The position numbers and the translations under genes were made by a program. Of a DNA stretch of 40,350 bases, positions 1-40,350 are shown in pieces. The stretch is from a virus. The notes below the pieces were generated by a model. It was not told the origin of the DNA. It was given only the letters and a program-made list of their open reading frames with translations, and made no database searches. Each line of letters begins with the position of its first letter. Position 1 is the stretch's first letter. The stretch lies in IMG/VR virus record IMGVR_UViG_3300037419_000544; one strand, given 5' to 3'.

Positions 1-127
1 GTCACGTTGGACGGGTAACGCGGCTCGTGCCAGCCATCTCCCGTTGCGCGCTCGTATTCGTAGTGAATCGTCGCCTCCAGATCGCGTGCTTCGTTCCCGT
101 TCACGCTCAGATTGATGTAGCCGGTGG
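1..127. repeat. Terminal direct repeat, copy 1 (identical to 40224..40350)
   Basis: Base-by-base identity read from the sequence. The repeat lies inside a coding region, consistent with an assembly overlap of a circular or permuted molecule. Confidence 0.95.
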
Positions 128-137
128 TGGTGGGCAT
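1..137 (-). CDS. 5' end of wrap-around CDS (hypothetical early protein, 105 aa in the closed circle; continues at 40350..40043)
   Basis: ATG at 137..135 (MPTTTGYINLSV...) is in frame with ORF 40043..40327 once the 127-nt overlap is collapsed. GGAAGG lies just upstream. Only 128..137 are unique bases. Confidence 0.6.
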   Translation of the reverse strand, partial: MPTTTGYINLSVNGNEARDLEATIHYEYERATGDGWHEPRYPSNV

Positions 138-143
138 GGCGCG

Positions 144-890
144 TTAGCCTTCCGCCTTCACCTCGCACATGCGCTGCACCAGCTGCACGGCACTTTCTTG
201 CAGGCGAGCGACGGTAGGAGCTAGCGCGTCCCAGGCGGCGGCCCAAGCGGCGGCCCTGGCGGCGTCCCAAGCGGCGGCCCTGGCGGAGGCCCAAGCGGCG
301 TCCCTGGCGGCGTCCCTGGCGGCGGCCCAAGCGGCGTCCCTGGCGGAGGCCCAAGCGGCGTCCCTGGCGGCGTCCCTGGCGGCGGCCCAAGCGGCGTCCC
401 TGGCGGAGGCCCTGGCGGAGGCCCTGGCGGCGGCCGCATCCTTGCGAACGGCCTCCAGCGTCGGCATGAGCGACGGGCATCGCGCGAAGTCGGTGATCTC
501 CGGCAGCGACTCCAACAGCTTCGCCTGATCCTCCAACTTCGCCGCGCGCAGCCATGCGGGTGTGTGAGTGCGAATGAGCCAGTCGGCTGCCATCGTGGAA
601 CGTCGACGTTCAACCGCAGGCGTCGAGCGCGTGCCGACAATCAGCTGGATCAGCGGCTTGAGCAGTCGGTCGCGGTCGGTATCACTCGGGAGCGAGTCGT
701 TCCACGACACCATGAATGCGGTGATGACAGGGCACGCGCACTGCGGGGCATCGCTCCACGGCTCGCCAGCCACGTAGCTCACAGCCTCCATCACGCAGGC
801 ATTGAACTCGTTGTCGGTCGGCTCTTCGTGGCTGTTCTTCTTCAGGCTCAGCGCCTGAATCCGCTCGAAGCGTTCCGGGATGATTTGCAT
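144..890 (-). CDS. Hypothetical early protein: Cys-containing N-terminal domain plus C-terminal Ala-rich x-A-A-[R/W] tetrad-repeat region
   Basis: 248-aa ORF with AAGGAGAG RBS before the ATG at 890. GC3-rich. The C-terminal third is encoded by the 12-bp tandem array. Confidence 0.75.
   Translation of the reverse strand: MQIIPERFERIQALSLKKNSHEEPTDNEFNACVMEAVSYVAGEPWSDAPQCACPVITAFMVSWNDSLPSDTDRDRLLKPLIQLIVGTRSTPAVERRRSTMAADWLIRTHTPAWLRAAKLEDQAKLLESLPEITDFARCPSLMPTLEAVRKDAAAARASARASARDAAWAAARDAARDAAWASARDAAWAAARDAARDAAWASARAAAWDAARAAAWAAAWDALAPTVARLQESAVQLVQRMCEVKAEG
231..434. repeat. In-frame tandem array: 17 units of 12 bp (CC[A/T][A/G]GCGG[C/A]G[G/T]C) with an exact 60-bp higher-order duplication (291..350 = 351..410)
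   Basis: Units counted directly. On the minus strand they encode AAAR/ASAR/DAAW/DAAR/AAAW tetrads. Confidence 0.95.
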
Positions 891-925
891 TCGCTCTCTC
901 CTTCGTTAGTCCCCTCTTGGGAGGG

Positions 926-1246
926 TTAGGCCCACTCGCGCTGCTCGCGCACATCAGGGATGCACATGGCTTCGCACTCGGACTCGTAGAGGGTTTCCGC
1001 GACCTCATCGAGCGAGTCCAGGCGAAGGATGGTGTTGGTGTTGCCGACTTGGGCGTAGGAGCCAGTGCCGATGCTGGTTTGGCCGGGGAGGTAGTTCATG
1101 CCGCAACGCTCGCGGATGTACTTCTGGCACTTGTCGTAGCCACCGAGCAGGACAACCATGTTGTTGTCCGTCACCGCGTACAGGTCGCGCGCGCCCTTGC
1201 TCTCGGCCCAGCGGGCGGCTTGCCGAATGTTCATCGCGTTAGCCAT
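926..1246 (-). CDS. Hypothetical protein, first gene of the leftward early operon
   Basis: ATG at 1246 preceded by GGAGAG. The longer 1288 start has no RBS and lies inside the predicted leader. Confidence 0.65.
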   Translation of the reverse strand: MANAMNIRQAARWAESKGARDLYAVTDNNMVVLLGGYDKCQKYIRERCGMNYLPGQTSIGTGSYAQVGNTNTILRLDSLDEVAETLYESECEAMCIPDVREQREWA

Positions 1247-1307
1247 CGTTTCTCTCCAGTTGCTCCCTCTTAGGGAGGGGTGCGCCATCAGTGGCGCGAT
1301 GGGAGAT

Positions 1308-1347
1308 ATTAAACACGATGTTTAGCCTGATGTCAAACACCATGTTT
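1308..1347 (-). promoter_or_regulatory. PL-type early-left promoter with two 13-bp palindromic operators
   Basis: On the minus strand: TTGACA (1336..1331), 17-nt spacer, TTTAAT (1313..1308). Operators AAACACGATGTTT (1311..1323) and AAACACCATGTTT (1335..1347) overlap the -10 and -35. Confidence 0.7.
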
Positions 1348-1392
1348 AACGTCAGCCTTTCGGGTAAACACCAATCAGACGAACGGCAGACG

Positions 1393-1418
1393 CAAAAAAG
1401 CCCGCTCGCGGCGGGCTT
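1393..1418 (-). terminator. Intrinsic terminator ending the repressor-lipoprotein transcript
   Basis: Minus-strand GCCCGC-loop-GCGGGC stem followed by TTTTTT. Confidence 0.8.
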
Positions 1419-1436
1419 GGGGGAGGGGGGGCTCGG

Positions 1437-1853
1437 TTACTGGGCTGTGATCACCAAGTCGTACTGACGATGCGAATTGTCTTCGCAGACACCGATGCCG
1501 GCCTGCTCGCGGAACGTGAACTCGCAGCGCAGAGCGTCACCGTCAGAGGAGGTTGCCAAGACGCGCCCGTTCCCGCTCCCCTGGACATACGTCGTGCCCA
1601 GTGTGTTGATGCCGGCGGCGACCCGGGCCCCTGAAAATGCGGTTGCGAACCCTTGGGACGCGATGACGGCACCCCTGTCGTAGATGTACGGTCCACGATA
1701 GGTCTTGCCGTTTAGATTGATCTCTACCGTTTTCGACGAGCCATCGGCGCGCCCGGTGCCAACTGATCCCCCGTCGCGCGGGTGTAAGGCAAGGGAGTAT
1801 GCGCACCCAACAAGAGATGCGCTACACAATAGCATCGCAAAAACAGAGCGCAT
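1437..1853 (-). CDS. Lipoprotein (moron co-transcribed with the repressor)
   Basis: Signal peptide MRSVFAMLLCSASLVGC with lipobox LVGC. Strong AGGAGG RBS. Lies between the repressor gene and the terminator. Confidence 0.75.
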   Translation of the reverse strand: MRSVFAMLLCSASLVGCAYSLALHPRDGGSVGTGRADGSSKTVEINLNGKTYRGPYIYDRGAVIASQGFATAFSGARVAAGINTLGTTYVQGSGNGRVLATSSDGDALRCEFTFREQAGIGVCEDNSHRQYDLVITAQ

Positions 1854-1896
1854 TGATTCCTCCTATCGCCCGCTCCCACGCCGGGACATGGCCCTG

Positions 1897-2550
1897 TTAC
1901 ACGCGGTGCTTGATCTTTCTCGAAGGCACCGGGTGGGCGACGTAGTACACCCACACCACCTCTTCAGGACGGTAATTCAGCACGGCCTGATCGTTCCAGC
2001 TCCCGAACCGATAGCCATCCCTTCTAGAGAGGAGACGCTTCAACATAGTCTCGCCAGTGGCAAGACGCACTAGAACGTCGTCCTCAAGCTCCGGCTCTGT
2101 GGCCGGCTCGACTAGAGCGAATTCGCCCGGCTGGAACCGGGGAACCATGCTGTCACCGACGACAGGCACCAGAAACGCATGAGGGTCGCTCGTTGCAACC
2201 TCAGCGTACTCATCCGTAGCTCCGACCGGGTAGTCCCCATCAGTCCATACCCGCTCGGGCAGCCCACCCTTACCTTTGCCCACTACCCACACCTTCCTAT
2301 AGCTGGATGTGGGGACAGGGTAACTGATGGGCTGGGTAGCTGTCATCCAGCCTTCACCCTTCGTCAGCCAGGCGGGGCTACAGCCAATTTTTTCTTGGGC
2401 AAGGATCGCCCCGGCCTTTGAGACGCCTCGGCTCTCCCAGTTGTTCAAGACCTGGGGGCTGGTTCCAAGTAAGTCAGCGACCGCTGACTGCCCCTCCGTC
2501 CCGCGCAGGTCTTTGGCGGCCTTGTAAAGCCTGCGCATCGACTCATGCAT
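1897..2550 (-). CDS. CI/LexA-type phage repressor (HTH + S24 peptidase)
   Basis: N-terminal HTH (QSAVADLLGTSPQVLNNWESRG). C-terminal S24 motifs GDSMVP and LKRL. Start taken at MHESMRRLYK (2550) because the longer ORF would run through the operators. Confidence 0.9.
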   Translation of the reverse strand: MHESMRRLYKAAKDLRGTEGQSAVADLLGTSPQVLNNWESRGVSKAGAILAQEKIGCSPAWLTKGEGWMTATQPISYPVPTSSYRKVWVVGKGKGGLPERVWTDGDYPVGATDEYAEVATSDPHAFLVPVVGDSMVPRFQPGEFALVEPATEPELEDDVLVRLATGETMLKRLLSRRDGYRFGSWNDQAVLNYRPEEVVWVYYVAHPVPSRKIKHRV

Positions 2551-2571
2551 GCGGCGGATTGTCGCCTGAGT

Positions 2572-2626
2572 AAACGTGCTGTTGTTAAACGTCACGTTTG
2601 ACTTTTCGTTAAACGTGGTGTTTAAT
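2572..2626. promoter_or_regulatory. OR-type region: three operators plus rightward promoter PR
   Basis: Operators AAACGTGCTGTTG (2572..2584), AAACGTCACGTTT (2587..2599) and AAACGTGGTGTTT (2611..2623). PR is TTGACT (2598..2603), 17 nt, TTTAAT (2621..2626). Confidence 0.7.
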
Positions 2627-2632
2627 GGCGGC

Positions 2633-2872
2633 ATGGAGAAACCCAAAACCCCCGACCCCGACTGGGCCCTCATCCTTGCTCTGGGTGGGGCGGCGGCCGT
2701 CGCCCGGGAACTCAATCTGCCAGAGAACAGCGGCGCTCAGACCGTGCAGAACTGGAAGTACAGAGGCATCCCGGCACGCGTGAAGCTGGCGCGCCCGGAC
2801 CTGTTCCTCCACAACCTCAAGCCCCTTCCTAAGCGGCGCAGGACGCCCACTGTGGGCGAGGCCGGTGCCTGA
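2633..2872 (+). CDS. Cro-like HTH regulator (YdaS/Cro family look)
   Basis: Divergent from the repressor. Segment GGAAAVARELNLPENSGAQTVQNWKYRG. ATG lies 6 nt after the -10 with no SD, so the mRNA is probably leaderless. Confidence 0.7.
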   Translation: MEKPKTPDPDWALILALGGAAAVARELNLPENSGAQTVQNWKYRGIPARVKLARPDLFLHNLKPLPKRRRTPTVGEAGA

Positions 2873-2980
2873 CATGAAGCGTTCATCCATGAAGCGCGGC
2901 CCTCGCACGAAGCTGATGCAAGCGATCAAGCAAAGAGAGGATCGCCACCCCGTTTCTTTGACCGACTGAGAGGAGTCGAT

Positions 2981-3475
2981 ATGAAAGAAGCTATCTGGAC
3001 CTACGTGGACAGCCTTGACGACGACGGCAAGGTGCAGTTCTTCCAGCGAGGGGTTCCGTACAAGCGCCTGACTCTGGAGCAGATCATGTTCAGGTGGGCG
3101 TCGTGGCGAGACTTCAAGTCCTTCGCGGCAGACGTTGGATGGAAGCCAGTGGAGGCGGAGAGCATCGCCTTCCCGTCCGGTGCCGTCCTCAAGACTCAAT
3201 CCGGCCAGATCGTAGATCGCGTGCAGCCCGAGAAGAGCTTGCTTGCTGGTTTGGCGAAGTCGCTCAACGCGCATCGCGCCGAGATGCAGCGCGCTCCGCT
3301 GACGTGGAACACGCGCACGCCGTTCGATCCGTGGGGAGCCGGCTTCGTCGTGAACAGCTCTAGGGCTATCGAGGACGAGTTTCGCAACCTGTTCGCACAG
3401 GACAAGCAGAACGAATTCCAGCGCCTGGGCGAAACCTCCGACCCGCTCCACGCCAGCGCGCTCCTCAAGGGCTGA
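2981..3475 (+). CDS. Hypothetical early protein
   Basis: 164-aa ORF with GAGGAG RBS, followed by a terminator. Confidence 0.7.
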   Translation: MKEAIWTYVDSLDDDGKVQFFQRGVPYKRLTLEQIMFRWASWRDFKSFAADVGWKPVEAESIAFPSGAVLKTQSGQIVDRVQPEKSLLAGLAKSLNAHRAEMQRAPLTWNTRTPFDPWGAGFVVNSSRAIEDEFRNLFAQDKQNEFQRLGETSDPLHASALLKG

Positions 3476-3494
3476 TTCATGCAAGGCGAGCGTT

Positions 3495-3520
3495 CCCCCG
3501 CGATGCGGGGCTTTTTCTCT
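3495..3520 (+). terminator. Intrinsic terminator inside the rightward early operon (tR1-like)
   Basis: CCCCGC-GAT-GCGGGG stem followed by CTTTTTCTCT. Confidence 0.75.
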
Positions 3521-3640
3521 GTCCATCTTGCTCCCATTCCCGGTGTGTTCTTGGCAGTTCGCAACGAGGGCAATGGTGGACAGAGAAAAGGCGAGCAAGC
3601 CTAGACCTGACCCACGACAAGTACCACGGAGCTTAGAGAG

Positions 3641-3844
3641 ATGTACGCAGATTCGTCCCTTATCCGCCGCCACACGGTGATGCTTCGCTTCAACGACAAG
3701 GAGCGCGATTTGATCGAAGCTCTGGTGAACTACACCGGAGCCGAGAAGGCCGCCTACCTGCGCGAGTTGGCCTTGACGATGGCTGTACAGGTTCTGCATG
3801 ACGCTGATGGTGCCTCGTCCGCGCAGGAATTGCGAGTCCGCTGA
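3641..3844 (+). CDS. Small ribbon-helix-helix-like protein
   Basis: HTVMLRFNDKERDLIEALVNYTG fits a beta-strand plus helix RHH pattern. GGAG RBS. Confidence 0.5.
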   Translation: MYADSSLIRRHTVMLRFNDKERDLIEALVNYTGAEKAAYLRELALTMAVQVLHDADGASSAQELRVR

Positions 3845-3928
3845 AGAGCACTTCTAGAGGCGCCACAGAGCGACCCTTAACAGCGCCACAAAGTAACGGA
3901 AAAGCAAAACGGAGAAGAGGGGCACACA

Positions 3929-4123
3929 TTGCAGGCATCAGAGGAACAGGTCGCCTTCAACTCCAAGGAGCACCAGATCTTGGAGCAAGTGGCGCAGAAG
4001 TTGGGGCTTACCGTGGAAGAGGCGGCGAATTTCCTGGCGAAGCAGGCTCTGTCCAAGAGGGCAAATCGCCCCGTGAAGGTGCCGGGGCAGGTCGTTCCTT
4101 TCCGACCCAGGAGCAGGGCATGA
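3929..4123 (+). CDS. Hypothetical small protein (TTG start)
   Basis: 64-aa ORF. Its stop overlaps the next ATG (ATGA). Confidence 0.45.
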   Translation: MQASEEQVAFNSKEHQILEQVAQKLGLTVEEAANFLAKQALSKRANRPVKVPGQVVPFRPRSRA

Positions 4124-4542
4124 ACCCTCCCACAATGACCGAGGTTACCCGCGAAAGCGCCGCCGATGCGAGCGATTTTCCTAGGTGCGCGCCCCTAAAC
4201 GGCGTGGGAGGTGTCCGACACGCCGCATACGTCGAGATGTGCCGCGCCCTCGTCCTGTGGTGCACGTACGGGGATTTCTTGGCCGCAGCCGACTTACGCC
4301 GCCCGCCGTCGCTGGGTGGCTCTCAAGGAGACGCAATGAAAACCAAGACGCAATACGACGCCATTGGGCGCCTGCTCTCGCGCAAGAAGGGTGCGACCAC
4401 GCGCGAACTGATCGAAGCATCGGGATCTGTGTGCCCCTGGAAACGCATGCAGGAGATGCGCAAGCGGGGATGGTTCATCGCCTGGGTGCCGGTGGAGGGT
4501 AAGAACTACGGGAAGTACCACGGAGTCGCGCCGCAGGCGTAA
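4120..4542 (+). CDS. Hypothetical protein with C-terminal winged-helix-like segment (alternative start 4336)
   Basis: ATGA coupling and AGGAG RBS at 4120. An internal ATG at 4336 also has an AAGGAG RBS. Segment RKKGATTRELIEASG. Confidence 0.5.
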   Translation: MNPPTMTEVTRESAADASDFPRCAPLNGVGGVRHAAYVEMCRALVLWCTYGDFLAAADLRRPPSLGGSQGDAMKTKTQYDAIGRLLSRKKGATTRELIEASGSVCPWKRMQEMRKRGWFIAWVPVEGKNYGKYHGVAPQA

Positions 4543-4551
4543 GGCGGGCGA

Positions 4552-5376
4552 GTGAGCTTGGAGGCAATCCGTTGGGCGTTCAGTCAGCCCCTAGAAAAGT
4601 CATCGCACAAGTTCGTGCTGGTGGCAATGGCCGACTGCGTGCGAGCGGACGGCGGTGACATGCTCTGCTGGCCCTCCTACAAGTACCTGACGCTGCGGAC
4701 AAGCCTGAACCTAAAGACCGTGGAGGCGGCGGTTTACTGCCTCAGGGAAGACGGATACATCGTTGACACCGGCATGAAGAAGGGCGAGACCGGCAAGGTT
4801 GTCGTCTACAGACTTAATGCACCCAAAACCGGTGTTGTTAGCACAGCCAATAACGGACCCGAAGACGCTTCCGGCGCTACCGGCAACACCACCGAAAACG
4901 GTGGTATTGGGTTCGAGGCAAATCCCCCCGTTTTTTCCGGTAATCCCCCCCAAAACGGAGAGCAATCCCCCCAAAAAGTACGCTCAATCCCCCCAAAAAC
5001 GGGGGGCAGAACCAGTAAGAACCTAGAAGGAACCGGGAAGGAACCGGGGATAGACGCGGCGTGCGCCGCTTTGCCTGAGGTCCCGAGGAAGCTCGTTGAG
5101 GACTGGCTGAAGGTCCGAAAGGACAAGCGCGCCGGTCCCGTCACCGGCACGGTTGCCGATGGTCTGCGCCGCGAGGCGCGCAAGGCAAACCTGTCCGACG
5201 CCGAGGCGGTCCGTTACTGCTGCGAGGCCGGCTGGCAGAACTTCAATTCCGGGTTTCATGCGAAGCGCGAGGGGCTGAACTCGGCCCCCTCTCGCCCAGC
5301 GCCGGTGAACAAGCACTCGGCGGCAGCCGCCGGGATTTTCGGAAGACCCAACCAAGGCGAGGTGATCGATGTTTAA
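4552..5376 (+). CDS. Replication initiator (lambda O-like role; N-terminal HTH, iterons inside the gene)
   Basis: The N-terminus FVLVAMADCV...WPSYKYLTLRTSLNLKTVEAAVYCL is typical of phage replication HTH proteins. The gene contains an internal iteron array. Confidence 0.7.
   Translation: MSLEAIRWAFSQPLEKSSHKFVLVAMADCVRADGGDMLCWPSYKYLTLRTSLNLKTVEAAVYCLREDGYIVDTGMKKGETGKVVVYRLNAPKTGVVSTANNGPEDASGATGNTTENGGIGFEANPPVFSGNPPQNGEQSPQKVRSIPPKTGGRTSKNLEGTGKEPGIDAACAALPEVPRKLVEDWLKVRKDKRAGPVTGTVADGLRREARKANLSDAEAVRYCCEAGWQNFNSGFHAKREGLNSAPSRPAPVNKHSAAAAGIFGRPNQGEVIDV
4921..5006. repeat. Putative ori iterons: four AATCCCCCC-(A/T-run) repeats at 21-22 bp spacing
   Basis: Copies start at 4921, 4942, 4964 and 4986. 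The last is followed by C6-AAAAAC-G6. Confidence 0.65.
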
Positions 5377-5923
5377 GTCCATTACGACCGTCCTGCCGGA
5401 AGGCGGCCAGTTGCCTCCTGGCCCCGACGAATCCGGCATCAAGCGCGTTTTCATGGTTCTGCACGGCTTCTACGGAAACCTGTTCCTGTCGAAGTTCGCA
5501 ACCGGCAACGTGGAGGCCGGCGAGGACCAGGGAATTGCCAATGCGCGGAAGGTGTGGGCGCATGGTCTGCGGGAGTACGACGCCGGAACCGTCAAAACGG
5601 CCCTGGGACGCTGCCAAACCGCACACCCTGAGTTCCCCCCAAGCCTGCCTCAGTTCGTGGCTCTATGCGCCGCCTGCAAGCCTCGGGAGGTGTATCGCCC
5701 GCCCGTCCAGGCACCAGCCTTGGAAATGAGCGCGGAACTGCGAGAGCAGCGCATGCGCGAGAACCGCGAGAAGGCCGCTGCGCTTCTGCGGGACATGAAG
5801 GAGCGCCCGAAGGAATCCGGGCTTGCGCTTCTGAAACAGGCCATCGCTGCGGCCATTGCTGATGCTGGTGGGGACGAGGCGGCTGCGCTTCTGCGCCTGG
5901 ACCGGATGCTGACCGGCCACTAA
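5369..5923 (+). CDS. Putative replication accessory / helicase-loader-position protein
   Basis: The call rests on position immediately after the initiator (8-nt overlap). No ATPase motif seen. Confidence 0.4.
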   Translation: MFKSITTVLPEGGQLPPGPDESGIKRVFMVLHGFYGNLFLSKFATGNVEAGEDQGIANARKVWAHGLREYDAGTVKTALGRCQTAHPEFPPSLPQFVALCAACKPREVYRPPVQAPALEMSAELREQRMRENREKAAALLRDMKERPKESGLALLKQAIAAAIADAGGDEAAALLRLDRMLTGH

Positions 5924-5932
5924 GGAGCAAGC

Positions 5933-6142
5933 ATGAAAACGCTAGTCATGATCGAGGTAGACCACTCCAAGCCCATTCCGGCTCTTGCCAACATGGTTGC
6001 AGGCCGGGCCTACACGATCAGCGGAGTAACAAACGCTCAGATCGTGGCGCTTCCGTCCCAAGCCTCGACGCGGGAGCTTCAGGAGCAGGGGTTCACGCTG
6101 GCGGAAATCAGTCTCGGCGCTACTGATGTGGTCAGGACGTGA
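5933..6142 (+). CDS. Hypothetical small protein
   Basis: GGAG RBS. 69 aa. Confidence 0.6.
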   Translation: MKTLVMIEVDHSKPIPALANMVAGRAYTISGVTNAQIVALPSQASTRELQEQGFTLAEISLGATDVVRT

Positions 6143-6333
6143 GCAGCATCCGCTCCCGCATGCCCATCGTGGCCGCGACTTTCGCCAAGTACGCCGCGCA
6201 GTTCCCCGGAACCAAGTTGCTCTATGGCTCTGAGAACGGGTACGAAATCGATGTTCGCGAGCCAGTGAACCCTGATTCAGTCTGGACGATCCCCAAGGAC
6301 TTCCGGGCGTACACGCAGAAGGAGAAGAAGTGA
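6139..6333 (+). CDS. Hypothetical small protein
   Basis: GTGA start/stop overlap with the upstream gene. Confidence 0.55.
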   Translation: MSSIRSRMPIVAATFAKYAAQFPGTKLLYGSENGYEIDVREPVNPDSVWTIPKDFRAYTQKEKK

Positions 6334-6542
6334 AACTTATCCCCGAAACGATTGGAGACCGCGTGCTTGTGTGGGTCAAGGAAAACCATGGCACACAAAC
6401 TAACGCGGCGCATGCTCTCGGCATTAGCCAAGGTCTCCTGAGTGCGGTCATCAAGGGTTACAGGAAGCCGCCGAGTCGAATCCTTGAGGCGATGGGGCTG
6501 GTGGAGCGCCGAGTCGAGTACGTGGAGAAGGCCGCTCAATGA
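6330..6542 (+). CDS. Small HTH DNA-binding protein
   Basis: GTQTNAAHALGISQGLLSAVIKG helix-turn-helix. GTGA overlap. Confidence 0.6.
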   Translation: MKLIPETIGDRVLVWVKENHGTQTNAAHALGISQGLLSAVIKGYRKPPSRILEAMGLVERRVEYVEKAAQ

Positions 6543-6739
6543 CCGGAGTAACGGTTACGTTCCTCAAGCCCCGCCTTCGCTACGAGTGCGGCGTATGGGA
6601 CTGCGGCATTCTGGGGATGGAGTCTCAAGTACGAGTCGAGAACCGCAGGGTCTGGGGGTTCGGCTACTGCCCGAAATCTGCCTACGACGACTGGCTTACT
6701 CAGTTCAACAGGTATCGACTGTTCGGGGAGGGGAAGTGA
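6539..6739 (+). CDS. Hypothetical small protein
   Basis: ATGA overlap. 66 aa. Confidence 0.55.
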   Translation: MTGVTVTFLKPRLRYECGVWDCGILGMESQVRVENRRVWGFGYCPKSAYDDWLTQFNRYRLFGEGK

Positions 6740-7146
6740 GCGAGTCCCTGACCATCGAACTCCACAACCGTGCGCAGGCGAGGGCCGCAATCAAGGCGCA
6801 GCTCTTCCCGTTCCTCGCCAACGTGTTGCAGGGCGGCAATCGCTGGGTGCTAGCCGTCACCAGACGCAAGCGCACTCCTGCGCAGAACCGACGCTATTGG
6901 GGTGGGGGCGTTCTGGCTCAGATTGCGGCGCAGGCGACCGTCAACGGAAAGCTCTATCCAGCCGAGTGCTGGCATGAGCAGTTCAAGCGCCAGTTCATCG
7001 GGGTAATAGAACTCCCTAATGGTCAGGTGGTGGGCAAGAGCAGCACGGACCTGACGACAAGCGAGTTCAGCGAGTTCTGCGACAGGGTGGAGGCGTGGGC
7101 GGCGAGCGAGTTGGGGGTGACGTTTTATGACCTTCCTGCGCACTAG
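6736..7146 (+). CDS. ninB: NinB/Orf-family recombination mediator
   Basis: RRKRTPAQNRRYWG...WHEQFK...GKSSTDLTTSEFSEFCDRVEAWAASELGV matches the NinB pattern. GTG start in a GTGA overlap. Confidence 0.75.
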   Translation: MSESLTIELHNRAQARAAIKAQLFPFLANVLQGGNRWVLAVTRRKRTPAQNRRYWGGGVLAQIAAQATVNGKLYPAECWHEQFKRQFIGVIELPNGQVVGKSSTDLTTSEFSEFCDRVEAWAASELGVTFYDLPAH

Positions 7147-7708
7147 ATGCCCGAACTGCAAGGGGAAGTTGCTCCCGAAGCAACGCATCCACCCGGAGTG
7201 CATCGATGAATGGGCCGCCAAGCAAGAAGCCAAAGCCGCCCGAAAAGCCGAAAGAGAAGCCAGAGCGCGAGCCAAGGTGGATCGGGCGCAGACGAGAGCA
7301 AGGCGCCGCGCGCTGGAGAAGATCTCTGATGTAGAGGAAAAGTGCCGCCGGATCGTTCAGAAGATAGCCCGCATCCGCGACCGGGATCGTGGGTGCATCT
7401 CCTGCGACAAGCCGGCCAGTTGGGATGGGCAATGGCACGGCTCCCACTATCGCGCCCACGGTGGTTGCTCCTCGCTTCAGTTTCACCTTTGGAACATTAA
7501 CAAAGCTTGCTGGATCTGCAACAAGCTCTATTCGGGTCGGCGCGATGGCTACCAAGTAGGGCTGGTGCAGCGGTACGGGCAAGAGCGGCTTGATTGGCTT
7601 GACTCGCAGCCGAAGTCGAAGAAGTTCACCCGCGACTACCTAGAGCGATTCAAGACGGTAATGGGCAAGAGGCTGCGTAGGATGGAAAAAAGATTGGAGA
7701 AGGAATGA
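7127..7708 (+). CDS. ninG: NinG/Rap-family structure-specific endonuclease
   Basis: RDRDRGCISC...QWHGSHYR...LQFHLWNINKACWICN...SGRRDGY parallels lambda NinG. Confidence 0.8.
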   Translation: MTFLRTRCPNCKGKLLPKQRIHPECIDEWAAKQEAKAARKAEREARARAKVDRAQTRARRRALEKISDVEEKCRRIVQKIARIRDRDRGCISCDKPASWDGQWHGSHYRAHGGCSSLQFHLWNINKACWICNKLYSGRRDGYQVGLVQRYGQERLDWLDSQPKSKKFTRDYLERFKTVMGKRLRRMEKRLEKE

Positions 7709-8355
7709 GGGATTGTTTTACGCGCGAAGTATGGGAGTCCATCGCCAACAGGAGGACGGTCTCGGTAGACGACGTGATGCGGATCTTCCCCGGCAAGCCC
7801 CGTCGGGCATATTGCAAGGCGCTGGAGAATTTGGAGCGCCACGGCGTAGTCAGCCTCAGGCGAGACGAGGGCGGCAAGAAGAGAGGCGCTGACGGTACTT
7901 ACAACCCCGGCATATGGGACGTTGTCGGTCAGTTGCCCACGAAGAAGGCCAAGGGCAACGTTGACCGGCATGTCAGCATGACTGCTCTGGTCGCAAGAGC
8001 TGTGGAGGACAGAGGGACGGCGACGGTAGATGACCTGCTCCCAATGTTTCCCCACGTAACGCGCAAGCAGTTGATTGCGGCCATCAAGAACGCAAAACAA
8101 GTCGGCTATCTGCGAATCGTGAGTCTCGGGACCATGAAGGGAGGGCCGAGGCATGGCAATCACCCGAGCACCTACGCGCCTGGAAACAAGAAGCCGGGCA
8201 AGTACCCCAACCAGCCTCCAGTGGAGAGAAGGGTAATCAGCAGCGTCTTTGCGCTGGCTGGCGAATCCATCTTCATTCCGGTGGGTGAGGGTGTGAGGTA
8301 CAGCCCTTTGGGTGAGTGGAACACGGCCGAAGACGAAGAGTTCGCGGCGGCTTGA
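7705..8355 (+). CDS. Hypothetical protein with two tandem winged-helix-like modules
   Basis: Internal duplication: TVSVDDVMRIFPGKPRRAYCKALENLERHGVVSL versus TATVDDLLPMFPHVTRKQLIAAIKNAKQVGYLRIVSL. Confidence 0.6.
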   Translation: MRDCFTREVWESIANRRTVSVDDVMRIFPGKPRRAYCKALENLERHGVVSLRRDEGGKKRGADGTYNPGIWDVVGQLPTKKAKGNVDRHVSMTALVARAVEDRGTATVDDLLPMFPHVTRKQLIAAIKNAKQVGYLRIVSLGTMKGGPRHGNHPSTYAPGNKKPGKYPNQPPVERRVISSVFALAGESIFIPVGEGVRYSPLGEWNTAEDEEFAAA

Positions 8356-8408
8356 GGAACGGGCCAAGCCGGGCGGCCCTTCATGCCCGGCGAGTGAAAG
8401 GAAAGACA

Positions 8409-8771
8409 GTGCAACGTATCGAATCCCCTCGCACCGATGACAGCGCCATCGAGCAGGAAATCAAAGCCAAGGGCAAGACCGCCCCGCGCGTCACGCCTGC
8501 CGACATCGAGGCGAACATCGCGGGCGAGTATTACTTCACCGCCGACAAGGCGATGGGCGAAGGCGTTCCGCTGCTGCCGGCGCTCTCCCTCCTGACCTTC
8601 TGCGTGCTGGTGCTGCGCAACGGCTTCACCGTGACGGGAGAATCTGCTTGCGCCAGTCCCGAGAACTTCGACGCAGACATCGGCCGCAAGATCGCTCGCC
8701 AGAACGCCGTCAACAAGATGTGGCCTCTCATGGGATACGAACTCAAACAGCGCCTGCACGAAGCCGCGTAA
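8409..8771 (+). CDS. Gp49-like phage protein (N4 gp49 / Sf6 gp66 family look)
   Basis: VTPADIEANI...TFCVLVLRNGFTVTGESACASPENFDADIGRKIARQNA pattern. GTG start after AAAGGAAAG. Confidence 0.55.
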   Translation: MQRIESPRTDDSAIEQEIKAKGKTAPRVTPADIEANIAGEYYFTADKAMGEGVPLLPALSLLTFCVLVLRNGFTVTGESACASPENFDADIGRKIARQNAVNKMWPLMGYELKQRLHEAA

Positions 8772-8826
8772 GTCAGTTCGGGCGCCGTTGGGAATCACAA
8801 CAACGAAAGAGGAGCGGGAAAGAAAC

Positions 8827-9240
8827 ATGAAGCGCGCTGAAATCCAACCCGCATGGCTCGTGAGCCTGCTCAATCAGTGGGCCATCCGGCAGATCCCGGG
8901 GCATCAGCTAGGTTACGCCTCGGGGTCGCACTGGATGCGCGGCCTCAAGTCATCCCCCTCCAGTTCCGTTGACCCAACCGGCTACGCAGCAAGGGACTAC
9001 ACGGACCTAGAAACAGCCCTGAACGACCTGATGGCGAACGGGACGAACCTATGGGCTGCTCTGATGATGTACTACAAGCCGTGGGTCATTCAGGCATTTA
9101 GGGATGAGGGCTACCCGTTCCAGACCTCCACGTACTACGACCGGTTGCATAGGGCGCACACCGAAGTAGCTAACGCCATGAACGCGGCCAAGGCTTCTCG
9201 TGATGCTTTGTTGCAACCTTCGGGCTTGACGAACGGTTGA
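8827..9240 (+). CDS. Q-type late-gene antiterminator
   Basis: LLNQWA...GY...MRG...DYTDLETALNDL...LMMYY resembles the phage antitermination Q family. Sits directly before the late promoter and tandem terminators. Confidence 0.6.
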   Translation: MKRAEIQPAWLVSLLNQWAIRQIPGHQLGYASGSHWMRGLKSSPSSSVDPTGYAARDYTDLETALNDLMANGTNLWAALMMYYKPWVIQAFRDEGYPFQTSTYYDRLHRAHTEVANAMNAAKASRDALLQPSGLTNG

Positions 9241-9254
9241 GCTTGGAATATAAA
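9226..9254 (+). promoter_or_regulatory. Late promoter (PR'-like)
   Basis: TTGACG (9226..9231), 17-nt spacer, TATAAA (9249..9254). Overlaps the 3' end of the Q gene. Confidence 0.65.
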
Positions 9255-9390
9255 CGGGGAATTAGGGTAGGAGTGGAGTTGTCACTCTGAACCAGCGGGA
9301 GCCGAAAAGGCGGTTAAGCCGATGACCCGTTGAACATCGGTGAGCGCGGCGGGGTGATGCGCTTTCGCTAGGAAACCCCACAATTCCCCA

Positions 9391-9420
9391 AGGCTCGCTA
9401 CGGCGGGCCTTTTCTTTTAT
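9391..9420 (+). terminator. Intrinsic terminator 1 of the late leader
   Basis: AGGCTCGC-TACG-GCGGGCCT stem (one G-U pair) followed by TTTCTTTTAT. Confidence 0.75.
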
Positions 9421-9498
9421 GCGTTCCCGACCGGACAACATCAGTCATTCCCGGTGAGCCGGTGACTGGGGCGCACCTATTCGCAGCCCTCCTGCTTT

Positions 9499-9526
9499 GC
9501 CCGCCCTAACACGGCGGGCTTTTTTA
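9499..9526 (+). terminator. Intrinsic terminator 2 of the late leader
   Basis: GCCCGCC-loop-GGCGGGC followed by TTTTTT. Confidence 0.8.
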
Positions 9527-9595
9527 CATCTGGAGCCTCCCAATGAAGAAGCTTCGCGACCTCCTTCCCAAGAAGGTGCGGGACACGTACAAGAA

Positions 9596-9922
9596 ATGAT
9601 GCATCCCCTGCAAGATCGGCTCGTCGTTCGCCTGGACGAGAGCATCCCGAGCGCAGCCAAGTTCGGCCTGTGGGTTCCTCCCAAGACGGACGCATGGAGG
9701 GCCAAGGACGGTGCTGTGGAAGGCGAGAACCGGGGGACGGTCGTCGCTGTCGGACCCGGCAGGGTGACGAGCGAAGGCGTCCTGTTGGAGATGAGCGTCA
9801 AGCCAGGGGACATCGTTCGATTCAGCGAACTTGAGTACCCCACGGAGAGCTCTGACGGGCACAAGCACGTCCTCATCTCGGAACAAGACATCCTGTGGGT
9901 TGAAGAGGCGGAAGAGGCGTAA
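9596..9922 (+). CDS. GroES/Cpn10-like co-chaperonin
   Basis: PLQDRLVVRLDE...GTVVAVGPGR...VKPGDIVRF...ISEQDILWVEE aligns by eye with E. coli GroES (PLHDRVIVKR...GEVLAVGNGR...VKVGDIVIF...MSESDILAIVE). Confidence 0.75.
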   Translation: MMHPLQDRLVVRLDESIPSAAKFGLWVPPKTDAWRAKDGAVEGENRGTVVAVGPGRVTSEGVLLEMSVKPGDIVRFSELEYPTESSDGHKHVLISEQDILWVEEAEEA

Positions 9923-9924
9923 TC

Positions 9925-10380
9925 ATGGCCGACACCGGACGCCCGACCGATTACCGCGAGGAGTACGCGGAGCAGGCATACAAGCTGTGCCTGCTGGGGG
10001 CGACCGACGCCAAGATGGCCGACTTCTTCGGGGTGACGGAGCAGACGGTAAACAACTGGAAGACCGCCCATCCGGCGTTTTTTGAGTCCATCACGCGAGG
10101 GAAGATGATGGCTGACGCTGAAATCGCCGAGGCCCTGTTCCATCGCGCCAAGGGCTACAGCCATCCAGAGGACGACATCCGCACGGTGAGCACTCCGGGA
10201 AATGGCTCGGAAATCGTCATCACCCCCACGACCAAGCACTACCCGCCCGATACGCAAGCCGCGAGCCTGTGGCTGCGCAACCGGCAGTCCGGCCTGTGGC
10301 GGGACAAGACCGAGCAGCAATTGAGCGGGGAAGTGGAAATCAAGACGGTTACGCGCCGCATCGTTGACCCGAAGGCATGA
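9925..10380 (+). CDS. terS: Terminase small subunit
   Basis: GRPTDYREEYAEQAYKLCLLGATDAKMADFFGVTEQTVNNWKTAHPAFFESI is a typical TerS HTH. Lies directly upstream of TerL. Confidence 0.8.
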   Translation: MADTGRPTDYREEYAEQAYKLCLLGATDAKMADFFGVTEQTVNNWKTAHPAFFESITRGKMMADAEIAEALFHRAKGYSHPEDDIRTVSTPGNGSEIVITPTTKHYPPDTQAASLWLRNRQSGLWRDKTEQQLSGEVEIKTVTRRIVDPKA

Positions 10381-11609
10381 GCGAACTGGTCATCGAGACG
10401 CCGAGGGTGTTTCTCCCTCTGCTGGAGCCTGCCCGCTACAAGGGTGTGCACGGAGGGCGGGGCTCGGGGAAGTCTCACTTCTTCGCGGAACTGATGATCG
10501 AGCGGCAGATCGCGGAGCGCATCGACGCGGTGTGCATCCGGGAGAACCAGAAGTCTCTTGACCAGTCCGTCAAGAAGCTGCTGGAGAACAAGATCGAGAA
10601 GATGAACGCCGGAGCGTACTTCGACGTTCAGGACAAGCGCATCCTTGGCGCGAACGGCGGCCGGATCATCTTCCAAGGCATGCAGAACCACACTGCGGAG
10701 TCCATCAAGTCGCTTGAGGGCTATGACGTGGCATGGGTGGAAGAAGCCCAGACCATGAGTCAGAAGTCGCTGGACATGCTGCGACCCACGATCCGCAAGG
10801 CCGGGTCTGAACTGTGGTTCTCATGGAACCCGAGGTTCGACACCGACCCGGTAGACGTTCTCCTGAGGGGTGAGAACCCGCCCCCTGGTGCATTGGTGGT
10901 GGAGGCGAACTACGAGGACAACCCGTGGTTCCCGGAGGAACTGAAAGCCGAGATGGAGTACGACCGGGGCCGTGACCCGGAGAAGTACCTCCATGTTTGG
11001 CGAGGGGCGTATCAGCGCAACTCCGAAGCGCGCATTTTCAAGAACTGGCGCGTGGAGGAGTTCGAGGCGCTTGAGGGGGCGATCCACAGGCTTGGGGCCG
11101 ATTGGGGCTTCAGCATTGATCCCTCGGTGCTGGTGCGCTGCCATATCGCTGGTCGAAATCTGTACGTGGACTATGAGGCGTATCAGGTCGGGTGCGAGAT
11201 TGACCGCCTACCTGACCTGTTCATGACGGTCCCCGAGGCTGAGAAATGGCCGATGGTGGCTGATTCGGCTCGGCCCGAAACCATCTCCTACATGCGAAAG
11301 CATGGATTCCCGCGAATCCTCCCGGCGGTGAAAGGCGCTCGCAGCCTGGAGGAAGGAATTGAGTGGCTTCGGTCGTTCGACATCATCGTTCATCCGCGCT
11401 GCCAGCACCTGATCGATGAACTGACGCTGTACTCCTACAAGCGCGACCCGCAAACAGACGCCGTTCTCTCCGTACCTGAAGACAAGGATAACCACGTGAT
11501 TGACGCCCTGCGATATGCCTGCGAGGGGGTACGCAGGGCCCAAACCCGTGCGACCGTAACCCGGACGGTCCAACCCCGCATCGTCATGTCTGATGGCTGG
11601 ATGGGCTAA
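10377..11609 (+). CDS. terL: Terminase large subunit (PBSX-type)
   Basis: Walker A GGRGSGKS. ATGA coupling to TerS. C-terminal nuclease region (DKDNHVIDALRY). Confidence 0.9.
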   Translation: MSELVIETPRVFLPLLEPARYKGVHGGRGSGKSHFFAELMIERQIAERIDAVCIRENQKSLDQSVKKLLENKIEKMNAGAYFDVQDKRILGANGGRIIFQGMQNHTAESIKSLEGYDVAWVEEAQTMSQKSLDMLRPTIRKAGSELWFSWNPRFDTDPVDVLLRGENPPPGALVVEANYEDNPWFPEELKAEMEYDRGRDPEKYLHVWRGAYQRNSEARIFKNWRVEEFEALEGAIHRLGADWGFSIDPSVLVRCHIAGRNLYVDYEAYQVGCEIDRLPDLFMTVPEAEKWPMVADSARPETISYMRKHGFPRILPAVKGARSLEEGIEWLRSFDIIVHPRCQHLIDELTLYSYKRDPQTDAVLSVPEDKDNHVIDALRYACEGVRRAQTRATVTRTVQPRIVMSDGWMG

Positions 11610-11611
11610 GC

Positions 11612-13669
11612 ATGGCAAAGACCGTAATCCAGCAGCTGCAAGACTTCATGCGGCTCGCCATCGACGCGGAGTCGTCAAACCGAGTGGCGGCACAGGAGGA
11701 CTTGAAGTTCGCATCTGGCGACCAGTGGCCCTCCAATATCAAGCAGCAGCGTGAATTAGACCGCCGCCCGTGTCTCACCATCAACAAGACGGACACGTTC
11801 GTTCGCTCGGTGGTGAACAACATGCGCCAGCAGCGCCCCCGGATCAAGGTGCATCCGGTTGCTGACGCCACCAAGAGCCAGGCCGAGGTGAGGCAGGGGT
11901 TGATCCGGCACATCGAGGTTCAGAGCAACGCGGAAGCGGCTTACGACACTGGGGCGGACTACCAGGTGCGCATGGGCTGGGGTTATTGGCGCATCTTGTC
12001 GGAGTACAGCGAGCCCACCAGTTGGGAGCAGGACCTGTGCATCAAGCGCATCCGCAACCCATTCTCTGTGTACTTCGACCCGTCTAGCATCGAGCCGGAT
12101 GGGTTGGATGCCACGCGCTGCGCGATCACGGGGAAGATGCGCAAGGAGGAGTTCAGCGCCAAGTACCCGGGCAAGAAGGTCAGTAGCTGGACTCTGGTGG
12201 GCCCCGGGGACGACATCCCGACGAAGGACGAGATCATGCTGATCGAGTTCATTCGCCTGGAGCAGAAGCCAACCGAGCTATGGCGACTGTCCGATGGCTC
12301 CAGCCAGTGGGCGGACGTGGAGAGTGAGGAGGAGTTGAAGGGGCGCGGCCTGATCGTCATTGATCGCCGCCAGTCCATGAAGACTCAGCTTCGGTGGTCC
12401 CTGTGCAGCGGAGCCGAGGAGGTTGATAAGCGCGACCTCCCTGGTCGGTTCCTCGGGGTGATTCCGGTCTATGGCGCGGAACTCGTTGACGCTGGCAAAG
12501 TGGTCCGATATGGCATGGTCCGCATGCTGAAGGACCCGCAGAAGATGTACAACTTCTGGCGGACGATGGAGACGGAGTTTGTCGCTCTTGCTCCTAAGGC
12601 TCCTTGGGTCATCGCAGAGGGGCAGGTCGAAGGGTATGAAGACGAGTGGAACGCGGCAAACGTCAAGAACTACAGCCGCCTCGTCTACAAGCCAATAAAT
12701 GATGAGCAGGGAAATGCTGTACCGCCTCCTCAGCGCCAGCAGCCACAAGCCGTTCCCGCAGCACAGGTAAACGCCGCCATGATGGCGAGCGAAGACCTGA
12801 AGGCGGTAGCCGGCATGTTCGACCCGGCTCTAGGGGCTGATGGCCAGGAAACGTCCGGCGTGATGGTGGCGAACCGGCAGAAGCAGTCTGACCTGTCGAA
12901 CTACCACTTCTACGACAACCTTACCCGCTCCATCCGGGCGACCGGGATTGTGCTGGACGACCTGATCCCGCACTACTACGACACCCAGCGGGTGATTCGC
13001 ATCCTTGGTGAAGATGGCACGCCCGATTCGGTGACGATCAACGAGCAAGCCATCGGCAAGGTGCTCAACGACGTTACCGGCGGCAAGTACGACGTTGTGA
13101 TGGACACAGGCCCGGGCTACGACACCAGGCGCATGGAGGCGCGCGATGCGATGCTGGAGCTGCTGAAGGCGTTCCCGCAGATTGCGAGCGTCGGGGGGGA
13201 CCTCATCATCCGCCAGTTTGACGCCCCGGGTATGGACGCTTTGGCGGATCGTGTCGCCTCGATGATCCCGGCGGCGCAGGCCGAGAAGCAGCTTCCGAAG
13301 GACATGGACCCGCAAGTGCGCAAGTTCGTGGCCGGCATTCTCACGCAAATGCAGCAATACAAGCAGGTTGCCCAGCAGCTCCAGCAAGAGAAAGAGGCGA
13401 AGCTTGTTGGCCTTCAGGAGAAGGAGCACGCCACCACGGTGCGCGACATGCTCAAGGAAGACGCGGAAACTGAGCGCCTGCGCATCAAGGAAGCGGGCGA
13501 GGATCGCCGCCAGCAGCGCGACATCAACGCCGATGTGTCGATGAACACGCAGGACAACCGCACCAGCATGGTAGAGACGTTCGCCACGCTGGAGGCTAAC
13601 GAAAAGATCGCGCGCCAGAAGGCGCAGCAACACGGTATGCCGAACAACAACCGGCCGACCACCCAATAA
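11612..13669 (+). CDS. Portal protein (P22-type, with long C-terminal coiled-coil barrel)
   Basis: AAQEDLKFASGDQWP...RPCLTINKTDTFVRSVVNNMRQQRPRIKVHP is the P22-type portal pattern. 685 aa. Q/E/K-rich C-terminus. Confidence 0.85.
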   Translation: MAKTVIQQLQDFMRLAIDAESSNRVAAQEDLKFASGDQWPSNIKQQRELDRRPCLTINKTDTFVRSVVNNMRQQRPRIKVHPVADATKSQAEVRQGLIRHIEVQSNAEAAYDTGADYQVRMGWGYWRILSEYSEPTSWEQDLCIKRIRNPFSVYFDPSSIEPDGLDATRCAITGKMRKEEFSAKYPGKKVSSWTLVGPGDDIPTKDEIMLIEFIRLEQKPTELWRLSDGSSQWADVESEEELKGRGLIVIDRRQSMKTQLRWSLCSGAEEVDKRDLPGRFLGVIPVYGAELVDAGKVVRYGMVRMLKDPQKMYNFWRTMETEFVALAPKAPWVIAEGQVEGYEDEWNAANVKNYSRLVYKPINDEQGNAVPPPQRQQPQAVPAAQVNAAMMASEDLKAVAGMFDPALGADGQETSGVMVANRQKQSDLSNYHFYDNLTRSIRATGIVLDDLIPHYYDTQRVIRILGEDGTPDSVTINEQAIGKVLNDVTGGKYDVVMDTGPGYDTRRMEARDAMLELLKAFPQIASVGGDLIIRQFDAPGMDALADRVASMIPAAQAEKQLPKDMDPQVRKFVAGILTQMQQYKQVAQQLQQEKEAKLVGLQEKEHATTVRDMLKEDAETERLRIKEAGEDRRQQRDINADVSMNTQDNRTSMVETFATLEANEKIARQKAQQHGMPNNNRPTTQ

Positions 13670-13723
13670 CCCGGACTGGGGCACGTTACGCCCCGAACCG
13701 CTGCCAGTCGGCCCACTGGCGAG

Positions 13724-13753
13724 CCCGCCCTGAGCAATCTCGGCGGGTTTTTT
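13724..13753 (+). terminator. Hairpin plus T6 after the portal gene (terminator/attenuator)
   Basis: CCCGCC ... GGCGGG followed by TTTTTT. Confidence 0.55.
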
Positions 13754-13772
13754 CGTTTCTGGAACGTTATCC

Positions 13773-14651
13773 ATGACCGATGCTGTCCAAACAGCGAACA
13801 CGACTGACGCGCGTGAAGCGTCTAAGTCTCGCGTAACCACGCAAGAGACGATCCTTGCCAACCTGACCACGCAAAAGGCCGCGTCAGAGCCCGATCCGGA
13901 GAAGAAGCCGGATGGTGAGGGCAACAAGGAAGGGGAATCCAAGCCGAAGAAGTCGCCTCAGGAGCGCATTCAAGAGCTTGCGAACAAGCGCAGGGAGGCC
14001 GAGGAGAAAGCTGAGGCCGCCGAGCGCAAGGCGCGAGAGCTTGAAGACCGCATCCGGGCGATGTCCGCCACTGCCAAGCCCATGGAGGCTGGTGATCGGC
14101 CTTTGCGCTCCCAGTACACCAGCGAAGACGAGTACATCGAGGCGCTGAGCGACTGGAAGGCGAAGGAGGCCATCCGCCGTCGCGAGCAGGAGCAGGAGCA
14201 GGCGCGCATTGAAGCCGAACAGGCGGAAATCGCGGCCAATTGGACCAAGCGGCAGGACGCAGCGATGAAGGTACTCCCCGACTACGCCGACGTGATCGGT
14301 AAATCGGAAGTGCAGGTTCCTAACCACGTTCACCAAGCCATCTTGGAGAGCGAGCAGGGGCCGCAAATCGCGTACTTCCTGGCCCTTCACCCGGACGAGG
14401 CCAAGCGCCTCGCACAGATGAAGACGCTTGCAGCCATCAAGCGGGTTGCAGCCCTTGAGCGCGACCTGGCGGAAATCGAGCGGGAAGACCCCGAGCCGAA
14501 GGCAGACCCCGAGAAGGAGACGCCCAAGGTGCAAAAGAGCAAGGCTCCTCCACCCATCGAGCCGGTGAAGAGTGTTCCGAGTGCGACTGGCAGTTCCAGC
14601 AGCAGCTACGAGGAATACAGGCGCCGACGACAGGCGGAAAAGCGCGGCTAA
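13773..14651 (+). CDS. Scaffolding protein
   Basis: Position between portal and coat. E/K/A/R-rich coiled-coil composition. Confidence 0.7.
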   Translation: MTDAVQTANTTDAREASKSRVTTQETILANLTTQKAASEPDPEKKPDGEGNKEGESKPKKSPQERIQELANKRREAEEKAEAAERKARELEDRIRAMSATAKPMEAGDRPLRSQYTSEDEYIEALSDWKAKEAIRRREQEQEQARIEAEQAEIAANWTKRQDAAMKVLPDYADVIGKSEVQVPNHVHQAILESEQGPQIAYFLALHPDEAKRLAQMKTLAAIKRVAALERDLAEIEREDPEPKADPEKETPKVQKSKAPPPIEPVKSVPSATGSSSSSYEEYRRRRQAEKRG

Positions 14652-14682
14652 CATCCGCGCCGTTGGGAGCCAAACAGTCAAC

Positions 14683-14705
14683 AGCCCTCTTCGGAGGGCT
14701 TTTCC
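14683..14705 (+). terminator. UUCG-tetraloop hairpin/attenuator upstream of the coat gene
   Basis: AGCCCTC-TTCG-GAGGGCT followed by TTTCC. Confidence 0.5.
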
Positions 14706-14722
14706 ATGTTTGGAGCTAGGAA

Positions 14723-16036
14723 ATGAGTAACCAACTTCTCAATATCAGCGACATCACCAATGAGTCGCTGATGATTCTGGAGAACGAGCTTGTGCTCGCG
14801 GACAAGGTGAACCGCGAGTACGACGACAAATTCGGCATCGATGGTGCCAAGATCGGCTACACGGTAAACGTGCGCCGTCCGGCCCGCTTCCGTGGCACCG
14901 CAGGCCCCGCCCTGAACGTCGAGGACTTCCAAGAAGGCTCGGTGCCGGTGTCGCTGACGACGCAATTCCACGTCGATACGCAGTTCATCACGTCGGATCT
15001 GCTGCTGTCCATGGACATGTTCAGCACCCGCGTGCTCAAGCCGAAGATTGCCACCATCGCCAACCGCATCGACTATGACCTGTCGATTGCGATGCGAAAC
15101 AGCTTCTTCAACATCACCGGCACCCCGGGCACGCTCCCGACGACCGTTACGCCCTTCCTGCAAGCTGGCGCGTGGCTGGACTCGGAGGCGGTGCCGCGTG
15201 ACGGCAATCGCTACCTGTGCCTGGATCAGTGGTCCCAAGCCTCCATGGTCGGCAACCTGACGGGCCTCTTCAACCCGCAGGCGCAGATCGGCGAGCAGTA
15301 CAAGAAGGGCGTCATGTCTCGCCAGACGCTGGGCTTCGATTGGTACATGGACCAGAACATCGTTGCCAAGAGCTTCGGCGCGCTGGGTGGGACCCCGCAG
15401 TTCGACAACACGCAGACCTCTTCTGCCGTCATCTCCAGCGGCTGGGTGCAAAAAGGCACCTTCGGCACCAAGGGATGGACGGCCTCGACTGCGGTCGTGA
15501 AGGTGGGCGACGTGTTCTCGGTGGCGAACGTGAACGCGGTCAACCCGCAGAACCGCCAAAGCGTGGGCAAGGGTCGCTTCTTCGTCGTCGTGGCTCCGAC
15601 CGGCTCTCCCGCCAACGGCACGTACACCGCCAACCCCGACCCGATCACGGGCGTTGACATGGGCGGCACGTACACCTCGGATGGCTCTGGCAAGCTGCAA
15701 CTGACGGTGATGAACGCCTGCATTTCGAGCGGCCAATATCAGAACGTGGATGCGGCCCCGGCCAACAGCGCGAACCTCACGTTCGTGGCGGGTGCTAACG
15801 CCTCGGGCCCGCAGAACCTGGCGTTCCACCGTGACGCCTTCACGCTGGTGTCGGCCGACCTCCCGCTGCCCGGCGGTGTGGATATGGCTTCGCGTGCCGC
15901 TGCCAAGGACGTGGGCCTGTCGATTCGTGTGGTGCGCCAGTACACGATCAACAACGACGCCCTTCCGACGCGCCTGGACGTTCTGTACGGCTATGCGCCT
16001 CTGTACGCCGAGATGGGTGCTCGCGTCACTGGCTAA
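14723..16036 (+). CDS. Major capsid (coat) protein, P22 gp5-type with insertion domain
   Basis: The N-terminus ITNESLMILENELVLADKVNREYDDKF...GYTVNVRRPARF is typical of the P22 coat family. 437 aa. Synteny supports the call. Confidence 0.85.
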   Translation: MSNQLLNISDITNESLMILENELVLADKVNREYDDKFGIDGAKIGYTVNVRRPARFRGTAGPALNVEDFQEGSVPVSLTTQFHVDTQFITSDLLLSMDMFSTRVLKPKIATIANRIDYDLSIAMRNSFFNITGTPGTLPTTVTPFLQAGAWLDSEAVPRDGNRYLCLDQWSQASMVGNLTGLFNPQAQIGEQYKKGVMSRQTLGFDWYMDQNIVAKSFGALGGTPQFDNTQTSSAVISSGWVQKGTFGTKGWTASTAVVKVGDVFSVANVNAVNPQNRQSVGKGRFFVVVAPTGSPANGTYTANPDPITGVDMGGTYTSDGSGKLQLTVMNACISSGQYQNVDAAPANSANLTFVAGANASGPQNLAFHRDAFTLVSADLPLPGGVDMASRAAAKDVGLSIRVVRQYTINNDALPTRLDVLYGYAPLYAEMGARVTG

Positions 16037-16043
16037 TGAACCA

Positions 16044-16068
16044 AGCCCCTTCGGGGGCTTTCTTCTTG
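16044..16068 (+). terminator. UUCG-tetraloop terminator/attenuator after the coat gene
   Basis: AGCCCC-TTCG-GGGGCT followed by TTCTTCTT. Confidence 0.6.
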
Positions 16069-16081
16069 AAAGGAACAGATC

Positions 16082-16459
16082 ATGTCTTCTACCAATCCTG
16101 GACCGGCCCAGACCACGACGAACAACACGTCGATTGGGCTTGGCAATACGACCCTTGACCTGTTGATGCAGGCGGCCCTCACCCCTTCGGCGGTGTCCGC
16201 CAACACCACGGCCGAACAGACCTTCACCGTCACCGGCCTGCAAGTCGGCGACATGGTTGCGGGGATCAACAAGCCCACTGCTCAGGCTGGCCTCGGCATC
16301 GTGGGCATGCGAGTCTCGGCAGCGAACACGCTGGCGATCACGTTCAGCAACAACACTGCTGGCAGTATCACGCCGACTGCTGGTGAGACGTACGTCTTCC
16401 AGATCGTTCGCCCGATGCCGCAATACGTGGGCTCGCTGCCGACCTCGCTGCCGCTGTAA
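16082..16459 (+). CDS. Small virion protein, possible capsid decoration protein
   Basis: Position after the coat gene. T/S/N/A-rich beta-type sequence. Confidence 0.45.
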   Translation: MSSTNPGPAQTTTNNTSIGLGNTTLDLLMQAALTPSAVSANTTAEQTFTVTGLQVGDMVAGINKPTAQAGLGIVGMRVSAANTLAITFSNNTAGSITPTAGETYVFQIVRPMPQYVGSLPTSLPL

Positions 16460-16475
16460 GAGGAATCCCCGGGCC

Positions 16476-17216
16476 ATGTCGAACGATCCGACCACCAAGA
16501 CCGCACTCGACCTCATCACGGGTGCGCTGCGCAAGATCGGTCAATATGCGCCCGGGGAGACGCTTTCCTCCGAAGACTCTCAGGATGCGCTCGACACGCT
16601 CAACGGCATGTTGGACTTGTGGAGCGCGCAGCATCTGAGCGTGTTCAACCAGATCGAAACCGTCAAGACGCTCACGGCGGGGCAAGCTAGCTACACCGTT
16701 GGCCTGACCGGCGACTTCAATATTGAGCGCCCTCTGAATCTGGTTCGTGCGTATAGCCGGCTGACTACCGGCAACGGTGGCGTTGATTTCCCGTGCTCCA
16801 TCGTCACACTGGAGAAGTATTCGGCGATCGGCATCAAGAGCCAGCCGGGCCCGTGGCCTAAGATGGTGTACTACAACACCGGCTACCCGCTGGGGACGCT
16901 GAACTTCTGGCCGGTCCCATCTCAGGGGGTGGAGTTTCACCTGTGGTCCGATCAGGTGTTCACCTCTCTCAATCTCGCGGACCCGCTCTCCATGCCGCGC
17001 GGCTACTTCATGGGGCTGCAATACAGCCTGTCTGAGATGCTGTGCGCGGAATACGGGATGCCCATCCCTCCCGACATCCGCAGACTGGCAAGGCAGTTCC
17101 GGGACGCGATCAAGAGCCTCAACGCGAACCCGCAGGCGGAAACCTCGATGGATTCGGCTTTGGTGAATACCTCCGGCAGTGACGCCGGGTTCATCCTGCA
17201 TGGAGGGTTCCAGTAA
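16476..17216 (+). CDS. Head-completion / tail adaptor protein (P22 gp4-like)
   Basis: ALDLITGALRKIGQYAPGETLSSEDSQDALDTLNGMLDLW parallels P22 gp4 [40 protein letters not shown]. Confidence 0.75.
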   Translation: MSNDPTTKTALDLITGALRKIGQYAPGETLSSEDSQDALDTLNGMLDLWSAQHLSVFNQIETVKTLTAGQASYTVGLTGDFNIERPLNLVRAYSRLTTGNGGVDFPCSIVTLEKYSAIGIKSQPGPWPKMVYYNTGYPLGTLNFWPVPSQGVEFHLWSDQVFTSLNLADPLSMPRGYFMGLQYSLSEMLCAEYGMPIPPDIRRLARQFRDAIKSLNANPQAETSMDSALVNTSGSDAGFILHGGFQ

Positions 17217-18715
17217 TGGCGCAGTGGGGATTCGTCGGTCCTGCATACCAGGCTGCGAACCCGGGGCAGGACAACCAGGCGCTTATCAACTGGTTCGTTG
17301 AAATCGACCCCAACGAGCCGAATCCGCAGGAGCCCGCCTATAACTTGGCTGAGGCGAAGACCGCCGTTGGCCTGCTTGGTGTTCCTGGTCTGGTTGCGCT
17401 GAACAGCAGCTATACCGGCGAGGTTCGCGGGGTGTGCGTGCTGCCCGGAGGAACGCAGGCGGTCTTTGTGATCGGTGCGAGCGCTGTGCTTGTGACGATC
17501 AGCGCAAGGGGTAGCATTGCGTCAGCGACTGCAATCGGCACGCTGGATAGCGTGTCCGGGCGCGTCAACATCCGCGACAACGGAGTCGGGAAGATCGTCG
17601 CCATTGTGGACGGGGTGAGCCTGTACGTCTACAACCTGGCAACCTCTTCGTTCTCGAAATCTACCGACCCGGCAGTATCCCTTCCGACGAACATCGCAGA
17701 GATTGACGGATGGTTCGTCTTCAATCAGGCCGGCTCGCAGAAGTTCTACACGTCTCCGAACTACTGGGACGGCTCTGCGGCGTTCGATGCATCGTTTTTT
17801 GCCTTGAAGGACAACGCGCCGGACAATCTGGTGACTCTCATTGAGAACAGGCGCGAGCTGTGGCTGCTCGGGGAGAACACTACCGAGCCGTGGTTTAACG
17901 CAGGCGGAACGAATTTCCCGTTCTCTCGCATCGAGAGCACGCTCATGCAGATCGGCTGTGCAGCCGCGCAATCGGTAGCGCGCACCGGGAAAGGTCTGAT
18001 CTGGCTGGCTAAGTCTGAGCGGGGCGGCAACAGCGTGGTAGCAACGCAAGGGTATGACTACTACGTAGTCAGCACGCCAGCGGTTTCGTGGGCGCTGAAC
18101 CAGTACGAAGACGTGTCCGATGCCATCGGCTACACGTACACGGAGGAAGGGCATGAGTTCTATGTCCTGATCCTCCCTTCAGCGGACGTGACATGGTGCT
18201 ATGACTTGACGACGCAGCTGTGGCATCAGCGAGCTTCCTTCGACCCATTGACCGGCCTGTTTCATCGCCAGCGCGCGAATTGCCTTGCCTACATGGGTGG
18301 AATGCAAGTGGCCGGAGACTATACGAACGGCAAGCTCTATTGGCAGACTCGCACCGCCTACGCTGATGATGCCTATCCGCTGGTCGCGGTGCGCCGCGCC
18401 CCTCAGGTCTGGGACAAGAACAATCGTGCGCGGGTCGTGCACTCAAGGCTGCAAATCGACTTCTTCCCAGGCGTTGGGTTGGTGTCCGGTCAGGGCTCGG
18501 ACCCCCAAGCCATACTTACGTGGTCGGATGACGGCGGGCAGACCTTCGGAAACGAGCATTTGGCCCCCATTGGCAAGCAGGGGGAGACAAAGAACCGTGC
18601 AATTTGGCGGCGTCTAGGGTCCTCTAGGGATCGTGTTTATGAGGTGCGCGTCTCTGACCCCGTGAAGAGGGATGTCGCGGGCGCTTCTCTTGTTGTGCAG
18701 GCGACCGGAGCATGA
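17216..18715 (+). CDS. Packaged-DNA stabilisation / tail hub protein (P22 gp10-like)
   Basis: Size (499 aa), position after the gp4-like gene and beta-propeller-like repeats. C-terminus RAIWRRLGSSRDRVYEVRVSDPV. Confidence 0.65.
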   Translation: MAQWGFVGPAYQAANPGQDNQALINWFVEIDPNEPNPQEPAYNLAEAKTAVGLLGVPGLVALNSSYTGEVRGVCVLPGGTQAVFVIGASAVLVTISARGSIASATAIGTLDSVSGRVNIRDNGVGKIVAIVDGVSLYVYNLATSSFSKSTDPAVSLPTNIAEIDGWFVFNQAGSQKFYTSPNYWDGSAAFDASFFALKDNAPDNLVTLIENRRELWLLGENTTEPWFNAGGTNFPFSRIESTLMQIGCAAAQSVARTGKGLIWLAKSERGGNSVVATQGYDYYVVSTPAVSWALNQYEDVSDAIGYTYTEEGHEFYVLILPSADVTWCYDLTTQLWHQRASFDPLTGLFHRQRANCLAYMGGMQVAGDYTNGKLYWQTRTAYADDAYPLVAVRRAPQVWDKNNRARVVHSRLQIDFFPGVGLVSGQGSDPQAILTWSDDGGQTFGNEHLAPIGKQGETKNRAIWRRLGSSRDRVYEVRVSDPVKRDVAGASLVVQATGA

Positions 18716-19704
18716 GCGGTACCGCATTTCCTCAGATGAGGTTTCTCCTGCCGAATGGAGAAATCTCTCCCGCGTGGCGGTTCTTCTTCCAGAACCTGTA
18801 TCACTTCTCAGGAGGTGGTCTGGCGGCGCTTACTGCGGCAGGAGTAACGTTCTCACCAGCTGGGGCCGTAACGTCATCCGACGTGCAGTCAGCGATTCAG
18901 CAGCTTGACACGCTGAAGGTCCCGACCGGCCGCACTGTCAACGGGCATGCACTGAACGCGGACGTGTCGCTGACGGCTACGGATGTTGGGGCCCCCTCTG
19001 GATCTGGAACCAGCACCGGGACGAATACGGGCGATCAGGACCTGTCTGGACTAGTTACAAAGACGACGACCGTCAACGGGCATGCGCTGTCATCCAACGT
19101 GACGGTAACTGCCTCGGATGTGGGTCTGGGAAGCGTGACGAACGACACGCAGACCAAGGCGGCGATTGTCCCGAACACGCTGCCTGCCTCGGGGCAGATT
19201 CTGGTCGGGAACGCGGGAGGAACGGCTTTCGCCCCAGTCGGCATGTCCGGGGACGCGGGTCTGTCCAGCACGGGGGCTATAACGGTTATCAAGCTAAACG
19301 GCATCGCGGTCAGTTTGGCTGGAAGCCTGACGACCTCTGGCGCGTTTGCTTCGACCTTCACCATGACCGGGGTTACGTCGGTGACGTTCCCGACATCCGG
19401 GACGCTGGCGACTCTTGCCGGGTCTGAGACGCTGACGAACAAGACGCTGACCTCCCCGGCAATCAGCGGTGGGTCCATTGACAACACTCCAATCGGAACC
19501 ACGACGCAGAACACGGGGCGATTCACCACGGCCCGCACGAATCCGACTGTTGTGGCATCGCTTCCTTCCGCAGCTACTGCTGGAGGGGGTACCAGATCGT
19601 TCGTTACGGATGCCACCGCGACGACCTTTTTGAGCGTGGTTGCCGGTGGAGGCACAAACAAGGTTCCTGTCATCAGTGATGGAACGAACTGGCTGATTGG
19701 TTGA
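18712..19704 (+). CDS. Tail needle-position fibre protein with phage tail-fibre repeats
   Basis: Two copies of TVNGHAL-x3-V-x-[LV]TA-x-DVG. Gly/Thr/Ser-rich. Sits at the gp26 position in P22 order. Confidence 0.65.
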   Translation: MSGTAFPQMRFLLPNGEISPAWRFFFQNLYHFSGGGLAALTAAGVTFSPAGAVTSSDVQSAIQQLDTLKVPTGRTVNGHALNADVSLTATDVGAPSGSGTSTGTNTGDQDLSGLVTKTTTVNGHALSSNVTVTASDVGLGSVTNDTQTKAAIVPNTLPASGQILVGNAGGTAFAPVGMSGDAGLSSTGAITVIKLNGIAVSLAGSLTTSGAFASTFTMTGVTSVTFPTSGTLATLAGSETLTNKTLTSPAISGGSIDNTPIGTTTQNTGRFTTARTNPTVVASLPSAATAGGGTRSFVTDATATTFLSVVAGGGTNKVPVISDGTNWLIG

Positions 19705-20000
19705 TGGCCTACAAATCCCCGGTCTGCGTTCGTGACGAGTACACGATCTATCTACAAGACATCGAGGGGACGTGCTGGGTGCACTGTGACGTGCGCAGGT
19801 GGTCTGCGGTTGTGTGCAGGCGGCTTCGATCTGATTGGGACGCCCTCTTTGGACTGCTTGGTCGCCCGGCTTTCGCTCTGAACGAGCCGACCGGAGATGA
19901 GAAGCATCAGCGGTTCATGCGGCTAATGGGATTTGAATTCTTCAGGACACTTCCTGCCAAGGACGGCGGCGAGTGCATCGTTTTCCGCAGGGAGAAATAA
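19701..20000 (+). CDS. Hypothetical virion-module protein (P22 gp14 position); start is TTG 19701 or ATG 19704
   Basis: Overlaps the upstream stop (TTGATG). Confidence 0.5.
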   Translation: MMAYKSPVCVRDEYTIYLQDIEGTCWVHCDVRRWSAVVCRRLRSDWDALFGLLGRPAFALNEPTGDEKHQRFMRLMGFEFFRTLPAKDGGECIVFRREK

Positions 20001-21101
20001 GTGGGACTTGATCCGTTCACGATACTGGCGGGCGCCACCGTCGCGGGCGGCCTGCTGGGCGCTGGGGCCGCCAGCAGCGCTGCGGACACCCAGGCCGGAG
20101 CCGCGAACAACGCCACCCAGGCCCAGCGGGACATGTTCAACACTACGGTTGGACTGGAGTCTCCGTTTCGCGAACTTGGCCTAGGGGCTGGTCAGAAGCT
20201 CTCCTATCTTCTTGGGATAGGCCCTCAGACCTCGATTACCCCGGGTGTTCCGATTGGATCTGGGATTGCGCCCGGGTCATCCTCTACTCCGGTTGCCTCC
20301 ACTGGAGCACTTGCGGTTCCCATTGGGGGCGGTTCTCCCCAATCGGCTGCTTCCGAGAATGACCTAGCGACGGCATTCATCAACAGCAACCCGATACTCA
20401 ACAAGATCCACTCCCATTACACCGGATCGCTGTCTCCGGCGGCGTGGCTGGATGCTCAGGGAGAGGAAATTCCGGGGGGCGCAGGCTGGCGATCCAACGC
20501 CTCCGCTCTTGCCCCAGCGGCTGCGGCGAATCCTGCTCCTTCCACTGCGCCGACTGCCTTTACGCCCGCTCCGGCTTCGGAGGCATCTGGTGGGCAGGGC
20601 TTCGGGTCGCTTCTGAAGCCGTTTGGCCTGGAAGATTTCCAGCTAGACCCCGGCATCCAGTTCCAGATGAAGCAGGGCCAGCAGGCGCTGCAAAACTCTC
20701 AAGCCGCGAAGGACGGTGTTCTCTCTGGTGCGGCCCTGAAGGATCTCATGACCTTCAATCAGGGGATGGCTGGGACAGGTTACCAATCCGCCTTTGATCG
20801 CTACATGGCGAACAAGAGTTTCACGCTTGGCTCATTGATGGATGTTCTGAACACCGGGCAGGCGGCAGCGGGGAATCTGACGAGCGCAGCGCCGGGTTTT
20901 TCGTCCGGGATCGCCGGCTCCATCATGGGGGCAGGGAATGCCTCGGCAGCTGGCACCATCGGGACGGCAAACGCGCTCTCCGGTGGCCTGAGTGGCGTTG
21001 GAAATTCGTATCTCCTTAGCAGCCTACTCAAAGGCGGTGGCATGAACACCCCCGGTGGGGGCGTCATCAATGACGGTGTCGGACTCGCAAATTTCGCCTA
21101 A
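20001..21101 (+). CDS. Internal virion / ejection protein (P22 gp7 position)
   Basis: GTG start after GGGAGA. Gly/Ala-rich ends. Synteny. Confidence 0.55.
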   Translation: MGLDPFTILAGATVAGGLLGAGAASSAADTQAGAANNATQAQRDMFNTTVGLESPFRELGLGAGQKLSYLLGIGPQTSITPGVPIGSGIAPGSSSTPVASTGALAVPIGGGSPQSAASENDLATAFINSNPILNKIHSHYTGSLSPAAWLDAQGEEIPGGAGWRSNASALAPAAAANPAPSTAPTAFTPAPASEASGGQGFGSLLKPFGLEDFQLDPGIQFQMKQGQQALQNSQAAKDGVLSGAALKDLMTFNQGMAGTGYQSAFDRYMANKSFTLGSLMDVLNTGQAAAGNLTSAAPGFSSGIAGSIMGAGNASAAGTIGTANALSGGLSGVGNSYLLSSLLKGGGMNTPGGGVINDGVGLANFA

Positions 21102-21104
21102 GCC

Positions 21105-22577
21105 ATGCCCGGAATCGACCCCACTATCGCCCTCGGCTTCAAGCAGCCGGACTCGACGCAGCAGCTTTCGGGGCTGCTGAACATTGCCAATAGCGTACAG
21201 ACGTTGCAGCAAAACCAGCAGCGAGCGCAGCAGGGTCAAATCGACCTGCAGGAACGCCAGGCCATGCAGGGCGTGCTGTCCGACCCCGCGAACTACACCG
21301 ACGATCAGGGAAATTTCGACCTGCAAAAGGCCCAGGGCGCGATCATGAAGGTTGCGCCCACCACGGGTACCAGGTACGTCACGGAGCTGGCGAACGCGCA
21401 TCGGGCCTCCACGCAGGCGACGCAGGCGCTCAATTCGCTCACGGCCGAGAACCGCTCGCAGATCGGCGCGACGCTCTCCTCTCTGCCTGAGGACGCTACT
21501 CCGGAGCTTGTCGGGAAGACGGTGGACGCTCTAGGCAAGCAATACGGCGGGCGTATCGACCCGCTGGTGTCCATCTTCAAGCAACAGTACGAGACGGCTG
21601 TCAAGCAAGGCGGCCCTCAGGCTGGTCGTGCATTCATCCTGCAATCGGCGCGGTCTGTGCTGCCTCAGGAGACGCAACAGGCCATGGCAACCCCTGGCGG
21701 TGTGCCGTTTAACACCGGCACTCAATCAGGCGTCATCAGCACCAAGCCCGGGACCTCCGTACCTCCAGGCCAGCAGTTTGCCGTCACGCAAAACCAAGTC
21801 GCGCCGTCCGGTCAGGAATCGGTCGATACGGATGCCCAGGGCAATAAGTTCGTCGTCACGCGAACGCCGAGCGGGGCGATTGTAGGAACCAGACCGCTTC
21901 AAAGCTCCAATCCATCCGCTCCCGGCCCGTTCACCATCCCGCCGAACGAGTCCCCCCAGACCTATGCAGCCCTGCAAGATGAGCGGGCGGCAGCTAAGAA
22001 CGCTGCCACTGGTGCTCCGGTGCTCCATGACGTGAACCGCACGATCATTGCGGAGGCTAACAAGGGATTCAGCACAGGCACCCTCGGTGCATGGACGCAA
22101 AAGCTCGCCAGCGCCACGGGTTACCAACTCGGGCCGAATGAGAACGCCACGGATTACAACGTGCTTGGGAAGATGCTGGAGCGCTCTGCTTTGCAGGCCG
22201 CCGCATCCATGGGGCCTCACACCAATGCGGGCCTTGAGGCTGCTGTCCGCGCGAACGGCTCGCTCGATTACACGCCTACCGCCATCAAGAAGATTGCTCG
22301 CCTAAACGATGCACTCGTCAGCGGCGCTGAGCTATATCAGCGCGGTCTGGAGAATGCCATCTCCGGCAGCAAGGACGGCGTATTCGCCAAGCGCCAATTC
22401 GATCAGGAATGGGCCAGGGTCGCCACGCCGCAGGCCCTTCGGCTGAAAAACGCCGTCGATACTGGCGACCGCGAGGATATCGATGCCATCGTCAAGGAGG
22501 TGGGAGGCAGAGGGTCCAAGGGGGCGCAAGCGCTGCACTCGCAGCTTCGCAAGCTGATTCAACTCTCTGGACAGTGA
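21105..22577 (+). CDS. Internal virion / ejection protein (P22 gp20 position)
   Basis: 490 aa, Q-rich. Synteny. Confidence 0.55.
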   Translation: MPGIDPTIALGFKQPDSTQQLSGLLNIANSVQTLQQNQQRAQQGQIDLQERQAMQGVLSDPANYTDDQGNFDLQKAQGAIMKVAPTTGTRYVTELANAHRASTQATQALNSLTAENRSQIGATLSSLPEDATPELVGKTVDALGKQYGGRIDPLVSIFKQQYETAVKQGGPQAGRAFILQSARSVLPQETQQAMATPGGVPFNTGTQSGVISTKPGTSVPPGQQFAVTQNQVAPSGQESVDTDAQGNKFVVTRTPSGAIVGTRPLQSSNPSAPGPFTIPPNESPQTYAALQDERAAAKNAATGAPVLHDVNRTIIAEANKGFSTGTLGAWTQKLASATGYQLGPNENATDYNVLGKMLERSALQAAASMGPHTNAGLEAAVRANGSLDYTPTAIKKIARLNDALVSGAELYQRGLENAISGSKDGVFAKRQFDQEWARVATPQALRLKNAVDTGDREDIDAIVKEVGGRGSKGAQALHSQLRKLIQLSGQ

Positions 22578-25042
22578 TGGACGCCTACGCAGACGCTCTC
22601 GGGGTTGCCGACAAGCCCAAGACGGTTGTCCCGCCTGAAGTGCTGGATGGACTGCGCCAGGTGGAAAGCAGCGGTAACGCCCTCGCAGTCAATCCACAGA
22701 CCGGTGCCATGGGCCCTTATCAGTTCATGCCCGGCACGGTGGCGATGCTGCGCAAACAGGGGGTGAAGTTCGACCCGTTCGATGAGAACGAGTCGCGCGC
22801 TGCCGCTGAAAGCTACCTTGGTCAGTTGATCGAAAATAACGGCGGGGACATCCGCAAGGCTCTCGGCCAGTACGGCGGCTTCGTCACCAAGGACCCGACC
22901 GCGTATGTGGATAAAGTGCTAACCGCCTCAAAGGCTTCCGCTCCTGCCACCGCCTCCGCTTCTGCGGACCCGTATGGTGAAGCACTCGGAATCGGCGGCA
23001 AACCGCAGACCGTTGCGACCACCTCCCAGCCGATTCAGCAGCCCGCCAAGCCTGCGCCCAAGCAGGCTCCCGTCCTGCACGAGCCTTCGCAGGTTGACGC
23101 TGGATTCGACCGGCTCAGCTCCTCGGCTGGCACGTTCATAACGGGGTTGGGGGCCAACATCGTCGGCGGATACAAGGGGCTGGCAACGCTTCTAACCGCG
23201 CCCATGGGGCACAAGCTGGAGGATGCCGGTAACGCAGTGACAGAGTACGTGAATCAGCACACGCACCAAGAAGGCACGCCGGAAAGTTTCGGCAGCCCGC
23301 TTAACCCGATCAATGCTCCGGGGGCTGTGTTGGACGCCGCCTCTGACCGCATCGCTGACAACTACGGCCCTGTGGCCGGCACGGTAGCCAAGACGGCCGG
23401 CAATGCCGCCTTGCTGGCGCTTGGCGTGCGGGGAAGGGCTGGGACTGCTCCGGTGGAGGTCGGCCCCAGCCGTCCGGGAACGGGAATCTATCGTCCTGTG
23501 CAGGGCATGCCGCAGGTGACGATTCCCGCTCCGGGCGAGCCCGGTCCTGTCGTTCCGCAGCCGATGCCCAAGCAGCCGGCCCCTGCGACTGCCGCAACAG
23601 CTCCCGCAGCGTCTCCTGCGGCCACGTACGCCCCGCCTCCGGCTCCGGGCAAGGTGACGATGCCGCAGCCGCTTCCGACGACTCCTGAGGGGATTGCGGC
23701 AGTCGCGCAAAAGGCGCCCTCGCAGCTTTTCCCCGAGACGCCCACGGTCGCTGCAGGAGGAAAGTTCACCCCCGCCGAACAAATGGAGCGCGCCCGCATC
23801 CTCAAGAGCGTGGGTATCGAGGATGCGCGTAACAGCGCTCTCACCGGGGATGCTATTGGCGGCTCGACCGACTTCCAGACGTCCAAGGTGGATAGCCCCG
23901 CCGGTCGACAAATGAAGGCGGTCATCGAGGGCGAGAAGCAGGCCCTTGTCACGCACGCCGACAGCCTGATCCAGAACACGGGTGGAACGCACGGTGTAGA
24001 TCAATCGGCCCTGCTGGCGCGCGGCAACACCATCATCGCACCGCTGGATGGCCTGAAGCAGTGGTTCGACAACAATATCCGTGGCCTCTACCAAGCCGCC
24101 GACGAGCGCGCCAAAGGAGTGCCGACCACGCTGGAGAACTTCAAGTCAGTTCTCGGGGACGCCTCCGAACTCACCAACTCCGACCGCGTACACCTTCAGG
24201 GCGCCGTGAATGCGTATCTGAAGAAGCTCGGAATGGTGGGGGAGGATGGCAGCATTTCCGGCAACGCGCAGGCTGCGGAGACGGTGCGCAAGTACCTCAA
24301 CGAGCAGTGGAGCCCGCAGAACAGCAAATGGGTCGGCAAGCTCAAGGACGCCCTTGACGATGACGTGACAAAGTCTGCGGGCGAGGACATCTACGCGCAG
24401 GCGCGCCAAGTTCGCGCCCTTCGTGGTGCCACGCTGGACGACCCCAATGGCATCGCCAAGCTGATGGACGCCTCTGGACCGGAGGGGATCAACCGCGCCG
24501 TTGCCACCGAGAAGATAGCCGATTCGGTGACTGGCATGCCGGTCGCCCAGTTCTCCCACATCGTCAAGACACTTCGTGAAGTGCCCGACGAGCTCCAGCC
24601 GCAATCGCAGGCCGCGCTTGCTGAAATCAAGGCGCAGTTCGCCAACAAGGTGCAAGCCATCGGCTCGTCCCAGCAAGGCCAGTGGAACGCCAAGGGCGTG
24701 ACGAAGTACCTGCAGAACAACGCCGCCCGGATGGCGCAGATATTCACGCCCGAGGAAATCGCTGCGTTCCGCAACCTGAATGACGCGGGCCACATCGTGG
24801 CGAAGGACCAGAGCTACCCGGGCGCGGCGGTGCAGGCCCACAACCTTGTCACGCAAGGGACGATGCATGCCCTGCCAACAGCGGGTGCAGCGGCCGGGGG
24901 GTTCATCGGCGGCCCGGTGGGTGCGGCGGTGGGCGCTGCTGCCGGAAAGATGGCCGCAGGAGCGGTGGAGAACGCCGCGACGCTGCGCGCTGTGCGAAAG
25001 AGAACGACGAAGCTCTCAGACCTCCTCAGGGCCGGGCAGTAG
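22577..25042 (+). CDS. Internal virion / ejection protein with N-terminal lytic transglycosylase (SLT) domain (P22 gp16 position)
   Basis: LRQVESSGNALAVNPQTGAMGPYQFMPGT is the SLT catalytic-Glu motif. ATG overlaps the upstream TGA by 1 nt. Confidence 0.75.
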   Translation: MDAYADALGVADKPKTVVPPEVLDGLRQVESSGNALAVNPQTGAMGPYQFMPGTVAMLRKQGVKFDPFDENESRAAAESYLGQLIENNGGDIRKALGQYGGFVTKDPTAYVDKVLTASKASAPATASASADPYGEALGIGGKPQTVATTSQPIQQPAKPAPKQAPVLHEPSQVDAGFDRLSSSAGTFITGLGANIVGGYKGLATLLTAPMGHKLEDAGNAVTEYVNQHTHQEGTPESFGSPLNPINAPGAVLDAASDRIADNYGPVAGTVAKTAGNAALLALGVRGRAGTAPVEVGPSRPGTGIYRPVQGMPQVTIPAPGEPGPVVPQPMPKQPAPATAATAPAASPAATYAPPPAPGKVTMPQPLPTTPEGIAAVAQKAPSQLFPETPTVAAGGKFTPAEQMERARILKSVGIEDARNSALTGDAIGGSTDFQTSKVDSPAGRQMKAVIEGEKQALVTHADSLIQNTGGTHGVDQSALLARGNTIIAPLDGLKQWFDNNIRGLYQAADERAKGVPTTLENFKSVLGDASELTNSDRVHLQGAVNAYLKKLGMVGEDGSISGNAQAAETVRKYLNEQWSPQNSKWVGKLKDALDDDVTKSAGEDIYAQARQVRALRGATLDDPNGIAKLMDASGPEGINRAVATEKIADSVTGMPVAQFSHIVKTLREVPDELQPQSQAALAEIKAQFANKVQAIGSSQQGQWNAKGVTKYLQNNAARMAQIFTPEEIAAFRNLNDAGHIVAKDQSYPGAAVQAHNLVTQGTMHALPTAGAAAGGFIGGPVGAAVGAAAGKMAAGAVENAATLRAVRKRTTKLSDLLRAGQ

Positions 25043-25195
25043 CTTCTTGGGGTCCTCGTAGAGGACGCGCTTGCTTTCTTCGGCCTCCCACAGGAGGCGG
25101 TCGTATTCCTCCTCGCTGATGTACCGATCTTTGTGATCGGACAGCTTTTTCAGCAGCCAGGAGATTAGAAGCCAGCCGCTGACTGGATCAGACAT
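25016..25195 (-). CDS. Reverse-strand 59-aa moron ORF (MSDPVSGWLLISWLLKKLSDHKDRYISEEEYDRLLWEAEESKRVLYEDPKKLLPGPEEV)
   Basis: Translated by hand. GGAGG lies 4 nt before the ATG. GC3-rich. Below the 60-aa cut-off of the ORF track. Overlaps 27 nt of the convergent upstream gene. Confidence 0.5.
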   Translation of the reverse strand: MSDPVSGWLLISWLLKKLSDHKDRYISEEEYDRLLWEAEESKRVLYEDPKKLLPGPEEV

Positions 25196-25207
25196 TTCGC
25201 CTCCAAG

Positions 25208-25229
25208 GCCGCCACCGGGCGGCTTTTTT
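25208..25229 (+). terminator. Strong intrinsic terminator just upstream of the tailspike gene
   Basis: GCCGCC-ACCG-GGCGGC followed by TTTTTTGTTTTG. Confidence 0.8.
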
Positions 25230-25254
25230 GTTTTGTAACACGAAAAGGGTAGAC

Positions 25255-27393
25255 ATGAGTGGAGTCGTCCCAGCCAATCCCAAAAGGCAGTTTGCCAGTT
25301 CCTCCGGATCCCCCCTGTCTGGCGGAACCATTACGGTCTACGCAGCCGGGACCACGACGCCGGTAACCACCTGGCAAGACAGCGCGCTTTCGACTCCGAA
25401 CACGAACCCTATCACGCTCGACTCGCGCGGGGAATGCGTGATTTGGGGGGACCCTAGCCAAACGTACAAATGGGTCGTCAAGGACGCTTCGGGGGTAACC
25501 CAATACACCGTTGACAACGTGCCGGGGAGCGCAGCCGGAGCAGCGGCACAGGTTACGTTCATTCAAGGAGGCACTGGAGCGCAGCCGAGGGATTCTCAGT
25601 CCAAGATGCGCGACATCATCGACCTGCGCGACTTCATGACGGGGGCTGAGCAGGCGGACCTTGTGAACTCCACTCCGAGCTTTGACCTTACCTCCAAGCT
25701 CGCGGCGGCACAGACCCAAGCCGAGACATTCGGGGCGAGCAACGCTCGGTATCCGAATATTCAACTTCCCGCTGGGACGATTGGCCTGGCCGGCTTCCAG
25801 TGGACGAAGAACGTTTCGGTCATGGGGAAGGAGGTAGGGAACACCCGCCTTCTCTATGTGGGGTCTGGTGGTGCCGGGACGTACCTGATTGGGATTGCTG
25901 CCGGGGCGGGGTCGGTGCCTTACGCCGGCTTCTACAACATGACGCTGGACGGCTACGACGCCAACACCAGCACCGGCAACGTCGCCGAAAACTGCATCCT
26001 GAACCTCGGGACGAACCTCGATTGGGGGTTCAAGCTGAACAACATGCAGTTTCGCATGTGCTTTGGCGATGCACTGCAACTGCGCGGCACCTCCTCGGTC
26101 TTCGTGCACCTGTTCATGCACCGACTGCGCTTCGATGGCGTTGGTGGTCATGCGATCTTCTGCGGCCACAACAACACCGGCAACGGCTCGCCTCTGGTGC
26201 TGGACGATTTCACGATGGACAACAACCTGTCCGGGAACTTCGCCACCCGGATGCAGGCGCTAGGGTTCTACGACGGCTCTCGATGGGGTAAGGGCCTGCT
26301 GCGAATCGATGACGGTCAAGGCGTTGTTGCCAGCATCAGGGATGCGCGGATCGAGTTGAACAAGAAGCTGATCGTCTTCGGCGGCACGACCAGCCTGATT
26401 TACTCCAACAACACGATTGGCGGTTCGCGCACCTCCATTTCTGCCTCCCGCGTCACCGGTCAGGGCAACGCTGGTCAGTCTGTCATCTTCTGCAAGGACG
26501 TGACGAACCGGACGGACTTCGACTATTCCGGCATCGGCATGAGCAACCTTGGCAAGGTGTTCGAGTCGACCACGGCTGAGCGCGACATCCCGCGCAACCT
26601 TGCAGGATTCGGAAGCAACCAGTCAAACACCGCACTTCAGGTTGGCATCGGGATCTACGGCCATCAGGTCGAATTCCGCTCGCAGGCACCGGAGCAGATC
26701 GCCGGAGTGTCGAACTACTACAAGTTCGGCGACCTGACCTTCAACACCAGCACGACGGCGGGACGCGCTGCTATCTGGCAATGCAAGGTCCCGACCTCCG
26801 GCTTTGCCCGCCCGAACTCCAACAGCATCACGACGACCGCTGTCGTTACATCCGGCAGTGCGGTGGTGTCCATTTCTTCGGCCTCGATCACCAACTTCCC
26901 GGTTGGCCTGCAAATCACGATCAACGGGGCCGGCCCCGCTGCGGCGAATCTTTCCACATTCGTAACTGCGGTAGATGAGAGTGCGAACACCATCACGGTG
27001 AACGACGTTCCTTCGACCAGCGTGAATCCAGCAACGATCACGTTCACGACGGCGGCGTTCGCTCCGATCCTGTATGTGCCGGGAATTTCGGCCGATAACG
27101 GCAACAACAGCGTCACCGCAACACTGGGGAGCAGCTTCCCTACGCAGTGGTTTAACACGCCTCTGACGGCAGACAAGACCGTAACCCTGGCTACCAGCGC
27201 GGCACAGATCGGTACGGTGGCGCAGGCCAACGGAGGAAAGTTCCGCATCGTTCGAGGGCCCAGCGCAACCGGCGCATTCAACATCAATATCGCGCATTCC
27301 ACCGGAACGAAGGCGCTCAGTGCGGCGAGCACTTGGGCGGATTTCGAATTTAACGGAGTCGCGTGGACCTTGACTGCGGCGGGGTCGCTGTGA
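25255..27393 (+). CDS. Tailspike / receptor-binding protein with probable right-handed beta-helix depolymerase domain
   Basis: The N-terminus GSPLSGGTITVYAAGTTTPVTTWQDSALSTPNTNPITLDSRGE is typical of podovirus fibre/spike heads. Long repetitive G/N/T-rich body. Last structural gene, as P22 gene 9. Confidence 0.7.
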   Translation: MSGVVPANPKRQFASSSGSPLSGGTITVYAAGTTTPVTTWQDSALSTPNTNPITLDSRGECVIWGDPSQTYKWVVKDASGVTQYTVDNVPGSAAGAAAQVTFIQGGTGAQPRDSQSKMRDIIDLRDFMTGAEQADLVNSTPSFDLTSKLAAAQTQAETFGASNARYPNIQLPAGTIGLAGFQWTKNVSVMGKEVGNTRLLYVGSGGAGTYLIGIAAGAGSVPYAGFYNMTLDGYDANTSTGNVAENCILNLGTNLDWGFKLNNMQFRMCFGDALQLRGTSSVFVHLFMHRLRFDGVGGHAIFCGHNNTGNGSPLVLDDFTMDNNLSGNFATRMQALGFYDGSRWGKGLLRIDDGQGVVASIRDARIELNKKLIVFGGTTSLIYSNNTIGGSRTSISASRVTGQGNAGQSVIFCKDVTNRTDFDYSGIGMSNLGKVFESTTAERDIPRNLAGFGSNQSNTALQVGIGIYGHQVEFRSQAPEQIAGVSNYYKFGDLTFNTSTTAGRAAIWQCKVPTSGFARPNSNSITTTAVVTSGSAVVSISSASITNFPVGLQITINGAGPAAANLSTFVTAVDESANTITVNDVPSTSVNPATITFTTAAFAPILYVPGISADNGNNSVTATLGSSFPTQWFNTPLTADKTVTLATSAAQIGTVAQANGGKFRIVRGPSATGAFNINIAHSTGTKALSAASTWADFEFNGVAWTLTAAGSL

Positions 27394-27683
27394 TGCAGCG
27401 CGTCTACCTCTGGATCTGCAAGCGCTGGGGCCCTGTGCACCTGACGCTAAGCGCTCTCCCCAAAAAAGCATGGCGTCGCATCTGCGCGCTGTACGTGCTG
27501 GCCTGCCAGAACTTGCGCAAGGACCGCCTCACGCTCTCCGCGTGGGCATGGAAGCACTACCGCGAGACGGGCGATTCATGGGCGCGCAACCGAATTGACG
27601 GCCTGGCACTCCTAGTCGCCGGCCAGCGCGATCACTGCGCGTCTCAGTATGCGCGCGAAACCGATCCTCTCACCAAGCAGTAA
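27393..27683 (+). CDS. Hypothetical protein between tailspike and holin
   Basis: TGATG overlap with the tailspike stop. 96 aa, W/R/C-rich. Confidence 0.5.
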   Translation: MQRVYLWICKRWGPVHLTLSALPKKAWRRICALYVLACQNLRKDRLTLSAWAWKHYRETGDSWARNRIDGLALLVAGQRDHCASQYARETDPLTKQ

Positions 27684-27692
27684 AGGGAAATC

Positions 27693-27887
27693 GTGGTTCA
27701 GAAAGCAAGCGAGACGGTCGGCTACGGCGGATCTGTGACGGCGTTCGTCTTCGGGTTGACGCCGGGGGATTGGCAGGTCGTCGGCGTGATTGGTGGCCTT
27801 GTGTTGGGTGCAGCTGGTTTCCTGTTCAACGCCTGGCTCGGGTGGCGACGGGATCAGCGCGAGGAGCGCGCAAAGGGGACTCAATGA
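27693..27887 (+). CDS. Holin-like protein (two TM segments, charged C-terminus)
   Basis: VTAFVFGL...VVGVIGGLVLGAAGFLFNAWLGW followed by RRDQREERAK. Lies upstream of the endolysin. Confidence 0.65.
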   Translation: MVQKASETVGYGGSVTAFVFGLTPGDWQVVGVIGGLVLGAAGFLFNAWLGWRRDQREERAKGTQ

Positions 27888-28105
27888 AACTCGTTGACGA
27901 TTGCAAGGCGGTTTGGCGGCACTACTCCACCATCGCGCTGACCATGGCTGGCGGCTTGCAGGGCATGTGGGCGAGCCTGCCTGATTCCGTGCACGCCGAT
28001 CTACCGACGTGGGTCGGCAAGACGGTTGCGTGGGTGACGCTCACCGTCGCTTTGGGTGGACTGGCCGGCAAGTTCATCGACCAAGCGCCGAAGGACAAGC
28101 CGTGA
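27884..28105 (+). CDS. Second holin/antiholin-like membrane protein
   Basis: ATGA overlap. Segments WRHYSTIALTMAGGLQGMW and VAWVTLTVALGGLAG. Confidence 0.6.
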   Translation: MKLVDDCKAVWRHYSTIALTMAGGLQGMWASLPDSVHADLPTWVGKTVAWVTLTVALGGLAGKFIDQAPKDKP

Positions 28106-28626
28106 CGCCGAAGGATCTGTGCGCTCTAGGTGTGCGTATTGACCGCGCGCAGACCTACCTACCGTTTCTGGAAGACGCCATGCACGAATTCCAGATCAAC
28201 ACGCCCGCAAGGCAAGCCGCTTTCCTCGCGCAGATCCTGCATGAAAGCGGGCTGCTTCGGTGGCCTGTAGAGATTTGGGGGCCGACTTCCGCGCAGGCTC
28301 GCTATGACACCCGCTACGACCTAGGGAACGTGGCTCCCGGAGACGGGTTCAAGTACCGGGGCAGGGGGCTCATTCAGCTCACCGGACGGGCGAACTACAA
28401 GAAGGCCGGCGATGCCCTCGGAGAGGACCTCATCGTCCATCCCGAACTGCTCGGGGAGCCTGCGCTTGCCTGCCGCTCCGCCGCGTGGTTCTGGAAGGCG
28501 CACGGCTGCAATGAACTGGCAGACGCGGGGGATTTCGAGCACATCACCAAGCGCATCAACGGCGGCTTGAATGGCTACGCGGAACGTCTTGGGCTGTGGG
28601 AGAAGGCGAAAGAGGCGCTCGCGTGA
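28102..28626 (+). CDS. Endolysin, glycoside hydrolase family 19 (chitinase-like)
   Basis: AAFLAQILHESG...FKYRGRGLIQLTGRANY...INGGLNG are hallmark GH19 motifs. GTGA overlap. Confidence 0.85.
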   Translation: MTPKDLCALGVRIDRAQTYLPFLEDAMHEFQINTPARQAAFLAQILHESGLLRWPVEIWGPTSAQARYDTRYDLGNVAPGDGFKYRGRGLIQLTGRANYKKAGDALGEDLIVHPELLGEPALACRSAAWFWKAHGCNELADAGDFEHITKRINGGLNGYAERLGLWEKAKEALA

Positions 28627-28748
28627 AAGGGAAGGCCCCCGAAGCGCAATGCAATCTTGGCGGAGTGCACGCTTCGGAGGCCCTGGCGCCACCTTGCTGG
28701 TGTACCCACGCCCACCGCGAGATGGAACGTGCAGAAGGATTCTGACCG

Positions 28749-29138
28749 ATGCCAACCATCTTCGCAAGCCTCTACGTCCGCCTTCTAAGCGTCGCTGCCC
28801 TAGTGGCAGCACTCCTCCTAGGCTGGCACTTCCTCACCTCCCACTACGACAGCCAAGGCTACGAACGAGCCAAGGCAGAAGACAAGCAAGCCTCGGACGA
28901 GCAAGCCGAGCGAAACCGCGAGCTACAGAGACAGGCCGAGCGCAATTACGTCGTGAAGCGCGAGGCACAGGATCACTTCATCGTCACCACCATCAAGGAA
29001 ATCGAGCATGCCGCAGCGCCTCTTGCTACTTGTCCCTTGCCTCCTGACCTTGTGCGCTTGCTCAACGACGCCAACCATTGCGCCTCGGGAGATTCCCCCG
29101 CCTCCTGCGGCGCTGCTGATGAAGTGCCCAAGCCCTGA
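28749..29138 (+). CDS. i-spanin (Rz-like)
   Basis: N-terminal TM (LLSVAALVAALLLGW) followed by a charged coiled coil. Confidence 0.7.
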   Translation: MPTIFASLYVRLLSVAALVAALLLGWHFLTSHYDSQGYERAKAEDKQASDEQAERNRELQRQAERNYVVKREAQDHFIVTTIKEIEHAAAPLATCPLPPDLVRLLNDANHCASGDSPASCGAADEVPKP

Positions 29139-29256
29139 CGACCTTCCGGACGCAACTACTGCCAACGAGCTTGCTGAGTTCGCCGCTGGTGCTCTGAAGT
29201 TCGGAGCCTGCGAGCACTCTCGTTCGCTTGGGTTGCTGGAAGCCTGGCCGCGATGA
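29008..29256 (+). CDS. o-spanin (Rz1-like lipoprotein), overlapping the 3' part of Rz in another frame
   Basis: Signal peptide plus lipobox LLTLCAC. Pro-rich mature part. Starts inside Rz and extends beyond it. Confidence 0.7.
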   Translation: MPQRLLLLVPCLLTLCACSTTPTIAPREIPPPPAALLMKCPSPDDLPDATTANELAEFAAGALKFGACEHSRSLGLLEAWPR

Positions 29257-29678
29257 CGACGATCCTGGCAGACGCCAAAAAGCGCGTGATGGTCTGCGAC
29301 AGCAAGGCCACTCTTGATGGCTTGTGGTTCCCCATCACGAAGGTCTATCAGATCGAGGGGGAGTTGATCGGGTTCGCCGGACTCGCCACCGAGGGGACGC
29401 AATGGCTCGATTGGTACGCCAACGGCCAGCGCGGGAGGATGCCAAGTATCAACAACGTTACCCCCATGATCCTGTCCGAGAACGGGGTGAGCGTTGTCGA
29501 GTCCAGTGGCCGATTCGTCCGAGTTGAACGCGGGTTCCACGCCATCGGGTCAGGTGGGAACGCTGCTCTTGGGGCGTTCATGGCTGGCGTTGACGCCAAG
29601 AAGGCCGTCGAGATTGCCTGCCAGATCGACGCCGGTTCCGGCGGCCAGATTCACGTACACAAACTCAAGGCGCAGTAA
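29253..29678 (+). CDS. HslV / proteasome-beta-like Ntn threonine peptidase (minimal, 141 aa)
   Basis: MTTILA (Thr1), CDSKATL (HslV GDGQATL), ITKVYQI...LIGFAG (HslV VKKVRRL...IAGFAG) and AIGSGGNAALGA (HslV AIGSGGPYAQAA). ATGA coupling to Rz1. Confidence 0.6.
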   Translation: MTTILADAKKRVMVCDSKATLDGLWFPITKVYQIEGELIGFAGLATEGTQWLDWYANGQRGRMPSINNVTPMILSENGVSVVESSGRFVRVERGFHAIGSGGNAALGAFMAGVDAKKAVEIACQIDAGSGGQIHVHKLKAQ

Positions 29679-30511
29679 TGGGGAAGAAGATTCTCGTTCT
29701 GCCGGATGTTCAGGCGAAGCCGGGAAATGACTTCTCATTCCTCCGCCGCATCGGCGCTTACATGGTGGAGAAGAAGCCCGATATCGTTGTCTGCGGCGGG
29801 GACTTCAGCGACATGGCCTCGCTCAGCTCATACGACCGGGGTAAGAAGTCATTTGAAGGTAGGCGCTACAAGAGGGATGTAGAAGCGGCCCAATTCGCGA
29901 TGCAGGCTTTCCTGGCGCCTCTGACCGAATACAACTCCATGCGCCGGAAAAACAAGAAGTCGGAATACAAGCCGCGCATGGTCCTGACTCTCGGGAATCA
30001 CGAAGCTCGCATCACCAGAGCGTGCGAAGATGACCCGAAACTAGACGGCGTGCTGTCCATCAAGGATCTTGCCTACGGTGAGTACGGCTGGGAGGTGTAC
30101 CCGTTCCTAGAGGTTGTCGTCGTGGAGGGGATCGCGTTCTCCCACTACTTCACATCCGGCGTGATGGGGCGTCCGGTGACGAGTGCTCAGGCCCTGCTGA
30201 CGAAGAAACACCAATCCTGCATCGCCTTCCACCAACAGGGACTCCAGATTGCGACCGGCTACAGGGCGGATGGCGCCCTGTTGACTGCCGTCATCTGCGG
30301 CAGCGCCTACGAGCACTCCGAGGATTACCTTGGTCCGCAGGGGAACAACCATTGGCGCGGGTTCCTGATGCTGCATGCGGTGAAGGACGGAAGCTTCGAT
30401 CTGATGCCCGTCAGCCTGGAGTACATCAACAGGAAGTACCCGGAAATCCGCTACGAGACTCCGGCGTACTCAATGCCCACGGCCGAAGAAATCGCGGCTG
30501 GGCGGATGTAG
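29678..30511 (+). CDS. Calcineurin-like metallophosphoesterase
   Basis: LVLPDVQ, VCGGDFSD and LTLGNHEARI metallophosphatase motifs. The ATG shares one base with the upstream TAA. Confidence 0.75.
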   Translation: MGKKILVLPDVQAKPGNDFSFLRRIGAYMVEKKPDIVVCGGDFSDMASLSSYDRGKKSFEGRRYKRDVEAAQFAMQAFLAPLTEYNSMRRKNKKSEYKPRMVLTLGNHEARITRACEDDPKLDGVLSIKDLAYGEYGWEVYPFLEVVVVEGIAFSHYFTSGVMGRPVTSAQALLTKKHQSCIAFHQQGLQIATGYRADGALLTAVICGSAYEHSEDYLGPQGNNHWRGFLMLHAVKDGSFDLMPVSLEYINRKYPEIRYETPAYSMPTAEEIAAGRM

Positions 30512-30524
30512 CGCAAATACGAGT

Positions 30525-30549
30525 AAATGCCATTTACTGGCATTTTCCC
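30525..30549 (+). terminator. Weak hairpin terminator at the end of the late operon
   Basis: AAATGCCA-TTTAC-TGGCATTT followed by TCC. The T-run is partly inside the stem. Confidence 0.4.
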
Positions 30550-30565
30550 TGCGCTGTTCGATTCG

Positions 30566-30593
30566 CAAAAGAAAGCCCGCACAGGCGGCGGGC
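30566..30593 (-). terminator. Intrinsic terminator ending the leftward operon
   Basis: Minus-strand GCCCGC-loop-GCGGGC followed by TTTCTTTTG. Confidence 0.7.
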
Positions 30594-30684
30594 CAAGGAT
30601 CTACCGGCTTGGGAACTTGCCGGGCCGCAGGGGGTTGCGGCGAGGTGATTATGCTCCTTGGCTCTGGCTTGTTTCAGTGATGGA

Positions 30685-31020
30685 CTACCCGTGTCGGATG
30701 GCGGCGGCGCGCATGGATAGGGCTCGATGGCGTAAGACAGTGGCCGCGTGGGCAAGCGCACCAGCTCCAGCGTCCGGTGGCGGCTTAGACATGGCCGCCT
30801 CCCACATCTCATCGCCAATCCGCTTAATTTCATCGGCGACAGCTTGGCGAGCATATTCGCGCATCTGGTCGGCGGTAAAGACATCCGGTACAGCGAGCTT
30901 CCCGAGAATGTTTGGAGTCTCAGGCAGCAGCGGCAGTTGCACATCTTCCATTTCATCCCTTCCTGATAGCAGCGCATCGCCCAGGATGCCTTCCTCAATC
31001 AGCCTCAGTCCTTCCGTCAT
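30685..31020 (-). CDS. Hypothetical protein (last gene of the leftward operon)
   Basis: 111-aa ORF followed by the terminator. Confidence 0.55.
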   Translation of the reverse strand: MTEGLRLIEEGILGDALLSGRDEMEDVQLPLLPETPNILGKLAVPDVFTADQMREYARQAVADEIKRIGDEMWEAAMSKPPPDAGAGALAHAATVLRHRALSMRAAAIRHG

Positions 31021-31044
31021 TGGTCATTCCTTGAGAGAGGGGAG

Positions 31045-31422
31045 TCACCGCAAAATCTGCATCTCCCCCGGCTCGTAGGGCTGAGGCCAGTTCCCCCAGC
31101 GGGTCCAGATGATCTGCTTCCAGCCATTGATTCGCATGTTGTCCAACAGGATGCGCGAGGCGTTCGGGTTGTTGCGAGCCTCGTCAAGCGACTGGATGGA
31201 ACTGTCATGGTGGTAGTACACCGGCCCAAGCTGCTCAGGCTTTCCCTCGTAGGTCTTTCCCCCGTCAATCACATCCTCTCGCTTGAAAAGGCGGAAGGCG
31301 TAGGCGTTATCAGGCCACTCCACCTTGCGCGGGTCGGCTGAGTCCGCCCGGACGGTCCAGTCGTTCACCACGAATGAACCCGGGGACCAGAAGACAACGT
31401 AATGAGTCGTTCTCTTTTCCAT
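31045..31422 (-). CDS. Hypothetical protein
   Basis: 125-aa ORF with GGAAGAGAGAG RBS region. Confidence 0.6.
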   Translation of the reverse strand: MEKRTTHYVVFWSPGSFVVNDWTVRADSADPRKVEWPDNAYAFRLFKREDVIDGGKTYEGKPEQLGPVYYHHDSSIQSLDEARNNPNASRILLDNMRINGWKQIIWTRWGNWPQPYEPGEMQILR

Positions 31423-31470
31423 CTCTCTCTTCCTAAGTGTCCGCCGAAGGCCCGGCGAGGCTCTGTCTTT

Positions 31471-31722
31471 TCAGGGGTGCTCTTTCGGCGTGGGCGGGAG
31501 TGGCATCCAGTGCGTCGGTTCAGCTTCCGCGTTCGTGTTGAAGTCGAAACAGAAGCGCCAGCCGCCAAGCGAGCCCGGTTCCCAATAAACAGGGGCTATG
31601 AATGGGCGGTAATTGCTGCGCGGGCTGCAGCAGTCTTCACCCACGTCCCAGCGAGCCGTTGACACGTGGGCGAGCACGCTGGTCCCATCCTTCGGCGCTG
31701 TCTCAATCGGCATCCATTCCAT
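31471..31722 (-). CDS. DUF551-like protein
   Basis: WMPIETAPKDGTSVL...HWMPLPPTP is the hallmark DUF551 pattern. AAGGAG RBS. Confidence 0.65.
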   Translation of the reverse strand: MEWMPIETAPKDGTSVLAHVSTARWDVGEDCCSPRSNYRPFIAPVYWEPGSLGGWRFCFDFNTNAEAEPTHWMPLPPTPKEHP

Positions 31723-31782
31723 TCCTTGCTCCTTAAATTTCAGGGGAACAGCAGCCCCGAGGGGTAACCATTCAACTAGCGA

Positions 31783-32751
31783 CTACAGGCGAGCCGCGAT
31801 CTGCTCGTTTGTCAGCCTGTAGTAGTGGTCTAGGAGGGTTTGCACCTTCCTGTGTCGGCTGATCCGCTGCAACTGTTCCACCGGCATCTTCCTCGCCATC
31901 AGCGTCAGTGCAGTCGCACGCGCATCATGGAACGTGGGGCCGTCCACCTTGGGCTGACGCACCCCGCACCCAAGGCAAGCCTTGTGGAACAAAACGGACA
32001 GTTCATTGGGTGCGACTTGCCACGGTGTGTTGGCGTAGCGGTCCATCACGCGCCGCCCTTGGTGGGTGAGAGGGAAGTCCACCAGCTTGCCGCGCCTCGT
32101 CGTCTTGCTGTCGTTGATTACGCACACCAGTCCCTGCCGGCTGGCTAGCAGGACTTCCTTGGCCCGCATGGCGGTTCTTAGGGCGATGTGGAACGCAATC
32201 CCCGCTTGCTGGGTCTTGATCCCTTGGGAGGCTTGGCAGTAGCGCAGGACGCGGCGAATCTGCCTCCAGCTCCAGACCGTCTCGCGCGGGTCCTCATTAT
32301 CGGGCCAGTCAATCCCCTCCATGGGGTTCGCTGCCATGTACTCCCACTCGATCCTGGCCTTTCGGAACAGGTTGGATAGAAGGTTGGCCTCACGGTTGAC
32401 GGTGGACCCGGTAACCGTCTTCAGGCGGTGGTCACGCCACGCTGAGACCTTCTTGCGGGTGATCGTGAGGATGGGAGTGGACTCCCCGAAGAACTCAGTG
32501 AAGTAGCCCATGCGGCGGGTCTCCCACTCCACGGCGGACTTCTTCTGCGGGCTAACTTCCCGCAAATACCTGCCCGCAACCTGCCCGAAGGTCACGCCCC
32601 GGCCGGTCTTCTCGGCCTCGATTTCCTCCTCCCGCTGGTAGCCCCACTTCCGGGCCTCGCCCTTGGTGTCGAACACCTTGGACTCGCGAACCCCCAGCTT
32701 CTCCACCTCTACCCGGAACTGACCGTGCCCGTAGGGGCGTACGTACGGCAT
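31783..32751 (-). CDS. int: Tyrosine integrase
   Basis: ALRTAMRAKE (Arg I), FHDARATALTLMA (HxxR) and SRHRKVQTLLDHYY (His/Tyr). Start at MPYVRPY after GGGAGG. The longer ORF would run through attP. Confidence 0.9.
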   Translation of the reverse strand: MPYVRPYGHGQFRVEVEKLGVRESKVFDTKGEARKWGYQREEEIEAEKTGRGVTFGQVAGRYLREVSPQKKSAVEWETRRMGYFTEFFGESTPILTITRKKVSAWRDHRLKTVTGSTVNREANLLSNLFRKARIEWEYMAANPMEGIDWPDNEDPRETVWSWRQIRRVLRYCQASQGIKTQQAGIAFHIALRTAMRAKEVLLASRQGLVCVINDSKTTRRGKLVDFPLTHQGRRVMDRYANTPWQVAPNELSVLFHKACLGCGVRQPKVDGPTFHDARATALTLMARKMPVEQLQRISRHRKVQTLLDHYYRLTNEQIAARL

Positions 32752-32770
32752 CCTGAACCTCCCGCATGTG

Positions 32771-32934
32771 TGCGGGCGATTCTGCGGGAACTTGCGGGAA
32801 TTTGAGGTGGTTGCCTGCCGATTTTCCCTCGTAATACAGAGGGATTGACAAACATCACCGACTAACGTGGTGCCGGAGAGAGGAATCGAACTCAAGAGCT
32901 AAAGTCCTCGTCTTCTGCGGGAATTTTGCGGGAA
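32771..32934 (-). other. attP: tRNA 3'-end core flanked by direct TGCGGGAA arm-type repeats
   Basis: The minus strand at 32893..32868 reads GAGTTCGATTCCTCTCTCCGGCACCA (T-loop, acceptor 3' strand, discriminator, CCA). TGCGGG[C/A][G/A]A copies start at 32771, 32783, 32793, 32916 and 32927. Confidence 0.7.
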
Positions 32935-33149
32935 CGGATGGCATGAGCCAAATCCTCGGCGGCGAAAACGCGACCCTGCGCATACGGGCTTCCGGCCTGA
33001 TAAGCGTGTCGCTCCCGGTGGTCGTCGCATTCCTGGGCTGCCGCCTCTAGGGCGGCATTCCAGACATCGCGTCCAAACTCCACATCGTCTGATTTGATGC
33101 GGAACCCCCAAACGAGGGCGCCTATTTGCCTAATCTTCTCTATGCTCAC
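32892..33149 (-). CDS. Hypothetical protein whose 3' end abuts the attP core
   Basis: GTG start in a GTGA overlap with the upstream stop. 85 aa. Confidence 0.5.
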   Translation of the reverse strand: MSIEKIRQIGALVWGFRIKSDDVEFGRDVWNAALEAAAQECDDHRERHAYQAGSPYAQGRVFAAEDLAHAIRSRKIPAEDEDFSS

Positions 33150-33454
33150 TTCTTCTCCTCCGGCTTGTCCCACTTGAACCCAGGCAGGTGCTTCTCGCAC
33201 TCTTGGTCCAGTAGCAGCTTCTTGGCGGCTTCCTTGATGGCTGCGTGCAGGGCTGGAGGGGCGTAAATTCCGCGCACCTCAGTGTGTCCCAGCATCGCTT
33301 GGCGGGCACGGAAGGCTTCCTGTTTCTCTTTATTGGTCTGTGGCATCCGCCCATAGTAAGCGTCTCGGCCCTGCTCGCCCAGAAGGCCGCATTCGATGCA
33401 GCGGTCATTCCGCTGGATTTCGCCGCCGCAGGATCGGCACCATTCCTCAGCCAT
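33146..33454 (-). CDS. Zinc-ribbon protein (CxxC...CxxC) with basic helical C-terminal half
   Basis: CRSCGGEIQRNDRCIECG. Confidence 0.55.
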   Translation of the reverse strand: MAEEWCRSCGGEIQRNDRCIECGLLGEQGRDAYYGRMPQTNKEKQEAFRARQAMLGHTEVRGIYAPPALHAAIKEAAKKLLLDQECEKHLPGFKWDKPEEKK

Positions 33455-33629
33455 GCATCAGCCTGAGAGGCGCAGCCTCCCACTCCAAGTCTGGGAATTT
33501 GGCTCGCGCTCGCTTGAGGATTCCGGCCACGCCTGACGGGCAATGCCCGAAGGATGCAGCCATGTGCGAACGGACCAACTTCCCGCGCCGGTAGAACTGG
33601 CCGGTGTTGCAGCGGACGACGTAGATCAC
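33447..33629 (-). CDS. Hypothetical small protein (60 aa, GTG start)
   Basis: GTGA overlap with the upstream stop. The longer track ORF overlaps the upstream gene. Confidence 0.45.
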   Translation of the reverse strand: MIYVVRCNTGQFYRRGKLVRSHMAASFGHCPSGVAGILKRARAKFPDLEWEAAPLRLMHG

Positions 33630-34249
33630 TTCGCCTTCCCTATGGTCGTTGCGACCCGGTGCGGATGCTTCGGCAGGGGCATCCAGTACAGCGGGATGAG
33701 GTTCGGATGCAGCGGGTGCTTGGCGTACTCGTTGGCGCTGACCAACCACCACCACTTGCGGCCCTCGCCATCCTCGTCCGTCCAGAACGCCGTATCTACG
33801 TGTCCACCCTGCGTGGCGACGAGGATGTTTTCGTCCTCCGGCGCAGACTCAATGGGAAGCCAGCCAGCCGCAAGCACTGGATCGGCCGGGACTCCGGTCG
33901 CCGTGTCGATGCCGCGAAGCGTGTCAGCCAGCGCTTCGATTCCATCGGCCATCCAGTCGTACCGACCGTCCTTGCAGCCCTCGCCTTCCTTCCGGATGCG
34001 AGTGGCCTCCTCATCGCATAGTTGCGCTACCGACTCACGCTCGTCGGCGTGGCCCTCTGCGTAGGCGTGCTGCACAAACTTCTCCAGGCGTTCGCGGATG
34101 TCGTCCAGCCACATCTGCTTCGAGTCTTCCAACTCGTCTGCGCAGGCCCGGCCGTAGTCCATGACGCTCATGATGATGGAGGCGATGGTCTCACCTTGCT
34201 GCCCGTAGGCGGCTTCTACGTCTTCATGCGGAGTGGCTGTGACCATCAC
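33626..34249 (-). CDS. Protein with C-terminal DUF551-like domain
   Basis: WLPIESAPEDENILV...YWMPLPKHP. Confidence 0.65.
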   Translation of the reverse strand: MMVTATPHEDVEAAYGQQGETIASIIMSVMDYGRACADELEDSKQMWLDDIRERLEKFVQHAYAEGHADERESVAQLCDEEATRIRKEGEGCKDGRYDWMADGIEALADTLRGIDTATGVPADPVLAAGWLPIESAPEDENILVATQGGHVDTAFWTDEDGEGRKWWWLVSANEYAKHPLHPNLIPLYWMPLPKHPHRVATTIGKAK

Positions 34250-34446
34250 GCCTCCACGATATCCAAGTCCACCTTGCGCCCGATGCGGTGAACGCAGCTC
34301 CCAAGGGAGCCTTCAGCGCTCACTAAGCGGACGTAGAGATGCGACGGGATGACGGCTCGCGGGTCCGGACCGATGATTTCGTGAATTTCGCGGAGGACCG
34401 AGTGGGCCTCCATGAGCGCAAGCAGAGAAATTCGGTAGTCGTTCAT
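34246..34446 (-). CDS. Hypothetical small protein
   Basis: ATGA and GTGA overlaps on both sides. Confidence 0.55.
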   Translation of the reverse strand: MNDYRISLLALMEAHSVLREIHEIIGPDPRAVIPSHLYVRLVSAEGSLGSCVHRIGRKVDLDIVEA

Positions 34447-34715
34447 TGCATTGCCTTCTTGAGCGCTTCGGCTGCACGCTGGCGAGCCACTTCCACGGAT
34501 TGCGCGATCAGCTCGTTAGCTTCTTCGCGGGTGATCTTCTCCACGCCGTTGTGGGGAACGAACTTGTAAAGCTGGGTCTGAGCGTGGTTGATGAGCAGGT
34601 AAGCATCCGGGGCGTAGTCGCCCGGCGTGGGGATGCTTTGCACGACCATCAGCGAGAGAAAACCAACCTTCACGGCTTGGCCGGTGGTCCAGTTCTGCTT
34701 CGTCTTGGTAATCAT
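34443..34715 (-). CDS. Hypothetical protein
   Basis: 90-aa ORF with GGAGCGAACC RBS region. Confidence 0.6.
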   Translation of the reverse strand: MITKTKQNWTTGQAVKVGFLSLMVVQSIPTPGDYAPDAYLLINHAQTQLYKFVPHNGVEKITREEANELIAQSVEVARQRAAEALKKAMQ

Positions 34716-34775
34716 GGTTCGCTCCTACGAATGGGTGAAGTATAGCCACGGTTACGCGTAACGCAAGACCATTCG

Positions 34776-34979
34776 TCAGGTCGATTCGCCACGGGCAAAA
34801 GCCTCCACCTGAGCCCTCAGCCACCTCTGGAACTTCCGCGTAGACCCAGGAGCCGGAGCAGGAAACCCCTCCTGCTTGACCAGCACATCTCGGGCGTAAT
34901 CCCTCGGCACCTTCCACATGGCGGCTATGTCCTCAATGCTCATCATCTCGGCGCGCCAGATTTCGGAAAGATCACTCAC
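34776..34979 (-). CDS. AlpA/excisionase-type HTH protein (candidate Xis); start GTG 34979 or ATG 34946
   Basis: MSIEDIAAMWKVPRDYARDVLVKQEGFPAPAP...RWLRAQVEAF fits the AlpA/Xis HTH pattern. Confidence 0.5.
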   Translation of the reverse strand: MSDLSEIWRAEMMSIEDIAAMWKVPRDYARDVLVKQEGFPAPAPGSTRKFQRWLRAQVEAFARGEST

Positions 34980-34982
34980 CCC

Positions 34983-35138
34983 TCACCCCCTGCGCAGGGC
35001 CAGCCAATTGCGCAACGACAGGTCCAGGCCGATCAGGAAGAAGGCGTTGATCGGCGTCACGGCTGGCCCGAAGGCCGCCACGGTGAGGTTGGCCGCTGTG
35101 ATCGCGACGACATAGGCCAGAAGGGCGAGGATCAGCAT
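34983..35138 (-). pseudogene. 51-codon ORF resembling TM1-TM2 of a YhhQ/VUT-family queuosine-precursor transporter (truncated remnant or micro membrane protein)
   Basis: Hand translation MLILALLAYVVAITAANLTVAAFGPAVTPINAFFLIGLDLSLRNWLALRRG. Compare E. coli YhhQ LLVITSSNYLV...GAFSFPFIFLATDLTVRIFG. Overlaps the upstream stop by 7 nt. Confidence 0.35.
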
Positions 35139-35374
35139 TTGCGCTCCGTTTCGATGGTGACGCCGTGGTGCGCGGCGATGAGGGTCTGATGGCCGCCGAA
35201 CGCTCGCAGAAGGTCGTCAGCAATCTCCTCGTGGTAGCCCTCGCTGATCGCTTCGACGCGCGCGATGATCTGCTCCACTGGGATCACTTCCTTCGTGCGA
35301 ATCTCAAGCGCGAACTTGATGCGCACGCCATTGACCGGGCAGTTCGCGAAAAACTCGGTGCGATAGATGTTCAA
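35132..35374 (-). CDS. 80-aa QueF-like T-fold protein (Cys-Pro-x-x-Gly strand)
   Basis: EFFANCPVNGVRIKFALEI...EGYHEEIADDL compared with B. subtilis QueF EFTSLCPKTGQPDFATIYI...HGDFHEDCMN. TTG start in a TTGA overlap. Confidence 0.35.
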   Translation of the reverse strand: MNIYRTEFFANCPVNGVRIKFALEIRTKEVIPVEQIIARVEAISEGYHEEIADDLLRAFGGHQTLIAAHHGVTIETERKC

Positions 35375-36099
35375 GCGAACACCTCCTGTTGAATGGGAAC
35401 TGGCGCCCAGGCGGGCGCGCTGTTGTGGGCTTCGATGCGCTCCGCAATCACTGCCGCGCGCTGAGCTGCGGACGGTGGCAGGTACATGCCGAAACGATCA
35501 AGGGAGCCGCTGTTGACGGCGGCGTTCGTGCTGTCCGCGCTCGCGAGCGGCAGCTTGGAGAAGATGGCCGGGTCGAGCATGCGCAGGCCGTGCAGCTTGG
35601 CGAGCGGCCGACCTTCCGGGCACACCGCGTTCATGGCCTCGGACATGCGGCCCCACCAGGCGGAAGTTCCAGGGCTGGACCACTCGCCGGAAGACCCGAG
35701 TGCGACGGTGCGATAGACGCGGCACAGCCGCTCCAGCCGTCCGATGCTCTCGTGCAGGTGCCACACCGGGACGCCCGGTAGACGAGCGGGCCAGTCGCGC
35801 AACAGCGCGTCGTTGTCCGCCTCCTCGCCGTCGATCACGTCGGGGATCAGCGCCCAATCGAAGCCGGGATGGCGGTGCCATTCCTCGCACCAGCGGGTAT
35901 AGCCCTCCACGTCCAGAACCTCGCCGCGCTTCCACACGCTGAACGCGCCGTTGTCGAACACGAAGGACTGGCAGGCTTCGGCCACGATCCCCATGTCATC
36001 CTGACGCGGGAACGGGACGAGCGCGTGCCGGCCCATGAGGAATCGGGCAACGTCCTGGCGCGTGCCGCCGACAGGCGTGCCGTGGTAGTGGATCAACAC
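35371..36099 (-). CDS. TGT-superfamily (DpdA-like) candidate DNA/RNA guanine transglycosylase
   Basis: Ordered motifs HGTPVGGT, FVFDNGAFS, ALIPDVIDG, VALGSSGE and LASADSTNAA parallel TGT TPxFMPVGT, DSGGFQ, DE, AIGG and FDCVxPTR. GTG/TTG start at 36099/36096 after AGGAGG. Confidence 0.45.
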   Translation of the reverse strand: MLIHYHGTPVGGTRQDVARFLMGRHALVPFPRQDDMGIVAEACQSFVFDNGAFSVWKRGEVLDVEGYTRWCEEWHRHPGFDWALIPDVIDGEEADNDALLRDWPARLPGVPVWHLHESIGRLERLCRVYRTVALGSSGEWSSPGTSAWWGRMSEAMNAVCPEGRPLAKLHGLRMLDPAIFSKLPLASADSTNAAVNSGSLDRFGMYLPPSAAQRAAVIAERIEAHNSAPAWAPVPIQQEVFA

Positions 36100-36305
36100 C
36101 CGCCCTCCTGCTTCGGCGCGCACGCCCCCACGCCAGAGGCGTCGCGCTCGGCGAGCAGATCGCGCATGCGCTTGGCGAGGTACATCGACTGGCAGCGCCA
36201 GCAGCCGGAAACGCCGTCGCTGTCGCAGCGGCGCGGCTTGATCTTCTCGTCCATGAAGCGCAGCGTCGATTCCAACGCTGCGCGATCCTTGATCGGCTCA
36301 GCCAT
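36093..36305 (-). CDS. Hypothetical Cys-rich small protein
   Basis: Start MAEPIKDR (8-nt overlap with the upstream gene). Confidence 0.5.
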   Translation of the reverse strand: MAEPIKDRAALESTLRFMDEKIKPRRCDSDGVSGCWRCQSMYLAKRMRDLLAERDASGVGACAPKQEGGC

Positions 36306-36642
36306 TCTTCTCTCCATCAACCGAGTCCACGCCAGCATTGCGCTGCGCGTCTTTCATGGGCTCGCCCTCCAGCACCGTGCTCCATGCGTCGCGCCGGTTG
36401 TCCTGGTCCTCGAACACGTAGCGGAACTGCCAGCCAACGCATTCCACCGGCTGCGCCTCCTGCACGGGGAGGGACTGGAGGAGGGCAATCGCAGCTTTGG
36501 CGACAGCATCGCGCAGCGGTTCATGGTCGCTAGGCGGAAGTGCGCGACGGGCGCGGATGTATTCGCTCTGCGCGTAGTCGTCCACCAGACTCATAAAGGA
36601 GTCGATCTGCGCCCGCTGTTCCTCGGTAAGGGTGTAGGTCAT
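36298..36642 (-). CDS. Hypothetical protein
   Basis: 114-aa ORF, GC3-rich. Confidence 0.6.
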   Translation of the reverse strand: MTYTLTEEQRAQIDSFMSLVDDYAQSEYIRARRALPPSDHEPLRDAVAKAAIALLQSLPVQEAQPVECVGWQFRYVFEDQDNRRDAWSTVLEGEPMKDAQRNAGVDSVDGEKNG

Positions 36643-36665
36643 TGTCTTTGCTCCGTAGGGGTGGC

Positions 36666-37163
36666 CTACTTGATCGTCAGTCGATCCTTGGCGACGAGGC
36701 GAGCGCCAGGAACGGTGAACTTGTCCTTGATGGCGCGCCTGATGAGAACCTTGTCAGGCTCGTACTTGGCCGGGACTTCGCGCATGTAGTCCTCGGGGAT
36801 GCTTTGCGGCTCGTAGATTTCCACCGACTCATCTCGCCCTACTTCCAGCTTTGCGCAGAACGTGCCGTCGTCCGACTTGATGCTCTGGATTCCGCAAGCG
36901 GCCATGTGGGAGGCAAGGTAAGCCTTGAGCCAGTCGGAACGCTTGCGAGCCGACTTGACCCGTTCCATCAGAGACTTGGCGTGAGCCTCTACCATGTCAG
37001 CTTGCGCGTTGTTCTCCAGAACGAACGCCGCTACGGCCTTGGCCTTGCTAGCCACCAGATCCCGCGCCGCTTCGTATCCCTCCGGCAACTCCCCTGTTTC
37101 CGGGTCGATCTGCTCCAGCAGTTCTCGCACTTCCTGAGCAGCTTGGTACAGCGTGATGTTCAT
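36666..37163 (-). CDS. Siphovirus Gp157-family protein
   Basis: MNITLYQAAQEVRELLEQIDPETGELPEG...AFVLENNAQADMVEAHAKSLMERVKSARKRSDWLKAYL...VPGARLVAKDRLTIK matches the Gp157 pattern. Confidence 0.7.
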   Translation of the reverse strand: MNITLYQAAQEVRELLEQIDPETGELPEGYEAARDLVASKAKAVAAFVLENNAQADMVEAHAKSLMERVKSARKRSDWLKAYLASHMAACGIQSIKSDDGTFCAKLEVGRDESVEIYEPQSIPEDYMREVPAKYEPDKVLIRRAIKDKFTVPGARLVAKDRLTIK

Positions 37164-37323
37164 TGCGTTGTTCCTTCCATAGCTTCCAGCGAGACTCGCG
37201 CTTACGTCCTTCGTTCGTGCAGTCGTGGCACCACGAGGCGAGGCGCATGTTTCCGCTTTTCCGCCGGATCAGGGCGAACCGTGAGTCCGGCAGAAAGCGA
37301 AGGCAGTGCGAGCACTGCTTCAT
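37048..37323 (-). CDS. Zinc-ribbon ORF paralogous to the N-terminus of the adjacent HNH endonuclease; 3' end uncertain (overlaps Gp157 gene by 116 nt)
   Basis: MKQCSHCLRFLPDSRF...ASWCHDCTNEGRKRE versus HNH KRCFKCLCEKPIEAFY...LNKCKDCTKRDVAKH. ATGA coupling. Confidence 0.45.
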   Translation of the reverse strand: MKQCSHCLRFLPDSRFALIRRKSGNMRLASWCHDCTNEGRKRESRWKLWKEQRNEHHAVPSCSGSARTAGADRPGNRGVAGGIRSGAGSGG

Positions 37324-37766
37324 GCCGCATCGCGCTCCCTCGGGTCGTTGGCGACTAGGGCATGCGCTTGCTTGTGATGCGGCTGGCAAAGCCAAACCAC
37401 ATCAAGCGGAGCGCTGTAGTCGGGGTGGTGAGCGACGGCCTTCTCGCCACACACCCAGCACGGTTGCCGCTTCAGAACTCCATTCCGGATGGCGCGGATA
37501 ACCATTGCATTTGCGCGTATCCGGTCTGGAAACTCCTTGCGGTATTTCTCCGCGTAGTGAATGCGGCTTGCCAGCCGGTGATCCTGGGAGGCGCGAGCGC
37601 GGTCATACGCCCGAACCTTCTCCAGATTCTCCTGGCGATGCTTTGCCACATCACGCTTGGTGCAGTCCTTGCATTTGTTCAGGTGCCCGTCGCCCATCTG
37701 TGCGTGCTTGTAGAAAGCCTCAATTGGCTTTTCACACAAGCACTTGAAGCAGCGCTTAGTAGTCAT
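37320..37766 (-). CDS. HNH endonuclease with N-terminal zinc ribbon
   Basis: CWVCGEKAVAHHPDYSAPLDVVWLCQPHHKQAH. Start at MTTKRCFKC. Confidence 0.8.
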   Translation of the reverse strand: MTTKRCFKCLCEKPIEAFYKHAQMGDGHLNKCKDCTKRDVAKHRQENLEKVRAYDRARASQDHRLASRIHYAEKYRKEFPDRIRANAMVIRAIRNGVLKRQPCWVCGEKAVAHHPDYSAPLDVVWLCQPHHKQAHALVANDPRERDAA

Positions 37767-38469
37767 AGCGACGCATCCGCCGCGAGTTGGACGATTCCAT
37801 GTCGTACTGCATAGAGGAAGAGACAAAAGGTATGTCTTCCTCCATATCCTCAAATCCAGCCCCAGCGGCTGCGCCGGCCTTCGCGTTCGTGACAGCCTGA
37901 GCGGGCTTGTTGCCCCACTCCATGCAGCCGCCGATCTTCTCCTTCAACCAGTCGGGGAAGGACTCGTACATCGCCTTATCGACGTTGTTCACGTCGAACA
38001 CTTGGTTTTCCATCACCGGGACGGGCTTGCTGTTCTTCAGGGCGGCGGGCCAGCGGGAAACACTGGCGACGTTGGTGTAGGTCTTCTCGCCCTTCTTGTC
38101 GTGCTTCACCGTGACCATGCAGTAAGCGCCGAGGAGGGCGGTGATATCGAAGCCGCGCAGCTCTTCGTCGGTGAATGCCTTGCCGCGCCAGCTTTCCAGA
38201 TCGGCGCGCAGGTTCGCCTTCTTCACGAGGGATAGGGTGTACTGCTTGCTGATCGTCATCGGGTCGCCGTTGTCCGTCTTCAGCGGGGTGCCGTCATCGG
38301 ACTCGCCGTGCAGTTCCCATCCGATCAGGACTTTGTGCATCAGCTTCAGTTCGCCCATGTACTCGACTTCCTGCGTTCCCATGTCGATGATGCGGTAGCA
38401 CCGCGCCATGTGGTTGCCTTCGGGGACGGGCTTGAACTCCTTATTGGAGCCGGTTGCGATCAGTGCCAT
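37756..38469 (-). CDS. DUF669-type phage ssDNA-binding-like protein with SSB-tip motif EEDIPF
   Basis: FKPVPEGNHMARCYRII...KVLIGWEL... fits the DUF669 pattern. GFEDMEEDIPF resembles the bacterial SSB C-terminal tip but is followed by 22 more residues. Confidence 0.55.
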   Translation of the reverse strand: MALIATGSNKEFKPVPEGNHMARCYRIIDMGTQEVEYMGELKLMHKVLIGWELHGESDDGTPLKTDNGDPMTISKQYTLSLVKKANLRADLESWRGKAFTDEELRGFDITALLGAYCMVTVKHDKKGEKTYTNVASVSRWPAALKNSKPVPVMENQVFDVNNVDKAMYESFPDWLKEKIGGCMEWGNKPAQAVTNAKAGAAAGAGFEDMEEDIPFVSSSMQYDMESSNSRRMRRYDY

Positions 38470-38619
38470 TTACGTTTTCTCCTGCCACAGTAGGTCGCGG
38501 CGCACCTTAGAAAGGGGAATGAATGGAGCCACGACGCTGGCGAAGCCAGCGCAGGCGGCGGAACTCGCGCACGGCGGCGCGAACAGAAGCGATGAAGTCG
38601 GAGAACATGGGCACTCCTA

Positions 38620-38829
38620 TCATCCAAACCAGATCACTAGCCCCGTACATGCCATGAGGAGAACGAGCACGGATGCGGCGTAGATGAAGAGGGTTCTGGC
38701 CTCTTCGGGTGAAACAGGCGATTCGTCCTGAATGGGCTCCGGCCAGCCGAGAGCAGCACGCGAAGCCCATACGGAGTTAGCACACTTGCGGCCCTGGTTG
38801 CAGTTGCCGTGGCAGGGAGGGCAGTTCAT
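38620..38829 (-). CDS. Small Cys-rich membrane protein (MNCPPCHGNCNQGRKC... C-terminal TM)
   Basis: ATGA coupling. C-terminus LFIYAASVLVLLMACTGLVIWFG. Confidence 0.5.
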   Translation of the reverse strand: MNCPPCHGNCNQGRKCANSVWASRAALGWPEPIQDESPVSPEEARTLFIYAASVLVLLMACTGLVIWFG

Positions 38830-38945
38830 TTCGCCGCCACGACCGAGATAAACGCCAACCCAGCCAGCGCAATGACACCGATCCAGCCCCAAAAGGCGGT
38901 AGAGGCGAATACGCTTCGGCGCGTGTGGTAGACGATCCTTTGCAT
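38826..38945 (-). CDS. 39-aa single-TM micro-ORF (MQRIVYHTRRSVFASTAFWGWIGVIALAGLAFISVVAAK)
   Basis: Hand translation. TGATG and ATGA overlaps on both sides. Confidence 0.4.
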   Translation of the reverse strand: MQRIVYHTRRSVFASTAFWGWIGVIALAGLAFISVVAAK

Positions 38946-39091
38946 CACACTCTCCTGACAGGAGGAAGCCAGCCGAAACGCTTCCACGTTTGCCGAACAT
39001 CCGTTTCGTTGGACGGGGTGTAGCGCCAGTGCGGGTTCTTCAGGTGCTGGACCTGCGACGGGGCGCTCTTTTGCTTGCTGTCGTCTTTCAT
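38945..39091 (-). CDS. 48-aa micro-ORF (MKDDSKQKSAPSQVQHLKNPHWRYTPSNETDVRQTWKRFGWLPPVRRV)
   Basis: Hand translation. ATGA overlap with the upstream stop. Confidence 0.45.
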   Translation of the reverse strand: MKDDSKQKSAPSQVQHLKNPHWRYTPSNETDVRQTWKRFGWLPPVRRV

Positions 39092-39396
39092 TGCGTCTTG
39101 TCCTCCAGTGCGGAACGGGCGAGGTCGAGCGCCTGATTACTGGTCAGAAGGTTGGAACTGAATCCCCGGCACTCACCGAACGAGAGCCACGCCAAAGACT
39201 GCGCGGTTTCCCTCAGCTCCTCTTCCAGTCTTGCGATACGAGCCGAAGAAGCCTCGGTGGCGGCTTGCCAGACATTCCATCCACTACTTGCAAACGCAAG
39301 CAAGTACTCGCCATTGACGGGATTCCGCTCCGTGGCTCGCGGGTACTTGCCGTCATTGGTCGCCCACGCCTCAAAAGCCCTCCTCATGTCGGTCAT
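39088..39396 (-). CDS. Hypothetical protein
   Basis: 102-aa ORF. ATGA overlaps at both ends. Confidence 0.6.
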   Translation of the reverse strand: MTDMRRAFEAWATNDGKYPRATERNPVNGEYLLAFASSGWNVWQAATEASSARIARLEEELRETAQSLAWLSFGECRGFSSNLLTSNQALDLARSALEDKTQ

Positions 39397-39551
39397 TCGC
39401 TCGCCTCCAGTTCGCTCGGCTCAGGCGCTTTCTCACTCACGACAACTCGGGCAGCAGCGCCTTCCCCCGCAATCGTCTTGACCTCGTACACCACTCCGTT
39501 GTGGTTGAAGGTGAATCCACCTTCGTTGGGGAATCGGATGTCAGTGGTCAT
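39393..39551 (-). CDS. 52-aa micro-ORF (MTTDIRFPNEGGFTFNHNGVVYEVKTIAGEG...)
   Basis: Hand translation. GAGGGAAG RBS. ATGA overlaps at both ends. Confidence 0.5.
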   Translation of the reverse strand: MTTDIRFPNEGGFTFNHNGVVYEVKTIAGEGAAARVVVSEKAPEPSELEASE

Positions 39552-39763
39552 GCTTCCCTCGCCTTGAGCATGGCGTCAGCAACGTCGTATGCGTCCTCAG
39601 CCAATTCATCTATCGTCAGCCCGTTGTCTCGGGCAAAGGCCCCGTCCGCAGCGAAGCCCTGCATCGCCTTGGCCGCGAAGTAGTCGCGCAGGGTCATGCC
39701 GTTGTGCCCTTCGTAGCGGTGGTCGCGCGGGAACGCCGGACCGCCATCGTTGATCGCGCTCAT
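39548..39763 (-). CDS. Hypothetical phage protein (MSAINDGGPAFP... motif)
   Basis: Start at 39763 in an ATGA overlap. The GGPAFP N-terminus recurs in small phage proteins. Confidence 0.55.
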   Translation of the reverse strand: MSAINDGGPAFPRDHRYEGHNGMTLRDYFAAKAMQGFAADGAFARDNGLTIDELAEDAYDVADAMLKAREA

Positions 39764-39867
39764 CGCATCACCCAAAAGAGAAATCCAGCCCAAATCACCG
39801 CAGAAACAGCAGCAGTGATCCAGAAGTAAGGAGTAATCAGAGGGCGGGGAGAGTCGTCGTCGCTCAC
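39760..39867 (-). CDS. 35-aa single-TM micro-ORF (VSDDDSPRPLITPYFWITAAVSAVIWAGFLFWVMR)
   Basis: Hand translation. GTGA and ATGA overlaps. Confidence 0.4.
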   Translation of the reverse strand: MSDDDSPRPLITPYFWITAAVSAVIWAGFLFWVMR

Positions 39868-40046
39868 TGCCCCTCCGCTTCCGGCTTCTCAAAGAGCTCT
39901 TGAAGCGCCTCCATCACGGTCGATCCGCTGTAGCCGGAAAGCCTGTCGGCAACGCTCATGTTGTCCACGAAGTTGTCGGGAACGCCTCCGCTGTAAGGAG
40001 CGATGGCATAGCCGTTCTTGGTCTTGATGATGAGAATCGCGTTCAC
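39864..40046 (-). CDS. Hypothetical small protein (GTG 40046 preferred over GTG 40052)
   Basis: GTGA overlap with the upstream stop. GGAG lies 5 nt upstream of 40046. Confidence 0.5.
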   Translation of the reverse strand: MNAILIIKTKNGYAIAPYSGGVPDNFVDNMSVADRLSGYSGSTVMEALQELFEKPEAEGQ

Positions 40047-40350
40047 ACCCACTCCTCGCGCATGTCGCGCAGATAGTCAGGATCAGGCTGCAAAGACTCC
40101 TCGTGCTCCGACAGAATCTCCGCCTCCAATGTCTTGATGCAGTCGGCGTCGAGCAGAGTGAGGATGTCGATCCTCCCGGCCTTCAGGTTGCCGCTCTTGC
40201 ACTCGACTTCCACCGCGCACAGGGTCACGTTGGACGGGTAACGCGGCTCGTGCCAGCCATCTCCCGTTGCGCGCTCGTATTCGTAGTGAATCGTCGCCTC
40301 CAGATCGCGTGCTTCGTTCCCGTTCACGCTCAGATTGATGTAGCCGGTGG
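40043..40350 (-). CDS. 3' part of the wrap-around CDS (hypothetical early protein)
   Basis: The ORF-track frame is open to the window edge. The GTG listed at 40327 is internal once the circle is closed. Confidence 0.6.
   Translation of the reverse strand, partial: TGYINLSVNGNEARDLEATIHYEYERATGDGWHEPRYPSNVTLCAVEVECKSGNLKAGRIDILTLLDADCIKTLEAEILSEHEESLQPDPDYLRDMREEWV
40224..40350. repeat. Terminal direct repeat, copy 2 (identical to 1..127)
   Basis: Same as copy 1. Confidence 0.95.

Follow-up and report, generated by a model that had tools for sequence, protein, structure and literature searches.

Phage proteasome homologues (PPHs) were described by Fuchs et al. 2021 (PMC8665760) as small proteins encoded by tailed phages and prophages, which fall into Group I of the proteasome family and have BPH and HslV as their closest relatives in sequence space. 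In that description a PPH is a compact protein of about 140 residues, lacking both a propeptide and the C-terminal S12/H5 elements, in which helix H2 is absent, helices H1, H3 and H4 and the beta core are kept, and the catalytic triad and the oxyanion glycine are retained. The study lists 324 nr90 sequences and assigns them no function; the words 'phosphoesterase' and 'phosphatase' are absent from its text, and it describes no phosphoesterase neighbourhood. Our literature searches returned no experimental work on a PPH or on the pairing of an HslV-like protein with a metallophosphoesterase (MPE). PPHs are the only mainly viral branch of the proteasome family.

HslV (ClpQ) is the peptidase of the bacterial HslUV protease and assembles as a dodecameric double ring. 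In HslV, the C-terminal tails of HslU dock in inter-subunit pockets that include F54, F57, A79, K80 and Q114 (PMC6429459). BPH, the beta-proteobacteria proteasome homologue (PDB 5ovs and 5ovu), is described as a 14-subunit double ring in its 2017 structural paper (PMC5777263). One characterised phage MPE is gp48 of mycobacteriophage A10ZJ24, an early gene product shown experimentally to be a DNase toxic to the host, for which a counter-defence role has been published (PMC12287305).

The window, i.e. the whole 40,350-nucleotide stretch of DNA that was analysed, is the complete genome of a P22-like temperate phage. One of its products, of 141 residues, is very probably a PPH, a protein of the HslV/BPH group without helix H2, encoded in a coupled cassette with a divergent MPE. 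An earlier note, made from the DNA letters, knew of no described function for such a pair; the protein itself is no undescribed curiosity but a standard member of the published family and of phrog_1040. It shares with that family its length, the absence of a propeptide and of H2, the Thr/Asp/Lys triad, the oxyanion glycine and a phage origin, with relatives on phage contigs and BPH and HslV as its nearest neighbours, and no feature sets it apart when the published description is used for comparison and phrog_1040 as a proxy for the family.

Position of the pair in the phage genome

The pair lies at the 3' end of the late/lysis operon, where the following features were located (Pfam and PHROG matches for the lysis genes, a terminator-like site scan for the hairpins).

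27693-29256, plus strand: lysis cassette, directly 5' of the PPH gene
27693-27887, plus strand: holin
27770-28105, plus strand: second holin-like protein (DUF7940)
within 28009-28626, plus strand: GH19 endolysin
28749-29138, plus strand: Rz-like protein
29008-29256, plus strand: Rz1-like ORF, its TGA stop inside the ATGA at 29253-29256
29253-29256, plus strand: ATGA overlap of Rz1 stop and PPH start
29253-29678, plus strand: PPH ORF, 141 aa (phrog_1040, family profile, AF2, Foldseek)
29676-29680, plus strand: TAATG overlap, the PPH TAA stop and MPE ATG start sharing the A at 29678
29678-30511, plus strand: MPE ORF, 277 aa (Pfam Metallophos, phrog_221, AF2, Foldseek)
30525-30594: two hairpins 3' of the MPE stop, convergent terminator region
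30525-30545: palindromic hairpin
30574-30594: hairpin with a T-run, serving the minus-strand genes

The positions, strands and overlaps of the ORFs reported in the earlier note are exact, as is its picture of a translationally coupled pair closing the late operon behind the lysis genes, and every motif it quoted (MTTI, CDSKATL, ITKVYQI, GFAG and AIGSGG in the first protein; PDVQ, GGDFSD and GNHE in the second) is present. Both ORFs are taken as real genes rather than chance reading frames because of the number of their homologues (5,761 clusters for the PPH and 6,670 sequences for the MPE). Late expression of the pair would follow from the ATGA coupling to Rz1 together with the outcome of a sequence scan, which found no promoter-like site upstream. 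The count of terminator-like sites around the end of the pair is not above shuffled expectation; beyond the hairpins come minus-strand genes and then the integrase. No near-identical DNA was found among cultured phages. The phage also has a DpdA-like gene, the neighbours of which were checked for 7-deazaguanine synthesis genes and gave no PDB sequence matches.

The peptidase

A sequence search with the 141-residue protein recovered homologues in 70 clusters (best E 4.7e-88), and an exhaustive search extended the family to 5,761 clusters at 50% identity (E<=1e-10), far more in metagenomes than the sequences listed in the published survey. Among PHROG families it matches phrog_1040, 'peptidase HslV family' (E 1.8e-25), and JGI pipelines already annotate its homologues as HslV subunits. 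Pfam Proteasome scores 18.1 bits against a cut-off of 22.4, and a single-sequence search of the PDB gave marginal HslV matches only. A profile of the family matched BPH best (E 7.6e-9, mainly over the C-terminal half), followed by HslV (E 1.5e-6) with Thr2 placed on Thr1. The AF2 model (pLDDT 96.6) has HslV as its top Foldseek match (E 9.8e-9, TM 0.80-0.82 on the query), with BPH also matched, and shows a single helix in place of H1 and H2 of HslV; its helices span residues 45-56, 102-110 and 115-125, and a strand at 69-75 follows the first of these. The catalytic landmarks map as follows.

29256-29258, plus strand: Thr2 codon, predicted N-terminal nucleophile after Met removal (aligned with HslV Thr1; at least 90% conserved)
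29298-29342, plus strand: Asp16 (29298-29300) to Lys30 (29340-29342), equivalent to proteasome Asp17 and Lys33; nearly invariant
29370-29381, plus strand: GFAG (G40-G43), oxyanion-hole region, equivalent to HslV G45-FAG; G40 and G43 invariant
29547-29558, plus strand: G99-S100-G101-G102, equivalent to HslV Gly-Ser124-Gly-Gly; G99 and G101 invariant

Across 38 homologues (31-81% identity), conservation reaches at least 90% for T2, T3, D16, S17, K30 and S100, and G40, G43, G99 and G101 do not vary, so that the equivalents of Thr1, Lys and Ser-Gly-Gly (S100-G101-G102) are kept in these homologues. Homologues are 129-147 residues long, and the window protein begins M-T-T. The proteasome/HslV Ntn fold and catalytic landmarks proposed from the sequence are thus upheld by profile and structure comparison, and the central region, read earlier as about 20 residues shorter, corresponds to the loss of HslV helix H2.

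The protein is not an HslV. The curated HslV equivalog models TIGR03692 and NF003964, which have cut-offs of 157.75 and 137 bits, give it scores of 16.6-17.3, and that identity was rejected. It shares with HslV the Ntn-hydrolase/proteasome beta fold and equivalents of Thr1, Asp17, Lys33, Gly45 and Ser124-Gly-Gly, but is about 35 residues shorter, lacks H2 and the residues of the pocket for the HslU tails, and is encoded by a phage with no hslU partner gene in the window. In the alignment with HslV the deletion spans approximately residues 73-89 (H2, including A79, K80 and L88), and in what is left of the pocket F54 is replaced by T, F57 by L and Q114 by R. Compared with BPH, which is its best PDB profile match and likewise belongs to Group I, the window protein is phage-encoded rather than cellular, shorter than the roughly 200 residues of BPH, and without H2, where BPH has both helix pairs.

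The phosphoesterase

The second gene encodes a divergent calcineurin-like metallophosphoesterase of the type here called class A (phrog_221, E 6e-47), as the earlier note had suggested. Its Pfam Metallophos (PF00149) score of 25.4 bits exceeds the gathering threshold of 21.5, and 6,670 homologues were found at E<=1e-10. Neither sequence nor profile searches matched any PDB entry. The AF2 model (pLDDT 88) retrieves the generic MPE fold from many structures at E of about 1e-5, among them Rv0805, Mre11/SbcD and LpxH; these matches include cyclic-nucleotide (Rv0805), Ap4A and lipid phosphodiesterases at TM 0.35-0.5, and against viral MPE structures TM reaches 0.84. Conservation was assessed in 34 homologues.

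29705-29713, plus strand: motif I, D10-V-Q12, Gln for the canonical His; D10 and Q12 invariant
29798-29812, plus strand: motif II, G41-D42-F-S-D45; G41, D42 and D45 invariant
29993-30004, plus strand: motif III, G106-N107-H108-E109; invariant
30143-30238, plus strand: motif IV His156 (30143-30145) to motif V H185-Q-Q187 (30230-30238); H156, H185 and Q187 invariant
30440-30508, plus strand: C-terminal tail, residues 255-277, P.YS.PT...E..AGRM; pLDDT 55-71

Of the canonical motifs DxH, GDxxD, GNH[DE], H and GHxH, class A keeps the second (GDxxD), the third (as GNHE) and the His of motif IV, and replaces two metal-ligand His residues by invariant Gln (D-V-Q in motif I and H-Q-Q in motif V), a swap that could alter its chemistry. 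In the tail P262, Y264, P267, E271, A274 and G275 are invariant. The window enzyme lacks the N-terminal HTH that is common in its paired relatives.

Conservation of the pair among related phages

The two genes co-occur in relatives: a PPH sharing 46% identity or more with that of the window was present at 24 loci (the window, L001-L013, L017, L028, L029, L031, L032, L037, L114 and L122-L124), and at every one of them an MPE lies directly downstream on the same strand, a count drawn from related metagenomic phages and uncorrected for shared ancestry. The junction is -11 to +2 nt throughout. The MPEs themselves belong to four divergent classes, namely A (phrog_221), B (29% identical to A), C (phrog_704) and D (542 aa, called an MPE from motifs alone); classes B and C retain DxH and GHxH. 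Exchange of the partner can be seen in the PPH protein P0052, which stands beside a class A MPE in L003 and a class B MPE in L004. Most paired MPEs carry a fused N-terminal LysR-type HTH (PF00126, E 1e-6 to 1e-7), and the 277-residue forms that lack it are still accompanied by a PPH. Flanking genes vary between loci; the endolysin, for instance, may be of the lysozyme, GH108 or GH19 type.

At five sister loci (L030, L034, L035, L036 and L054) the PPH slot holds instead an HExxH protein of 89-128 aa, in which H83, E84, H87 and H112, i.e. the HExxH motif and a distal His, are invariant in the five sequences. Distant homology to PPHs was ruled out for these proteins (hhalign probability 0.2%). 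One of them matches phrog_13742, 'peptidase' (E 2.8e-5), and comparison with Spartan, IrrE and YbeY in the PDB was non-significant, with SprT-like at E 0.044. In lytic-type phages the same partners recur at a distance, with a PPH 2.5-4.3 kb downstream of an MPE in seven loci and relatives of the HExxH protein about 2 kb upstream in five.

Further candidates fell away on inspection: in Erwinia phage Pecta, where a distant PPH–MPE pair had seemed present, the neighbour is an RNase H-fold/PolB-exo-like exonuclease, and the small genes 5' of class C MPEs in the cultured phages RcSalem, phiA005 and Pam1 are not peptidases, those of RcSalem resembling spanins. Genome contigs gave no match when searched with a single protein and one 3.4-kb MAG contig with a tighter alignment, and a search of metagenome contigs gave only eight loci, mostly short.

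The coupling of PPH and MPE is genuine and clade-specific, and selection seems to preserve a small peptidase beside the MPE. The pairing appears to be new, no description of it having been found in the literature.

What the pair may do

The reading we prefer, at a probability of about 0.35-0.4, is that the PPH is a peptidase working without HslU, which acts together with a DNA-directed phosphodiesterase or nuclease late in infection. Thr2 would be exposed by host methionine aminopeptidase; in most relatives the LysR-type HTH would tether the MPE to DNA; and both enzymes would act on one shared nucleoprotein target, where protein would be removed or trimmed by the peptidase and phosphodiester bonds cut by the MPE. 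A sequence-specific complex of the two is probably not formed. The MPE is swappable among four classes and the PPH replaceable by an unrelated HExxH protein. Independence from HslU is suggested by the deletion of H2, the replacement of other pocket residues and the absence of an AAA+ gene, and DNA as the target by the HTH fusions, the presence of Mre11/SbcD among the best structural matches and the DNase activity of gp48 (PMC12287305); the window MPE has no HTH, so for this enzyme DNA targeting would be read across from its relatives. The substrate of the MPE is left wide, since its fold matches are generic. Enzymes of the proteasome family usually depend on an oligomeric chamber together with an unfoldase, which counts against the proposal, as do the two His-to-Gln replacements of class A and the many MPEs and distant PPHs, described below, that stand without each other.

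An unlikely alternative is that the PPH or HExxH protein is a maturation or control protease of the MPE, cleaving for example its HTH or C-terminal tail and so switching a potentially toxic nuclease on or off at the proper moment. Such control would be useful given the host toxicity known for one phage MPE, gp48, and the gene order, peptidase first with overlapping stop and start, favours matched co-expression. The conserved, low-confidence tail is present in 10/14 PPH-adjacent and 4/5 HExxH-adjacent MPEs compared with 1/64 of those without a nearby peptidase; this correlation is, however, confounded by shared ancestry and has exceptions, and the tail was dropped as a marker of peptidase coupling. 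L033 has both HTH and tail with no peptidase neighbour, classes B, C and D have no tail, and the 277-residue MPEs keep their PPH with no HTH to be cleaved. Identical PPHs also pair with both class A and class B, and these two have no N-terminal sequence or tail in common.

It is unlikely, too, that the two genes are independent morons, co-inherited with no functional link at a permissive insertion site that closes the late operon. Distant PPHs do adjoin terminase, ribonucleotide-reductase-like or sugar-synthesis genes with no adjacent MPE, and hundreds to thousands of phages have an MPE but no peptidase: 74/75 IMG/VR loci of MPE homologues with readable upstream sequence have no adjacent PPH, from which it follows that the MPE does not need a peptidase, and class C (phrog_704) is found in 2,002 cultured phage records, including Rhodobacter phage RcSalem, where it occupies the same post-spanin slot with no PPH. 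The relatedness of the metagenomic phages behind the counts also favours simple co-inheritance. Against it stands an adjacency that holds at 24 of 24 loci through four changes of MPE class and through turnover of the neighbouring lysis and early genes, with a junction that consistently overlaps or nearly does so. The substitute for the PPH is a peptidase-like protein rather than a random gene, and in unrelated low-GC lytic phages each type of peptidase is again found no more than a few kb from an MPE.

An anti-defence role, raised in the earlier note, is improbable. In this case the MPE would hydrolyse CBASS/Pycsar/Thoeris-type signals, or damage host DNA and so silence defence genes, while the PPH degraded effectors. 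The published counter-defence role of gp48 (PMC12287305) gives this some footing, as do the structural matches to the Rv0805 cyclic-nucleotide phosphodiesterase and Ap4A hydrolase. The window pair is nevertheless coupled to lysis genes, which is late for countering immunity when gp48 is early, it has no BLAST-level similarity to mycobacteriophage MPEs, and the HTH fusions suggest DNA over soluble nucleotides.

The earlier note had also suggested that the protein might join or poison host HslU; host ATP-dependent proteolysis would then be redirected or blocked. The statement on which this was built, that the genome has no HslU-like ATPase, was confirmed among the larger ORFs of the window, where no AAA+ or HslU-like protein was found, and the PPH is homologous to HslV with its active site kept. 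Pairing with host HslU is all the same unlikely, since the protein lacks H2 and the pocket residues for the HslU tails and the genome encodes no AAA+ protein, and hijack or titration of HslU is very improbable; the score against the HslV equivalog models (about 17 bits, cut-offs 137-158) is far too low, and the nearest solved relative by profile is the double-ring BPH, for which we know of no reported ATPase partner. Least probable, and only barely credible, is a prophage-expressed defence or toxin-antitoxin-like cassette that protects the lysogen; the earlier note had named lysogenic-conversion defence. The position between the lysis genes and the integrase/attachment end, common for morons, speaks for it, and against it stand the ATGA coupling to Rz1 with no promoter-like site upstream, the occurrence of the same genes in nucleotide-metabolism operons of apparently lytic phages, and PADLOC-DB 2.0, which has no match for the PPH or the window MPE and weak matches to the HTH region of one relative.

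PPHs are abundant, with thousands of clusters, and a clade that locks one to a phosphoesterase gene offers a testable handle. The pattern of exchange, with four MPE classes on one side and an HExxH protein for the PPH on the other, provides a first functional hypothesis for the PPH, and this extends to two very widespread families of phage phosphoesterases, phrog_221 and phrog_704, of which phrog_704 is present in the genomes of about 2,000 cultured phages. A real link would show in what way a minimal homologue of the proteasome functions with no unfoldase; otherwise this is an ordinary accessory gene pair.

Comparison with known systems

The MPE shares its fold and motif layout with the phage enzymes of phrog_221 and phrog_704, which are annotated as 'metallo-phosphoesterase' and 'DNA repair exonuclease'. 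The essential residues D10, D41 and H175 of gp48 are paralleled by D10, D42 and H156/H185 of the window MPE, which differs from gp48 in being late and peptidase-coupled and in having Gln at two canonical His ligands. Mre11/SbcD is among its best structural matches, and the related class C is called 'DNA repair exonuclease' by PHROG; the TM values are, however, no better than those for LpxH or Rv0805, the window MPE has no evident capping domain, and no SMC-like or Rad50/SbcC-type ATPase was found in the window.

ImmA/IrrE–ImmR and CapP–CapH are two-gene modules of a small peptidase and an HTH protein. By analogy, a small peptidase gene abuts the gene for a DNA-binding HTH protein here as well, with the difference that the HTH is on a repressor in those modules and fused to an enzyme in this one. 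In eukaryotes, DNA–protein crosslinks are repaired by Spartan/Wss1 or the proteasome together with MRE11/TDP. An improbable extension of the preferred reading is that the small peptidase and the (HTH-)MPE form a dedicated phage module for clearing or processing DNA-bound protein, a counterpart in bacterial viruses of that Spartan/proteasome and MRE11/TDP route. Degradation of the protein part would fall to the PPH or to a SprT-like peptidase of the zincin type, and the Mre11-like phosphodiesterase would cut DNA or the protein–DNA phosphodiester link, so that nucleoprotein complexes might be freed or destroyed late in infection, for instance those that involve host DNA, nucleoid proteins, or a recombinase or topoisomerase that has become trapped. 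The analogy lies in the way that proteasome-type and SprT-like zincin-type peptidases alternate, in each case alongside a phosphodiesterase.

The gene pair and its phage

The two forward-strand ORFs that the earlier note had described as an HslV-like peptidase gene coupled to a phosphoesterase gene are both present in the window, overlaps included. They are referred to here as PPH (phage proteasome homologue, a published family of small HslV-like peptidases) and MPE (calcineurin-like metallophosphoesterase):

29253–29678, plus strand: PPH ORF, 141 aa
29678–30511, plus strand: MPE ORF, 277 aa

The pair is coupled within the late operon: the PPH start lies within the stop of an Rz1-like ORF (ATGA, 29253–29256), and the MPE start uses the final base of the PPH stop codon (TAATG). 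Upstream are genes for a holin, a second holin-like protein, a GH19 endolysin and Rz-like and Rz1-like spanins, and downstream are hairpins at 30525–30545 and 30574–30594, with minus-strand genes and an integrase beyond them. The window also encodes a terminase, a P22-like portal, a scaffold, a major capsid protein, head-completion and ejection proteins and a tailspike, together with a CI-like repressor, an O-like replication protein, NinB and NinG. Judged from this gene content and from the closest cultured portal, that of Xanthomonas phage PBR31 (54% identity), the window is taken to be the complete genome of a temperate P22-like podovirus; its host is probably proteobacterial. No AAA+/HslU-like protein was found among the larger ORFs of the window, in line with the earlier reading that the genome has no HslU-like ATPase.

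The early region contains a DpdA/tgt-like gene (35371–36123, minus strand; phrog_887, ‘queuine tRNA-ribosyltransferase’, E 5e-68), a hint that the phage DNA may carry 7-deazaguanine modifications. Three adjoining minus-strand ORFs have no PDB sequence match, so that none could be recognised as a QueC/D/E-type gene.

The peptidase belongs to the PPH family

Single-sequence searches with the PPH gave only marginal HslV matches (Pfam Proteasome, 18 bits; NCBIfam HslV, 17 bits; PDB, E 0.14). In a phage protein library it falls in phrog_1040, ‘peptidase HslV family’ (E 1.8e-25), and many of its homologues (70 clusters, 129–147 aa, nearly all metagenomic) already carry the JGI label ‘HslVU peptidase subunit’. 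A profile built from an alignment of 38 homologues matched the beta-proteobacterial proteasome homologue (BPH; E 7.6e-9) and, over its full length, HslV (E 1.5e-6), with HslV Thr1 aligned to PPH Thr2. The AlphaFold model (pLDDT 96.6) has HslV as its top structural match (E 9.8e-9, TM 0.80–0.82 on the query), followed by BPH and 20S beta subunits. The active site is conserved: across the 38 aligned homologues (31–81% identity), conservation reaches at least 90% at T2, T3, D16, S17, K30 and S100, while G40, G43, G99 and G101 never vary. The proposed HslV-type fold and catalytic residues are thus borne out, the best structural matches lying inside the Ntn/proteasome fold.

The PPH family comprises proteins of ~140 residues, placed in group I with HslV and BPH, which keep the catalytic triad and the oxyanion Gly and are alone in having no helix H2 (PMC8665760). 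The window protein agrees with this description on every point examined, and its model has one helix (residues 45–56) in place of HslV H1 and H2; the earlier note had overlooked this family. With 5,761 representative clusters (E≤1e-10) in an exhaustive profile search, almost all of them of ~140 aa, the family greatly exceeds in abundance the published set of 324 sequences (PMC8665760). Literature searches found no experimental work on PPH. A PPH-like ‘nucleophile aminohydrolase’ of 266 aa, with a C-terminal extension, is encoded by Vibrio phage 1.193.O (3001–3801 of locus L025; L numbers denote loci of relatives on other contigs).

Loss of the HslU-docking elements

When the PPH profile was aligned to the E. 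coli HslV sequence, HslV T1, D17, K33, G45 and S124-G-G corresponded to PPH T2, D16, K30, G40 and S100-G-G. The numbering was checked against positions in PMC6429459, which describes the activation of HslV by HslU C-terminal tails entering pockets between HslV subunits, lined by F54, F57, A79, K80 and Q114. HslV residues ~73–89 (helix H2, including A79, K80 and L88) are deleted in PPH, and pocket residues F54, F57 and Q114 are replaced by T, L and R. Because H2 and the pocket residues are lost and the phage has no ATPase, canonical docking of HslU by PPH appears unlikely; the HslU pairing once suggested for this protein is disfavoured, and a hijacking of HslU by PPH is very improbable.

The phosphoesterase

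The MPE passes the Pfam Metallophos cut-off (25.4 bits vs 21.5) and belongs to phrog_221 (E 6e-47). Its homologues number 6,670 at E≤1e-10; among cultured phages, 495 genomes encode a homologue, most of them from phages of Pseudomonas and Acinetobacter. Its model (pLDDT 88) has a calcineurin-like fold of no specific subfamily, with matches to Rv0805, Mre11/SbcD, LpxH, Ap4A hydrolase and GpdQ at TM 0.35–0.5; the best viral structural matches are unannotated phage phosphatases. Motifs II–IV are canonical, and three further features stand out in the homologues:

29705–29713, plus strand: motif I, D10-V-Q12, with an invariant Gln for the canonical His
30230–30238, plus strand: motif V, H185-Q-Q187, with an invariant Gln for the canonical His
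30440–30508, plus strand: conserved C-terminal tail, P.YS.PT...E..AGRM (homologue alignment), of low model confidence

A phage MPE with a known role is gp48 of mycobacteriophage A10ZJ24, an early, host-toxic DNase that aids immune evasion (PMC12287305); it shares a motif layout with the window MPE but no BLAST-level similarity.

Pairing of peptidase and phosphoesterase genes

An MPE gene lies directly downstream of PPH on the same strand in 24 of 24 loci with a PPH of 46% or higher identity to that of the window (window included, ~21 of them non-redundant; shared ancestry uncorrected), and the junction always measures −11 to +2 nt. The translational coupling described in the earlier note is thereby upheld, as is co-occurrence in relatives, which the note had set as a test. 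Among the paired MPEs, four classes can be told apart, divergent from one another:

Class A: window type, phrog_221
Class B: 29% identical to class A (L004, L008)
Class C: ~385 aa, phrog_704 ‘DNA repair exonuclease’, E 1.9e-122 (L007, L009–L011, L013, L017, L028, L114); motifs DxH, GDxxH, GNHD and GHxHH
Class D: 542 aa, MPE by motifs only (L123, L124)

The two Gln-substituted His of class A are ligands of one metal site; classes B and C retain DxH and GHxH. Most paired MPEs carry an N-terminal LysR-type HTH (PF00126, E 1e-6 to 1e-7), which is missing from the MPE of the window and from some further ones (L029, L032, L122). One identical PPH, P0052, stands beside a class A MPE in L003 (6001–7411) and a class B MPE in L004 (1204–2605), on contigs of one study, which indicates recombination exactly at the PPH/MPE junction. 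The flanking genes also vary among the loci, with, for example, three endolysin families.

No MPE adjoins the more distant PPHs (35% identity or less), which lie in several other contexts. In the loci below, distant PPHs of 28–37% identity adjoin or separate putative terminase small and large subunit genes, recognised by sequence appearance only, and this neighbourhood is a second recurrent PPH context:

L014, 4309–6989
L015, 4917–7152
L019, 4731–7241
L020, 520–3248
L024, 157–3157

A PPH 34% identical to that of the window (L125, 3501–3944) lies in a sugar-biosynthesis cluster on a 54-kb contig, with NeuB, CTP_transf_3 and acetyltransferase genes of sialic-acid type.

Seen from the MPE side, three of the five close homologues on long contigs have PPH upstream. 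One (L030) has instead a 126-aa HExxH protein, small and zinc-peptidase-like, and one (L033) has no peptidase, its MPE lying between the portal and S49 prohead protease genes; the latter is an HTH-MPE with the C-terminal tail, inserted in a lambda-like head module (4001–4969). A survey of IMG/VR gave 80 loci with an MPE 58–84% identical to that of the window, and of the 75 with readable upstream sequence one (L037) has an adjacent PPH. In four (L034, L035, L036, L054) a small HExxH protein overlaps the MPE start; the remainder come from apparently lytic low-GC phages with unrelated tiny ORFs upstream. The HExxH proteins in the PPH slot (89–128 aa) are:

L030, 3624–4004
L034, 3732–4001
L035, ~1605–1967
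L036, 3439–3792
L054, 3396–3782

In these proteins H83, E84, H87 and a distal H112 are invariant, and one of them matches phrog ‘peptidase’ families; similarity to Spartan, IrrE and YbeY is non-significant. Kinship with PPH was considered and rejected, no relationship being found.

The peptidase–MPE linkage is looser but recurrent in lytic-type phages, where weaker relatives of the HExxH protein lie ~2 kb upstream of the MPE in five loci (L039, L040, L043, L049, L085) and a PPH of 148–151 aa lies 2.5–4.3 kb downstream of it in seven, as part of a nucleotide-metabolism operon in which it comes immediately behind a ~550-aa ribonucleotide-reductase-like gene (L057, L059, L072, L074, L076, L079, L090). 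Besides the MPE, the same seven operons (phage GC 41–46%) include MazG-like genes and a gene resembling 5'-3' exonucleases. A class C HTH-MPE is encoded in 2,002 records of cultured phages, among them Jersey-like, Dhillonvirus and T1-like phages. In the cultured Rhodobacter phage RcSalem (Casjensviridae; L126, 1991–3664) such a gene, gene 50, ends the late operon and overlaps the end of the putative Rz/Rz1 spanin genes 48 and 49, which is the post-spanin position of the window pair, here with no peptidase. Across the clade, a small peptidase gene next to an MPE gene is a modular arrangement (shared ancestry uncorrected).

Possible function of the pair

Selection seems to act on peptidase activity beside the phosphoesterase and not on a specific protein–protein fit, since one and the same PPH can stand beside MPEs of different classes and another peptidase-like protein can take its place. 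DNA is the MPE substrate suggested by the HTH fusions, by the fold resembling Mre11/SbcD and by the precedent of gp48. From this pattern and these features we infer, with a probability of roughly 0.35–0.4, that PPH would act as a peptidase without HslU and the MPE as a DNA-directed phosphodiesterase, the two acting jointly on nucleoprotein targets late in infection.

The strongest alternative, although itself unlikely, is that the peptidase processes the MPE. The C-terminal tail, which might serve for docking or as a cleavage site, is almost confined to the peptidase-coupled clade (14 of the 19 enzymes whose gene adjoins a peptidase gene vs 1 of 76 others, a pattern confounded by phylogeny), but the swapping of MPE classes and the exceptions to the tail pattern weaken this explanation. 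It is more doubtful that PPH and MPE are independent morons, and an anti-defence role for the pair is somewhat less probable again. Defence expressed from the prophage is the least probable reading of all.

Compared with known systems, the peptidase is a further member of the published PPH family, and its coupling to a phosphoesterase and alternation with the HExxH protein, neither of which is described in the literature that could be searched, provide the first functional context in which PPH can be tested.

What the first reader, a model, noticed from the sequence alone, without database searches (positions are those of the whole stretch)
34983..36099. Candidate minimal 7-deazaguanine DNA-modification module: TGT/DpdA-like barrel + 80-aa QueF-like T-fold protein + YhhQ-like transporter stub
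Three consecutive, overlapping minus-strand ORFs each independently recall queuosine/7-deazaguanine biology.
(i) 35371..36099 carries, in TGT order, HGTPVGGT, FVFDNGAFS, ALIPDVIDG, VALGSSGE and LASADSTNAA. These parallel the TPxFMPVGT, DSGGFQ, DE, AIGG and FDCVxPTR landmarks of tRNA-guanine transglycosylases. That is the superfamily containing DpdA, which inserts preQ0 into DNA.
(ii) 35132..35374 has EFFANCPVNG and GYHEE. These resemble the Cys-nucleophile strand (EFxSLCPxTGQPD) and FHE motif of QueF. It lacks the QPD Asp and the NADPH motif and is only 80 aa.
(iii) 34983..35138 encodes 51 residues resembling TM1-TM2 of YhhQ-type preQ0 transporters and then stops.
Both larger genes use TTG/GTG starts in TTGA overlaps. 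No folE/queD/queE/queC is present, so any modification would depend on host preQ0. I do not recognise this gene combination from described phage 7-deazaguanine clusters. It would be an anti-restriction DNA hypermodification system.
Basis: partly seen in the sequence, partly recalled or inferred. Interest (0 to 1): 0.75.

Follow-up and report, generated by a model that had tools for sequence, protein, structure and literature searches.

The report
Phage DpdA with mini QueF-like partner
A P22-like temperate phage carries a small gene set that probably swaps guanine in its DNA for a host-made 7-deazaguanine base, and one gene is an unannotated 80-residue relative of archaeosine synthase that almost always sits beside the DNA base-swapping enzyme.

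Summary

- **35371..36099(-), DpdA-type transglycosylase.** It matches PHROG 887 (E 2e-68) and phage 9g DpdA (hhalign probability 96%). It is 35-48% identical to the DpdAs of phages MED16, 7-11 and BTP1. The catalytic Asp motifs are kept, but there is no Zn site.
- **35132..35374(-), 80-aa T-fold protein.** The model has pLDDT 97.5. Its best solved-structure match is archaeal QueF-Like archaeosine synthase (TM 0.77-0.84). Cys12, His48 and Glu49 are conserved across 216 relatives. It has no NADPH motif and no QueF-type Asp.
- **34983..35138(-), transporter stub.** It is the first ~50 residues of a 157-176-aa VUT/YhhQ-family transporter that is intact in relatives.

In 57 of 58 non-redundant loci the T-fold gene lies beside a DpdA gene on the same strand. 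Gene order and flanks vary. No folE, queD, queE or queC is present.

The most likely mechanism is that DpdA inserts host preQ0 into phage DNA and the T-fold enzyme then attacks the nitrile through Cys12. The product is unknown; dG+ or dADG are the candidates. DpdA-only phages and phage YhhQ genes are already described. The mini QueF-L-like partner family carries no functional annotation in the libraries I searched. This is a new variant of a known kind and is directly testable in three cultured phages.

The parts
35371..36099 (-). DpdA-family DNA guanine transglycosylase. It is 242 aa from GTG 36099; the more likely start is TTG 36096, giving 241 aa. It belongs to the short, Zn-site-less subfamily found in 'DpdA-only' phages.
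   Evidence: - PHROG 887 'queuine tRNA-ribosyltransferase', E 2.3e-68.
- hhalign to phage 9g DpdA: probability 96.4%, E 1.3e-9. FDNGAFS aligns with LDSGAFS, and ASADSTN with YSCDSSS.
- tblastn identity: 40% to MED16 DpdA, 35% to Salmonella 7-11 DpdA, 48% to BTP1.
- AF2 model: pLDDT 90.2, eight alternating beta/alpha units.
- Invariant D49, D87, H170 and D189.
- No Pfam or NCBIfam hit.
35132..35374 (-). 80-aa QueF-L-like T-fold protein (PHROG 37496, no function assigned). The candidate active site is Cys12, His48 and Glu49, with other conserved polar residues N2, Y4, E34, D53, Q63, H69 and R78.
   Evidence: - AF2 model: pLDDT 97.5, topology bb-aa-bb.
- Foldseek against PDB: best match QueF-Like archaeosine synthase 5jyx/5k0p (E 1e-3, probability 1.0, TMq 0.77-0.84, 22% identity). 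GTP cyclohydrolase I, QueF and PTPS follow.
- Foldseek against BFVD includes a viral protein named 'Archeaosine synthase'.
- Conservation measured over 216 members.
- 0 of 216 members have the QueF NADPH motif. Position Cys+7 is Ile or Val, not Asp.
- Adjacent to DpdA in 57 of 58 dereplicated loci.
34983..35138 (-). 51-aa remnant of a VUT/YhhQ-family (Pfam Vut_1) transporter gene. Only the first ~50 codons survive and the rest is deleted.
   Evidence: - PHROG 4899, E 3.5e-6, covering profile positions 7-55 of 175.
- 60-71% identical to residues 1-50 of 157-166-aa proteins that follow the T-fold gene in relatives. No remnant of the remaining ~110 codons exists in any frame.
- The full-length relatives match Pfam PF02592 Vut_1 above its cut-off.
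- The same stub occurs in independent assemblies.
36093..36109 (-). Ribosome-binding site (AGGAGGG) and GTG/TTG start region of the DpdA gene. It overlaps the TGA of the upstream 81-aa ORF.
   Evidence: Read directly from the sequence. The family N-terminus MIHYHG comes from the alignment.

Best explanation
This is a host-dependent 7-deazaguanine DNA-modification module in the early leftward operon of a P22-like temperate phage.

**Step 1 (inferred from homology).** The DpdA-family transglycosylase removes guanine from phage DNA and inserts preQ0. D49 acts as general acid/base and D189 as nucleophile. The phage has no folE, queD, queE or queC, so the preQ0 comes from the host.

**Step 2 (inferred from fold, conserved residues and gene linkage).** The 80-aa T-fold protein works like QueF/QueF-L.
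- His48 and Glu49 at the start of helix 2 hold the 2-aminopyrimidinone edge of the base.
- Cys12 attacks the nitrile to form a covalent thioimide.
- With no NADPH site, the adduct is resolved by ammonia, giving the amidine dG+ as in QueF-L, or by water, giving the amide dADG.
- Converting the nitrile would make the reversible base exchange effectively irreversible. That would raise modification when preQ0 is scarce.

**Step 3.** In many relatives a phage VUT/YhhQ-type importer supplements preQ0 by salvage. In this lineage that gene has been reduced to a 51-aa stub, so the phage relies on host synthesis.

The expected benefit is protection of phage DNA from restriction or other DNA-targeting defences.
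For: **DpdA identity.**

**T-fold identity.**
- Fold and closest structure, QueF-L.
- Cys12 is 99%, Glu49 100% and His48 96% conserved over 216 members. Ten conserved polar residues in 80 aa point to an enzyme rather than a passive binder.
- A weak local hhalign puts EFFANCPVNG on BsQueF EFTSLCPKTG (Cys55) and GYHEE on DFHED (His96/Glu97).
- The NADPH motif is absent in all 216 members.

**Functional linkage to DpdA.**
- T-fold and DpdA are adjacent and co-directional in 57 of 58 dereplicated loci.
- Orders seen: TD 26, DT 16, DTY 11, TYD 2, YTD 1, DTy 1.
- No other neighbour family is shared by more than 6 of the 51 dereplicated viral and phage loci surveyed.
- The pair occurs in cultured phages of Pseudomonas, Microcystis and Sinorhizobium, and in genomes and MAGs mostly of Burkholderiales.
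- Start and stop codons overlap, which suggests translational coupling.

**Further pathway links.**
- Three representatives fuse the T-fold to a PTPS/QueD-like module, in both orders, next to DpdA.
- 15 of the 58 loci carry a Vut_1 gene inside the module.

**Precedent for 'locking' the exchange.** In E. coli, 9g dpdA alone gave about 790 dPreQ0 per 10^6 nt. dpdA plus the amidotransferase gat-queC gave about 45,000 dG+ per 10^6 nt (PMC6884629).

**QueF-L chemistry.** It acts on preQ0 already in nucleic acid, through a Cys thioimide and free ammonium (PMC5485725).
Against: - There is no experiment on any member of the T-fold family.
- Sequence similarity to QueF or QueF-L is not significant. Pfam, NCBIfam and PDB profile searches found nothing, and hhalign to BsQueF gave probability 1.3%. 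The link rests on predicted structure and motifs.
- The general-acid Asp of QueF/QueF-L (Cys+7) is replaced by Ile or Val, so the chemistry may differ.
- The family is mostly acidic (median pI 5.8), which is not what one expects of a protein that binds DNA on its own.
- Only a monomer was modelled, while T-fold active sites form between subunits.
- Phages MED16 and 7-11 carry this DpdA subfamily without a T-fold hit at tblastn E<=0.01, yet still contain low-level dADG. The T-fold protein is therefore not required for dADG there.
- Only 4 of 110 phage records with this DpdA carry the T-fold gene.
- The DpdA lacks the structural Zn site of TGT and bacterial DpdA.
Confidence: 0.6

Rival explanations
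1. The T-fold protein handles the free base rather than acting on DNA. It captures scarce host or imported preQ0, possibly as a reversible Cys12 thioimide. This shields preQ0 from host QueF and hands it to DpdA. Alternatively it converts free preQ0 to another base, for example the amide ADG, which DpdA then inserts.
For: - QueF-L itself forms a stable thioimide with free preQ0 (KD about 8 uM) that does not turn over (PMC5485725).
- The family is acidic.
- It is clustered with the preQ0 importer in 15 of 58 loci.
- Translational coupling with DpdA suggests a complex.
- DpdAs of this subfamily are associated with dADG rather than dPreQ0 in MED16 and 7-11.
Against: - Ten conserved polar residues are more than simple binding needs.
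- The nearest structural relative acts on nucleic-acid-bound preQ0.
- No evidence exists for a DpdA/T-fold complex.
Confidence: 0.2
2. The T-fold protein is an accessory subunit of DpdA that does no chemistry on the nitrile. It might be a specificity, stability or activation factor, analogous in role to DpdB for bacterial DpdA. Or it binds a different purine or pterin ligand.
For: - Bacterial DpdA needs a partner, DpdB, for insertion (PMC10164549).
- The QueF catalytic Asp is missing.
- Linkage alone does not specify the chemistry.
- The T-fold superfamily binds many purines and pterins: GTP cyclohydrolase I and PTPS are among the Foldseek hits.
Against: - The Cys-Pro and His-Glu motifs are conserved at the QueF positions and are near-invariant. 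That is hard to explain without thioimide-type chemistry.
- About 96% of phage records with this DpdA lack the T-fold gene, so it is not an obligate subunit.
Confidence: 0.12
3. The T-fold protein is a true QueF-type reductase that makes preQ1 for insertion, giving dPreQ1 in DNA.
For: - Phage QueF proteins studied so far are genuine NADPH-dependent reductases (PMC10516641).
- The protein shares the T-fold and the Cys/His/Glu motifs with QueF.
Against: - The NADPH motif E(S/L)K(S/A)hK(L/Y)(Y/F/W) is found in 0 of 216 members, while the B. subtilis QueF control is positive.
- The 80-aa size leaves no room for the QueF-specific elements.
- The best structural match is QueF-L, not QueF.
Confidence: 0.03
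4. The module acts on host queuosine or tRNA metabolism, for example by depleting preQ0 or modifying tRNA, rather than on phage DNA.
For: - The TGT superfamily is primarily a tRNA enzyme family.
- Hutinet 2019 considered tRNA-Q boosting for phages that carry preQ0 genes without DpdA.
Against: - The protein aligns with DpdA of phage 9g, which modifies DNA.
- It groups with the MED16 and 7-11 DpdAs, whose virion DNA contains dADG.
Confidence: 0.05

Closest known systems
QueF-Like (QueF-L) archaeosine synthase of Crenarchaeota (Pyrobaculum calidifontis; PDB 5jyx, 5k0p)
   Same: - Unimodular T-fold, and the best structural match (TMq 0.77-0.84).
- Cys at the end of strand 1 and a His-Glu pair at the start of helix 2.
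- No NADPH motif.
- Partnered with a TGT-superfamily transglycosylase that inserts preQ0 into a nucleic acid.
   Different: - 80 aa versus about 105-110 aa.
- No significant sequence similarity.
- The general-acid Asp at Cys+7 is absent.
- Viral rather than archaeal.
- The presumed substrate context is DNA (or free base), not tRNA.
- Oligomeric state and activity are unknown.
Phage 9g-type dG+ system (DpdA + Gat-QueC + FolE/QueD/QueE; Hutinet 2019)
   Same: A homologous DpdA is paired with an enzyme that processes the preQ0 nitrile after or around insertion. The presumed role is anti-restriction.
   Different: - This module has no preQ0 synthesis genes.
- The nitrile-processing candidate is a T-fold protein rather than a Gat-QueC fusion.
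- The DpdA is shorter (242 versus 317 aa).
'DpdA-only' phages (Hutinet 2019 group 3: Salmonella 7-11, BTP1; Pantoea MED16)
   Same: - Same DpdA subfamily (35-48% identity).
- Dependence on host or salvaged preQ0.
- Some members also carry a VUT/YhhQ gene next to DpdA.
   Different: Those phages gave no T-fold hit (tblastn E<=0.01). Their measured modification is low-level dADG.
Sphingomonas phage vB_StuS_MMDA13 Gp33 ('QueF-like archaeosine synthase', HHpred prediction)
   Same: - A small (98-aa) phage T-fold protein with an FCPxN...PD motif.
- An xMED-IAxDLFxxF helix and a TLxxxxHxVT strand resembling this family (hhalign E 1e-3).
- Located in a DpdA cluster.
   Different: - Only a distant relative (hhalign probability 20%).
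- It keeps the Asp and has Met-Glu instead of His-Glu.
- It sits within a complete FolE/QueD/QueC/QueE pathway.
- It is also untested.
Bacterial Dpd system (DpdA/DpdB/DpdC)
   Same: A DpdA inserts preQ0 into DNA, and a second enzyme (DpdC) then converts the nitrile, giving dADG.
   Different: - DpdC is DUF328, not a T-fold protein.
- Bacterial DpdA needs the ATPase DpdB and has a Zn site.
- That system is a restriction-modification island, not a phage module.
YhhQ / VUT family preQ0 transporter (Pfam PF02592)
   Same: Full-length homologues in related loci match Vut_1 and lie inside the module.
   Different: The window copy keeps only about 50 of 160 residues. The phage versions (157-176 aa) are shorter than the roughly 220 aa I recall for E. 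coli YhhQ (not checked here).

Membership tests
DpdA (DNA 7-deazaguanine transglycosylase, TGT superfamily) | Significant sequence homology to an experimentally validated DpdA | tested here: met
   - hhalign of profile A2 against phage 9g DpdA: probability 96.4%, E 1.3e-9, 161 columns.
- PHROG 887, E 2.3e-68.
- 40% identity to MED16 DpdA and 35% to 7-11 DpdA.
DpdA (DNA 7-deazaguanine transglycosylase, TGT superfamily) | (beta/alpha)8 TIM-barrel fold | tested here: met
   - AF2 model: pLDDT 90.2, eight alternating strand/helix units.
- Foldseek hits are all TIM barrels. arcTGT 1j2b ranks second (E 2e-3, TMq 0.57) and murine TGT 18th.
- Tryptophan synthase alpha scores equally, so the match is not TGT-specific.
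DpdA (DNA 7-deazaguanine transglycosylase, TGT superfamily) | Catalytic general acid/base Asp (D-x-G-x-F) and nucleophile Asp | tested here: met
   - D49 with F53, and D189, are invariant in 26- and 69-sequence alignments.
- They align to the LDSGAF and CDSS motifs of 9g DpdA.
- Equivalence to S. Montevideo Asp95/Phe99/Asp256 (PMC10164549) is inferred.
DpdA (DNA 7-deazaguanine transglycosylase, TGT superfamily) | Base-recognising Asp (Asp130 in S. Montevideo DpdA) | tested here: inconclusive
   P86-D87 (IPDVIDG) is invariant. It was not aligned to a solved DpdA or TGT structure residue by residue.
DpdA (DNA 7-deazaguanine transglycosylase, TGT superfamily) | Structural Zn site (Cys/Cys/Cys/His cluster) conserved in TGTs and bacterial DpdA | tested here: not met
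   - No invariant Cys appears in the 69-sequence alignment; only C160 is about 90% conserved.
- The protein ends before the region where the Zn subdomain lies: PHROG 887 match covers profile positions 10-251 of 509.
DpdA (DNA 7-deazaguanine transglycosylase, TGT superfamily) | Guanine to preQ0 exchange in DNA | not testable with these tools
   Requires an enzyme assay or nucleoside LC-MS/MS.
QueF-L / QueF (T-fold nitrile-processing enzymes) | T-fold (bb-aa-bb) domain | tested here: met
   - AF2 model: pLDDT 97.5, with strands 2-11, 18-27, 62-69 and 72-79 and helices 33-42 and 48-59.
- Foldseek top hits are QueF-L, then GTP cyclohydrolase I, QueF and PTPS.
QueF-L / QueF (T-fold nitrile-processing enzymes) | Nucleophilic Cys at the end of strand 1 (Cys55 in BsQueF, Cys21 in QueF-L) | tested here: met
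   - C12-P13 is conserved in 213 of 215 and 209 of 215 members.
- It lies in the strand 1 to strand 2 loop of the model.
- Local hhalign aligns it to Cys55 of BsQueF, but the alignment is not significant.
QueF-L / QueF (T-fold nitrile-processing enzymes) | His-Glu pair binding the substrate (His96/Glu97 in BsQueF) | tested here: met
   - H48 is present in 208 of 216 members and E49 in 216 of 216. They lie at the N-terminus of helix 2.
- They align to the FHED motif of BsQueF.
QueF-L / QueF (T-fold nitrile-processing enzymes) | General acid/base Asp seven residues after the Cys (QPD) | tested here: not met
   Position Cys+7 is Ile in 174 members and Val in 28 of 208.
QueF-L / QueF (T-fold nitrile-processing enzymes) | QueF NADPH-binding motif E(S/L)K(S/A)hK(L/Y)(Y/F/W) (defines QueF; absent from QueF-L) | tested here: not met
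   0 of 216 members have the motif, and the BsQueF control is positive. The family therefore resembles QueF-L, not QueF.
QueF-L / QueF (T-fold nitrile-processing enzymes) | Significant sequence-profile similarity to the family | tested here: not met
   - No Pfam or NCBIfam hit.
- The family profile against PDB sequences finds no QueF or QueF-L.
- hhalign to BsQueF: probability 1.3%.
QueF-L / QueF (T-fold nitrile-processing enzymes) | Tunnel-shaped homo-oligomer with inter-subunit active sites; thioimide formation; amidine product | not testable with these tools
   No multimer prediction job was available. Biochemistry is required.
VUT / YhhQ transporter (Pfam PF02592 Vut_1) | Homology to Vut_1 | tested here: met
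   - The stub is 60-71% identical to residues 1-50 of the 157-166-aa neighbours of T-fold genes.
- Full-length neighbours (157-176 aa) score 30-51 bits on Vut_1, above the 27.2-bit cut-off.
- The stub itself matches only PHROG 4899.
VUT / YhhQ transporter (Pfam PF02592 Vut_1) | Complete multi-helix membrane domain | tested here: not met
   Only 51 codons remain, and no trace of the remaining ~110 codons exists in any frame.

The most novel reading that the evidence does not exclude
The 80-aa proteins (about 475 clusters at 50% identity) are a new, minimal family of T-fold enzymes. They use a QueF-type Cys thioimide, with a different acid/base set-up, to convert the nitrile of host-derived preQ0 in phage DNA or just before insertion. 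The product would be dG+, dADG or an undescribed derivative. This would give 'DpdA-only' temperate phages and prophages of Burkholderiales, Pseudomonas, rhizobia and cyanobacteria a two-gene route to hypermodified DNA. The rare fusions to a QueD/PTPS-like module hint that some variants go further, for example nitrile to carboxylate to 7-deazaguanine.
Probability: 0.45. Interest if true: 0.7.

Novelty: new variant of a known kind. Interest (0 to 1): 0.6.

Why it matters
Phage 7-deazaguanine DNA modification is an active field. The largest class of DpdA phages, those with DpdA and nothing else, is its least understood part. What is inserted in those phages, at what level, and how dADG arises are all open questions.

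This analysis defines a conserved two-gene module, sometimes three genes. In it, a DpdA of that class is nearly always paired with a functionally unannotated mini T-fold protein. The closest structural relative of that protein is the only T-fold enzyme known to act on preQ0 in a nucleic acid.

If the protein is active, three things would follow:
- It would be a new nitrile-processing enzyme for DNA hypermodification.
- It would be the smallest QueF-type catalyst known, using a different acid/base solution.
- It could serve as a marker for predicting modified phage genomes in metagenomes.

The module occurs in three cultured phages (EPa33, RHph_X2_30, Mae-JY30), so the hypothesis can be tested at once.

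Tried and rejected
- **Family libraries.** Pfam and NCBIfam scans of the three products gave nothing meaningful.
- **PDB by sequence.** Searches with the single DpdA sequence, the DpdA profile A2 and the T-fold profile A1 found no TGT or QueF.
- **Megablast.** The window half 20000-40350 has no close relative in the phage collection.
- **Foldseek of the DpdA model.** It confirms a TIM barrel but does not discriminate TGT from tryptophan synthase alpha. The DpdA assignment therefore rests on sequence profiles.
- **Residue-level mapping to QueF-L.** This failed. The structure paper PMC5167649 is not held. QueF-L ranks only eighth in a BsQueF search, so its alignment was not printed. MMDA13 Gp33 hits nothing in PDB. 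The mapping rests on a non-significant local hhalign to BsQueF plus the model's secondary structure.
- **T-fold as QueF reductase.** Rejected because the NADPH motif is absent.
- **Stub as frameshifted pseudogene.** Rejected. tblastn with 21 full-length homologues finds only residues 1-50.
- **PTPS-like module as a separate neighbour gene.** One weak hit only.
- **Literature on EPa33, Mae-JY30 and RHph_X2_30.** No DNA-modification data found.
- **Fusion contexts.** The contig carrying P0199 is too short to be informative.
Full report
**1. What is in the sequence.**

Three consecutive minus-strand ORFs sit at 35371..36099 (242 aa), 35132..35374 (80 aa) and 34983..35138 (51 aa).

The ORFs are tightly coupled:
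- The DpdA stop and the T-fold TTG start share TTGA.
- The T-fold stop and the ATG of the 51-aa ORF overlap in ATGCTGA.
- 36099 is a GTG. The next codon, TTG at 36096, overlaps the TGA of the upstream 81-aa ORF and lies 6 nt after GGAGGG. It reproduces the family N-terminus MIHYHG, so it is the more probable start.

The window is a P22-like temperate phage with 61% G+C. It has a P22-type portal and coat, terminase, NinB and NinG, an S24 repressor and an integrase at 31783..32895(-). The module lies in the early leftward operon, between the recombination genes (Gp157, endonuclease) and the integrase. Salmonella P22-like phages such as BTP1 carry their DpdA in the same kind of region.

**2. The 242-aa protein is a DpdA.**

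Pfam and NCBIfam are silent, but other evidence is strong:
- PHROG 887 'queuine tRNA-ribosyltransferase' matches at E 2.3e-68.
- A 26-sequence profile aligns with the experimentally validated DpdA of phage 9g at hhalign probability 96.4%, E 1.3e-9. FDNGAFS falls on LDSGAFS, LHGLRML on VHGFGIT, and ASADSTN on YSCDSSS.
- By tblastn it is 40% identical to the DpdA of Pantoea phage MED16, 35% to Salmonella phage 7-11, and 48% to BTP1.

These are the 'DpdA-only' phages of Hutinet et al. 2019. For MED16 and 7-11, mass spectrometry found low-level dADG in virion DNA.

AlphaFold gives a confident model (pLDDT 90.2) with eight alternating strands and helices. Foldseek returns only TIM barrels. arcTGT ranks second, but tryptophan synthase alpha scores equally, so the fold search confirms the barrel and not the family.

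D49 (with F53), D87, H170 and D189 are invariant. By position they correspond to the acid/base Asp, the base-recognising Asp, the His and the nucleophile Asp described for S. Montevideo DpdA. That last equivalence is inferred.

No conserved Cys cluster exists, so this short subfamily lacks the structural Zn site. The family is very large: more than 7,900 clusters at 90% identity were scored. Every source name seen among the listed hits is 'hypothetical protein' or equivalent.

**3. The 80-aa protein is a T-fold protein closest to QueF-L.**

PHROG 37496 (unknown function) matches at E 3e-20. Pfam and NCBIfam find nothing.

Structure evidence:
- With a 26-sequence alignment, AlphaFold gives pLDDT 97.5 and the bb-aa-bb topology of the tunnelling fold.
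- Foldseek against PDB is led by 12 chains of the Pyrobaculum QueF-Like archaeosine synthase (E about 1e-3, probability 1.0, TMq 0.77-0.84, 21-22% identity).
- GTP cyclohydrolase I, V. cholerae QueF and PTPS follow.
- Against BFVD, the third hit is a viral protein named 'Archeaosine synthase'.

An exhaustive HMM search finds 475 clusters at 50% identity. Conservation was measured over 216 members:
- At least 97% conserved: N2, Y4, F8, C12, P13, E34, E49, A52, A67, H69, R78.
- At least 90% conserved: Y21, H48, D53, G61, Q63, V72, I74, T76.

A non-significant local hhalign places EFFANCPVNG on EFTSLCPKTG of B. subtilis QueF (Cys55) and GYHEE on DFHED (His96/Glu97). This is consistent with the secondary-structure positions.

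The NADPH motif that defines QueF is absent from all 216 members. The QPD Asp is replaced by Ile or Val. The protein is therefore QueF-L-like in fold, size class and motifs, but it fails two membership criteria: significant sequence similarity and the catalytic Asp.

**4. The 51-aa ORF is a truncated VUT/YhhQ gene.**

In relatives, a 157-176-aa gene follows or precedes the T-fold gene. These proteins match Pfam Vut_1 above the gathering threshold. The window ORF is 60-71% identical to their first 48-50 residues and then stops. No frame downstream holds the remainder.

The same stub occurs on 9 contigs from JGI and Logan assemblies. Six of the seven contigs retrieved are 100% identical to the window. 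This shows the truncation is not an assembly artefact, but the contigs are not independent lineages.

**5. Gene linkage.**

I collected 80 IMG/VR loci, 3 cultured phages, 7 bacterial genomes or MAGs, and the window. Dereplication at about 90% identity left 58 loci. In 57 of them the T-fold gene lies within about 500 nt of a DpdA-like gene on the same strand.

| Arrangement | Loci |
|---|---|
| TD | 26 |
| DT | 16 |
| DTY | 11 |
| TYD | 2 |
| YTD | 1 |
| DTy (the window) | 1 |
| T alone (L035) | 1 |

(T = T-fold, D = DpdA, Y = full-length Vut_1, y = stub.)

- Among the 51 dereplicated viral and phage loci surveyed for neighbours, no other gene family is shared by more than 6. The window's own flanking genes are specific to its lineage.
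- Hosts range from Pseudomonas (EPa33), Sinorhizobium (RHph_X2_30) and Microcystis (Mae-JY30) to Rhodoferax, Massilia, Caballeronia and Noviherbaspirillum.
- No FolE, QueD, QueC or QueE homologue was detected within 6 kb in any viral locus, or anywhere in the window.
- Conversely, only 4 of 110 phage records with this DpdA have the T-fold gene. It is a recurrent accessory, not an obligate partner.

**6. Mechanism.**

*Shown here:* the identities, the conserved residues and the linkage.

*Inferred:* DpdA inserts host preQ0. The T-fold protein then attacks the nitrile with Cys12 while His48 and Glu49 hold the base, as in QueF and QueF-L. Without NADPH, the adduct would be resolved by ammonia to give dG+, or by water to give dADG.

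A rationale for pairing this enzyme with a precursor-poor DpdA comes from phage 9g genes in E. coli. dpdA alone gave about 790 dPreQ0 per 10^6 nt. dpdA plus the amidotransferase gave about 45,000 dG+ per 10^6 nt. Removing the nitrile product may pull the reversible exchange forward.

Caveats:
- The Asp is missing.
- The family is acidic, with median pI 5.8.
- Only a monomer was modelled.
- T-fold-less relatives already contain dADG.

The main rival is that the protein handles free preQ0, by capture, hand-off, or conversion before insertion.

**7. Comparison with the literature.**

- Hutinet 2019 described DpdA-only phages and noted phage YhhQ genes.
- Hutinet 2023 reported that no phage QueF sequence aligned with QueF-L and that phage QueFs retain the NADPH motif.
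- A 98-aa 'QueF-like archaeosine synthase' was predicted by HHpred in Sphingomonas phage MMDA13, inside a full preQ0 cluster. It is only a distant relative of this family: hhalign E 1e-3, probability 20%.
- Bacterial DpdC, which makes dADG, is DUF328 and not a T-fold protein.
- I found no paper that treats PHROG 37496 or this DpdA/T-fold pairing.

**8. Verdict.**

The module is a new variant of the known phage 7-deazaguanine systems. Its new element is a compact QueF-L-like family tightly linked to DpdA. Activity and product remain to be shown.

Noticed in passing
P0199, P0232, P0203; loci L100:48-608, L104:313-855, L101:636-1190: Three representatives of the T-fold family are fused to a ~95-aa PTPS/QueD-like module with the xxAH...HGH zinc motif. 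The module is N-terminal in two and C-terminal in one, so these look like independent fusions. In L101 and L104 a DpdA-like gene follows directly. These bimodular T-fold proteins may carry out extra chemistry, comparable to the QueD-like DpdL decarboxylase proposed by Hutinet 2023.
   Followed up: partly
P0318 (214 aa): One family member is fused to an N-terminal nucleoside 2-deoxyribosyltransferase domain (Pfam PF05014, E 2e-10). This is another link to base- or nucleoside-exchange chemistry.
   Followed up: no
L035:6001-6240: This is the only dereplicated locus where the T-fold gene has no DpdA-like gene within 6 kb, even though most of the conserved residues, including C12, H48 and E49, are kept. 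DpdA may lie elsewhere on the 40.9-kb contig.
   Followed up: partly
L090 (aligns to window 34116-37926); variant region window 35405-35439: One metagenome contig of the same phage differs from the window only near the 3' end of the DpdA gene: 10 mismatches and a gap. There the gene caller splits DpdA into 150-aa and 163-aa products and calls no separate 80-aa gene. This is a possible natural DpdA-disrupted or fused variant.
   Followed up: no
window 36093-36338 (-): The 81-aa ORF just upstream of DpdA is translationally coupled to it. It contains C-x8-C-x2-C (RRCDSDGVSGCWRC), has no family match, and is found only in this phage lineage.
   Followed up: partly
window 1-40350: The window looks like a near-complete P22-like temperate phage genome of a 61% G+C host. 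It has a P22 portal and coat, terminase, NinB/NinG, an S24 repressor, an integrase at 31783-32895(-), and an internal virion protein with a lysozyme/SLT domain at 22409-25042(+). It has no megablast relative among 50,697 phage records. The closest T-fold relatives in genomes are mostly Burkholderiales.
   Followed up: partly
L011:2376-2876, L014:6237-6710, L003:3221-3751 and 18 others: The phage VUT/YhhQ homologues are short (157-176 aa). They match only the C-terminal half of the Pfam Vut_1 model, so they may be a reduced transporter subfamily.
   Followed up: no
L001 (Pseudomonas phage EPa33) 4743-6833: In EPa33 the T-fold/DpdA pair is followed directly by a 696-aa protein annotated as a C-5 cytosine-specific DNA methylase. 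That phage may therefore stack two DNA-modification systems.
   Followed up: no
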